In this document: positions 1 through 64,000 of the stretch, piece by piece
Layout: each line of letters starts with the position of its first letter
Numbering within the stretch: the first letter of the stretch is position 1
Assembly (NCBI RefSeq): GCF_963921235.1
Contig: NC_086108.1
Coordinates: forward strand, 78,618,001-78,682,000
Length of the DNA: 64,000 nt
Direction: 5' to 3'
DNA from: Mobula hypostoma
Lineage: Eukaryota
Program-made: the position numbers and the translations under genes
Notes under the pieces: model-generated
The model's database searches: none
What the model was told of the DNA's origin: nothing
Seen by the model: the letters and a program-made list of their open reading frames with translations, nothing else

Positions 1-141
1 GATGTGAGGGAAGAGAAGTAACTGCCGTTACTTTTACAAGAGAGAAGGTGCTCAAAAAGTTGATAGACATAAAGGTACATAAAGTTACATGGACAAGATG
101 AACTGCACCCTGGGGTTCTGAAAGAGATAGCGGTGGAAATT
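1..141 (+). mobile_element. CR1 LINE ORF2 fragment, left part of a copy that resumes near 1378
   Basis: Degenerate KSPGPDELHPRVLKE-like region (gatgaactgcaccctggggttctgaaagag). The expected next segment (ALVMNFQKSLDSG) appears at about 1380. Confidence 0.7.
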
Positions 142-142
142 A

Positions 143-1352
143 GGCCATAACACATAGGAGCAGAATTAGGCCATTCAGCTCATCGAGTCGACTCCACTAT
201 TCTGTCATGGCTGATCCCAGATCCCACTCAACCCTATATATCTGCCTTCTTGTCATATCCTTTGATGCCCTGATCGATCAGGAAATTATCAACTTCTGCC
301 TTAAATATACCCACGGACTTGGCCTCCACCACAGTTTGTGACAAAGCATTCCACAGATTCACTACTCTCTGGCTTAAACGATCCTTCTTGCCTCTGTTCT
401 AAAAGGTTGCCCCTCAAATTTGAGGCTGTGTCCTCTAGTCCTGGATACCCCCACCAGAGGAAACATCCTCTCCACATCCACCCTATCTAGTCCTTTCAAC
501 ATACAGTAGGTTTCAATGAGATCCCTCTGAATTCTTCTAAATTCCAGTGAGTGCGGGCCCAAAGCTGCCTCATATGTTAACCCCTTCATTCCCAGAATCA
601 TCCTTGTGAACCTCCTCTGGACTCTCTCCAATGACAACATATCCCCTGAGATACGGGGCCCAAAACTGTTGACATTAATCCATGTGTGGCCTGACTAGTG
701 CCTTATAAAGCCTCAGCATTATCTCCTTGCTTTTATATTCTATTCCACTTGAAATAAATACCAACATTGCATTTGCCTTCTTTACCATAGACTAAACCTG
801 TAAATTAACCTTCTGGTAGTCTTGCATGAGTCCCTCCTCACCTCTGATGTTTAAACATTCCCCCCATTTAGATAATAGTCTGCACTACTGTTCCTTTTAC
901 CAAAATGCATTATCATACATTGCCCAACACTGCATTCCATCTGCCACTTTTTTGCCCATTCTTGAAATTTGCCTAAGTCCTGCTACAATTGTATTGCTTC
1001 TCAGCACTACCTAGCCCTCCACCTGTCTTCGAAATCATCCGCAAACTATGCCACAAAGCAATCAATTCATTATCCAAATCAATGACATACAATGTGAAGA
1101 GTAGCAGTTCTAATACCGACTCCTGAGGAACACCACTAGTCACTGGCAGCCAACCAGAATAGGTCTGCTTTATTCCCACTCACTGCCTCCTGCCTGTCAG
1201 CCATTCTCCTATCCATGCTAGTATCTTTCCTGTAACATCATACAATTTTATCTTGTTAAACCGTCTCCTGTGTGGCACTTTATCAAATGCCTTCTGAAAA
1301 TCCAAGTAAATGACATCCATTGCCTCTCCTTTGACCATCTTGCTAGTTACTT
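143..1352 (-). mobile_element. 5'-truncated CR1 LINE (RT C-half plus 3' end) inserted antisense into another CR1
   Basis: Minus-strand ORFs contain SGWLPVTSGVPQES and LERVQRRFTRMILGMKGLTY. The reverse complement of the CR1 3' end (ggcctaattctgctcctatgtgttatgg) lies at 143-175. Confidence 0.9.
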
Positions 1353-1377
1353 CCTAACGCATGGGTTAGAGTTAGGA

Positions 1378-2896
1378 TTGTGGGGGCATTAGTAATGAAC
1401 TTTCAAAAATCATTGGACTCTGGCATAATTATCAAGGAATGGAAAATTGCAAATGTCACTCCACCGTTTAAGAAAGGAGAAAGGCTGCAAAAAGGAAATT
1501 ATTGACCAGTTGGCCTGACCTCAGTGGTTGGGAAGACGTTAAGAGTCAAATGTGAAGGATGAGGTTATGGAGTACTAGGTGACACAGGATAAGATAGGAC
1601 GAAGTCAGCATGGTTTCCTTTTGTGAAAGTCTTGCCTGGTGAACCTGCTGGAATTCTTTGAGGAGATTACAAGTAGGATAGATAAAGGGATGCAGTTAAT
1701 GTTGTATATTTGGATTTTCAGAAGGCCTTTGACAAAGTGCCACACATGAGGCTGCTTACCAAGTTAAGAGCCCATGGTATTACAGGCAAGTTACTAGCAT
1801 GGTTGGAGCTTTGACTGATTGGTAAGAGGCAGCAGGTGGGAATAAAAGGATCCTTTTCTGGTTGGCTGCCAGTGACTAGTGGTGTTCTGCAAGGGTTGGT
1901 GCTGGACTGCTTCTTTTTATACCGCATATCAATGATCTAGATGATACAATGGACGGCTTTGTTGCCAAGTTTCCAGATGATACAAAGATTGGTGGAGGGG
2001 CAGGTAGTGTTGAGGAAACAGGAAGGCTACAGAATGACTTAGACAGATTAGGAGAATGGGCAAGAAAGTGGCAAATGAAATATAATGTTGGAAAACACCT
2101 GGTCATGCATTTTGGTAGAAGAAATAAATGTGCAGCCTATTTTCTAAATGGGGAGAAAATTCAAAAATCTGAGATACTGAGGGACTCTTAAGAGTGCAGA
2201 ACAGCCTACAGGTTAACTTGTAGGTTGAGTCGGTGGTGAGGAAGGCAAATGCAAGGTTAGCATTCATTTCAAGAGGTCTTGAACACAAGAGCAGGGATGT
2301 GATGCTGAGGCTTTATGAGGCAATGGTGAGGCCTCGCCTTGAGTATTGTGAACAGTTTTGGGCTCCTTTAAGAAAAGATGTGCCGGCATTGGAGAGGGCT
2401 CAGAGGAGGTTCATAAGGATGATTCTGGAAATGAAAGGGTTGTCAAATGAGGAACGTTTGGTGGCTCTGGGTTTGTACTCACTGGGATTTAGAAGGATAA
2501 GGGGAGGGGGTGATCTCATTGAAACCTTTCAAATGTTGAAAGGCCTAGATGGAGCAGATGTTTAAAGGGTTTCCCATGGTGGGGGAGTCTAGGACAAGAG
2601 GGAACAGGCTCCAGATAGAGGGGTGTTCATTTAAAACAGACATGTGTAAACATTTCTTTAGCTAGAGGTTGGTGAATTTGAGGAATTTGTGACCACAGGC
2701 AGCTGTGACGGCCAGGCTGTTGGGTGTATTTAAGGCTAAGCTTGATAGGTTCTTGTTTGGCCCGGCATCAAAGATTACGGGGAGAAGGCCGGGGAGTGGG
2801 GCTGAGGAGGGAAAAAAAAGATCAACCAAGATCGAATGGCAGAACAGACTCGATGAGTCAAATGGCCTAATTCTGCTCCTATGTCTTATGGTCTTA
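1378..2896 (+). mobile_element. Degenerate CR1 LINE RT region plus 3' UTR
   Basis: ORFs contain KFPDDTKIGG...LGEWARKWQMKYNVGK and RPRLEYCEQFWAP. Ends with ggcctaattctgctcctatgtcttatggtctta. Confidence 0.9.
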
Positions 2897-4689
2897 CTGC
2901 TTTCATTATCTTCTGAAAAATAAAGACAATGATGTTCCATTCTCGATGCTCTTTGCCCCTTCTGACAGGAAAGAAAGCAGGAGCTGCATTCAAGTCAAAT
3001 GATATATGATCATATGACTGGAGCTCTATAAATATTTGCTTGTAATTTGCTGAATAAATGTAACACTTATCAACGGATGTAACAAAGTGTACTGATTTTT
3101 GTAAAGTACTTGAGTCTTATGATGTGATATTTGTCTTGTAATATACTTCTCAAGGCATTTATGTAACTACTGCCTACCTTGAATGATGGGAAGACATATA
3201 TTGCAACTTACTTTCAAATTTTTCTTAAAAAAACTTTAAGAAACCATCTGAAGTTACTGTATCACCTGATGAAAGTTCGCAAAAATTAAACCTTTCATAG
3301 CACAATTCACATCTTCAGTGAAGCTGGGTTTCACATTTCTTTGAATCATAGAATTGTTGTGGCACTGAAGAGGCCTTTTGGTTCAGTAAGTGTCTGCCAG
3401 CTTCTATCTGAGCAATCCATTGATACCATTCCTCCACTCATAAACCTTCTTCATGTCTATCCAGTTCTCTCCAGAAGATGCCAATTGTTACAGCAGTGAC
3501 TTCCAGATCATAACTAAATTCTGCATAACAATGTTTTTTTACTCTCATCCCCTTTGTATTTTTTCCAGTTTTAAATCTGTACATTCGCATCTTGGTAGCA
3601 TTTGCCAAACGGAACCTTTCAAAAACCCATTGTGATCTTGTGAACCCTTATTCATTCTCTCCTTTTTCTTCTTTGTTCATTTTTAATTGAAGATTTCTCC
3701 CTTGAGTATCACATGTTCATATTTCAGGAAGGAGAAGCTCTTGCTGGTATTAAAATTTTATCCGAATACACTTTATATATCACAATAATAACTAATTTAT
3801 TTTGCCCTGTGTTCCATAACTGTATTACATAGTTCATAGAAAATAAATTGCATCTGTGCCCTTATTAAACATTTAGAATCAAAATGAGCTATTAAGTCAA
3901 TTTTGGATTCTGTACTAAATGGGGAATATTTATATGTTAATAACTTACTCTTTAAATTTAAATGCAAAATTAAGTTTTTTTCTGGTCATTCCTATCTTGC
4001 AGTTTGACCTTTGTTCTAAGAACAACAATCTAAAAGTAGTTTTTGATTAACAAACCTGAGCCCAGTAATTGGAAATATGCTCTGGACTGCACTCTCTCCA
4101 AAACATCCTGGAAGACAAGTTTGAAATCTGAAATATTACCACCTGTTAGCTTTCACATTGTGCAGATTACAATCTCCTTCCTTCCTTCTACTCACTGTTT
4201 CCTGATGCACAGTATGGTATATCCAACCATTCTGCTCAATTTTGAAGTATTGCAATTACAATTCCAATACCATTTCATCATCCTGCATTAATTCTCCCCA
4301 AATTCTTCATAGATCTTACTTTTTCGATGATAGTCCTTGATGTTAAGCACACTGACAATAACAAGACAACCAAATGTTTATATTATTATTTTCCAAATAG
4401 ATGTAAATGATCAATTATCTGCTTTTCTCCAAATTAGATATTCTTTGGACTTGACCATCATTCCTATATTATGTAACATTATCTGCAAAATATCAATATG
4501 CAATTAATCTTTGTCCAAATAGTGAACATTAGAATAGCTTGACTATCTAAGTTTGATGTGCAACCTGATGAAAGAACACTTTGGCTGAGAATTTCAATGG
4601 AATCTGAAAAAGCACTCCAGAGTTGAAGTGAGAGTAATTGCCCTTGGCATTAAATAAACATTCAATTAAATATGGCTTCAAAGAGCCCT

Positions 4690-5215
4690 CATAAACTGGA
4701 ACACAAAGAAATCAGAGGAAAAGCCTCCACCAGTTTGAAGCACAGACAGCACAAAGGAAAGTGGTTGCGGTGGTTGGAGGTTAATTTTCTCAGACACAGG
4801 GTATCTCTGCAGAAGTTCCAAAATGTCTGTACTCTTGTCACCGAACAGAAACTGAACTGGAGTAGCCATAACCACAATGTGTATAAGGTTACAAGAAAAG
4901 GTCAAAGGTTAGGAACCCTGCAATGAGCAGCTCTCCTAACTCCCCATAGCCTATCCACCAATGACAAAGCTCAGGTCAGAAGAGCACTTGTTCGTATAAG
5001 CGCAGCATGAACAACACTCAAGAAGCTTAACAGGACGTAGCAGCTCACTCGATAAGACACCCCATCCACAACCAATCGCTCACTCAACCACTGACACACA
5101 ATAGCAGCGGTTTATACCATCTTCGGATTGCACTACAACAACTTTTCCTTAAGCAGCACCTTCCAAATCCATGACCTCTACTTGCTAAAAGGTCAAGGGC
5201 AGCAGAAGTTGCCAG
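4690..5215 (+). mobile_element. Ancient CR1/L2-type LINE RT fragment
   Basis: Degraded motifs KLEHKEIRGK, GQRLGTL...LLTPHSLSTNDKAQVR; many frameshifts. Confidence 0.5.
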
Positions 5216-5319
5216 GGCAAGAACAATGGCAGATGTCATTCTCTGCAGGACATTAGGGATTCAGTCAGGTTCTCACAGCAATCCAGTAGTTTCATAGCTA
5301 TCACTTGTGCATATATACA

Positions 5320-5741
5320 GTCGTCGTCGTGGTTATCCCTCGAGGTCGAGGATGATGGTCTTCGTTCTGAAGAAGTGGCCCACAGAGCGAACTCGCCTGT
5401 GCGTGTATTTGTTTAACGTGTACTTGACGTTGCACTCCAAGAAGCATACGATACTACACAAATCAACCAACTGATTCCGATGGTATAGAAACCACGACGA
5501 TTGGAGCTGATGGATTTGTTGCAGCCTTCATCCGCCTTCACAGCCGTTGAGTTCAAAGTAACTTCGTCCGCCTGTTCCACCGTTGAGGTCTTGGTTGGAC
5601 TGTTCTTTGTCAGGGACCTCACCCTCAACCTTACCGCCATGGGCGACCCTACCAGGAGCATAGCTCCAGATGGCATTGCTCTCGGGATCACAGGACCACA
5701 CAAGCTTCTCCACCTCAACAAGGTGACAATCCACGGGGAAG
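5320..5741 (-). mobile_element. Short non-autonomous RTE-derived retroposon (RTE 5' UTR joined to a 3' end with a (GAC)n tail)
   Basis: Minus strand begins gtggattgtcaccttgttgaggtggagaagcttgtgtggtcctgtgatcccgagagcaatgcc...ggtagggtcgcccatggc...ctgacaaag, resembling the Expander/BovB RTE 5' UTR. It ends ccacgacgacgac. Confidence 0.7.
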
Positions 5742-5745
5742 ATAG

Positions 5746-8132
5746 ACATAGAACATAGAACATAGAATAGTACAGCACAGTACAGGCCCTTCGGCCCACA
5801 ATGTTGTGCCGACCCTCAAACCCTGCCTCCCATATAAGCCCCCACCTTAGATTCCTCCATATACCTGTCTAGTAGTCTCTTAAACTTCACTAGCGTATCT
5901 GCCTCCACCACTGACTCAGGCAGTGCATTCCACGCACCAACCACTCTCTGAGTAAAAAACCTTCCTCTAATATCGCCCTTGAACTTCCCACCCCTTACCT
6001 TAAAGCCATGTCCTCTTGTGTTGAGCAGTGGTGCCCTGGGGAAGAGGCGCTGGCTATCCACTCTATTCCTCTTATTATCTTGTACACCTCTATCATGTCT
6101 CCTCTCATCCTCCTTCTCTCCAAAGAGTAAAGCCCTAGCTCCCTTAATCTCTGATCATAATGCATACTTTCTAAACCAGGCAGCATCCTGGTAAATCTCC
6201 TCTGTACCTTTTCCAATGCTTCCACATCCTTCCTATAGTGAGGTGACCAGAACTGGACACAGTACTCCAAGTGTGGCCTAACCAGAGTTTTATAGAGCTG
6301 CATCAATACATCGCGACTCTTAAACTCTATCCCTCAACTTATGAAAACTAACACCCCATAAGCTTTCTTAACTACCCTATCCACCTGTGAGGCAACTTTC
6401 AGGGATCTGTGGACATGTACCCCGAGATCCCTCTGCTCCTCCACACTACCAAGTATCCTGCCATTTACTTTGTACTCTGCCTTGGAGTTTGTCCTTTCAA
6501 AGTGTACCACCTCACACTTCTCCGGGTTGAACTCCATCTGCCACTTCTCAGCCCACGTCTGCATCCTATCAATGTCTCTCTGCAATCTTTGACAATCCTC
6601 TACACTATCTACAACACCACCAACCTTTGTGTCGTCCGCAAACTTGCCAACCCACCCTCCTACCCCCACATCCAGGTCGTTAATAAAAATCACAAAAATT
6701 AGAGGTCCCAGAACAGATCCTTGTGGGACACCACTAGTCACAACCCTCCAATCTGAATGTACTCCCTCCACCACCACCCTCTGCCTTCTGCAGGCAAGCC
6801 AATTCTGAATCCACCTGGCCAAACTTCCCTGGATCCCATGCCTTCTAACTTTCTGAATAAGCCTACCGTGTGGAACCTTGTTAAATGCCTTACTAAAATC
6901 CATATAGATTACATGCACTGCACTACCCTCATCTATATGCCTGGTCACCTCCTCAAAGAACTCTATCAGGCTTGTTAGACACGATCTGCCCTTCACAAAG
7001 CCATGCTGACTGTCCCTGATTTGACCATGATTCTCTAAATGCCTATAGATCCTATCTCTAAGAATCTTTTCCAACAGCTTTCCCACCACAGACGTAAGGC
7101 TCACTGGTCTATAATTACCTGGACTATCCCTACTACCTTTTTTGAACAAAGGGACAACATTCGCCTCCCTCCAATCCTCCGGTACCATTCCCGTGAACAA
7201 CGAGGACAGAAAGATCCTAGCCAGAGGCTCAGCAATCTCTTCCCTCGCCTTGTGGAGCAGCCTGGGGAATATTCCGTCAGGCCCCAGGGACTTATCTGTC
7301 CTAATGTAATTTAACAACTCCAACACCTCCTCTCCCTTAATATCAACATGCTCCAGAACATCAACCTCACTCATATTGTTCTCACCATCATCAAGTTCCC
7401 TCTCATTGGCGAATACCGAAGAGAAGTATTCATTGAGGACCTCGCTCACTTCCACAGCCTCCAGGCACATCTTCCCACCTTTATCTCTAATCGGTCCTAC
7501 CTTCACTCCTGTCATCCTTTTTTTCTTCACATAATTGAAGAATGCCTTGGGGTTTTCCTTTACCCTACTCACCAAGGTCTTCTCATGCCCCCTTCTTGCT
7601 CTTCTCAGCCTCTTCTTAAGCTCCTTTCTTGCTTCCCTATATTCCTCAATAGACCCATCTGATCCTTGCTTCCTAAACCCCATGTATGCTGCCTTCTTCC
7701 ACCTGACTAGATTTTCCACCTCACTTGTCACCCACGGTTCCTTCACCCTATCATTCTTTATCTTCCTCACCGGGACAAATTTATCAAGAGATCTCTAAAC
7801 ATCGACCACATGTCCATAGTACATCTCCCTGCAAAAACATCATCCCAATTCACACCCGCAAGTTCTAGCCTTATAGCCTCATAATTTGCCTTTCCCCAAT
7901 TAAAAAATTTCCTGTCCTCTTTGATTCTATCCTTTTCCATGATAATTATAAAGGCCAGGGAGTGGTGGTCGCTGTCCCCCAGATGCTCACCCACTGAGAG
8001 ATCTGTGACCTGACCCGGTTCATTACCTAGTACTAGATCTAGTATGGCATTCCCCCTGGTCGGCCTGTCCACATACTGTGACAGGAATCCGTCCTGGACA
8101 CACTTAACAAATTCTGCCCCATCTAAACCCTT
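5746..8132 (-). mobile_element. 5'-truncated CR1 LINE, about 2.4 kb, relatively young
   Basis: Tail of catagaa repeats at about 5746-5768. Contains the endonuclease end (RPTRGNAILDLVL, GDSDH) and the RT. Confidence 0.95.
6334..7770 (-). pseudogene. CR1 ORF2 reverse transcriptase, 478-aa open segment of a truncated and disrupted ORF2
   Basis: NYRPVSLTSVVGKLLE, QHGF, DFSKAF, SGVPQGSVLGP, FADD motifs. A stop and frameshifts separate it from the flanking ORF2 pieces (5995-6306, 7767-8168). Confidence 0.9.
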
Positions 8133-8694
8133 ACAGTACAGATTCCTCACATGGTAGGGTGGGATCAATAATGTGAAGCTCCATCTTCTGGTCTAGCAAT
8201 TTAACTGTTATGTTAATGTATACACCTGCCATTAGTCTTCACACAACCTTCATGCACAGGCAAGCTAATCATTGGGCTGAGATCAGCATTTGGGATTGTT
8301 GAATCACGGGCTTGAGGCATCCACAAGGTTGGCTGGGTAGTAAGTGAAGATATTTGTTGCTGGTCAATAATGAGGCATTAGTTAGGGGGTTGATGGACTC
8401 AGGAGTTGCAAGACGTGACCAGCAGCAGCAGGATATTATGTCTGATTATGCATATCTAGATTGTGAGAGGATCTGTCAATCTGTGGAGAGGTTGGTGATT
8501 AACCTAACAGGAAGCAAGTTACTTAAAGGAAACCTACTTAAGTTGGATTTCTAGTGTCACCTGGGTATATTCAGGGACTCCCTACAAGTTGTACAGATGT
8601 GGACTGACAGGCACATCTAGTCTCCACCCCAAACATGAAATCTTTGTGAAATGATATGTCAGTGTGAATTTAAGCTCAATGTAATAATGAATAA

Positions 8695-10422
8695 ATTTGC
8701 CATCTATAAATTTGCTGGCAATACAACAACTGTTGGCAAAATCTCAGATGGTGACGAGGTGGCATAAAGGAGTAAGATATACTAGCTAGTTGAGTGGTGG
8801 CACAGCAACTACTTTGCACTCAACGTCAGTAAGAGCAAAGAATTGATTGGGGACTTCAGGAAGGGTAAGATGAGGTGTGACGAAAGACCAAGTTATCAGA
8901 AGATTGCTGTTAATGAGAGAGATAAGTGAGACAATGGAGCAGCATTCAGAAATGTTAATGAGATGCGAGAGAGATTAACGAAAAGAGACACAGTTCTGAG
9001 TATTGACAGACTGGTTGCTTTGAACCTGAATTGTTTGAAGTTTGATGGACAGGCGATACCCCAGCAGGGGGATAAAAGGAACAGGTTCACTAAGGCAAGA
9101 CAGACACCACGAGATCACGAGGTAACGAGACCCTGGAAGTGCGGTGTGCTCCCACAAGTTGGTGGGAGTTTTGGAGGTCTGGTCGCGGGACCGACCAGAG
9201 ACGCACAGGGTGAAAAGGTACGATCGGCGGGAACCTGGTGTGTGTGTCCGCCCTTGCCTGGGTGCCGGGTTCACCGCGGAAGAACGAACGTATCCGGAAC
9301 GGAGGGGTCACAGTCGGTGACCTCAGAAGACATTAAAAGGGCTCACGCCGAAAGCTAACTGCGAGGAACATCAAAGGTCTGTGAATCGAAATTTGCATTC
9401 ACTCGCTCTCTCTCTCTCTCTCCAACGGCACAACAGCAATTACTGCGAACTGTACTCAGCTGAACTGAACTCTGCGTCACTTGAGAATGATCATTTTGCC
9501 CCTAGACTGCGATAGAGCTTGATTGATTCCTATTATCCTAGTTCTGTGTACGTGTGTTTTATCATTGCTAACCCGTTGCATTTATATCCTTATGATTAGA
9601 GTACTGTGTTACTTATTTCTTTACTAAAACTTTCTTAGTTCCAGTAATCCAGACTCCAACTGTGTGGTCCATTTCTGCTGGTTTGGCAACCCAGTTACGG
9701 GGTACGTAACAGAGGAAAGACACACCAGTCCTCATAGAGGGATCAGAAGTGGAAAGAGTGAGCAACTTCAAGTTCCAGGGTGTCAATACTTCTGAGGACT
9801 TAGGCTGGACCCAACATATCGATGCAGCTATAAAGAAGGCAAGCAGTGGCTGTATATCATTAGGAGCTTGAGGAGATTTGGTACGCCACCAAAATCACTC
9901 GCAAGTTTCTACAGATATATCATGGAGAGTATTCTAACTGGCTGTATCACTGTCTGGAGTGGGGAGGGAGGGGGGCTACTGAATGGGATCCAAATAAGCT
10001 GCAGAGGGTTGTAAAATTAATGAGCTCCATCATGGGCACTAGCCTCCGTAGTATCCTCCAGGACAACTTCAAAGAGTGGTGCCTCACAAAGGCCGCATCC
10101 ACCATTAAGGACTCCGATCACGCAGGACATTCCCTCTTCTCACTGCTACCATCAGGAAGGAGGTACAGAAGCCTGAAGGCACACACTCAGCGATTCAGGA
10201 ACAGCTTCTTCCCATCGCCCATCTGATTCCCAAATGGACATTGAACCCATGAACACCATCTCACTACTTATTTAACTCACTCTTTCATTATACGTCCATA
10301 CATAAATTGAAAAAATTCACAAATTTTCCCCTCTATTATCATGTACTGCATTGTGGTGCTGCCACAAAGTTAACAAATTTCACGACATATGCCAGTGATA
10401 ATAAACCTGATTCTGATTCTGA
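8695..10422 (+). mobile_element. Rex1/Babar-type LINE 3' part, interrupted by a solo LTR
   Basis: [20 protein letters not shown] before the LTR continues as [14 protein letters not shown] after it. Later LLPSGRRYRSLKAHTQRFRNSFFP, then the tail aataaacctgattctgattctga. Confidence 0.85.
8876..9711 (+). mobile_element. Solo LTR (836 bp) of the Gmr1-like Gypsy family
   Basis: TGTGAC...GTAACA termini. 4-bp TSD GAGG at 8872-8875 and 9712-9715. The 3' end is nearly identical to the LTRs at 54463 and 58721. Confidence 0.92.
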
Positions 10423-10449
10423 AATAATCATGGTAAGGAGATTATAGTC

Positions 10450-10748
10450 AGTGACTCTAGGACAAGGGGACACAGCCTCAGAATGCAAGGACATCCCTTT
10501 AGAACAAAGACGAAGCGGAATTTCTTCAGCCAGAGGTTGATGAATTTGTGGAATTCATTGCCACGCACTGCTATAGAGGCGAGGTTATTGAGTATATTTA
10601 AAGTAGTTCTTGATTAATAAAGGTGTCAAAGGTTAAGGGGAGTAGGCAGGAGAATGAGGTTGAGGGGGATATTAAATCAGCCAGGATAGAATGCGGAGTA
10701 GACTCGATGGGCCAAATAGTCTCATTATGCTCTGATGTCTTGATCTTA
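10450..10748 (+). mobile_element. CR1 3' fragment
   Basis: tctaggacaaggggacacagcctcagaat...aatttcttcagccagagg...CR1 3' UTR. Confidence 0.75.
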
Positions 10749-11757
10749 TTCCGTGACGCCGCACTTGAAAAGTAAAGCCTCTTAACATGCCAAACTGAGC
10801 AACAGACTGGCAGATTCAATATTTTTTAACTACTTACACTGCAAATTTGCAAGCACAATTATCTATGTTTTTGTCTTGTTGCCTTTGAGACTGGTAACAA
10901 TTAAGCAATCATCCTGGAACATAATCCAGTACGTGAATTGATTTGTTAATGTTTTGGCCACTACACTTGGCAGGCAGTAGAAGAAACAAATTTTTAAATG
11001 GGCAGTGTTTTATGGATGACTCCAATAACACAGGAAAGGCCAAATATCCAAGATTTCCACTCTTTAAAATGGATGACTTAATAAGTACTTTAGATGAGAA
11101 CATAAAATGATGAATGAAATTGAAATCAAGCTGAATAAAAGAGAGTGTAAAGCTATGGGAGATGGATTTCAGCACTGCTAAGAGTGAGGATATGCACTTG
11201 GATCAAAGGGATCGATTCAAATCTAGGCTGTGTTGAAAAACTAAATGGTTGAGGTCTTAAGAGCTTTTTATGCTCACAAAGACAGATCCACAAAATATTA
11301 AAAAACTAATTGAGACCTTATTGCAATGTATAATTGCTTTTATTTCTAAAATATAAAGGAGGAAGGGATCTATTTTGCTTACAAATCCATAAAACTGTGC
11401 TTAGTCTACATTTGAAGCATCCTGTTTTGAAAATCTTGTATTAATAGGAAGGAGTGCAGTGCAAATTCACCAGAAAGCACATTAAATGGTCACAGACCAG
11501 CACCAAGACATTCCAATGCACACAACAGGCAACATAAAATTTCAGCCTGCCCCTCCAAGGCTCAAAAGGCCAACCACAGCCTCAGTCAGAGGGTGGGTCA
11601 GGCAGCAGCATTTGGTAAAGGGGGAAGGGAAAGAACTGGAAGCAAGAATCAGAACTGGCATATTGCTACAATTTGTGTTAGGGAGGAAGGGTGCTGGTGA
11701 AATTAGAAGCTGCCAGTTTGTGGATGAATGAGAGGTTGTCAGATCGTTTGGAAGGAG

Positions 11758-13527
11758 GAGTGTGTCACCACCCACAGCTCTAATCTGCTAATTAAGTTTG
11801 CCGACGACACTACATTGCTTGGGCTAATCTCAAACAATAACGTGGTGGATTACAGGTGTTACGTACCCCGTAACCGGGTTGCCAAACCAGCAGAAATGGA
11901 TCACTCAGTTGCAGTCTGGATTACTAGAACTAAGAAAGTTTTATTAAAGAAACAAGCAACACAGTACTCTAATCAAAAGGATAATAAATGCAACAGTTCA
12001 GCAATGATAAACACACATGTACACAGAATTAGGATAACAGGATCAATCAAGCTCTATCATCATCTAGGGGTAAATGACCAGTTTCAAAGTGACGCAAAGT
12101 TCAGTTCAATTGAGTTCAGTTCAGTTCACAGTAATCACTGCCGTGGGAGATGGACAGTGGGGGGGAGGAGAGACAGAGCAAAAATGAATGAATATTCAAA
12201 CGGCTTCCACACAGACTTTCGATATTCTTCGCAGTCAGCTTTCGGGCGAGCCCTTTGTGATGTCTTCTGAGGTCACCGACCGTGACCCCTCCGTTTCCAG
12301 ATACGATCGTTTCCCTGCGGTGAACCTGGCACCCAGGCAAGGGCGGACACACACCAGGTTCCCGCCGATCGTACCTTACCACCCTGTGCGTCTATGGCTT
12401 GGTCCCGCGACCAGCCCTCCAAAACTTCCTGCCGACTTGAGGGAGACGCACCGCTTCCAGGGTCTCGTTACCTCGGGGTGTCGTGTGTGTCTTGCCTTAG
12501 CGAACCTGTCCCTTTTTATCCCCCTGCTGGGGTATCACCTGTCCATCACTTCAAACAGTTCAGGGTTCAAAGGGGGGCCGATCTTGACGGCTCTCCTTCC
12601 GTCCCTTAATTAACATCTCCAAATGCTGCTCGATTGTTTTCCTTATCTCTCTTTCTCCTGAAGACAGGTGGTAGACCAACTGCTGATCCCACTGGTGCCA
12701 GCACAGGACAGTTAACATCTTAATCTATGTGTACTCTCGTCACACAGGGAAGAAGCCATCTTTCTGACACAGTGGTATCAAGAAAACAATCTCTCCCTCA
12801 ATGTCGCAAAAACAAAGGAGCTGGTTGTGGATTACAGGATGAATGGAGATGGGCTAACCTCTATTGACATTAATGGATCTGGGGTTGAGAGGGTAAACAG
12901 CTTTAAGTTCCCCGGCATCCACGTCACCGAGGACCTCACATGGTCTGTACACACCATCTGTGTGGTGAAAAAGGCACAACAGTGCCTATTTCATCTCAGA
13001 CGGTTGAGAAAGTTTAGTATGGGCGCCCAAATCCTAAGAACTTTCTACAGGGGTACAGTAGAGAGCATCCTGACTGGCTGCATCACTGCCTGGTATGGGA
13101 ACTGTACTTCGCTCAATCGCAGGACTCTGCAGAGAGTGGTGCAGACAGCCCAGCGCATCTGTAGTTGTGATATTCCCACGATTCAGGACATTTACAAAGA
13201 CAGGTGTGAAAAAAGGGCCCGAAGGACCATTGGGGATCCGAGTCACCCCAACCACAAACCGTTCCAGCTGCTATCATCTGGGAAATGGTACCGCAGCATA
13301 ACAGCCAGGACCAACAGGCTCCAGGAGAGCTTCTTCCACCAGGCCATAAGACTGATTAACTCATGCTAATTTGAGTGTATTTCTATGTTACATTGACTGT
13401 TCTATTTAATATAAATTATTATAAATTACTATGATTGCACATTGCACATTTAGACGGACACATAATGTAAAGATTTTTACTCCTCATGTATGTGAAGGAT
13501 GTAAGAAATAAAGTCAATTCAATTCAA
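11758..13527 (+). mobile_element. Rex1/Babar-type LINE 3' part, interrupted by a solo LTR
   Basis: CVTTHSSNLLIKFADDTTLLGLISNN, then after the LTR the ORF 12827-13369 (VERVNSFKFPG...[15 protein letters not shown]...SFFHQAIRLIN). Tail aataaagtcaattcaattcaat. Confidence 0.88.
11857..12744 (-). mobile_element. Solo LTR (888 bp) of the Gmr1-like Gypsy family
   Basis: Reverse complement of the 54463 LTR; on the + strand it reads tgttacgtacccc...gtcaca. TSD CAGG at 11853-11856 and 12745-12748. Confidence 0.92.
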
Positions 13528-13589
13528 TGGTGGAGTCAGGACCAGCAGTAAAGGGGGTGGGATTAAGATACAAAGACATTCATGTATTC

Positions 13590-13742
13590 CATAAAACCAC
13601 AAGACAGAAGAGTATACTTAGGCCCATGGAGTCTGCCCTGCCATTCCATCATGGCTGATTTATTATCCCTCTAAGCCCCATTCTCACACCTTCTCCCTGT
13701 AACCGTTGACAACCCACCAGTCAAGAACCTATCAACCTCCCT
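13590..13742 (-). mobile_element. CR1 3' UTR fragment
   Basis: ccataaaaccacaagac...ccattccatcatggctgat...gtcaagaacctatcaacctcc. Confidence 0.6.
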
Positions 13743-14090
13743 AGAATGGGGAAGGTCCAGGGACTTTATAGGATTTTCAGCACGAAAATCATTTTGCCAT
13801 TGTTGGTTTCCAGGAACTGAGGAACAATATTGAAACGAGCATCAAGACATGGAAGAAAAAGGATGGATTGCATTACTTTCACACAAAGAATGTTTGAAGC
13901 TTGGAATATCTCTGTCCCAAAGAGTTACAGATGTTAGCTCAACTATTTTCTTTAAAGCAGAAATTAACATATTCTTTTCTTGTCAAGGGTTTGGGAGCAA
14001 AAGGAACTTTAGAAAACTATCTACCTACCCTTTACTCCCCCCCTCCCACCTTAGCCAGAAGTGATATTGCAGAAGAACAGAGGATCATTA

Positions 14091-14900
14091 AGATAGACAG
14101 ATAGATAGACTTTATTAATCCCAAGGGAAATTTGGTTTCGTTACAGCCGCACCAACCAAGAATAGAGCGTAAATATAGCAATACAAAAACCACAATCAAA
14201 CAACAAAATGCAAACTATGCCAGATGGAAAATAAGTCCAGGACCAGTCTGTTGGCTCAGGGTGTCTGACCCTCCACGGGAGGAGCTGCACGTTCGATGGC
14301 CACAGGCAGGAACGACCTCCCATGTTGTATCACGGTGGAATGTGGCCGAAGGCCAACAGTAAAAAGCTCAATATCCAGTCTGCAAACACTTTCCTCGATC
14401 GTAATATACCCCGGATTGCACCATCCATTGTTAGCCAGGTCAGTAAGCAACCCACTCCTTCACGCTGCTTACCGCTCTCAGTGCACTTCCGGTCAGGCGG
14501 AACGGTATTACCCACTGAACTCCTCTTCTCCAAAAGTCTCTGTTGTCTCGACAGCTCCTCTTTCCTCAGCTTTGTGATCCCCCTGTGTGTGTTTTCCTCC
14601 AGATTTCAGCAGGGGTGTGTGCCGCTCTGCTCACTAAGCCAACCGGAATTTGCTAGTCCATGGAATACACAAATGCGACCTTGCTTCTGTCCTGCATGAA
14701 GGGATGTAACCATTTCCAGCGCTAAAGAAAAATCCAAATAAAACTCTCTCTACCAGCATATTAGAGACGGTGCAGCTTCGACGTGTTACCATGAGAAAAA
14801 AATACAAAAAATAAGGTAAATTAAAACGTAAGAAGAAGAAAGTAAAAGAATAGATCGGAACGGCTGTCCCAGGCTGCATGCACGACCGGCGCATGCGCAC
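14091..14900 (-). mobile_element. Internally deleted (bipartite) Rex1-type non-autonomous retroposon, about 800 bp
   Basis: Minus-strand 3' end aaatttcccttgggattaataaagt(ctat)n. Residual C-terminal RSFLPVAIE. CpG-rich 5' end gtgcgcatgcgccggtcgtgc. No RT. Confidence 0.65.
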
Positions 14901-14944
14901 GTGGTTGAGTTAATGGCCTTCTCCTTCCCTATTTTTCAATTTTA

Positions 14945-15370
14945 AAATTAGTATCAGGCTTATTGTCACTGCAAAGGTCATACAATGTATTCTTTTGTGG
15001 CAGCAGTATTGTGCAAGACTAAAAAATTACTATAAGTTGCAATAAAAATAAAATGAATAAATAGTGCAAAGATGGAATAGTGAGGTAGTGTTCATGGTCC
15101 ATTCAGAAATCTGATGGCAGAGATGAAGAAGCTGTTCCTAAAATGTTGACTGAGCACTCAGGCTCACGTACCTCCTCCCCGATGGTAGTAATGAGAAGAG
15201 GGCATGCCCAAGAGGGTAAGGGTCTTAATGATGGATGCTGCCTCTTGACAATGTTGTAAATGGTGGGGAAGTTTGTTCCCCCCCCCCCCCCCAATGGCTA
15301 AAGTCTGTAACTCTCTGCAAACTTGTGCACTGGAGCCTTCGTGTGATGCAGCCAACCAGAATGCTCACCA
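14945..15370 (-). mobile_element. Rex1/Babar 3' fragment
   Basis: caggcttattgtcact...ttcagaaatctgatggcagagatgaagaagctgttcc...gatgcagccaaccagaatgctc. Confidence 0.7.
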
Positions 15371-15698
15371 TCCCTGAGAGATGCTAGTTAAAAGGTTCAA
15401 CAGACCCGGTTTGCAATTATTTCAAATCCAGAAAGCATAGTTTCTATTCTCATACTAATTCTCTTACGACTCGTTTCATATGGATAGGTGTAAGTGAACC
15501 ACCTGTCTTGCTTATAATTTTCACTTTTAGATAACATGGTGCTCCTATGTCCAGAGTTCTCACAGTCACATAACAGTTTTTAAAACATTTATCAAACTTA
15601 TTAATTTTTCAGCATTTCATATCTTGCATACTTGCATTCTTATAGAGCAGGAAAAAAAAACATTCAGCTCACTGAGCCCTTGCCAAATCCATTTAGAG

Positions 15699-15778
15699 CA
15701 GAGGTTCCCAACCCGGGGTCCATGGACCCCTTGCTTAATGGTATTGATCCATGGTATAAAAAAGGTCGGGAACCCCTG
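15699..15778. mobile_element. 80-bp hAT (Charlie-type) MITE
   Basis: TIRs cagaggttcccaacc / ggtcgggaacccctg. Flanks atttagag and ccttagag form a degenerate 8-bp TSD. Confidence 0.8.
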
Positions 15779-16224
15779 CCTTAGAGCAATCCCATCACTC
15801 CCATTTCCTTTCCCTGTAGACCTGCAGCATATTCACACACATACACCTACCAAACACCCCTCTGATTATTTTGCCACTTATCTGTAGCATCGAGTAATTT
15901 ACAGTGGCCAATTAACCTATAGTGCATCGTTGTGATGTGGAAAGTAACAGGAGCATCCAATAGAAATCTAATATGGAAAAGAGTTATCAAAGATTACTAT
16001 CAACACTGTCTCTTGATCTGTTTCTGGTCTTATATCACATTTCTCCAGTGCTTAATAGTTTCTGGTTCCCAATACAGATTCATTAATTAATCTATAAGGT
16101 TTCCCACTGTAGGCTATGGGGATCTCTTATTGGGACCAACAGGAATCATTTGTCACAAAAATATGCCGTCACAATTCTGGTTGTTACACTGAACTCCAAA
16201 GAATCCAGCTCCTCTCAGAAGCAC

Positions 16225-16748
16225 TTGGCCTCCTCATCTTAGAAGAGATGTGCTGGGATTGGAGAGGGCCCAGAGGAGGTTTGCAAGGATGATTCCAGGA
16301 ATAAAAGGGTTATCACATGAGGAATGTTTGATGGCTTTGGGTCTCTACTTGCTGGAATTTAGAAGGATGAGGGGGGATCTCATCGAAACCTTTCGAATGT
16401 TGGAAGTCTAGGCCTAGAAGGATGTTTCCCATGGTGGGAGAATCTAGGGCAAAGGACACAGCCTCAAGATAGAGGGGCGTCCTTTCAAAACAGAGATGCA
16501 GAGAAATTCCTTTAGCCAGATTGTGGTGAATTTGTGGAATTTGTTGCCGCGTCCAGCTGCAGAGGCCAGATTGTTGCGTGTATTTAAGAATGATAGGTTC
16601 TTGATTGGACATGACATCAAAGGTTATGGGGATAAGGCCGGTAAATGGGGTTGAGGAGGAGAGAAAAAAAGGATCAGCCATGATTGAATGGTGGAGCAGA
16701 TGCGATGGGCCAGATGGCCTAGTTCTGCTCCTATGTCTTATAGTCTTA
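16225..16748 (+). mobile_element. CR1 3' fragment
   Basis: LERAQRRFARMIPGIKGLSHEE; ends ggcctagttctgctcctatgtcttatagtctta. Confidence 0.85.
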
Positions 16749-16821
16749 CAGATGTCAGTCAGGCAGTGAGTCACATTTGCTGCAGGTTACCCAGCCTCTC
16801 ACAGCCTTTGTAGACATTATA

Positions 16822-17320
16822 CACTCAGTGGCTACTATATTAAGTACCTCCTGTACCTAATAAGGTCACCACCGAGTGCATTTTTGTGGTCTTCTGCTGC
16901 TGCAGCCCATCCACTTCAAGGTTCGGTGTGGTGTGTTAAGAGATGCTCTTCTGCATACCACTCTTGTAAAGAGCAGTCAACTAGTCTGGCTATTCTCCAC
17001 TGACCTCTCTCATGAACAAAGCATTTTCAGCCACAGAATTGCTACTCACTGGATGTTTTTTTTTGTTTCTTGCAGCATTCTTTGAAAACTCCAGTGACTG
17101 CTGTCCATGAAAATCCCAAGAAATCAGTAGTTTCTGAGATACTCAAACCACCCTATCTGGCACCAACAATTGTTCCATGGTCAAATTCACTTAGATCACA
17201 TTTCTTCCCTATTCTGATGTTTGGTCTGAATAAAAAACTTCTTGACCATGCCTGCATTTTTTTATGCATTGAATTATTGCCACTTGATTGGTTGATTAGA
17301 TATTTGCATGAACAAAAAGG
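16822..17320 (-). mobile_element. Non-autonomous Tc1-like element: TIR-TIR hairpin plus degenerate transposase HTH N-terminus
   Basis: ta|cactcagtggctactatattaagtac ctcct gtacctaataaggtcaccaccgagtg. The minus strand encodes a remnant resembling IVGAR.GGLSISETTDFLGFS. Confidence 0.7.
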
Positions 17321-17321
17321 T

Positions 17322-17705
17322 CAAAATTCAAAGTTCAAGTTTATTATTAAAGTATGCATACTATATACAACCTTAAGATTCATCTTCTTGCAGGCACTCA
17401 CAAAACAAAGAAACACAATAGAATCCACAAAAAGTAACACACAATAAGGGCTGCCACACATCCAAAGGGCAAAAAAAGAATAAACTGCCTAAATAGAGAA
17501 CAAAATGTAATCAAATAACACACAGATCATGACCTGCAGAGCCCCCAAAAGTGAATCCACAGCTGCAGAGCCAGTTCAGTACTGAGGCAATTAAAGCCTG
17601 CCCAGGAGCCTGATGACTGTAAGGTAACATTTGTTCTCAAACCAGGCAGCGTGGGACTCGAGACTCCCGAACTTCCCACCCGATGGTAGTAGCGAGAAGA
17701 GAGGA
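17322..17705 (-). mobile_element. Rex-type LINE 3' UTR fragment
   Basis: caaaattcaaagttcaagtttattattaaagta tail; minus ORF remnant LFSLLPSGGKFGSL. Confidence 0.65.
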
Positions 17706-17859
17706 AGACTGGTCAAACATAAGCATACGGTGCTGAGCACCTGTTCACTTTCCACTCTCTGCCTCGGCGATTTTAATCGTGCTCGACGCTGTAATGTTGC
17801 CTCAGTTTCTCTGCACGCAGGGACGGACTGCTTACTTGTGCAGGAGTTGCAAACTGAAC

Positions 17860-18540
17860 ATTGTGTAATCATCAGTGGACATCCCCATTTTACACTTGGT
17901 CAATGGTGAAGCTTCTGTCAATGTCTAAGTCCAGGTCACTGCCCTGAGGAGCTCTTGCAATGATGCCCTGGGACTGGGATGATGAGTCTCCAACATAGCC
18001 ACCTTCTGCTGTGCTCAATGACCTGAGTTCTGCTGATGTTCTTTGATACTGTACTCAGTCAAGTGACATCAAGGCCAGTCTGTCTCATGTACCTCAGCAA
18101 TTCAGCTCTCTCATCCATGAACGGTTCTGGTGAGGCCCAAACTGGACGTCAGTAAACTGGAATGCTATTTGTCAGTGACCCTTGAGTAGTAATTCGCCAG
18201 ATTAGATTTGTCTCACTTTTAGTGAACAGGACATATCTGGGCAATTTTCCACAGGGTCGCTTGGAAGCTGATGCTCTATCTATCCTGCAACAGCTTGGCT
18301 ACAAACATTGATACTTCTGGAATGAAAGACTTCCATACCGTAGACAATATGTTGATTGGTCCCAGACTCCCTGCCATTTCTTGGTATTATGTAGAGTGAA
18401 TCCATCTGGGTAGAAACTAGCTTTTGTGTGGTGACCACATGAGAAACAAAACCAAGATGGATCATCCATTATTTACTTCTGGTTGTACATGGCTGTGATT
18501 GCTTCAGTTTTGCCTTTTGCACTCACGTGCTGGCCCATGT
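17860..18540 (-). mobile_element. Ancient CR1/L2-type LINE fragment
   Basis: Highly degraded segments (gtgaacaggacatatctgggcaattttccaca...acagcttggct) similar to old CR1-group elements. Confidence 0.4.
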
Positions 18541-19677
18541 TCCTGAAGCTCCTCCTCCTGCTGATGACACATGCCACAAGAAGACAGCTGAGAACAAGAT
18601 CAAAAAGGTTTATCCATTCACTCACCAGCTACTGCTTGTCATAGGTTCAGGAAGTATCAGGCAATAACATGAAATATAAAAGCAGATCTTTTTGCGTCCT
18701 ACAAAGAAAACTATTTTTTACATTGTTGACATGCCTGTTTTTATTTCTGCATTGCTGACTTGCTGTCAAAAATCAATATTACAAAAGAAAATTGCCCTTA
18801 ATGTCACAATAGTTGTAGTCACGCTTAAAAATAAGGGTCTATTTTTAGATATACATTTACAAGGTGAGGCAGTAGAATCTGGAACGGTAATGTTTCCCAG
18901 TGGGTATTAAATCAGCCTAGGAATTGCTTGTTAATGTGATAAGAAGAACACATTGGACCCTTTAATATAGATTTCCGTTGAGTACCTCTTGCCTGATGTT
19001 CCACGGGTCTCTTGCTATAATCCAGTGCATTCCATACCATCACAATGGAATAAACAAGGACGGGGAAAGCCTATGGAAAAGGCCAACCATGTCGATAGCT
19101 ACAAGCAATTTTTATGCTTGCTCCTTCTGGTTTAAGCATGAAATTCTGCTTACCGAAAAGCACTCTCAACAGTTCCTTTAAAAGGCTGTTAAAGGTGAAA
19201 ATTCCCCCTTTAAGAGAGGAACTGTTTAATGTAGAGGTGACAAATGTGGCTGCATACACTACATCTCAATAGCTGCTGTCACACTTCAGAATAACTTTAG
19301 ATCTTTTAATAAGTGTTGATAAATGTTTGCAAGATGAGGCAGTAGTGCGCAGAACTGCAATGTTTTCTCCAAAAACCATGAAATCACCACAGGAAAAAAA
19401 TGACTAGATGGATGCCAGGGTTTGCAGAGGCTTACAAATACTACATGTGCTCTGTTCCTCTTGTCAGGGGAAGGAATTAACATCTAACCAGCACATTATT
19501 ACCAAGGTAGGAAAGGACTTCATGTGTTCACCTCTTACAGTCTACAATAAAATGCACAGTACTGCTTGGGTTTCTTTCACAATATCATGTGCTAATGAAT
19601 ATAATTTCACTATGTTTTACTTAAACTACACACTAAATCTTAGAGAAACAACGCTCTTGACTGTGTAAACAAATCGG

Positions 19678-20222
19678 TGTCAGAATCAGGCCTACTATCA
19701 CTGACGTATGCTGTGGAATTTGTTGTTTGGCAGCAGTACAGTGCAATACATTAAAAATTTATAGAAGTTACAGTAAGGGATTAAAAAATAAATACACAGT
19801 GCAAAATAGAGTAAAATAGTGAGGTTGTGTACATGGACAATTCAGATATCTGATGGTGGAGGGGAAGCTGTTCCTAAAATATTGAATGTGCATCTTCAGG
19901 CTTTTGAACTCCTCCCTGATGGTAGTATCTCATGTATTTTGTTTGTTGTCTTTTTTATTAATATTATTGTGTTTTTTTACCTTTTTTGATTTTCTTGTGC
20001 TGCATCGGATCTGGAGTACAATTATTTTGTTCTCCTTACACTTGTATACAAGAAATGACATTAAGCAAACTTGAAACCTTGAATCTTGAAGAGGGCATGC
20101 CCTACAAGTTAAAGGTCCTTCATGATGGATGCTGCATTCTTGAGGCATCAAATTTTGAAGATGTCCTCAGTGGTGGGATGGCTAGTTGTCCATGATAGAG
20201 CTGGCGGAGTTTATAACACTGT
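19678..20222 (-). mobile_element. Rex1/Babar 3' fragment containing a + strand Rex 3' tail (about 19930-20087)
   Basis: gtcagaatcaggcctactatcactgac tail. The inner copy ends gaaatgacattaagcaaacttgaaaccttgaatcttga. Confidence 0.65.
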
Positions 20223-20448
20223 TAGCTAGAAAGAATGACAGTCTACCAATCAGTGAATTCAAATGAATCAAGGTCAGCGGAAATAGACAAACCAATTGTC
20301 TTTGTTCTTGCTACGTGCTTGAAGGAGATGGAGGCTGCCATTTTGTGAAACTGCTCTGTAACTTCCATCTTGTAAACTGTCTGAGAACTGATTTTTGCTC
20401 TGAGTGAATCTAACCAGAGCAATTAAATGTGGACAAAGCAAGTTTCAC

Positions 20449-22905
20449 AAACACAAGATAATCTGCAGATGCTGGGAATCCAAGGTAACACACACAAGAT
20501 GCTGGAGGAACTCAGCAAGTCAGGCAGCAGCTATGGAAAAGAATAAACCGTCAAAATTTCATGCTGAGACCCCTCATCAGGACTGGAAAAAAAGATGAGA
20601 ATTCAAAGTAAAAAGGTGGGGGGAGGGGAGGAGAAGTACAAGGTGGTAGGTGATAGGTGAAACCAGGAGAGGGGGAGAGGGTGAAAAGCTGGGAAGTTGA
20701 TTGGTAAAAGAGGTAAAGGGCTGCAGGTATCTGATAGGAGAGGGTAGAAGACCATGGAAAAAAGGGAAGGGGGAAGAGCACCAGAGGGAGGTGATGGGAA
20801 TGGTGAAATAGGGGCAACTGCCAGAAGTTCGTGATATAGATGTTCACGCCAGCAGGTTGGAGGCAACCCAGACAGAATATAAGGTGTTGTTCCTCCAACC
20901 TAAGTGTGGCCTCATTGTGGCAGTCGACTGACATGTCAGAATGTGCATGGAAAATACGATTAAAATGGGTGACCACTGGGGGATCACGCTTTTTCTAGCG
21001 GACAGAGCGCAGGTGCTTGGTGAAGGGGGTCTCCCAATCTATGTCAGGTCTCACCAATATACCAAAAGCCACACCAGGAGCACCAAATACAGTAGATTCA
21101 CAGGTGAAGGACTGTTTAGGGCCCTGAGTGGTAGTGAGGGTGGAAGTGTAGGGGCAGGTGTAGCACTTGCTCTGCTTGTAAGGATAAGGGAAAAGTACCA
21201 GGAGGGAGATCAGTGGGGAGGGAGGAACGGACCAGGGGGTCGTGTAGGGAGTGATCCCTACAGAAAGCAGAAAGTGGGGGGGGGGGGAAGAGGAGGTAAA
21301 GACGTGCTTGGTGGTGAAATCCCGTTGGAGATGGCGGAAGTTACAGAGAATTATGTGCTGGATGCAGAGGCTAACGAGGTGGTAGGTGGGGACAAGAGAA
21401 TCAGAATCAGATTTATTATCACCGGCATGTGACGTGAAATTTGTTAACTTAGCAGCAGCAGTTCAATGCAATACAAAATCTAGCAGAGAGAGAAAAAAAA
21501 AACATAATAATAAATAAGCAAGTAAATCAATTACGTATATTGAATAGATTTTTTTAAATGTGCAAAAACAGAAACACTGTATATTTGAAAAAGTGAGGTA
21601 GTGTCCAAAGTTTCAATGTCCATTCAGGAATTGGATGGCAGAGGGGAAGAAGCTGTTCCTGAATCGCTGAGTATGTGCCTTCAGGCTTCTGTATCTCCTA
21701 ACTGATGATAACAGTGAGAAAAGGGCATGCCCTGGGTGCTGGAGGTCCTTAATAATGGACACTGTCTTTCTGAGGTCACCCCTCCCTAAAGATGTCCTGG
21801 GTACTTTGTAGGCTAGTGCCCAAGATGGAGCTAACTAGATTTACAACCTTCTGTAGTTTCTTTTGGTCCTGTGCAGTAGCCACTCCATACCAGAGAGTGA
21901 TGCAGCCTGTCAGAATGCTCTCCATGGTACAACTATAGAAGTTTTTGAGTCTATTTGTTGACATGCCAAATCTCTTCAAACTTCTAATAAAGTATAGCTG
22001 CTGTCTTGCCTTCTTTATAACTACATCGGTGTGTTGGGACCAGGTTAGATCCTCAGAGATCTTGACACCGAGGAACTTGAAGCTGCTCACTCTCTCCACT
22101 TCTGATCCCTCTATGAGGATGGGTATGTGTTCCTTCGTCTTACCCTTCCTGAAGTCCACAATCAGCTCTTTTGACTTACTGACGTTGAGTGCCAGGTTGT
22201 TGCTACAGCACCATTCCACTAGTTGGCATAGCTCACTCCTGTACGCCCTTTTGTCACCACCTGAGATTCTACCAACGATGGTTGTATCGTCAGCAAATTT
22301 ATAGATGGTATTTGAGCTATGCCTAGCCACACAGCCATGTGTATACAGAGAGTAGAGCAGGGGGTTAAGCACACACCCCTGAGGTGCACCAGTGTTGATA
22401 GTCAGCGAGGAGGATATGTTATCACCAACCCGCACAGACTGTGGTCTTTCGGTTAGGAAGTTGAGGATCCAATTGTAATCCTATCCCTGGTATTGCAATG
22501 GGAGGATGGGTGAGGGTAGCCATGCGTGAAATGGAAGAGATGCAGGTGAGGGCTTCGTTGATGGTAGAGAAAGGAAAGCCCCTTTCTTTGAAGGAGGAGG
22601 ACATCCATTAGTGCTGGAATGAAAAGCTTCATCCTGAGTGCAGATGCAGTGGAGACTGAGGAACTGAGAGAAGGAGATGGCATTTTTACAAGTGACAGGG
22701 TGGGAAGAGGTATAGTCCAGGTAGCTGTGAGAATCAGTGGGTTTATAAAAGATATCAGTGGATAGGCTGTATCCAGAGATAGAGATAGAGAGATCGAGAA
22801 AGGGGAGGGAGGTGTCAGAAATGGACCAAGTAAACTTGAGGGCGAGGTGAAAGTTGGAGGCAAAGTAGATGAAGTTGCCGAGCGGTTGCCGATGTAGCGT
22901 AGGAG
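20449..22905 (-). mobile_element. Penelope-like element (RT C-terminus, GIY-YIG end, terminal repeat), split by a Rex LINE
   Basis: HFNRIFHAHSDMSV...EATLRLEEQHLIFCLGCLQPAGVNI and MSSSFKERGFPFSTINEAL. Terminal repeat atctgcagatgctgg...gctggaggaactcagc with a CTGATGA core. Continuous across the insertion (gacaagag|aatcctatccctgg). Confidence 0.8.
21397..22478 (-). mobile_element. 5'-truncated Rex1/Babar LINE with a 219-aa RT segment (21776-22435)
   Basis: [23 protein letters not shown]...[12 protein letters not shown]...[17 protein letters not shown]; (agaatc)n tail. Confidence 0.92.
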
Positions 22906-23131
22906 ACCATTCTCAAATGAGCAGCTATTTATTACATAAGGTGGCAAGCTTGCAGGAGAAGCAATCTGTCATCTCATGAGACTCGGTGTCTGGGTCACCT
23001 GGCTTGACAAGCTTGAATCAGTGTCAGCGTTGAAAAGAACAAAGGCACGGGGTTTAGGGCAGAGAGCATCAAACAATTCTGGTTGTAGCCCTGGACCAGA
23101 TCCAATAAGAAGGTGGCCCAGGTAGGTCAGA

Positions 23132-23532
23132 TGACCTCAGAAAGGCAGTGTCCATTATTAAGGACCTCCAGCATCCAAGGCATGCCCCTTTCTCACTGTT
23201 ACCATCAGGTAACAGGTACAGAAGCCTGAAGGCACATACTCAGCGATTCAGGAACAGCTTCTTCCCCTCTGCCATCTGATTCCCAAATGGACATTGAAGC
23301 TTTGGACACTCCCTCACTTTTTTAAAATATACAGTATCTCTGTTTTTGCACATTTTAAAAAAATCTATTCAATACATGTAATTGATTTACTTGTTTATTT
23401 ATTATGTTTTATTTTATTTATTATTATTATTTCTCTCTCTGCTAGATTATGTATTGCATTGAACTGCTGCTGCTGTTAACAAATTTCACGTCACATGCCG
23501 GTGATAATAAACCTGATTCTGATTCTGATTCT
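23132..23532 (+). mobile_element. Rex1/Babar 3' end, same subfamily as the 21397 copy
   Basis: Closely matches the reverse complement of 21397-21778; ends aataaacctgattctgattctgattct. Confidence 0.85.
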
Positions 23533-23899
23533 TGAGCCAATGGAATGGACCCATTTGAACTGATGAGGAACACTCTAAGAGTCAGGAGCTTCAAACACAA
23601 GAGAGCAGTAACTCTCCAAACACCAGAAACCCACCATCGTGGCTGTAGAGGGCCCCACGGACACCTGGTGATTAAGTCATGGCCAGCAAAGACTCTCTTT
23701 CCAGAAACGATCTTTTCTATTCTTTGACTGTTTATGGAGGGTCAGGAAAGCTTAAATAGTAGGTGTGCACACAGGTAGTTGTGCAAATTCTGTTATTCTT
23801 CTGTTGAGACAATAAATGTACCTATCGAGAATTACAGATTCTGTCTGTGCCTCTCTGATCATTATTACTAAGGGATCGATCCTTGTAACAGCACTTCGC

Positions 23900-24290
23900 A
23901 GCTCTGTCCGATCCCGTGCATTACCGTATCCATACAAGATGGTGCTGCAACAACTCAGAATGCTCTCCACGGTACACCTGTAAAAATTTCCTAGAGTCTT
24001 TGATGACATACCAAACCTCCTCAAACTCCAATTTAGCCACTGGTGTGCCTTCTTCATAATTGTCTCAATATGGTCTATGAAAGAAGCTGAACCACAGGAA
24101 CTTGAAGCTGTCATCATTTCCACTACTGAGCCCTTGGTGTGTATTCTCTGAATTTTCCCTTCCTGAGGTCCACGACTAATTCCTTGGTTTTACTGACACT
24201 GATTGCAAGATGGTTGTTCTGAAGCAACAACTTAGCTCACACCTGTATGCCTCCTTGTCACAATCTGAGATTCTGCTAACAAGCTGTGTC
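23900..24290 (-). mobile_element. Rex1/Babar RT fragment
   Basis: SLRRFGMSSKTLGNFYRCTVESILS; VSRISDCDKEAYRCE. Confidence 0.75.
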
Positions 24291-24934
24291 ACACCTTGGT
24301 ACCACTGAAATCTTCCTCGTTCATAGTTCATGCCACCAGGTTTGTTGTATGTGCATTCGTGCAGTAACTGCGTAAAAATCATTTTTCCAGAGCCGCGCAC
24401 CTTTTCGAGACCACTCCTGGTTCAGTCTAAGTATTGTGGCTTCAATCAAGAAAGCTGTGGATTCAATTTTCATTGTAGAAGCTTGAGCAGAAACCCCAGG
24501 CTGACCCTCTAAGGCATCACTATGTGGGACTACTAATTAGATATGCTAACTTCTTGATGAGCTGCTGAACCAATGTCCCATCTGCTCTTTCAGGGAGATG
24601 CATGAAAAATTTTATGGCACAATTTTTTGAGAAGTAGCACAACTCATTCAGCATCTCCTGGCCATTATTTATCTCAAACTCATCATCACTTAAAATAAAT
24701 TATTACAAACCACTCATTACCTCATTGCTGCTTATTGAAACTGTTCTGCAAATTGCCAGCTGTGTTTTATATGATATAAAAGCAATTATCTGCATTGCCT
24801 GTGATGCTCTTTGGGACATTCTGACCATGATATAAATATAATTATTGTTCTCATATATTTTGTATATAAATATTTTCCTTTTGGTGTAATAAGAAGCACA
24901 CACCAAACCACAGTGATTCGAAAGACAAGTATGA

Positions 24935-25365
24935 TTCCAGGTTAACATATGAGGAGCATTTGATGGCTCTGGGCCTGTACTTATTGGAGTTTAGAAGAAT
25001 GAGGGGAGATCGCATTGAAACCTATTGAATTTTGAAAGGCCTAGATAGAGTGGATGTGAAGAGGATCTTTCCTATAGTGGGAAAGTCTGGGACCATAGGG
25101 CACCACCTCAGAATAGAGATGCCCATTCAGAACACAATGGGGAGAAAGTTCTTTAAGCAGAGGCTGGTGAATCTGTGGAACTCAATGCCACAGATGACTG
25201 TGGAGGCCAAATCGTTGGGTATATTTAAAGTGAAATTTGATAGTTTCTTGATTAGACAGGAAAAAGGTATGGGGAGGAGGCAGGAGAAGGAGCTTGAGAG
25301 GGACAGTAAATCAGCCATGATGGAATGGCAGAGCAGACCTGATGGGTTAAATGTCCTGTGGTATT
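24935..25365 (+). mobile_element. CR1 3' fragment
   Basis: KGLDRVDVKRIFP...KFFKQRLVNLWNSMP. Confidence 0.8.
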
Positions 25366-25499
25366 ATAAACATAAATTATACACAACGTTTACAAGAATA
25401 AAAAATAAAGGAACAAAAAGGTCCATTTTATTGCAAGGTGGTCAAAGAGAAGATGGTGTTATTAAACTGGAGTGATCAAGGATTTGTTTGTTTTTTCAG

Positions 25500-25990
25500 G
25501 AACTGAATGGCTGAAGGAAAGTATCTGTTCCTGAACATTTTGGTGTGAAACTTCAGGCTTTTGTACCTCCTACTTGATGGTAGCTACAAAAAGATAGCTT
25601 GACCTAAGTAGTGGGAATTTATAAATGATAGATGCTGCCTTCTAGAGGAAATAACTCCTGTAGATACTACTAATGGTGGGCAGGGAATGTGCCCATGATG
25701 TATTGGGCAAAGTGCACTACTCTGCAGTTTCTGATGTTTCTGTACATTTGAAATGCTGTACCAGACCATGATACAACCAGTCAGGATTCTTTCCAACAGT
25801 ACTCCTGTGAAAGTTTATTAGAGTGTCCAATGACAAACCAAATCTCCTTAACCTCCCAAGTAAAGACACTGGTGCACTTTCCTTATGTGCTTGGCTCAGA
25901 ACAGGTCATCAAATATGCTAATACCCAGGAACTTAAAGCTGCTGATTCTCCCCACTTGCAATTCCCAATGTAGACTGGGTATGTTTGCCC
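25500..25990 (-). mobile_element. Degraded Rex1/Babar fragment
   Basis: ERILTGCIMVWYS; cccaggaacttaaagctgct. Confidence 0.65.
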
Positions 25991-28900
25991 ACCTTCGGCT
26001 TCTTGACAATGTTCACCCCCCCCCCCCGCCAACACATGCTCAATGGTTATGTGATGTTATGTCATGTTTAAATTTAGAGACGATGCATTGTTCAATTTCT
26101 GATTCTAATCAAGATATTCAAGTGTTATGGGGACCCTTTCTGAACTACTTTGAAAATCTTTGAATTGTTATTGTTATTAAAATATAGATCTGGGCTTTTA
26201 TTATAAAACACTATATGGTAAAGTACTTTTTTTTTGTTTTTTTTTAACCAACCAGCTTTGCCTTGGTAATGGGTGCAGATTTTTTAATATAATATAATTA
26301 ACCATATTATTGTATTTCATAATTCAATTTATTTTATTTAATAATGAATATGGGATACCGTGATTGTATCAGAGTGATTTATATATAGTGCATTATGTGC
26401 TATCTTATTTTGAAGTATCCTTATGAATTCTGTACTTTCTTTCTTTTTCCAATATTTTTATTAAATTTATTAAATTTCATATACATGTTTCCTCTAATTT
26501 GTAATGACCAGTGTGCACAAAAATCTTGTGCTGGGCTATTTTTTGCCAGTGACAACAAGTGCGCACTGAATTTTTGAGTGGAAGTAAACCTGGAGCTATT
26601 CAAGGATAATAAACTACCAAGTCAAGTTTGTTTTTCATTGTTTAAAACAAATAAAATAACTGTTAATAAGAGCTTTGATCGCCTCTGGGTTTGATCGTTT
26701 TTGCTCTTGTTCATCTGCACTCTCACAAAACATACATACTAGGCCTGTAGCAGGAAATGAAGGATTTTCTTGCTGGAGCTTTTGGACACTGTCCATATGT
26801 GATCTGCTTGCTAAATGACGCTTTAAAAAATCAAGTTTCCAAAATCACTCCACTTCTTCCCACTTGCAAATTCTCCAGCAACTTTTGCATCGTGACAATA
26901 CACGCAGGAAGTATTTCTCCTAGCTGCATGTTCCTGACTTCATGAGCTTTTGGTGCCTACTGTTTCATTAAGCTATTCCTCTTTAAATGAACGAGCAGTT
27001 CTTTTGCACTTCAAGCCCTCTGCTTCTTTGGAATTTGACATGGTGAATCAATAATTTCTTCAATAAAAACAGTATAAACAAGCCAGTTCTAAAATCCACA
27101 GACTAATCATCACAAACTCCACATTGCCAACACCGTCTGCATCAGAAACTGGAAAAGGAAGCGTAATTGTGTATGGTCACGAAATACACTTACTGTAACA
27201 TGCCAACAAGATAGAGTGTGGCAACCTTTTGTCCATAGTTTAAATACCTTTGTGTGCTAGTAGCAAAAGATGTACGCTCACGCCTTAGAGGGAACATTGC
27301 TTCTTGTTGTCAAGAATCAGCTCCTTACTTTTGCTGATGTTGAGCGAGAGGCTGTTTTTGCAGCACCACTTAACCAGCTTAAATAAATCTGCTTTCAGTT
27401 AATACTAACAATTATAGGTTGAGACTGCTGGAGCTCCAATCTGACCCATTTAACACCATCAGCAATGTTGCCAAATTTATCCTGCTGTTATTTGTCAGGA
27501 TTACAATGTCATAGCTAACCATTCCCATCCATCTTCACATATTTGCTCGCTTCAGGACAAATCAGATGTGGTGTATGACACCAGAAGGTGAATGGCATTA
27601 ACTGAACAGAACTTTCATAGCTTTGGAAGCAGCCTTTAGCATTACTGTCAATCTTTCAGTACAGTTCCTTATTTAGTCTGGTCCAATCAGCATTATTTCA
27701 CAAATTTTGTCTGACATTCTCAGTGTTTCCAGCAGTATATATTTTTATTTCAGACTTCCAGCATCTGCAATTTTTTGATGTTCGTGTACTGTTGAATGCA
27801 CTGCATCTTCTCTTCTGGTAATGCCACCTTTAATGAAGTTCTCCTCTGGATTACCATCTGTTTCAACCCTTCCTTAGTAAATGCCTCAGGATTCAAGTCC
27901 AGATTCAATCATCGATTCCAAATGAAATTTCATTCTTCACAATACGGATCCACCCAGGAACTCAGGAACGTTTTGCAAATCTTGAGGGGATGCTCTCATC
28001 ACATCCTGAGATCCATGTTCAGTGACAGGCATCATCACATGCAACCTGCTAACCTCTCTCTGCTATGGCACTCTTCACTTTATCTAAGAGCTGCCTTGGC
28101 ATGCAGTTCCACTTTATTACTCACCGTGCTTCTTCCTCCCTTTCTGACATCAAAAATTTTGAACTCAAATCTCCTCTAGATTCTTCTCTCCTTTCACTTT
28201 CTGCTGTCCTAATTTCTCCGACGCAGCACCACCCTCTGCTGTTTTAACCATCCCTTTTGTTCGCCCTTTCCCTTGTGCTGAATAATTAGTCCTCAAGAGA
28301 GAATTCAGCTTTGCCCCATGTCCTCATCGTAAGTTCATTCTGAACCCGACATAACATTTAGCTCTCCTTCTGACTCCTCTACCCCCTGTCCATTTCTTTG
28401 GTAGGGGCCTTATCCAAGACCATGGACCCTTTGTTGTCTTGAGAATTTAGAATCCATCCAGATCCCTCTGACATTTTACTCTCTCTATATCTACTGATTA
28501 CTAACTGGTGATGAGACAGTGGCTTCCTTAATTTGAACTTGCAGCACTCTGCTCACTAGGAACCAATTGCATTCTAACCTGGAACATGCATTTCATTTCT
28601 TCTTCCTGACATACAGCGTGCTTTTAGCATTTTGTATTTTTATTTCAGATTACCGGCAACAGCCTGACTTTTCATTTTTCAACATTATCTCCACAGGAGG
28701 CTCTATTGTTGTTGATAATCTTTCAGTAGGGAGTTAACCATGCACAGGAGATAATTTAGAAAGAGTTGAATGAGATCATTCCTGAAGAGAATATTTCTAA
28801 CACTGCTGCTGCTTCAAGACACTGAACTTATCACCATGGAGTAAGATGGGTAATGTTGAGAAATGGGCAGTGGTGAATGACAGCACGCATCCAATTTTCT

Positions 28901-30087
28901 TTAGCCAAAGTCCTAGGATGGCAGGTGCCAACTCAGCAAATTACTAGATCACTAACTCTAAAAAGTAATCTAACCTTTCCACTGACATAAATAACAAATC
29001 TTGCTGGGCCATGAAATTCATGTAGGAGCCATGTATCTATTTTCTGTCTGTATTGTATTTGTTTTGCATGTTTATTATGGGTAATTTGTCAAGTAGTTTG
29101 GGACATGGGAGAAGCGAACAGCATTGTTACATATTCACACATTGTCTTAGGTTAGTTTAGTCTGATCAGAGTCGGGGAGCAGGCCAATGGAAATGAATTT
29201 TTTGTTTGACTGCTTAACAATGCTTAAATATGCTAAGATCGCTAACACTGTCGCTAAGACCACTTATTTTGTTACATCGCTTGTTTTAGTTTAATTAAAT
29301 TTTTTTATCATTACAAGATTGCTCATCTTTGCTGGTTTCTTAATATAGGACTGAACGTATTTTCTTCAAATATCTTCATTACTGTGGATAGCGTATCATA
29401 CAGTGTCAACACCTATGCTCAGTCTTTGAGTAGTTTCGGTTTGTTTTTCAAGTAACCACTACAATTCAGGTGGGAGAAGTGCTATCCCTGGTATATTTAA
29501 CATGAATTTATGCCACCCCACTCAGTGTGACCACTTCATACTAAAATCCTAACTTCTTTCTCCAACTGAAAACACAAAAAATTGTTGGCAAAATAGAAGT
29601 ATGGAATATGAAGCATCACATAGCTTCACTCCAAACAAACACTGATGTGTAATTCGATAATGAGGAAATAGTACATTGTGTCAGCAACACTGTCAAACCC
29701 ATTCACCTCGTCACTCTGTTGTTGTCTTTCTGACAGCTAAAAGAAGTGCTGCCCCTCAGCTCCAGCAACCCGAATTCAATCCTGCCCTCCCACGCTGGCA
29801 GTATGGGGTTTAGAGATCCTTCTTAACCACTTCCCTCCCATTTCTCCAAGGCGTGAAAGTGGGTAGGCTTGCAAGGATGCACCCCCTTGAAAGATGTTCT
29901 GATATCAGCCTCCGAGATAGATATCACAGGATCGTCAGATGCTGTAGGGATTCATAAGCATAAAGTTTTATTCTCCGTTTCAAAAGGGGTATCAAATTTG
30001 TTTAGCTCATTGGGGAGTGAAGCATCACGGCCACTTCTAATGTTAGATTTCACCTTTCAGGAAGTAATGGCCCGCAAACGCTGCCAT

Positions 30088-32380
30088 AAAAACATAGAAA
30101 ATAGGTGGAGTAGGCCATTCGGCCCTTCGAGCCTGCACCGCCATTCAGTATGATCATGGCTGATCATCCAACTCAGAATTCTGTACCTGCCTTCTCTCCA
30201 TACACCCTGATCCCTTTAGCCACAAGGGCCATATCTAACTGCCTCTTAAATATAGCCAATGAACTGGTCTCAACTGTTTCCTGTGGCAGAGAATTTCACA
30301 GATTCACCACTCTCTGTGTGAAGAAGTTTTTCCTCATCTCGGTCCTAAAAGGCTTCCCCTTTATCCTCAAACTGTGACCCCTCGTTCTGGACTTCCCCCA
30401 ACATCGGGAACAATCTTCCTGCATCTAGCCTGTCCAATCCCTTTAGGATTTTACATGTTTCAATCAGATCCCCCCTCAATCTTCTAAATTCCAGAGAGCA
30501 CAAGCCTAGCTGATCCAGTCTTTCATCATATGAAAGTCCTGCCATCCCAGGAATCAATCTGGTGAACCTTCTTTGTACTTCCTCTATGGCAAGAATGTCT
30601 TTCCTCAGATTAGGGGACCAAAACTGCACACAATACTCCAGGTGTGGTCTCACCAAGGCCTTGTACAACTGCTGTAGTACCTCCCTGCTCCTGTACTCGA
30701 ATCCTCTTGCTATGAATGCCAGCATACCATTCGCCTTTTTCACCATCTGCTGTACCTGCATGCCTACTTTCAATGACTGGTGTATAATGACACACAGGTC
30801 TCGTTGCACCTCCCCTTTTTCTAATCTGCCACCATTCAGATAATAATCTGTTTTCCTGTTTTTGCCACCAAAGTGGATAACCTCACATTTATCCACATTA
30901 AATTGCATCTGCCATGAATTTGCCCACTCACCTAACCTATCCAAGTCACCCTGCATCCTCTTAGCATCCTTCTCAGAGTTAACACTGCTGCCCAGCTTCG
31001 TGTCATCCGCAAACTTGGAGATGCTGCATTTAATTCCCTCATCTAAGTCATTAATATATATTATAAACAACTGGGGTCCCAGCACTGAGCCTTGTGGTAC
31101 CCCACTAGTCACTGCCTGCCATTCTGAAAAGGTCCCGTTTATTCCCACTCTTTACTTCCTGTCTGCCAACCAATTCTCTATCCACATCAATACCATACCC
31201 CCAATACTGTGTGCTTTAAGTTTGCACACTAATCTCCTGTGTGGGACCCTGTCAAAAGCCTTTTGAAAATCCAAATATACCACATCCACTGGTTTTCCCC
31301 TATCCACGCTATTAGTTACATCCTCAAAAAATTCTATGAGATTCGTCAGACATGATTTTCCTTTCACAAATCCATGCTGACTTTGTCTGATGATTTCATC
31401 GCTTTCCAAACGTGCTGTTATCACATCTTTGATAACTGACTCTAGCATTTTCCCCACCAGCAATGTTAGGCTAACCGGTCTACAATTCCCCGGTTTCTCT
31501 CTCCCTCCATTTTTATAAAGCCGGGTTACATTAGCCACCCTCCAATCCTCAGGAACTAATCCAGAATCTAAAGAGTTTTGAAAAATTATCACTAATGCAT
31601 CCACTATTTCTTGGGCTACTTCCTTAAGCACTCTGGGATGCAGACCATCGGGCCCTGGGGATTTATCTGCCTTTAATCCTTTCAATTTACCTAACACCGC
31701 TCCCCTACTAACATGTATTTCCTTCAGTTCCTCCATCTCACTAGACCCTCAGTCCCTTACTATTTCCTGAAGATTATTTATGTCCTCCTTAGTGAAGACA
31801 GAACCTAAGTAGTTATTCAATTGGTCTGCCATGTCCTTGTTCCCCATGATCAATTCACCTGTTTCTGATTGTAAGAGACCTACATTTGTCTTAACCAATC
31901 TTTTTTTTCTTTTCACATATCTATAAAAGCTTTTACAGTCAGTTTTTATGTTCCCTGCCAGTTTTCTCTCATAATCTTTTTTCCCTTTCCTAATTAAGCC
32001 CTTTGTCCTCCTCTGCTGGACTCTGAATTTCTCCCAGTCCTCAGGTGAGCCGCTTTTTCTGGCTAATTTGTATGTTTCTTGTTTGGAATTGATACTATCC
32101 CTAATTTCCCTTGTCAGCCACAGGTGCATTACCTTCCCTGGTTTATTCTTTTGCCAAACTGGGATGAACAATTGTTGTAGTTCATCCATGCAACCTTTAA
32201 ATGCTTGCCATTGCATATCCACCGTCAACCCTTTAAGTATCATTTGCCTGTCTATTTTAGCTAATTCATGTCTCATACCTTCAAAGTTACCCTTCTTTAA
32301 GTTCAGAACCTTTATTTCTGAATTAACTATGTCACTCTCCAGCTTAATGAAGAATTCCACGATATTATGGTCTCTCTTAC
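30088..32380 (-). mobile_element. 5'-truncated CR1 LINE, about 2.3 kb, with ORF2 broken into three in-frame pieces
   Basis: ORFs 31749-32396, 31152-31736 (KSPGPDGLHPRVLKE, QHGF, DFQKAFD) and 30345-31148 (SGVPQGSVLGP, FADD). 3' tail aacatagaaaatagg. Confidence 0.95.
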
Positions 32381-32599
32381 CATAAGTGACATTCATCCAA
32401 TTCCATCCCTAATTTCACTTGGAATTACCTCTTTGCTCTTAATATAGCCTTCCGCAGGTTGCAATTAGATGTCCTATAGAGTTCTAGATCAGCAGTCTCA
32501 AATACCACAGATCTAGTCCGAAGGATATTACAAGTCCCCTGGTTCAGCTTCTATATGAAGCAACAGATAGCCTCAGTCCAAACAAATATTGACATGTGA

Positions 32600-32950
32600 T
32601 TTGGCAATGGGGAAAATTGTACATCGTATCAGAAAACAGTGAAACTCATGCACCATGGCTTTTGGTTTGGGTACGAACAGTATATTCTCAAAGGTGCACA
32701 CTCAACTGCGCATGACTTGATGAAGTCAGTGACAACTATGGCATATTCACTCAAATCCTTAGATAAGTCCCTGAATATGGTCCAATCTACTGATTTAGAG
32801 CAATTCTGTAAGCACTCCTCCACCTCCATGGCCCATACCTTTGTGGTCCTCAACACTGGTGCTACAGTCATCAATCTGTGCCTGTATGCTGAGAGTAGAA
32901 GTACAGCCAGATGATTTGACTTGCCAAAGTGCAGGCGTGAGATGGCGTAT
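32600..32950 (-). mobile_element. Rex1/Babar endonuclease-RT linker fragment
   Basis: LQNCSKSVDWTIFRD...EYAIVVTDFIKSC...YPNQKPW. Confidence 0.7.
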
Positions 32951-33487
32951 TTAGACAGAGAGAACTGACAATGTCATTCTCTCAACCTTGCAATTGAAAT
33001 TCTCCCTTCCAAGATTACATCAGGTGCTTCTGCAAATGCTGTTGTTACACAAATAATAGGTTGTGTAAATTTTGTAGGGCACTGTCTGGAATATTTTCTA
33101 CCTCATAACAGTGACTTCAAAGATAGCAAGCTTTAACTGACAAATTACAAACCCAAGCAGATAATTTTATGGAAGTTTCTATCATATTTAAATCAATTTG
33201 ATTCTTTGACATTCTGCTATTTTCAGTATCCTGTAATGAATACAAGGGCTCACACTAGACTTTTCAATTGAAATAATGCTCTTTAAAAAAAAACTCTCAA
33301 GAAAGAAAAAAAAACTCAAGAGAAAAGAAAATTAAGGAGCATAAAGCTGAAGCAAAGAAACTGAACTGCTCACGAGGATGACAGATTTTGCTTTTGGATT
33401 CAGATGCCTACTTCAAAAGACAACCATCGTGCAATGAGCTGCATATAGGCCAGACAAGCTCGGGTGACAGATTTCCTTCCCTAAAGA

Positions 33488-33806
33488 TCATAAAGTCATA
33501 CAGCATGGAACAAAGAATTTCAGTTCAGCGAGTTCTTCACGTACCCATTGACACTAATCCTACTTTAATCTCATTTTATTCTTCCCCACATTACCATCCA
33601 CCGCTCACCTCAAAATAGAAGGAATATTTAAAGTAGCTGGCTAATTTACAAACTTGCATGTCTTTGACAACTGGAAAGAAATCTTAGCACTGGAAGAAAC
33701 CCATGTGGTCACAGGGAGAACATGGAGTCTCCATGCAAGAAGCAGTCGAGGTCAGGACCGAAGTTGTGTCACTGGAACTGTGTGGCAGCAGCTCTACCAG
33801 CTACGC
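33488..33806 (-). mobile_element. Degraded tRNA-derived V-type SINE
   Basis: gaaacccatgtggtcacagggagaac...ctccatgca...gaggtcaggaccgaa...ggcagcagctctacc, the reverse complement of a SINE head and V-domain. Confidence 0.55.
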
Positions 33807-34404
33807 AATGTTCAACTTAGACTTTTCCCAACGAACAGCTTGTTGGGTCATTGCAATAAGTGCTGGGTTTACTTTGCATTAGTGCAGATTCATTTAATTA
33901 CCGTAAGTGCAAAATTCACAGACGCTGAGGTGGGGTTACGAACTTGCGTCTCTAATTTAACTACATTGCTAGTCCAGTAACATGACCTCCTTGGCACTGG
34001 ACACTTCGTAATAAATAAGGCTATTACATATAAGGGACAGCATTAGACTTAATGGCCCCCATTAAACTCAGTCACCTAATTACATCTCTAATATAAATAG
34101 AAACAGCAGGGCACACAAGTCAAATGTGTAGAATTATTGCTTACAGACACTGCCTTTCACTGCCAATCTCTGCTGGAAAGCCTGTTTGTTGAGAAAATGC
34201 ATTAGAAACAGAAGATAGAGCTAAAATGGAGACGATGCAATCTGAAAGCCAGAGTGAAGCTTTCAGATTGCTTAAGTCTGAAGAAGCAAAACAAAAAGAA
34301 GGACGGTGGTCTAGGTGTGGGTCAATGGGACCAGTCAGATTAATAGTTCAGCATGAATTACACGGGCCGAAGTAGCTATAGTGTTCTATGACTCTGTGAC
34401 ATTA

Positions 34405-34750
34405 AGAACATAAGACATACGCAATTCTATCATGGCTGATTTATTGTCCCTCTCAATCCCATTCTCCTGCCTTCTCCCTGTAACCTTTGATGCCATTAGT
34501 AATCAAGAACCTACGAACATCCGCTTTAAATATCCTTATGCCTCCACAACCACCTGTGGCAAAGAATTCCACAGATTTACCAACCTCTGGCTAGAAAAAT
34601 TCTTCCTCATATCTATTCTAAAGGATCATATGTCCTTGTATTCGAGGCTGTGCCCTCTGATCCTAGACTCCTGCACTACTGGAATCATCTTCATGCCCAC
34701 GCTCTACAGGTCTTTCAATATTCGGCAAGTTTCAATCAGATTGCCTCTCA
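34405..34750 (-). mobile_element. CR1 3' fragment
   Basis: catggctgatttattgtccctctcaatccc...aaagaattccacagatttaccaacctctgg. Confidence 0.75.
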
Positions 34751-35154
34751 TGAGATTCCCTGTTCTTGGCTATGATTCTTCTGAAATGCAAATCAGATCT
34801 TTTATTTTGCGTGTGATCCCAACTACCATTTTAGATATTAACTATTTGGTGCAGGCACAATGCACTTTACACCCAATGAGACCTCCACCAAAGAGGTTCC
34901 ACATAAGGTAAATGTCTAATGTCCTTCTAGAGCAACTAGAAGCTTCTGCAGATTCGTCTCACATTTCATTCAATCATGACCCAAACTACTTTAAAGTCAT
35001 GACCTCTGCCATCAAGCAAAACAAACACAGCTGGTGCAGGGGAACACCATCACTAAGCAGGCTCCTCTCCAAGTCACAGATCATCTTCTCGAGAAGTGAA
35101 CAGTTGCAAGATGAATAAGCATTCCTTCAGTATTGCCAGGGAAAAAAATACTTC

Positions 35155-35515
35155 GACACAAGAGATTCTGCCGATGCTGGAAATCCAGAGCAAAACACAC
35201 AACGCAATGCTGGAGTAACTCAGTAGGTCAAGCAGCATCTGTGGAGGGAAATAATTAAGCAGTTGATATTTTGGGCTGAGACCCTTCATCAGGATTGAGA
35301 AAGTGGAGGGGGGAGGCGCAGAGGGAAAGGAGTTTAAACTGACAGGTGATAAGTGAAACTAAGTGAGGGGGAAGATGGGAGGGTGGGGCAGAGGGGAATG
35401 CAGTATGAAGCTGGGAGGAGATAGGTGGAAGAGATAAAGGGTTGAAGGTGTCTAATAGAACAGGAGAGTGGACCACGGGAGAAAGGGCAGGAGGAAGAAC
35501 ATCAGAGGGAGGTGA
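35155..35515 (-). mobile_element. Penelope-like terminal repeat fragment
   Basis: gacacaagagattctgccgatgctggaaatcc...gagacccttcatcagg, followed by a purine-rich tract as in the 20449 copy. Confidence 0.75.
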
Positions 35516-35869
35516 TTTTTAAAGGAGCACTTTTACTAAATGGACCATAGTGGCATAATCCTGCATCTTGTGTATGAATTTAAAAATTCTTGACAGTGGA
35601 GTACTAGCCCTGCTGCATTTTCCTTAAAAAGTCCTATCTTTCTAGAGGCAGATCTAAATACAAGCATTTTTTAAAGGTTAATATAAAGTCTATGAAAAGC
35701 CATGTTAAAGATAAATGTATATTGTAGCATTCCTTCACTTGTCCAGCAGAGAAATCTTTAAACTGTTTCCATCTGCATTGCCATATTTCTCTGTTGATTT
35801 TCAGACTCCCTGTCACCTAACAAAATGGACTATGATCGCACAACTTATTCCTCCAACTTAGTTGTATTA

Positions 35870-36023
35870 CAGGTCGACCTTCACTAATCCAGCACCACTG
35901 GGACCTGAGGAGTGTCGGATTAGTGAAAATGCCTAATTACAGAAGAATCACATTAAGCAGAATCAGTGCCGGATTATGGAAGGAACTGGATTACAGGTAG
36001 TCAGATTAGTGAAGGTCAACCTG
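35870..36023. mobile_element. 154-bp Tc1/mariner (Tigger-like) MITE
   Basis: TIRs caggtcgaccttcactaatc / gattagtgaaggtcaacctg. Left flank TA, right flank TG. Confidence 0.8.
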
Positions 36024-36225
36024 TGCTTTAGAGTTTTAGGAAATCACAAATGCAGTTACTACTGGAGAATAATGCTCCATCTGAAAGGGTCTGGCCACCT
36101 TTGACAATGTGACTGAACCTCTCTGTTTCTGTCACTAGAAGTCACTAGAGACTGAAAAAATTCCAAATTTTTGTAATAATATTGGCTGTTGGTAACAGCT
36201 TGTGCTTACCACCTAGCAGAAGAAG

Positions 36226-36828
36226 AAACTGGAGAAATGAGGAACACTCCGTATACGTATGGACAAGATGGAACTGGGGAAATGAGGAACACTCCGTATA
36301 CAGTAAGGACAAGATCAAACTGGGGAAATGAGGAACACCATATACAGTGTGGAGAAGATGGAACTGAGGAAATGAGGAACACTCCATATACAGTATGGAC
36401 AAGATCAACCTGGGGAAGAGGAACTCCATATACAGTAAGGACAAGATGGAACTGAGGAAATGAGGAACACACGATATAGAGGATGGACAAGATGGAACTG
36501 GGAAAATGAGGAATACTCGATATAGAGCATGGACAAGTTCGAACTGGGGAAATGAGGAACACTCGATATAGAGGATGGACAAGATGGAACTGGGGAAATG
36601 AGGAACACTCAATATGGAGTATGGACAAGATGGAACTGCGGAAATGAGGAACACTCGATATAGAGGATGGACAAGATGGAACTGGGGAAATGAGGAACAC
36701 TCGATATACAGGATGGACAAGATGGAACTGGGGAAATGAGGAACACTCGATATAGAGAATGGACAAGATGGAACTGGGGAAATGAGGAATACTCGATATA
36801 GAGTATGGACAAGTTCGAACTGGGGGAA
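36226..36828. repeat. Minisatellite, 46-bp unit, about 13 copies
   Basis: Unit gaactggggaaatgaggaacactcgatatagaggatggacaagatg; for example, copies start at 36541 and 36587. Confidence 0.95.
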
Positions 36829-37594
36829 GGAGGATAATCAAAAGATAGAGAAAGATCAGGAATGCGAAACTTGGTGCAAATGACAGGATGGTGCTTTCCG
36901 GTGTATGCTACTTCTGAACTAGTATCAACTGGGAAAATAGCAGAATTGAATGACGATTGAGGATGAAAGAGCCAAGAAAACAAAATATGATAACTTCGGA
37001 ATAGAAGTCAAGTATCCAGTGTTGAAAATCTCTACAAAATCCATTGATTTTAGAGACTAATTTTTCACAGCTTGCCCAGTCGATGTAGAACCGTGGACAC
37101 TTACATTTGTAACTACAATTCACTAAGTTGAATGTTATTTCAAGTTCCTCTTCATTCTCCTTAGGAAGCACAGGTTTCGGTGAGCTTCCTTGGCCATGGC
37201 ATCTATGTACTGGTGAAATTCACATGCAGCAATTTGAAGTATTCAAGTCTCTCGACCTTAGCATTGTTAATAAAGAAAGGAGCATGTGCACTGCCCCCTT
37301 TCCTGAAGTCAATGACCAGCTCTTTTTTGTTTTGCTGACATTAAGGGAAAGGCTATCGTCATGACACCACATGTTTCTAAGCTCTCTATCTCCTTCCAGT
37401 AATCCGATTCATTACCATTTTATAATGGCCCACTACTTCATGGATACTCTTCTGCCTCATGTGATTTGGCAGAACAAAGAAACACAGAAGGCTCATTACA
37501 TCAGCTGAATTTTTGACAAAGATGAATCCTCTTAGCTATATTACAGTCCCACAGGTGAATCTGCTGGGCAATGTTGCACGCCACCTTTCCAGCA

Positions 37595-37860
37595 GAATTA
37601 GAATAAAAATCAGGTTTATTATCACTGACATATTCATGAAATGTGTTGCTTTCTGGCAGCAGTACAGTACAAGATATTATACATTACTTTACATTAAAAG
37701 GAAAAAAAATAAACAGTGTGGAAAGAGAAACAGCAAGGTAGTATTCATGGACCATTGAATAACTGACGGCAGAGGGGAAGAAGCTGCTCCTAAAGCATTG
37801 CGTGTGGGTCTTCAGATTTTGCCCTTATGGTAGTAATGAGAAGAGGGCACATCCTTGAAG
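37595..37860 (-). mobile_element. Rex1/Babar 3' fragment
   Basis: aatcaggtttattatcactgaca...gacggcagaggggaagaagctg. Confidence 0.65.
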
Positions 37861-40284
37861 GTGAATAATGGCCACAGATTTAACAAAATGCATCCATGCT
37901 CTATTTTTGCAGAAAATGAGTTTTTCTGTAACAGAATGTTCCTATTGCTGAGGGAGAATAGATTATTCATAAACTATTCATCATTTCTCACTACTCAATT
38001 CTGAGGCTGTAAACTTGCTTGACCACAATATGTGAGCCAGGATGACAGGCAGTCCTGAGATTTCAAACTGACCTTTTGGCTCAGAACCAAGTATTCACTC
38101 AGGCTTGCAGACTTGCCCATCTGAAATACTGAGTCCTACATCACTTACAATGACAGCCATTACCAACTAATTAAGGTGATGGCCATGAACCCATGCAATG
38201 AAAACCTTATGAAAATATCATCTAACTTTGGTCTCTGATGTCAATTTCATCCGTAATAGTATCCTGGCAGAGAGGAATTCAGCTACAGTTGTACTATAAC
38301 GTACAGTTATTCTGCAGAGTCCTTCCAGAAAGAAATAGACAATTTCCACCCAAAAATATGAAACTTAATTCATGCAAGCTTGTGAAATTCAAACAAAAAC
38401 TAATTAATGTTTCCGTAAAGTTGACAGTATAAAATTAAACATGTAACTGAGTTAACAGTGACCATCCTGACAAAGTCCTTCAAAAGGTCCTTAACCACCA
38501 AATAAACCCTTGAATTTATGCACAATACTTTACAAGTTTCCAATTTCCTATTTGGTTGAAAATTTCAACCCAGTTACCACTTTCTGTGCATATCTTTTTT
38601 TTCCAAATGCCAAGTGTATGTGTGGAATTGGAATGAACCAAGTGTATTGGGAGAATTGGTGCAATAAAAACTGATGCGACACAGGTGAAAAATAAAAGCA
38701 AAGTAAAAATGACAACTTGGGATTGCAAACACAATTGATATCTTGACTAAATTTAAAATTAAATAATCCTAGTGTTTTTTATACGAAGGATAAGTACATT
38801 GTCATGAAAATGTTAACTTCATTTTCAGGACTGATTCTCTTTCCAGAACTGTTACGGTGAATAAGTATGAGTCAGCACTCAAAGTGCGTCAAACAGGTGA
38901 GGTGAGTTGACACAGGAATAATTATTATTTTATTACTGTTATTTCTAGTACTGTCATAAAGCCAGCCTCTGTGTACTCTGCCTGTAGGCTTGTTGGCAAT
39001 TGATCATTTCAGTGCAAGTTTTTCAAAGAAGATGGGTGTTGCTGTTCTTTCAATACATAGATTTTTAATTGTTCTCAAAACAACACATTACATGCTTCTG
39101 AGGAATTCCCAGTTTGAAACCAGTGAGAATGAAATTATCAAATTTAGTGTTCCAGGTTTACATTGAATGAATTCCAATTCCTATCTGATAAATTTTCCAA
39201 GTGTATCGTAAAGACCAAGACAAAGTAAAAGTGTAAATTCCCAAAAATTCTCAAATATCACTAAAATGAGTTATGGAAGACTGTTGCATTTCAGTTTTAA
39301 AGTGTGCACTTGCTCTATCACAGGGCATGGGTAAAGAGAGTTGCCTTACGACCTGCTGCCAGTTTTTTGTGTACCACTGTGTTGTGTACCTCTTAGCTTC
39401 AGCAATAATGAGATAATGAGGGCCAAGGCACCAGCTTTCTTCCTGTCAGGTCAAAATCTCTCCATCAGCCATCCTCTGATGCACCCCAAATTGGTCAAAC
39501 ATGGAAACTGGAATCCCTCCATCCCCATACTCAATGTTGAGGAGACCCGGGGGAGGCTCGGCCCACAAAGGTGCAATGGTCAGGTCCACTTGCGTGTAAA
39601 ATGCCACGCCTGAGCTAAATCCCTGAAAGATAGGTGAAGGTCCTGTGGGTATCTTGAGAGAGAGGAAGGACAAGTGAGTAAACCCAACACAAAGTTTGGA
39701 GTGGAATCCAAAGATAGGTTGGTGCTTAACTGGGCCATCATTTCAGAAGCCAAGTAGGATAAAACAGAACTTTGCATTCATTTGGAACTAAAGGATGAGG
39801 TCAGTTTGGGGAAGTTGGCAGGTGGAAAGTCTACCTAAACAGGAAGTCACTTCAGAGCAGAGGATTAATGATACAACATGGAAAACACCAACTACAAGTA
39901 ATAAGCCTAATTTTACCAGGATAGTGAACAGAACCTGTGGGTTTTCTCTGAGAGTGGGAGGGACAGTTGTGTCCCAGCAAAATCTCACTTTAAGATGGGC
40001 AGACTCCACCTAGCAGGTGGCTGACCCATCAAAATCCCTTGACTTTAATGAGTACTACAGGATTTGTTCAGCTAGTTCACCAAGCTCACCACAGAGGGAA
40101 GTTGCCAGTTCCCTGTTGACAAGCTGGACCAACAGCACCATGTGAACAATAGACAACCAATACCTGGGGATACGCCAGAAGAGAGCTGCAGACAATCAGA
40201 ACATAATATATTGAACAAGGGTATCGGTGCCCTACAAGAGAAGGAAGCTTCTGAGAATGGAGCACTAAAGGAAAAACCTAACAT

Positions 40285-40920
40285 CCCACACAGTCAAGAA
40301 AGCTCACCAACGCCACTACTTTCGGAGAAGGCTTAAGAAAGCAGAACTTTGCACGCCCATATCCATATCATTCTACATATGTGCAGTAGACAACATCCAA
40401 TCAAGCTGCGTCACTGTCCAGTACCGACACTGCACTGCAGTGGACAGGAAGGTTCTACAATGGGTAGTCAAAACTACCCACTGGCACAAGCCTACTCGCC
40501 ATTAAGGACATAAAATATACGTAGAAATGGGCTGGAAAAAGACCAATAACATCATAAGGGATCGCTCCCACCCTGCTCATGAACGGTTTGTCCCACTCCA
40601 CTCAGGGAGGAGGCTACGTAACATCCACACCAGGACTACCAGATTCAAAAACAGTTACTTTCCCCAAGCAGTAAGCTTGATCAACGTCTCCACCCACTAA
40701 CTCCACCACTACTTTATTATTTCCTGTCAGTTACCTTATGTATGGACATACAATCAAACTAGGTATACAAGCTATCACATGTATTTATATTTATTGTATT
40801 GGTTTACAATTACTGTGTTCTTTATCTTTTGTATCTTTTTATGCTGCATTGGATCCTGAGTAACAATTATTTGGTTCTTCTTTACACTTGTGTACAGGAA
40901 ATGACATTAAACAATCTTGA
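40285..40920 (+). mobile_element. Rex1/Babar 3' fragment
   Basis: LRRLKKAEL...HPAHERFVPLHSGRRLRNI...FKNSYFPQAV; tail gaaatgacattaaacaatcttga. Confidence 0.75.
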
Positions 40921-41654
40921 ACAATATGTTCATTTGGCAGTGAAGCAGTTCACAGGAAATTTGTGAGCAAAACATAGACTTAGCTGTGTAGAGCTTGCTT
41001 CTTTCAACAATAGAGCTCTGAATAAAAGGTTTGAATTGTCTTCTGTTTTCCTTTCAACCAAACAATGGTGAATTTGACATCCAAGAAACATGACACTGTC
41101 TTCAGTGAAATTCCCAAGACAAACAATTTTACCTACAAGGGGCAGATCTTGAAGCCTGGGTAACTTTGATGTTTTCATCCAAAGTAGAACAGCCTTCCTT
41201 ACGTTAAGATCAGCTGTACAGCCGACAAAACCAAATAAAAACCATTTTGTGCTCTCTGGCATTCCTGTACCAAGGTGGATATAATTCAAAACACAATTTA
41301 CAACAAACATGCACGGTTGATGAATGGAAAATCAGTTCTGATGTAAATCTTGACTAGCCACGTTAATTCTGTTTCTCTTCCTGCAGATGTTGCCTGATCT
41401 GTTGAAGATTTCTTAAATACTCTGGTTTTATTTCTGACTTTTAGCATCTACAAACCTTTTGCAACAAACAGAAAATGTTAACTAGTTTCTCAGTCAATAT
41501 GGCTTTCATTTAAGCTACATTATGTGTCCTTGTCAGCTACAAGAGATCTGAAGTGAAAAGACACTGGATGGACTCAGTCACTGTAATATAAAGATTACAA
41601 ATACTATCACAGATTACTTAGAAAAGAGCTGGCAACAATTGTAAGTTTTGGAGG

Positions 41655-42647
41655 AGGTAGCGGTTAGTGCAATGCTGTTACAGCTCAGGGCGTTAAGGTT
41701 CGGAGTTCAATTCCGGCATCATCCGTGAGGAGATTGAACGTCATTCCCGTGGAATGCATAGACCTTCCTCAGGCGCTCCAGTTTCCTACCACAGTTCAAG
41801 GACATACCTGGTAGGTTGATTAGTCACTATAAATAGTCCCATGATTAAGTTAGGGTTAAAATCGCGGTTATATAGAAACATAGAAAACCTACAGCACAAT
41901 ACAGGCCCGTCGGCCCACAAAGTTGTGCCGAACATGTCCCTACCTTAGAAACTACTAGGTTTACCTATAGCCCTCTATTTTTCTAAGCTCCATGTACCTA
42001 TCCAAAAGTCTCTTAAAAGACCCTATCGTATCCACCTCCACCACCATTGCTGGCAGCCCATTGCACGCACTTACCACTCTCTGAGTAAAAAACTTACCCC
42101 TGACATCTCCTCTGTACCTACTCCCCAGCAGCTTAAACTTGTGTCCTCCTGTAGCAACCATTTCAGCCCTGGGAAAAAGCCTACGACTATCCACACAATC
42201 AATGCCTCTCATCATCTTATACACCTCCATCAGGTCACCTCTCATCCTCCGTCGCTCCAAGGAGAAAAGGTCGAGTTCACTCAACCTATTCTTATAAGGC
42301 ATGCTCCCCAATCCAGGCAACATCCTTGTAAATCTCCTCTGCACCCTTTCTATGGCTTCCACATCCTTCCTGTAGTGAGGCGACCAGAACTGAGCACAGT
42401 ACTTCAAGTGGGGTCTGATCAGGGTCCTATATAGCTGCAACATTAGCTCTCAGCACCTAAATTCAATTCTACAATTGATGAAGGCCAATACACCATACGC
42501 CTTCTTAACCACAGAGTCAACCTACGCAGCAGCTTTGAGCGTCCTATGGACTCGGACCCCAAGACTGTTGGGGGCTGCTGACGCCATGCGGCTTGAAGGA
42601 CCAGAAGGGCTTATTCTGCGCTATATCACTAAATAAAATAAATAAAC
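41655..42647 (+). mobile_element. tRNA-derived V-type (HE1-like) SINE split by a CR1 insertion
   Basis: A-box-like gtagcggttagtgc, B-box gagttcaattcc, V-domain ttcctcaggcgctccagtttcctaccacagttcaaggac. Resumes at about 42565 and ends aaataaaataaataaa. Confidence 0.7.
41871..42563 (-). mobile_element. CR1 3' fragment
   Basis: ORF 41961-42443 LQLYRTLIRPHLKYCAQFWSPHYRKDVEAIERVQRRFTRM; tail tagaaacatagaaaacc. Confidence 0.92.
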
Positions 42648-43414
42648 TAATAAGATTTGCGCCTTCTTATCCCACAGCTTCAATCTGCAGAACAGTGTGG
42701 CAGAGACTGCATACCAGAGCAAGCATCCAACCCATGTCAGATGATGTGTAGTATGGAGTTAACAACTAATGCACAAGCATTTTCCAGAGAATGAAAAGCT
42801 GCCAACCAAGCATGCTGTTAATAAAAACAGAAAATTTTGGGAACACTCAGCAGGTCATGGAGCAGCTGAGAAAAAAGAAACAGTTAAAGATCCTGAGAAC
42901 ACAGTCTGCCATTCACTGTGGGAGGCCACCTAAGAGAGTTGCTTTGAAAGGTAACCAGCAATTGCTTCTCTTGATACTGGTGCAACAAAACCCATTAAAC
43001 AATGCAACATCACTGATACTTTAAGCCAATGAAACCAACAGGGACTGTGTTATCCTGCTTCTGTACCATTGTAACCAGACCAGAAGAAGACAATAAATAG
43101 ATATTCCTATCAATTGGCCTTCATCAACACTATTTGCTTCAATACTGAGGAGATATGGTTTCCATTTTGTGCCTTTTCTGACTTACAAAACAAACAAAAT
43201 TAACATATGTATGGATGCTTGTAAAAATGGAAATGATTTGTAACATAGGAAGATCGATCATGATCTTGATGAATGACTGAGCAGACTTGAAGTACCATAT
43301 GGCCCAATCCCGCTCCAAATTCTCTTCAAAGTGATTCATTTTTATACTTACCTTTCGACACAACACCAAAATGCATGCTGGTTCTGTAGATGAAAACTTT
43401 GTGGCCTCCATCAA

Positions 43415-43755
43415 TTTTTTTTCGCCGTGTGCCTGCGTGCATGCGAGTCTGTGCGTGTGTCTGTGTGTGCTTCGTGCGTGTGTATCTGCGTGTCCGTGCG
43501 TGCGTCCGTGGTGATGGATTTTTCATGACTTTTTTTTACAAGGCGCAGAGCGAGAGAGAGACTGTGTGGCGCACCACTCCTCACACAGGCATTTTCGCAG
43601 TATTTTCCCTTTGTTTTACAAGGTCGAGTTGCAGTCTCGACACTCAACCCGGCACAGATGGAAAGCCTGCGCGGGGGCGGACCGGACTAGTTTTGAACCC
43701 AGGAACCTCTGCTCCCGGGTCTGGCGCCGATGTCGTTGCACCACCAGCTGGCCCC
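43415..43755 (-). mobile_element. tRNA-derived SINE with a CA/GCAC-rich tail
   Basis: Minus strand gggccagctggtggtgcaacg (A-box-like)...gggttcaaaact (B-box-like)...gggttgagtgtcgagactgcaactcgaccttgtaaaa...gcacacggcgaaaaaaaa. Possible TSD tcaatt. Confidence 0.65.
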
Positions 43756-44004
43756 CAAGTCAATTATTGAGATCCTGGAGTGTGCTAAGTGCATCATCTG
43801 AGGCATTGCTATGTCAACAATGCTTGCAATACATTAGCTACATTCATCTAACACGTAACAGTCTTATTCAAGGGGAAATTCTGAGTAGCAAACAAGGCAC
43901 TGTGTCATGATCTGCTGGATATTCATAACATGTCCTTATGTCCTTGTAGGTGAAAAGTGGAGATCTCAAGATTACTTGAATTGGCATAAAGGAGGGAGGT
44001 TCAA

Positions 44005-44840
44005 AATCTGGTTGAATGGTGCCACAAAATACAAAATCTCACTCAATGTCAGCAAAATGGCAGATTATTGACTACAGGAGGAGGAAATCAGAGATCCTGG
44101 ACCAGTCCTATTAGGAAATCAGAGGTGGAGAGGGTCAGTAACTTTAAATTCCTTGGTGTTATAATTTCAGAGGATCTGTCCTGGGCCGAGCATGTAAGTG
44201 CCGTTTCAAAAAAGACAAGGCAGCACCTCTTAAATATTCACGCAGGTTTGGCATGTCACCTTAAACTTTGATAATCTTCTATACCTGCACAGTGGAGGTA
44301 TCCTGATTGTTTGCATTGGCCTGGGATGGAAACAACGATGGCCAACAGTGAAACCCAACCATTCAGAACAAGGAGCGATGCCACAAGAAATCAGCACCCA
44401 TCAAAAAGAACCAGGCCATTCTTGTCTCCCACTGTTGCCATAGGGAAGGAGCCTCCTTCGTTAGATCTCCTTGGGTTCCATACCACCAGCTTCAGAAACA
44501 GTTATTACCCTTTAACTATCAGGCTCCTGAACCAACATGGATAACTTCACTCACCTCAACATGAAGCTGATTCCACAAACTATGGACTCACTGTCAAGGA
44601 TTCCAGGACTCATGTTCTCAGTATTATTTATTTACTGTTTATTTATAAATATATATATATCTTTTGGTATTTTCACAACTTGTCTTCTTTTGCATATTGG
44701 TTGTTTGTCAGTTTTTGTCTATGTGTATTCTTCATTGATTCTATTGTGTTTCTTTGTTCTATTGTAAATGCTTGCAAGAAAATGAATCTCAGAGTAGTTT
44801 ATGGTGACTTTAATGATAAATTTACTTTGAAATTTGAATT
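44005..44840 (+). mobile_element. Rex1/Babar 3' part
   Basis: SEVERVSNFKFLGVIISEDLSW; SFRNSYYPLTIRLLN; tail aaatttactttgaaatttgaa. Confidence 0.8.
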
Positions 44841-46057
44841 GCATCACAATCATAGAACCTCAGACAACATGACTGCATTATCTTCACCCAAAGACTTGCA
44901 GATGGCAGCTCAGCACCAGCGTCTCAGGTAGGTGATGCTGACCTTACCACTAACAGAGGCATCAAGTTAGACAGTACAGAATCAAGTCCTTGAGCCAGCC
45001 TTATCTATGGAGATAAAAAAAATAAAAGAAGAAATAAAACTAACTGAGAACGAAATTGCATCAGATGTGCTCAGACACATTAAAAAGCCAAAAGTCAAGA
45101 GATGTAAACTGGGTGTGCAATAGAATAACTTGAGAACAGAAGTCTGAGATAAAAGGTAAAGGTATTAGCTGTAAAATTCCCTAAAAAGCAAACCAGTTTA
45201 TCCGTAATGACTTATGATCGCCAACCCTCATGGGTAATGTGCTTTGTAGGATCATTTTGAATAGATTGAAACAGCTGTTGCACTCAAGAAGATTAAGCTC
45301 ATTTTCATCTTGAAGGTTGTTATGTTATGTTCAGGCAATTGTTCTCTCAAGAAGATTTATCAAGTTTTACTGCACCAGTTTAATATCTATTTTAAAACCT
45401 GTCAAAGGCCCCCTGGAAGATCCTGAGGAACAATGGAATTCCATGAATGCTACGTGACCGAAGTTTTGGGTGATGTATTTAGCTGCATTGGGTTCAGAGG
45501 AGTAATGCGTGTATCTGAAAGGTGTGTGTGTGTGATCCCCATCTCTCTTCTGCAACAGTCTTTGCTATAGCTACGCATCTTGGGATGCCTGAGTAAGCAG
45601 GTGCCTTTGGAATCTGGAGAAGCTATTTTAGCAAATATGAGAATATTCATTCTGAACATGAAAGTTAAAGATGACAAACTAATACCCATTTCAGTACAGA
45701 ACATACCTTCGAGATGGGGAGAATACTGAGAAGTACAGTATGAAAGTGAAAATGTGAAGTATAATACCTTGCAACCATACGAAAGAGGTGAAAATAAAGT
45801 CTGAAGAAACAAATGCACAGTAAAATGAGACTGCTCAATACATTCCCAGAACACAGATGGACACAGGAAGCACACAACAGGAAGATGAAATTAATCTCTT
45901 CAACTTGCTAATTAATACATCAACAAACTTCATGTTGTACAAATCAGTGACAATAAATCTGATTCTAAATTATAAACACTGCAGATGCTGGTTAATGTTT
46001 CAGGTCGACCTTCAACCTGAACTGTTAATGCTGTTTCTCCTACCACAGATGCTGCCT

Positions 46058-46919
46058 GACCACGACTGTGTGGCTGGGCACAGCTCAAACGCCCTCTATA
46101 AATTTGCCCATGACACAACTATTGCTGGCAGAATTTCAGATGGTGACAAGGAGGCGTACAGGAGTGAGATAGATCAGCTGGTTGGGTGCTGTTGCAGCAA
46201 CCACCTTGCATTCAATGCCAGTAAGGCCAAAAAATTGATTGTGGACTTCAGGAAGGAGAAGTCGAGGAAACACAGACCTGTCCTCATACAGGGATCAGCA
46301 ATGGAAAAGGCGAGCTGTTTCCTTGGCATCAATATTTCTAAAGATCTATCCTGGTCCCAACATATTGATGCAATTACAAAGTGGCTGTACTTCATTAGGG
46401 ATTGGATGAACATTGGTATGTCACCAAAGACATTCATAAAGTTCTACAGATGTATCATGAAGAGCATTCTGACTGATTGCTTCACCATCTGCTGTGCAAG
46501 GACCATTGCACAGGATTGGAAAAAGCTGCAGAAAGTTGTAATCTCAGCCAGTTCCATCGTGGGCACTAGCCTCCCTAGCATTCACGACACCTTCAAAAGG
46601 TGGTGCATCAAAAAGGTGGTATCCATCATTAAGGATTTTCATCACTCAGAAAGTGGCCTCTACCATCACAGCAGAGGTACCGGAGCTTGAAGACACACAC
46701 TCAATGTTTCAGGAATAATTTCTTTCCCTCTGCCATCAGATTTCTGAATGGACAATGAACCCATGAACACCATCTCACTACTTTTTCCCCTCTCTTCCTG
46801 CATTTCTTTTTGTAATTTATAGTTTTTATTATATACTGTAATGTACTGCTGCCACAAATCAACAAATTTCGCGACGTATGCCAGTGATTTTAAACCTGAT
46901 TCGTATTCTGATTCTGAAT
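46058..46919 (+). mobile_element. Rex1/Babar 3' part (RT C-half)
   Basis: HDCVAGHSSNALYKFAHDTTIAGRISDGDKEAYRSE...; tail aaacctgattcgtattctgattctgaat. Confidence 0.88.
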
Positions 46920-47580
46920 CCAGTATCTTCTGTTTTAAATATTATTTCATTGAAGAGATTATGTCACCAGGGAACTGCACTGGTTAACGGGCCATGGATG
47001 AAATACAAAGTGAGAGGTTGCAGTGGTCAGGTCATTTCACCAGACTATCCAGTGGTGGAAGCAAAAAGGAAAGAGGGATCTCATTTCTACTAGAAGCCAG
47101 AGGGGATGTTCAAGGAGAAAGAATGGCCTGTTGTAGATTTAGCAACAAGAACACTGGCAATATGAATAAAGCTGAATGTGTCTCTCGGTGAGGGAAACTG
47201 ACAAAATCAAGATGTATTGAAAACTTGTGTTAAGTCAATCAATTTAGTTCCAAGGAGGCAAAAATGCAATAGAGCCAAGGTATAACAACAAGACAATTTG
47301 TTGTTATTTTAAATATCCCTCCATATCCTATGAATTCTTCAAATTAACCAGCATGACTCAAGTGGTTACCAATCCCATTCACATAGGGTGCTTCTAGATC
47401 CGACTTTTCATACTCCAATGGCTCTGAAAGTATATAATTTGCCACTTTTATGCATGTGCCATATTATTGAGAAATAGAAACATCAAAGTTTGAAGTAAAT
47501 TTATTAATAAAGTACATATATATCACCATATACACCCCGAGCTTTACTTTCTCGTGTGCATACTCAATAAATCAATAACC

Positions 47581-48522
47581 AAAGATGCTGCTGGCTCTGG
47601 AGGACCTGAGTTATAGGGAAAGACTGAATACGTTTGGACTGTATTCTTTCAAACATAGAAGATTGAGAGGAGATTTGATAGAGGTGTACAAAAAGTACAT
47701 GAAAGCACAGAGGAACATCTGGAGAAATTTCTGAAATGCTCGCTCGCTGCTGTCGTTACTGCGTGGTTGGGAATCTTTCGGAGGGTAGGCCTCAAAATCC
47801 CCGGCTTTGCCAGCTGTTGGCGACAGAGGTTGAGGTCGAATCGTACGGACAGAGATGGCGCTCAGTACTCGGTGTCGGAGAGCTGATCAGAGCTCAAAGT
47901 TTTCGGATGACTCAGAGTCGGACCGTGGTCAGCATGGCAGGGAGAGTTCTTCCTTCTCCCGTCTGCGTGAGATGTGGGACATTTGAGAGACTCTGAACTT
48001 TTACTGTGCTCATGGACTTCTTCATCAAGTTATGGTATTGTTGCAGTGTTGTAACTATATGTTATAATTATGTGGTTTTGTCAGTTTTTTCAGTCTTGGT
48101 TTGTCCTGTGTTTTGTGGTATCACATCGGAGGAAATCTTGTATCATTTCTTAATGCATGCATTACTAAATGACAATAAAAGAGGACTACGTGTCTTCATA
48201 ATCTAAAATTATGAGAGGTAATGACAGGGTAAATGCAAACAGGGTTTTTCCACTGAGGTTGGGTGAGACTACAACCAGAGGGCATGGGTTAAGGGTGAAA
48301 GGTGATAAGGGAAACATGAGGCAAAGCTTCTTCACTCAGAGGGCTGTGACAGCACAAACAGTGCATGTGACCTCGATTTCGTTTAAGGGAAGTCTGGATA
48401 GGTACATGGATAGTAGGGGTATGGAGCACTATGGTCCTGATGCAGGTTGATGGGAGTAGGCAGTTTAAATGGTTTTGGTATGGACTAGATGCCTGTTTCT
48501 GTGCTGTACTTCTCTATGACTC
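47581..48522 (+). mobile_element. CR1 3' fragment, split by a SINE-like insert
   Basis: gatttgatagaggtgtacaaaa|insert|aaaattatgagaggtaatgacaggg restores DLIEVYKIMRG. Confidence 0.8.
47694..48204 (+). mobile_element. Unclassified non-coding retroposon (SINE-like), about 510 bp
   Basis: Cleanly interrupts a CR1 with an AAAA TSD. CpG-rich 5' half, AT-rich 3' half, AATAAA, then the tail gaggactacgtgtcttcataatct. Confidence 0.7.
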
Positions 48523-51500
48523 TAACAGTAATAAAATCAGTGAAAGACAGCACCAACTTGGGCATTCAACCAGTATGCAAATCACAACAAACTGTGCAAA
48601 CACAAAAATAAAGAAATAATAGTAATAAATAAATAAGCTATAAATATCGAGAACATGAGATGAAGAGTCCTTGAAAGTAAGTCCCTAGGTTGTGGGAATA
48701 TTTCAATGATGGGGCAAGTGAAGTTGAGTGAAGTTATCCCCTCCGGTTCAAGAGCCTGATGGCTGAGAGTTAATTAATCTTCATAATCCTGGTGCTGAGA
48801 GTCCTGAGGCTCCAGTACCTTCTTCCCGATGGCAACAGCGAGAAGAGAGCATGGCCTAGGTGGTGTAGGTCCCTGATGATGGATGCTGCTTTCTTTTGAC
48901 AATGCTTCATCTAGATGTGCTCAATGGTGGAGAGGTTCTTTACCCATGATGGACTGGGCAGAATGCAGCAAGTCAGTATAATCTCCACTACACTTCTATA
49001 GAGTTTTAGATGTCATACAGAATCTCTGCAAACTCCTATGGAAATAGAGGCACTGCCGCGCTTTCCTCGTAATTGTACTTATGTGCTCGGCCCAGGGCAG
49101 GTCTTCCAAAATGATAATAAAGAGAAATTTGAAGTTACTGACCCTCTCCACCTCTGGTCCTCCAATGCAGACTAGCTCATGGACCTCTGGTTTCCTCCTC
49201 CTGGTGTCAGGATGAAATCAGAGGTCCATGAGCCAGTAAGTACATAGAGGTGAGAAAATAAGAGGTGGTAGAACCAATTGCTCCAGTCTAAAGGCTTGAC
49301 AGAGTGCTTTTTACACTGTGTGTTTCAGTGAATGTTTACGTTCGGTGGCTACTTTATTAGATCCAGAAGGGGCACACATGGTGTAATGTTAAACTTGTCT
49401 GCCCTTCAGAGTGATGATCAGTATGTGGATCCAGAACTCAACCGCTGGCCAATTTGAACAATATGCAATGGAAGCCAAAGCCCAGGTAATATCTTATGAT
49501 GATTCAAACCACAGAATCGCTTAGCACAAAATCATCTTCAGAGTTATAGGTCTTTGCTCAGTTGCAAAAATTTACTGAAAGCAGCCTGCACAAACTGGGG
49601 TGGTGAGCCCCATAACCCATCAGCAGACACAGTTTCATATGCATTTCACCTGTATTTGAGTTGCTGCAAATCCTTCCACAAGTTCCACACTGTTATAGGA
49701 GTGCACTGTGTGTTGCAAATTTTTATCTGCTGCAATTGGCTATTGAGAAGCTGCAAATGTTTGCTAAAAATAGAATCTGTCGCTTAACAAAATACAGCAT
49801 CCGGAAAAGACAATTGGCAATCCTCGTTGATCCCAAATTTTCCAATGAACATCATTTGTATTTTGAAGGAGAATCGATGTAGCCAATATAATTGGCCACA
49901 GGGTAAACAGAATACTCGGATTCTACAGAAGAAGGCACAATTGCTGACACAGTCACAATAATCTGCTTGTTCAGCCTCCAGTCCTGCCTCTATTACACAG
50001 TCGGTGGAAACCTCGCCAGGACTGAACACAGTGCGAAGGAAAGGAATGTGCCTACAGCTGGCACTCCTGATGCCAGATGATCGTTATCGCATATACAGTG
50101 CACAGCAGGGGATAAACATAAATATATTCATCAGATGAGGATTAAAGCATTCCTTCTTCTTTTTGTCTCATTAGGTCATACTGAGAACTCCCTCCAGGTC
50201 AGAAGAGGCACTACCCTGGCAGAGTTTGGAATTACCTCCGGCTGCCAAACACGATTTTTATGTAATAAGACTGCAATTTCTACTGAATAAATCAAACATC
50301 TCAATCTGCATTGCGATGGGTCTTATGACCTTGCAGAGTGGAGGGAGAATCCATTTGTTGCCAAGAACTCACATCAAAATGAAATAGGAAATTTGGCTTA
50401 AACTCTCCAGCTGGGGACCATTACAGCTTAAGAAATCTTTTACAGTATTTATGAGCAGAGCTGAACAAGTATTTTGAGAAAGAATACTATTAAAGAACAC
50501 AAATATTACATAGCATACATAAAGGAATTAACATAGTACAGTCTATAGACTGACTGGTTTCCTTTGAGTTATAATCCAAGAAAGCAAACAAGCAATGATA
50601 CTTGCCTACCAAAAAAGTCATGAAATATGCTCATTGACACCAAATACTTGAACCCATCTGCACTATCACTATAAAAACACACAGTACCTACATCTTTAAC
50701 AAGATCTAGCTTGATGTGGAGTCTATTGTTTGAGGCAGAAGGCAAACATAAGTTGACCTATTCTTCTTTTGATCTCTAAGCAATAAGGACATAAAAAGCA
50801 AATCTTTGCATAAATCTAAGCATCACTTTCAGAAATAATTTGCTTCTCACTGGTGACCAATTGCTCTGCTCTCATTGCTGTGCCAACTGATTCACTTAAT
50901 GCTCTGTGCCTTGTCCCATTGCTATGATGCTGCAAGACATTTTTGCTCAATGGCCCCCAGTGAACGAGTGAGTGTCTGTTTATTGAAGATGTATCTTCTG
51001 TGATATCTGATGAAAAATCTCCAGTCTAACAACCTGCATGTCCTTATCAAATCACATTAAAAATGCTTCAAAAAATTGCAAGGCAGTTTCTTGAGCAGAA
51101 CTGAAAATGAATTATGGCAAAAGTATTCGGTCAACCCTGGAAGTAACTGAAAGATAGATATGCTCCAACCCAAAGATACTGTACCTTCAACAGCAAACCA
51201 GATTGGCCAGCTCAACATTGTACTCCCCTCTAAGAGAATCAAGCTGTAATTCTCACCAGTGCAGATGCAGTCGCAATAACTGTTTCTGTCAAGCCAGACA
51301 CAGAAGTGGAGGAAATGGGGCAAAAGGATTAGCCATGCCTGAATATCCAATTTAAACACAGAGCAGGTTTCATTCTGGGTCAATGTATTTCTTGGAGGGA
51401 AAGCACATGAAGACACTATTGACCAGATTGAGGCAGCAGAATTTAAAAACTCTTTTCGAACGCGTGCCACTTTAGGCTAATTTGGCAAATCAACAGGGTG

Positions 51501-52799
51501 TTGATGAATTACTATAGAATAAGAAATCTGGCTTTTTGTTCTATTTCGAAGTAAACTGAAAGACTACAAAGCATAGAACCATTGAAGTTCAGAAGTTCAC
51601 ATGTATTTGAATTTAGTTGCCCTGTAGTATTAGAGGGAGAGAAAACAAAACACAAACATGGTTAATACCAGGACATTGACTACATGAATAAAATAATTAA
51701 ACTCAGTAGCACAGAGATCCATTCAGTTTCTTTAAATTTAATTGCCATTTGGATTTTAACATCATGTGATTTTATTGGTTTATACACTGCAGACAGCATA
51801 GATAATAGTTGATTTACAGAGCATGAAGACAAGAGAAGACTTTGCTATCTTTTACTGGTCTTTTCTGATTAGAAAACAGATAGAACTTTTCTAGCTGAAC
51901 CTAGTGAGGTAGGAAACACATCTGGCGGAAAAAATGTATTCAGCAGTTAAATGGCACCTCTCTGAGAGCAATGTTCCCTAAGTAAAATAAATGAAGTTGA
52001 TCATTTTTATGTAAAACATGGTATATGTCTTGCTTTGAAATTATTTAGAAAAAATTAATCAAACCACAGTTACTGTCATCTGCAAACAAGCTGAAGCCTG
52101 ACTCATTCAAGTGACTTCATAGGATATGCAGGACATCTAATGACAGAAATAAGATCCAGAATGAAAATCTTTGCACTTGGAAAAATGCAAAGATCCCGAA
52201 GAAACAGAGATACCAATGCGGTGATTAATAAATGCTCAGGTTTACCTTGCACTCTGTAATCACTGAGATAAATGGCTGCTAGGCAACCATTCAAATTTTT
52301 GCTAGGCACATTTGTTGGTTTGAAATGCCCCAAATAAGGTACCAAATGCATTCTTGCAACAGCTGGATCTATCAACAGTTTATTTTTGATAATAGCTTGG
52401 GGAGAGTTCTACAGAAGTCAGAACAGACAAAATAAAATGAAGTGTTTAATTATAAATCCCCATGCTGCATTAAGTAAATAGGAGAAAACTGTTCCCCCAG
52501 CCGTTGCATTGAATCTTTACCAAGGAGTACAGGTACTGCAGCTGATATTTCATAGGTGGAATCATTTTGAAAAAAAATATGAAGATGACAAGATTTGAAG
52601 TATCAGTTATTCTTTACCCTGGCATCATGAAAACTCACTGTCAGAAGAAAAGTAATTTTTCTCACCGCAATGTTAATGCAGCTAAAACTGCAAAAGATGA
52701 TGTATACCAAAAACTGGCAACACTTCTGCAAGAAAAAGTGGCAGGCTCTCCCTAAGTTTTTGTGATGGTGCTTATCTTGCCTCATTGGAAGGACGCTTA

Positions 52800-54280
52800 C
52801 TTAGATTTTCAGAAGACCTTTGACAAAGTACCACCCTATCAAAGTTCTTCTTAGGCTGGTAAACAAATTAAGAGTCCATGCTACTACAGGAAAGATACAA
52901 GCATGGACAAGGGAGATCTTTCGGGTTGGCTGCCGGTAACGAGTGGTGTTCCACAGAGGTTGGTGTTGGCACCACAACTTTTCATGTTATATGTAAATAA
53001 TATGCACGACAGAATTGATGGCTTTGTGGCCAAGTTTGCAGATGATATGAAGATAGGTGGAGGGCCTGGTAGTGTTGAGGAAGCAGGGAGGCTGCAGAAG
53101 GACTTAGACAAATTATGAGAATGGGCAAAGAAGTGGCAATGGAATAGAGTGTAGGGAAGTGCATGGTCATGCACTTTGGTAGAAGGAATTTTCTAAACAG
53201 GGAGAACATTAAAAAAAAGTAGAGGTGCAAAGGGACTTGAGAGTACTTATACAGGATTCTCTAAAGGTTAACTTGCAAGGTGAGTTAATGTTAAGATTAG
53301 AGATAGATAGATAGACCATAAGACCCTAAGACACAGGAGCAGAAGTAGGCCATTCAGCCCAATGAGTTTGCTCCGCCATTCCATCATGGTTAATCCAGGT
53401 CCCACTCAACCCCATACAGCTGCACCTTCTCGCCATATATTTGATGCCTTGACTGATCAGGAAACTATCAACTTCCACCTTAAATACACCCACGGACTTG
53501 GCCTCTACCGTTATCTGTGGCAGAGCATTCCACAGATTCACCACTCTTTGGCCAAAAAAATTCTTCCTTACCTCCATTCTAAAAGATCGCCCCTCAACTT
53601 TGAGGCTGTGCCCTCTAGATCTGGATACCCCCACCACAGGAAACATCGCCTCCACATCCACCCTATCTCATCCTTTCAACATTCAATGAGATCCCCATGT
53701 ACTCTCCTAAATTCCAGTGAGTTCAGGCGCAAAGCTGCCAAATGCTCCTCATATGTTAACCCCTTCATTCCCGGAATCACCCTCGTGAACCTCTTCCCGT
53801 CTCCCTCCAATGACAACACATCCTTTCTGAGATATGGGGCCCAAAACTGTTAACAATACTCCAAGTGCAGCCCAACAAGTGTCTTATAAAGCCTCAGCAT
53901 TATCTCCTTGCTTTTATATTCTATTCCCCTTGAAATGAATGACAACATTGCATTTGCCTTCTTTACCACAGGCTCAACTTGTAAATTAACCTTCTGGGAG
54001 TCGTGCACGAGTTCCTCTGCACCTCCAATGTTTAAGCCTTCCCCCTGCTGAGATAATAGTCTGACCTATTGTTACTTTTACCAAAATCATCATACATTTC
54101 ACAACTCTGTATTCCATCTGCCACTTTTAAGTCCAAGGTATACAGGAAGGGAGCCAATACAATGTCAAATACAATGTTAGCATTGATTTTGAGAGGACTA
54201 TAATATAAAAGCAAAGATGTAATGCTGAGGCTTTATAAGGCATTGGTCAGCCTGCACGGAGTATTGTGAACAGTTTTGCA
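52800..54280 (+). mobile_element. CR1 RT fragment, split by an antisense CR1
   Basis: SGWLPVTSGVPQRLVLAP...KFADDMKIGGG up to about 53295. Resumes at about 54145 with ...ttgagaggactataatataaaagcaaagatgtaatgctgaggc. Confidence 0.8.
53297..54128 (-). mobile_element. 5'-truncated CR1
   Basis: Tail agatagatagatagaccataagacc; DVEAMFPVVGVSRSRGHSLKVEGRSFRMEVRKNFFGQRVVNLWNALP. Confidence 0.88.
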
Positions 54281-54462
54281 TCCAAATTTCAAAGTACAGT
54301 TATTATCAAAGTACGTATACATTATACAGCCTTGTAACCTTACAGGTAGCCACAAAACACGAACACATTAAAATAAAAAACCAACAACCACACATTGTGC
54401 ATAGAGAAAGAGAAAAACAAACTGTGCAAATAAATGTAGGTAAGCAAATAGCATTTAGAAGG

Positions 54463-55264
54463 TGTGACAAGAATACACATAGATTAAGATGTAGCTGGCC
54501 TGGGCTGGCACCAGTGGAATCAGCAGTTGGTCTGCCACCTGTCTTCAGGAGAGAGAGAGATAAGGAAAACAATGCAGCAGCTTTTGGAGATGTTAATGAA
54601 GCAAGATCGGCTCCCCCTTTGAACCCTGAACTGTTTGAAGTGATGGACAGGCGATACCCCAGCAGGGGAATAAAAAGGGACAGGTTCACTAAGGCAGGAC
54701 ACACACGACACCCGAGGTAACGAGACCCTGGAAGCAGTGCGTCTCTCACAAGTCAGTGGGAAGTTTTGAAGGCACGATTGGCGGGAACCTGGTGTGTGTC
54801 CACCCTTGCCTGGGTGCCAGGTTCACCGCAGGGAAACGATTCGTATCTGGAAACGGAGGAGTCACGGTCGGTGACCTCAGATGACATCACAAAGGACTCG
54901 CCCGAAAGCTGACTGCGAAGGTCTGTGTGGAAGTCGTTTTGAATATTCATACGTTTTGCTCTCTCTCTCCTTCCCCCCACTGTCCATCGCCACGGCAGCG
55001 ATTACTGCGAATTGAACTGAACTTTGCGTCACTTTGAAACTGGTCATTTACCCCTAGACAACGATAGAGCTTGATTGATCCTGTTATCTTAATTCTGTGT
55101 ACATATATGTTTATCATTGCTGAACTGTTGCATTCAATATCCTTTTGATTAGAGTACCGTGTTGCTTGTTTCTTTAATAAAACCTTCTTAGTTCTAGTAA
55201 TCCAGACTCCAATTGAGTGATCCATTTCTGCTGGTTTGGCAACCCAGTTACGGGGTACGTAACA
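54463..55264 (+). repeat. 5' LTR
   Basis: tgtgacaagaatac...ggggtacgtaaca; AATAAA at 55176-55181. Confidence 0.97.
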
Positions 55265-55268
55265 TAAG

Positions 55269-55294
55269 TGGGGTTCTCGTCCGCGATTTTGAAC
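55269..55294 (+). promoter_or_regulatory. Primer-binding site, tRNA-Pro-like
   Basis: tggggttctcgtccgcgattttgaac versus the tRNA-Pro complement TGGGGGCTCGTCCGGGATTTGAAC, 4 nt after the LTR. Confidence 0.7.
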
Positions 55295-55363
55295 GCTAAA
55301 TTTGGGACGGAGTAAATTGATTGGGTCAAAATTCTCGAAAGAAAGAAAAGACAAACAGCAGAA

Positions 55364-56935
55364 ATGGAGGCTGAGGAAATTATAAAGGCGCCGACCTTGG
55401 AGGCATTAGAGGATGCCAGGAAAACAGAATTGGTAGCTGTGGCCAAACGGTTGAATCTTGCTAAGGGGAAGTCGACAATGAGGAGAGAGAAGATACACAG
55501 AGCTATCGTAGAGCACTATGTATCTAAAGGTGTGTTTCCCCAAGGCGAGCTGGAGGTGGTGCTATTGAAAAACCTGCCGGAGACGCGGTACAGGTGCAGC
55601 TTGAAAAACTGAGACTCGAGCACGAGTTCTGGGTACAGCAGTTAGAACACGAAGAGAAGCAGTTAGAAAGGCGGGAGAAAGAGAGAGAGTTAGAAAGGCA
55701 GGAGAGAGAGAGAGAGAGAGACAGCTGGAGCGAGAGGAGAAACAGAGGGAAAGGGAATTCGAGCTGGAGAAGTTAAAGATAAGGGCAGAGCAGGGGCCCG
55801 TGCCGAACCAAGGTGGAGGGTTCCAGGTGACCCAGGAGGTTAGGCTGGTTCCCCCATTTGACGATACCGACGTGGATCAGTACTTTCTCCATTTCGAAAA
55901 AGTTGCTATAAGTCAGGACTGGCCGAGGGATAAAGTGGGCTGTTTTGCTTCAGAGTGTACTGAAAGGGAAAGCCCAAGAAGCTTACTCGGCTTTGTCCAC
56001 AGAAGATGCCCAGAAGTATGAGGTGGTGAAGGAGGCCATCCTCAGGATTTATGAGTTGGTCCCGGAGGCATACTGGCAGAGGTTCCGGAATGCGAGGAAG
56101 CAGTGGGACCGCACGTATTTAGAGTTTGCCCGTGAGATGCAGACATATTGTGAGCGTTGGATCGCCTCGAAGGGGGTAGAGGGGGATTATGACAGACTGC
56201 TACAGCTGATCCTGATTGAGCAGTTTAAAGGTTGTGTCCCTGAGGGTACGAGACCCTACCTAGATGAGAAAGAGGCAGCCACGTTAGCCGCAACTGCTAA
56301 GTTAGCGGATGAGTATGCGTTGACGCATAAAATGAAGTTTGCCCCGAGTAAAGGCTACCAGAAGGGTAGTCAGGACGGCGGGGAGAGTCCGCCAGAAAAG
56401 TCAGCAAGTAAGCCGGGGACTAGTGAAAAGGATAAGGTAGACCGGGAGCAGTCTGGTAGGAAGTCTCCTGGGGTCGTCTGTTATAATTGCAGGAAAGTCG
56501 GACACATTGCGTCCAGGTGCTTTGCCCCAAAGAAGGAGAAGGGAAAAGGAAAAATGGCGATTTTGACTGGCTGTATCGAGCTGGTAAACGAACCGCTAGG
56601 GAAGGACAGGTCTGCCAAAGTTCAGGAAGGGCGCGAGAGGTTTATCCCAGCCGGATTGGTGTCAGTGAAGGAGGGGTTAAAACCAGTTCCAGTGCGGATC
56701 TGGAGAGACACGGGAGCGTGTCAGTCACTGATACTGAAGAGTGTATTAGAGTTTAGCTCAGAGACCCAGACTGGGGAGGTAAAGGTCAAAGGTGTTGGGG
56801 AAGGGACAGGGTCAGTCCCTTTGCACCAGATACACTTACAAAGCAACCTAGTCTCTGGACTAGTCACGATCGGGGTGAGGTCCGAATTACCGATGAAAGG
56901 CGTGGAAGTCTAGCTTGGTAATGACCTCGCCGGGG
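55364..56935 (+). pseudogene. gag: Gag (coiled coil, SCAN-like capsid, CCHC knuckle) plus aspartic protease, frameshifted
   Basis: VRLVPPFDDTDVDQYFLHFEKVA; PEAYWQRFRN...LQLILIEQF; CYNCRKVGHIASRC; IWRDTGACQSLI...VEV*LGNDLAGG. Confidence 0.9.
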
Positions 56936-57129
56936 GAATCGTGTTCGAAGCAGTGAGATTGACAAGTCAGCCTGCCAGCATTGAGGCCCCGCCCATGGAC
57001 TCACAGGTTCATCACGGGACTGCGGTAGTAAATTTAGCTGAGACGTTTCTGCCAGCCTTGTACGAGAAGGGGGTAGAAAGTGAAAAGAAGGAGTGTAGTA
57101 GACAAGAGGTAGTGAGGGAGCTGAGGCAG

Positions 57130-58602
57130 ACTTAGCATTAGCCAGGAAGGACTTTATACAGGCACAAGAGCGAGACGAGGAGCTGATGGGTTTGGCAGAG
57201 ACAGCTCTCTCTGACGCAGAATTGAAAAGGGAACCAGTCGGCTATTATGTAAAGGAGGAAGTTCTAAGGAAGAAAGGGAAACCAGGTACCGTACCCGCAG
57301 ATGAGGAATGGGGGGTGGTGCAAAAGAGTTATGGGGATGAGGTTTTTAACCTGGCCCACAAGGTACCCCCCGGTGGACATTTTGCGGTACTGGAGGGAAC
57401 AGTTGGTGGAATCATGAAAGAGGTTTACCAGCTGCCCAGGGGGAAGGATGCTATTGAACATGACCGACGTGAACTGAGACGGTCACAGGCTTTTGATATG
57501 CTAACAAACCTAGTCGGTGTTAGCACGGAAATTAATGAAGCTAGGGTCCCCCCGATAAGAGAAAAAAACCATTTTGAAAAGATGAGTATGGTATCAACCA
57601 GATGGGAGAAGGCTATTGTTTTGGCCAGGTCTGCTGATAAGGTCTCTCCCTTAATCCCCGAACAAAGCGACTCTTTAGGAGAAGTAATTAAATGACTCGC
57701 ACCAGTGTGCTTGATTGTCCCGAGGCGATGCAAAGAACTGGGACGTTGGGTGGTGTCTGTTACACTAGGGCAGCCTAGAGAGCAACAACCATATAGAATG
57801 AGTAATTCAGTGACTAAAGGGCTGACGAACACAGAGGTGTGTATTGGCGATGTCATACGGCTGTCTGAAGCCAGCTCGATAGTGAACCTTGAAAAAAATG
57901 AGTTCGGCCACACGAAGGTCACTTACCTGGGAATTGTGGTGACACAGGGGCAGCTGGCAGCAATGCAAGCTAAAGTACGGGCTATCTCTGACATCCCAAC
58001 CCCGACAGACGAGAGGGCCCTCAGAAGGTTCTTGGGGATGGTGGGATACTATAGGAAATTTTGCAAAAACTTTGCGGATACTTCCCTCCCTCTCACTAAG
58101 CTCTTGCCAAAGAATGTGAAGTTTGTATGGAACGACCTTTGCCAACAAGCCTTCGAGAGTCTGAAGGCAATTCTGTGTCGCAATTCTGTGTCACCATCCT
58201 GTGCTAAATACGCCTGATTTTTCAAAACCCTTCTCCCTAGCAACAGATGCTAGCGACGAAGCTGCCGGGGCGGTGCTGTTGCAGACAGACAAAGAGGGGG
58301 TTGAGCACCCAGTCACTTACTTCTCCAAGAAATTTAGTACCCATCAGAGAAATTATTCCACTGTGGAAAAGGAGTTACTGGCCATCATACTAGCATTGCA
58401 ACATTTTGAAGTTTATATTTGCCCGGCATGAAAACCACTGGTAATTTACATCGACCACAACCCTTTAGTGTTTTTGGCCAATATGAAAGATTAAAACAAA
58501 AGATTGCTAAGTTGGAGTCTGGTACTACAGGAATTTGATATCAAAATTACACATATAAAAGGGACGGAAAATGTGATTGCTGACTGTCTGTCAAGGTGTT
58601 GA
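57130..58602 (+). pseudogene. pol: Deleted pol: integrase N-terminal remnant, partial RT, near-intact RNase H
   Basis: LAHKVPPGGHF (IN HH); QQPYRM directly followed by TEVCIGDV (degenerate YIDD); VTYLG; LRRFLGMVGYYRKF; TDAS...NYSTVEKELLAI...IDHNPL...ENVIADCLSRC*. Confidence 0.85.
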
Positions 58603-58708
58603 CAACTTCAAATTCGCTGTATTAGCCAAATAGCTGATAAAGATGTATATTTGTGTGTATCAAGTAATGTATTCATGTTTGTAATTTTTACCCCTGGTAA
58701 AGATCCTT

Positions 58709-58720
58709 AAAGGGGGGAAG
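58709..58720 (+). promoter_or_regulatory. Polypurine tract
   Basis: aaaggggggaag immediately before the 3' LTR. Confidence 0.9.
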
Positions 58721-59522
58721 TGTGACAAGAATACACATAGATTAAGATGTAGCTGGCCTGGGCTGGCACCAGTGGAATCAGCAGTTGGTCTGCCACCTGT
58801 CTTCAGGAGAGAGAGAGATAAGGAAAACAATGCAGCAGCTTTTGGAGATGTTAATGAAGCAAGATCGGCTCCCCCTTTGAACCCTGAACTGTTTGAAGTG
58901 ATGGACAGGCGATACCCCAGCAGGGGAATAAAAAGGGACAGGTTCACTAAGGCAGGACACACACGACACCTGAGGTAACGAGACCCTGGAAGCAGTGCGT
59001 CTCTCACAAGTCAGTGGGAAGTTTTGAAGGCACGATTGGCGGGAACCTGGTGTGTGTCCACCCTTGCCTGGGTGCCAGGTTCACCGCAGGGAAACGATTC
59101 GTATCTGGAAACAGAGGGGTCACGGTTGGTGACCTCAGATGACATCACAAAGGACTCACCCGAAAGCTGACTGCGAAGGTCTGTGTGGAAGTCGTTTTGA
59201 ATATTCATTCGTTTTGCTCTCTCTCTCCTTCCCCCCACTGTCCATCGCCACGGCAGCGATTACTGCGAATTGAACTGAACTTTGCGTCACTTTGAAACTG
59301 GTCATTTACCCCTGGACAACGATAGAGCTTGATTGATCCTGTTATCTTAATTCTGTGTACATGTATGTTTATCATTGCTGAACTGTTGCATTCATTATCC
59401 TTTTGATTAGAGTACTGTGTTGCTTGTTTCTTTAATAAAACCTTCTTAGTTCTAGTAATCCAGACTCCAACTGAGTGATCCATTTCTGCTGGTTTGGCAA
59501 CCCAGTTACGGGGTACGTAACA
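58721..59522 (+). repeat. 3' LTR
   Basis: Same length as the 5' LTR, with about 11 substitutions by manual alignment. Confidence 0.97.
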
Positions 59523-59549
59523 AAGGAAAGTCAGTTCTCAGACACAGAG

Positions 59550-59812
59550 CCTGGAAACAGAGATGAGAAGCAATTCCTTTCACCAGAGGGTGGTGAATCT
59601 GTGGAATTCATTACTGCAGATGGCTATGGTGCCCAACATTGGGCCTATTCCAAGTGGAGGTTGATAGGTTCTTGATTAGTCACAGCATAAAAGTTTATGG
59701 GGAGAAGGCAGGTGAATAGAGTTCAGAGAGATAATAAATCAGCCATGGTGGAATGGTGGAGCAGAGTCAATAGGCCAAATGGAATACTTCTGCTCCTATA
59801 TCTTATGGATTA
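59550..59812 (+). mobile_element. CR1 3' fragment
   Basis: aacagagatgagaagcaattcctttcaccagagggtggtgaatctgtggaattc...cttctgctcctatatcttatg. Confidence 0.8.
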
Positions 59813-59851
59813 TGGCAGTTCAATGAAGTTCCTGCTAGATCAAAGTTTCCC

Positions 59852-60075
59852 AAACATGAGAAAATCTGCCAATGCAGGAGATCCAAAACAATACGCACAA
59901 AATGCTGGAGGAACTCAGCAGGCCAGGCATTATCTTTGGAAAAGAGTAAACAGTTGACATTTTGGGCCAAAGTGTCCTGATGGAGGGTCTCGGCCCGAAA
60001 CATCGACTGTTTACTCTTTTCCATAGTTACTGCTTGGCCTGCTGAGTTCCTCCAGCATTTTGTGTGTGTTGCTTC
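59852..60075. mobile_element. Inverted pair of Penelope terminal repeats (fold-back) with a hammerhead-like core
   Basis: Arms 59896-59968 and 59992-60064 are reverse complements with about 8 mismatches. The centre reads cctgatggagggtctcggcccgaaacatcgactg. Confidence 0.8.
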
Positions 60076-60284
60076 AAAGTTTCGGTTCACTGGAACACTT
60101 TCAAGGACTCTGCAATACATGTTCTCAGCATTAATTATTTAATTGTCTATTTATATCTTATTTCTATTTGCACAATTTGTCTCCATCGGTTGTTTGTCAG
60201 TCTTTGTTTATGAATAGTTTTCATAAATTCGATGGTATTTCTTATTATCCTGTGAATATTTACAACTAACTGAATCTCAATACA

Positions 60285-62119
60285 CAGTGTTTATAAAATT
60301 TATTTAACCCCCCCCCCCAGAAGTCTTCATGTTTTATTGTTTTACAACATTGAATCACAATGGATTTAATTTGGCTTTTTTGACACTGATCAACAGAAAA
60401 GACTCTTTCGTGTCAAGGTGAAAACACATTTCTGCAAATTGATCTAAATCTAACACAATTATTGAACACAAAATTATTGATTGCATAATTACTCCATTCA
60501 AGTCAGTATTTAGTATATACATCTTTGGCATCAATTACAGCCTTGAGTCTGTGTGGATAGCTCTCTATCAGCTTTGCATACCTGGACACTGCAATTTTTC
60601 CCGATTCTTCTTTATAAACTGCTCAAGCTGTGTCAGATTGCATAGGAATCATGAGTGAACAGCCCTTTTCAAGTCCAGCCACAAATTCTCAATTGGATTG
60701 AGGTCTGGACTTTGATTTGGCCACTCCAGAACATTAATTTTCTTGATTTTAAGCCATTCCTGTGTAGCTTTGGCTTTATGCTTGGAGTCAGAATCAGAAC
60801 CAGTTTTATTATCACCAGCATGTGATGTGAAATTTGTTAACTTAGCAGCAGCGGTGCAACGCAATACATAATATAGCAGAAAAAAGAAATAATAAATAAA
60901 ATTTTGAAAATAATAATAAACAAACAAGTAGCCCCTCCATACCAGACAGTGATGCAGCCTATCAGAATGCTCTCCACGGTACAATTATAGAAGGTTTTGA
61001 GTCATGTCTGGCTGGAAAACAAACCTTCTCCCAAGTTGCAGTCCTTTTGCAGACTGCATCAGGTTTTCCTCCAGGAGTTTCCTGTGTTTTGCTGCATTCA
61101 TTTTACCCTCTACTTCACCAGCCTTCCAGGGCCTGCTGCAGTGAAGCATCTCCACAGCATGATGCAGCCACCACCATGCTTCATGGTAGGAATGGCAATT
61201 TTTTTTTTGATGATGTGTGATGTTCAAAAAGTTCAATTTTAGTTTCATCAGACCGTAGAACTGTCTTCCAGCTGACTTCAAAGTCTCCCATGTGACTTCT
61301 GGCAAACTCTAGCTGTGATTTCATGTGAGTTCTTTTTCAGCAATGGCTTTCTCTTTGCCATTCGCCCATAAAGCTGTGACTGTTGAAACACCCGGGCAAC
61401 AGCTGTTGTATGCGCAGTCTCTCCCATCTCAGCCACTGAAGCTTGTAACTCTTCCAGAGTTGTCACAGATCTCTTGGTGGCTTCCCTCACTAGTCCCCTT
61501 CATGCACAGTCATTCAGTTTTTGAGGAAGGCCTGTTCTAGGCAGATTTACAGCTGTGCCATATTCTTTCCATTGCTTGATGATTGACTTAACTGTACTCC
61601 AAGGGATATTCAATGACTTGGGAATTTTCTCGTATCCATCTCCTGACTTGTGCTTTTCAATAACCTTTTCACAGAGTTGCAAGGAGCATTCTTTTGTCTT
61701 CACTGTACAGTTTTTGCCAGGACTGAGTGTCCTCATAATCTAATCTAATATTGACTAACCAGTAGTTAGACCTTCCAGATACAGGTGTATTTTTACTACA
61801 ATCAATTGAAACACCTTGACTGCACACAGATGATCTCCATTTAAATAATTATGTGACTTCTTAAAACAATTGGCTGCATCAGTGATGATTTGGGTGTGTC
61901 ATATTAAAGGGGCTGAATACTTATTCAATCAATTATCTTGTGTTTTATATCTGTAATTAATTTAGACACTTTGTATAGACCTGTTTTCACTTTGACACAA
62001 GTCTTTTTCTGTTGATTAGTGTAAAAAAAAAGCCAAATTAAATCCACTGTGATTCAATGTTATAAAACAATAAAACATGAAAAATTCCAAGGGGGTGAAT
62101 ATTTTTTTCATAGGGATTG
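60285..62119 (-). mobile_element. Tc1-family DNA transposon with TIRs of about 210 bp and a defective transposase
   Basis: TIRs cagtgtttataaaatt...catgttttattgttttacaacattgaatcac and gtgattcaatgttataaaacaataaaacatg...ggattg|ta. Protein: [58 protein letters not shown]. Confidence 0.92.
60788..60984 (-). mobile_element. Rex1/Babar fragment nested in the Tc1 element
   Basis: tcagaatcagaaccagttttattatcacc tail, same subfamily as 21397, joined directly to ataccagacagtgatgcagcc. Confidence 0.8.
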
Positions 62120-62544
62120 TACATACTTGGATAATAAATTTACTTTTACAATTGCAGACTAAAAATTACTGGGTGATGGTGTCTGTAGATGACACTGGGA
62201 CAAATACACGCTGAAGTCATTTAACTCGGGACTCAATATTTGTAGGTCCAGATCAATAAGATCTTAAGATAGGAGCAGAATTAGGCCATTAGCCCATCGA
62301 GACTGCTTCACCATTCAATCATGGACATTTATTTTTCCTCTCGAAATGAATGCTAACATTGATTTTGCCTAAAATAGGACAAACCAATATAATAACACAA
62401 GGGACAGCCAACGATATATCCAAATATGTTGTGATTGTTTAGTATGGGACTGTTGACAATCTAGCATAGGCCTAGATATAAATGGTTCACACGTACACAC
62501 ACACAACCCCCCCCCCCAACTCCTACATTTACCTACCTTCAAAA

Positions 62545-62780
62545 TTCCCTGGGTTCTCTGGTTTCCTCATACATCTGAAGACATGCATGTTGATAGGTTA
62601 AGTGGCTAATATACATTACCCCCTATGTGTAGGTGAGAAAAGGGATCTGGAATAGGTTGATGAGAATATGGGGAGAATTAAAAATAGGATTAATATAGGT
62701 TAGTGTAAATGGACAGTGGTGGTCAGCACAGACCTAGCAGGCCAAAGGCCTGTTTCTTTGATATACCTCCACACGACTCC
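62545..62780 (+). mobile_element. V-type SINE 3' fragment
   Basis: ccctgggttctctggtttcctcatacatctgaagacatgc...ggccaaaggcctgtttct. Confidence 0.55.
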
Positions 62781-63717
62781 AAAGCTGTAGAAGCTGGGTT
62801 CAAAGTATTTCAGAGGAAGACTGGTAGGTTGTTGTAAATCCACGAATTTCCACTGCTCTGAAATTTGAGAATCAGTGAAAATGATTTTGACTTGTGCTAA
62901 GGACGTGAAAGGTAACATAAAATGCACGTGATTGACTTGTTACTGCTGGAACAATCTGGCAATAATATTGGGAAAAATGAACTGTGTGTGAGCAGCTCAT
63001 TTTCAATGTTTAAAATAATCACACCCATGTTGGAGCATGTGGGTTTTGTGGAGGTGAATGCCCAAGGGCTTGTCTGGAGTTCCAGCAGGAACCTGCTGTA
63101 ATCCAGAAGTGTTGCCAAATCATTTTGTAACTTAGACTGTCTAGACTGGAATTAACTTGCCTTAACCAATAGGCTAGAGAAGGTCAATCTACGATCTGAC
63201 TACAAGATCAGTTGCTATTAAAGAAAAGCCTGAAGCTTTTTAAGTTGTTTGCACAATGAATCATATCCAACTCAGCCCAAGATAATTCCAGTCTTTACAG
63301 AAAATGGCCAGTTTTCATCTATTACTTAGTGTTCCTGTGTTGTTTAGGAACCATCTCTATTTCAGGAAATATTTTAACCCCTCTTTATTTTATCAAAAGT
63401 GCCGATGTTCACAATTTAAAGACATGCTGATGGTTGTGGGCTTCAAGAAGTTGCAGATCTTCATTGCACATCAGTGGCTCTTTCATGGTGAGTGAAATAC
63501 ACAAAGTTGCTTGGTATACACATAACAGACAATCTAACCTGCACCCACAGCACCTCCTTATTAGTGAAGATACAGCAGTGTTCACAGGTTCACTTTATAA
63601 TTAAAGTACGTATACAACTGAGATTTGTCTTCTCCAGATCGCCATAAAACCATAGAAGTAGTTGAAAGGAAGACATCAATCCCCACCCGCACGAAAAGAA
63701 AAAGAAACAAAAACTCA

Positions 63718-63913
63718 TGTAAGGGGTTTCTTCTTTTATGTTACTGCTAAGGCTAATAAAATGGCTTCTTTGTTATGTTATAATAAAATGGCTTCTCTGT
63801 AATGTTAACTGCTGAGTTAATGGTGGCAGTTTGGGTTATAATTACTAATAACGAGAATTGTATTCATTTGCTAACCAAATGGGATAGATGTTATTCTTTC
63901 TTGTGTGTCTGTA
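63718..63913. mobile_element. Possible LTR fragment of a second family
   Basis: Begins TGTAAGGGG abruptly inside a Rex 3' tail and carries a repeated taataaaatggcttct. It is cut by a CR1 tail, so the other end is not visible. Confidence 0.35.
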
Positions 63914-64000
63914 AGAAACCATAGAACAACTACAGCACAGAAACAGACCTTTTGGCCCTTCTCGGCTGTGCCGAACCATTTTCTGCCTCGTCCCACTGAC
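63914..64000 (-). mobile_element. CR1 3' end running off the window
   Basis: agaaaccatagaacaactacagcacagaaacagaccttttggccc. Confidence 0.75.

Follow-up and report, generated by a model that had tools for sequence, protein, structure and literature searches.

We consider it likely that a 5,060-bp LTR element at positions 54463-59522 of the window (the whole 64,000-nucleotide stretch of Mobula hypostoma DNA that was analyzed) belongs to a semi-autonomous family that descends from a Gmr1-type Ty3/Gypsy element of mobulid rays, with dependence on a helper and recapture of RNase H (RH). The copies themselves record the first steps: the integrase (IN) core, the N-terminal half of reverse transcriptase (RT), and 18 residues downstream of the YIDD motif were lost in frame, with most copies additionally lacking most of RH. 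The deleted form then multiplied to many copies, in which Gag and protease (PR) stayed conserved at the protein level and the pol remnant drifted, yet in the same frame. We suggest that the element would supply its own Gag-PR particle protein, may prefer its own RNA, and would depend, in mixed particles, on the RT, RH, and IN of a complete Gmr1 helper. A template switch onto helper-type RNA near 58,000 probably restored the RT thumb and RH to the 54463-59522 copy, whose RH would therefore be a passenger.

The element carries the hallmarks of an insertion, namely paired TG...CA LTRs of 802 nt each (54463..55264 and 58721..59522; all features are on the + strand), a 4-bp target-site duplication, AAGG (54459..54462 and 59523..59526), and a polypurine tract (58709..58720). 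A G-rich tract 4 nt inside the 5′ LTR (55269..55287) resembles a primer-binding site, presumably for tRNA-Pro, to which the match is imperfect (~3 mismatches). The RH reading frame stops at 58602, 106 nt before the polypurine tract, and integrase is absent from this gap, much as a preliminary description had it (about 110 bp). The LTRs differ by 11 substitutions over 802 nt, again as first counted (9 transitions, 0 indels, K2P 1.4%), and five of the 11 fall at CpG sites. A suspected skew of CpG decay toward one of the LTRs found no support in the 6:5 split of changes across the 5′ LTR and the 3′ LTR, polarized by a solo LTR. The element had been called young; this holds relative to the decay of its pol remnant, and not beyond that relative sense.

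Gag (55364..56565) consists of an N-terminal domain, E/R-rich coiled-coil repeats, a SCAN-type capsid (PF02023, E = 5e-12), and a CCHC knuckle at 56479, and is interrupted by 3 frameshifts. The aspartic protease (56641..56979) has a DTG motif at ~56707 and 1 stop; Pfam RVP is weak (E = 0.053) on the relative P0008, and the PR motif is altered in one of eight aligned family proteins (P0005). On the copy itself, Pfam found SCAN, zf-CCHC, and RT_RNaseH. The domain order is PR-IN-RT-RH, an H2C2 remnant preceding the RT remnant. IN likewise comes first in 45/45 RH matches and 54/54 Gag matches that hold both domains, in each case among 120 matches listed. Together with the SCAN capsid and a single gag-pol frame, which is open in five family loci and broken in the 54463-59522 copy, this order supports the Gmr1 type assigned earlier. 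In an RH tree, the copy is sister to the helper-type protein P0148 (100/100) and its nearest rows are all IN-first; the split of IN-first from IN-after elements reached only 66/32 in this tree, which has long branches as outgroups and does not include cod Gmr1.

Downstream of PR, pol is reduced to remnants separated by three deletions. The integrase N-terminal remnant (57132..57467) retains the His pair, the Cys pair having been cut away, and ends at deletion 1, where ~288 aa are absent relative to Pristis P0155. The integrase C terminus and IN-RT linker remnant (57468..57798) ends at deletion 2, which took ~126 aa of the RT N-half, and an RT palm remnant (57799..57857), in which YIDD is degenerate, stops at the 18-aa deletion 3. 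The RT C-terminal remnant that follows (57858..58001) is family-like, with derived residues that it shares with P0004 and P0273. Mapping against relatives thus bears out the reported absence of the IN DDE core, the RT N-half, and the segment after YIDD, and places the junctions (~57465-57470, ~57795-57800, and 57857/58) at most 10 nt from the first estimates of 57460, 57805, and 57855; YIDD does read CIGD. Because Pfam found no domain in the IN/RT remnant pieces of this copy, these were named through relatives. The stretch 57132-57461 is identical to P0274 at 73/110 positions and aligns colinearly with P0273; both proteins contain Pfam Integrase_H2C2, and through them the H2C2 similarity noted at 57186-57460 is upheld. 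All large deletions are in frame. In this copy, which was not picked for openness, one frame runs through 290 codons of the remnant and across all three deletions, with 1 stop vs ~3-5.5 expected (P 0.03-0.2, a weak test alone).

These deletions, as had been proposed, are common to many copies. Junction 1 is crossed colinearly by all 13 of the Mobula family proteins reaching it (20 family proteins in all) and junctions 2-3 by 11/11, without a large insertion. The proteins come from RefSeq gene models, some of them retrieved through a search restricted to at least 584 aa, so the sample favors open frames. Public contigs of graded identity came from four runs under three organism labels (12,973, 8,562, 559, and 802); of the 32 contig pieces inspected, out of ~22,950 in all, junction 1 is spanned by two, junction 2 by five, and junction 3 by three. 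That a lone autonomous Gmr1 copy decayed in place, with deletions private to it, would accord with the coding breaks of this copy, nine in number, but is already refuted, because the same junctions recur across numerous loci and in contigs under all three labels. Moreover, the LTRs are 1.4% diverged, but the pol remnant is 33-36% away from the helper type. We give decay in place virtually no credence, and the shared junctions and this disparity agree with the earlier claim that pol decayed before the last transposition.

Five loci have one open Gag-PR-remnant frame running from the Gag start (939-1004 aa), so an intact gag-PR exists in the family. The open single-frame pol remnant in other copies had gone unnoticed in the preliminary description, as had P0273, an intermediate that carries some, but not all, of the deletions. 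P0273 does not have deletion 3 yet has apparently already lost RH, and this led us to abandon a plain step-by-step series with RH loss as its last step; deletion 4 in P0273 is read from a few C-terminal residues and one contig loose end examined by eye. A search of Mobula proteins for a complete helper ORF yielded pieces only, the partial helper-type proteins P0148, P0274, and P0276, and scans of metagenome contigs and of viral contigs gave no confirmed relative. Family frames also contaminate the Mobula gene sets, where they pass for host proteins, either uncharacterised or under wrong names such as a MACC1 isoform and a PPM1Lb isoform, among others.

Rates of divergence differ sharply by domain. 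The 54463-59522 copy is 92-95% identical to the family in the capsid and 85-92% in PR; for the IN remnant and the linker the figure is 71-82%. Compared with Pristis P0155, its capsid (58%) falls in the range of autonomous elements (55-66%), whereas it drops below theirs in IN-N (46%, against 61-69%) and in the linker (22%, against 52-60%). Judged by these identities, constraint is inverted, with Gag and PR slow and the pol remnant fast, and this protein-level proxy supports purifying selection on Gag-Pro. Both the slow divergence and the five open loci speak for the suggested retention of Gag-PR by the family.

The 54463-59522 copy itself is now coding-dead. The few breaks first reported exist but number nine: five frameshifts (near 55561, ~55705-55722, 55932, 57099, and 58167-92) and four stops (56911, 57693, 58429, and 58492), and the 13-bp tandem duplication described at 58167-58192 is present. 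Gag is first broken 66 codons in. By a hand estimate, the 1.4% LTR divergence predicts ~1 stop vs the 4 seen. Because its nine breaks exceed what this divergence predicts, the copy may have been dead when it transposed, a point against strict dependence on its own Gag. Such breaks, and the recombination observed within the family, would be expected if the family were fully non-autonomous, its Gag-PR protein unneeded and conserved through RNA signals or repeated refreshing from the helper by recombination. Five full-length open frames of ~1,000 aa and the uniformly in-frame large deletions weigh against this. Furthermore, Gag-PR clusters family-specifically (85-95% within the family vs 68-82% to the full-IN types P0274/P0276) and so has not been recently refreshed. 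Full non-autonomy therefore strikes us as very improbable, and we continue to favor a semi-autonomous family.

The RT thumb/connection and RH of the copy (58002..58602) are helper-like, 87-91% identical to P0148, and contain all four acidic RH motifs, along with the 13-bp duplication and two stops. Within them, the segment 58142..58412 is present here and absent from other family copies (deletion 4): ~90 RH codons are skipped in 8/8 family proteins reading that far, and a contig loose end at 58141 was matched by eye to 58413 (23/30 letters). Retention of RH by the family, suggested earlier as possible, is thus not supported. Summed contig depth falls over 58145-58489 in all four runs, but as such depth cannot rank parts, the drop carries no weight here.

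Two contrasts point to a switch of ancestry at 58002. First, identity to P0148 rises across this position from 42/66 to 43/47 (64% to 91%, p = 8e-4), with no such jump in the intermediate P0273 (48/66 and 36/47, p = 0.67). Second, 15 derived sites upstream and 0 downstream join the copy to the family, while sites joining P0004 and P0273 against the copy number 0 upstream and 4 downstream (p = 2.6e-4, derived-site contrast). A crossover would lie between ~57980 and 58035, and recombination with a complete element is the most likely source of this RT thumb and RH, a reading that we hold with reasonable confidence. P0148 is not the exact donor, since the RH of the copy is 13% away from it (6 copy-specific, 7 helper-specific, and 5 ambiguous changes).

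That distance would also fit long retention under selection. RH may never have been regained: a sublineage could have kept the thumb and RH by purifying selection after polymerase loss, perhaps providing mixed particles with RH activity or with a structure for packaging; the recombinant would then be the majority without RH. The four acidic motifs agree with this, as does the lack of excess RH decay vs Pristis (73-75%, compared with 73-76% for P0148). An identity of 87% to P0148 is about that expected under selection for a split as old as the Gag-PR identities to P0274/P0276 imply, and a similar RH occurs in contigs (X9 record 31, which differs at 4 of 196 nt). However, retention requires that RH was long under selection in an element without RT, and one recombination besides, where the preferred reading requires recombination only; P0273 has decayed evenly on either side of 58,002, as would be expected had that segment been neutral from the start; and none of the eight family proteins reaching the region has RH. 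We regard retention as unlikely, and recapture by recombination as the better account.

As a bolder and decidedly tentative conjecture, batoid Gmr1 elements may have given rise twice, in Mobula and in stingrays, to Gag-PR semi-autonomous families in which selection holds 300-400 post-protease junk codons open because mobility itself requires translation across the RNA. The Mobula family would also exchange enzyme segments with its helper, and one sublineage might hold on to RH, though without a polymerase, as its functional share in mixed particles. The stingray tails gave no significant self-match; weak matches (28-31%, E 7e-5 to 7e-4) hint faintly that they might be a degenerate Gag/PR duplicate.

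Coding non-autonomous LTR families have so far come mostly from plants and from rodent or fish ERVs. Because Mobula preserves helper type, intermediate, and end form together in one genus, two questions become addressable from sequence alone: does selection act on the openness of a frame as such, and how frequently do parasite and helper recombine? The regained RH piece would seem to be a trace of the partnership on which such parasites depend.

Accessible accounts of the Gmr1-like clade (Ty3/Gypsy, Metaviridae) describe a SCAN-type capsid followed by PR, IN, and RT/RH (bioRxiv 10.1101/2025.03.03.638093) and one ORF of 1506-1634 aa for gag and pol (PMC11117352). The Mobula family shares this capsid type and domain order but, unlike the clade, is without the IN core and RT catalytic parts, reaches 939-1004 aa in its best frames, and is predicted to be unable to move alone. 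Among the matches listed in the open-access literature, no such family appeared for Gmr1, rays, or cartilaginous fish. As a kind it is already known, going by the available descriptions of wheat Sabrina_SA, mouse IAP IΔ1, and zebrafish Bik. TR-GAG elements of plants (PMC4350172) and zebrafish Bik-1/Bik-2 (PMC12067270) are non-autonomous LTR elements that retain Gag. TR-GAG elements are described as under 4 kb with Gag alone and Bik-1/Bik-2 as ERVs encoding Gag only, whereas the Mobula element, at 5,060 bp, adds a protease and a pol-remnant tail and so falls outside TR-GAG. In mouse IAP IΔ1, an internal deletion created one in-frame gag-pol fusion ORF whose protein works in cis, a successful non-autonomous subtype (PMC6466679). 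The apparent likeness is that of an open in-frame tail only; from what that source relates, IΔ1 is a betaretrovirus-like ERV whose one deletion, of 1.9 kb, reaches into gag, whereas the Mobula family has whole Gag-PR and up to four deletions. Wheat RLG_Sabrina_SA and RLG_WHAM are high-copy "semi-autonomous" Gypsy elements with a GAG-protease ORF and no RT/IN that need an autonomous partner, and template switching between the partners is discussed (PMC9744471). These differ in their plant lineage and, in the accessible text, in having no in-frame decayed pol tail or regained enzyme segment described; like the Mobula family, they keep a Gag-protease ORF intact in family copies.

The element at 54463-59522 is bounded by paired LTRs and a flanking 4-bp TSD. 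Eleven substitutions, 9 of them transitions, and no indels separate its two 802-nt LTRs (K2P 1.4%); five of the 11 fall at CpG sites. Pfam recognized a SCAN capsid domain, a CCHC knuckle, and an RT-type RNase H (RH) on the element, and no relevant family in the pieces between protease and RH. RH stops 106 nt short of a purine tract in the sequence (58709-58720); hence, no integrase lies 3' of it. The preliminary description had anticipated two of these features (about 11 of 802 LTR sites; RH about 110 bp before the tract), as well as the 13-bp duplication at 58167-58192. This copy is coding-dead because it carries five frameshifts and four stops, the first break lying 66 codons into Gag. We noted that nine coding breaks at 55364-58602, against 11 LTR substitutions and no indel, place interior decay above the LTR clock; the copy may have been dead when it inserted, its LTRs may have undergone conversion, or the assembly may be in error. 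An E/R-rich coiled-coil repeat in Gag (55600-55770) differs widely in unit number among copies, and a GA microsatellite inside it is the site of a frame shift in this copy.

We searched proteins of 584-2000 aa with the Gag-PR frame as query. Among the best 120 of 199 matches, gene models from Mobula hypostoma fill the first seven places (88-93% identity) and carry SCAN and CCHC domains only; stingray proteins and many full polyproteins follow. Integrase comes first in all listed matches with both integrase and RT/RH (54/54 for Gag, 45/45 for RH). Two reports describe SCAN-PR-IN-RT/RH as the Gmr1-like organization (bioRxiv 10.1101/2025.03.03.638093) and Gmr elements as having a single gag-pol ORF of 1506-1634 aa (PMC11117352). 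In an RH tree of 26 rows, among which cod Gmr1 does not figure, the window's sister is P0148 (100/100), a Mobula ORF in which both RT and RH are complete; the pair sits among integrase-first elements, and separation from the five integrase-last outgroups is weak (66/32).

The deletions can be followed through an intermediate, P0273 (Mobula birostris, 408 aa), in which Pfam finds a cut Integrase_H2C2 and a cut RVT_1 domain. P0273 aligns colinearly with the window (188/287 identical) and, relative to the complete sawfish polyprotein P0155, lacks the integrase core (about residues 610-897) and the RT N-half (about residues 1016-1141). Short repeated dipeptides mark both joins, the pattern expected from template slippage. 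Both joins recur in the window, at ~57467 and ~57798, and the window carries in addition a third deletion (18 residues, at 57857), which is absent from P0273. Its integrase remnant is identical at 73/110 positions to P0274, a Mobula protein whose full zinc-binding domain continues into the integrase core.

These junctions are common to other copies, as had been proposed. Among 20 Mobula family proteins (17 M. hypostoma, 3 M. birostris), junction 1 is crossed without a large insertion by 13/13 that reach it and junctions 2-3 by 11/11 that reach both; the remaining seven end earlier or shift frame. Contigs from four runs under three organism labels (12,973, 8,562, 559, and 802 contigs) cover the whole interior at graded identities (>99% to <90%), and among 32 of ~22,950 pieces, two, five, and three bridge junctions 1, 2, and 3, respectively, without large gaps. 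Decay of a single copy in place is ruled out by these shared junctions and bridging contigs. The window's four stops are not family-wide, because most contig depth reads otherwise there in nearly all covering runs. An open gag-PR, suggested for checking, exists at five loci (939-1004 aa from the Gag start), the long gene models coming partly from a length-filtered search. Pol was lost before this insertion, as originally argued, since divergence from helper-type proteins is 33-36% in the remnant, against 1.4% between the LTRs. "Young" holds in a relative sense only: at the shark pedigree rate quoted in PMC10587355 (7e-10 per generation), 0.7% per LTR would be about ten million generations, and absolute age is uncertain.

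The family is also represented by two solo LTRs inserted in LINE-like DNA, at 11857-12744 (minus strand, ~94% over aligned columns) and 8876-9711 (plus strand, ~84%). Each is flanked by a 4-bp TSD, both exceed 802 nt, and AGG ends all three TSDs on the plus strand (n=3). Pfam places LINE-type RVT_1 remnants at 6334-7794, 21776-22968, and 30345-32408 (minus) and 12716-13369 (plus); two LINE-remnant pieces match the ALKBH8_N model and probably derive from a LINE C-terminus. Frames 45824-46690 and 36206-36907 have no Pfam match.

RH, which had been proposed as possibly kept by the family, proved not to be a family trait: 8/8 family proteins reading that far skip ~90 RH codons and resume near 58447, a contig's loose end at 58141 corresponds to the window from 58413 onward (23/30 letters, read by eye), and P0273 appears to stop at the same join (few residues). 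Window-P0148 identity steps up at 58002, from 42/66 upstream to 43/47 downstream (p=8e-4), then stays at 86-87% through RH. Derived sites uniting the window with the family number 15 before 58002 and none after; sites uniting the family protein P0004 and P0273 against the window go from 0 to 4 (p=2.6e-4). At the protein level, these results give good support for recombination near 57980-58035. P0273 has no identity step to P0148 at 58002 (p=0.67). That RH was retained under selection, with the RH-less majority being recombinant, seems unlikely; RH was probably recaptured from helper-type RNA. P0148 is not the exact donor, since it is 13% away from the window RH.

Constraint differs along the element. 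Between window and family copies, capsid is 92-95% identical (one partial protein aside), nucleocapsid 86-90%, and protease 85-92%, versus 71-78% for the integrase remnant and 75-82% for the linker, as protein-level proxies rather than dN/dS. Autonomous elements conserve IN-N as much as capsid or more. Against P0155, capsid is normal (58% versus 55-66% in autonomous elements), protease near the low end (49% versus 51-62%), and IN-N (46% versus 61-69%) and linker (22% versus 52-60%) low. The window remnant reads in one frame through three deletions and 290 codons and contains a single stop, where drift would predict ~3-5.5 (P 0.03-0.2); this suggests, but does not prove, that selection keeps a tail open after the protease. 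The window was not picked for openness, unlike the length-filtered gene models; those models and nine breaks beyond LTR age weaken the suggestion. By a hand estimate the breaks exceed the LTR-age prediction, so this copy may have moved already dead.

Ty3/Gypsy elements need RT, RH, and integrase within the particle. The family could provide only Gag and protease, so these enzymes would have to be borrowed from complete Gmr1 elements, and co-packaging would also account for the template switch. Helper-type pieces (P0148, P0274, and P0276) represent both Mobula species; among Mobula sequences we saw only pieces, with no complete helper ORF or helper LTR. RefSeq gives host-gene names (MACC1, UBE2G2, PPM1Lb, trichohyalin-like, HSPB1-associated protein, mucin-6-like) to retrotransposon frames P0004, P0128, P0132, P0133, P0148, and P0014; either these elements sit in or close to genes, or the annotation is wrong.

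A separate Gmr1-derived lineage comprises P0012 and six Hypanus and Hemitrygon proteins (P0009-P0011, P0013, P0015, and P0120), in which Gag-PR runs on into an open, non-pol tail of 250-400 aa, weakly similar to a second Gag/PR copy. This stingray lineage is possibly a convergent semi-autonomous family. Literature listings contained no report of a semi-autonomous family of this sort among Gmr1 elements or in rays. The kind of element is already known: wheat Sabrina_SA is semi-autonomous with Gag-Pro (PMC9744471), and TR-GAG (PMC4350172) and zebrafish Bik (PMC12067270) are further non-autonomous precedents. The open in-frame tail of the Mobula family may be likened to the fusion protein of mouse IAP IΔ1, described as working in cis (PMC6466679). 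In the Mobula family, the history of deletion and recombination is preserved with unusual completeness.
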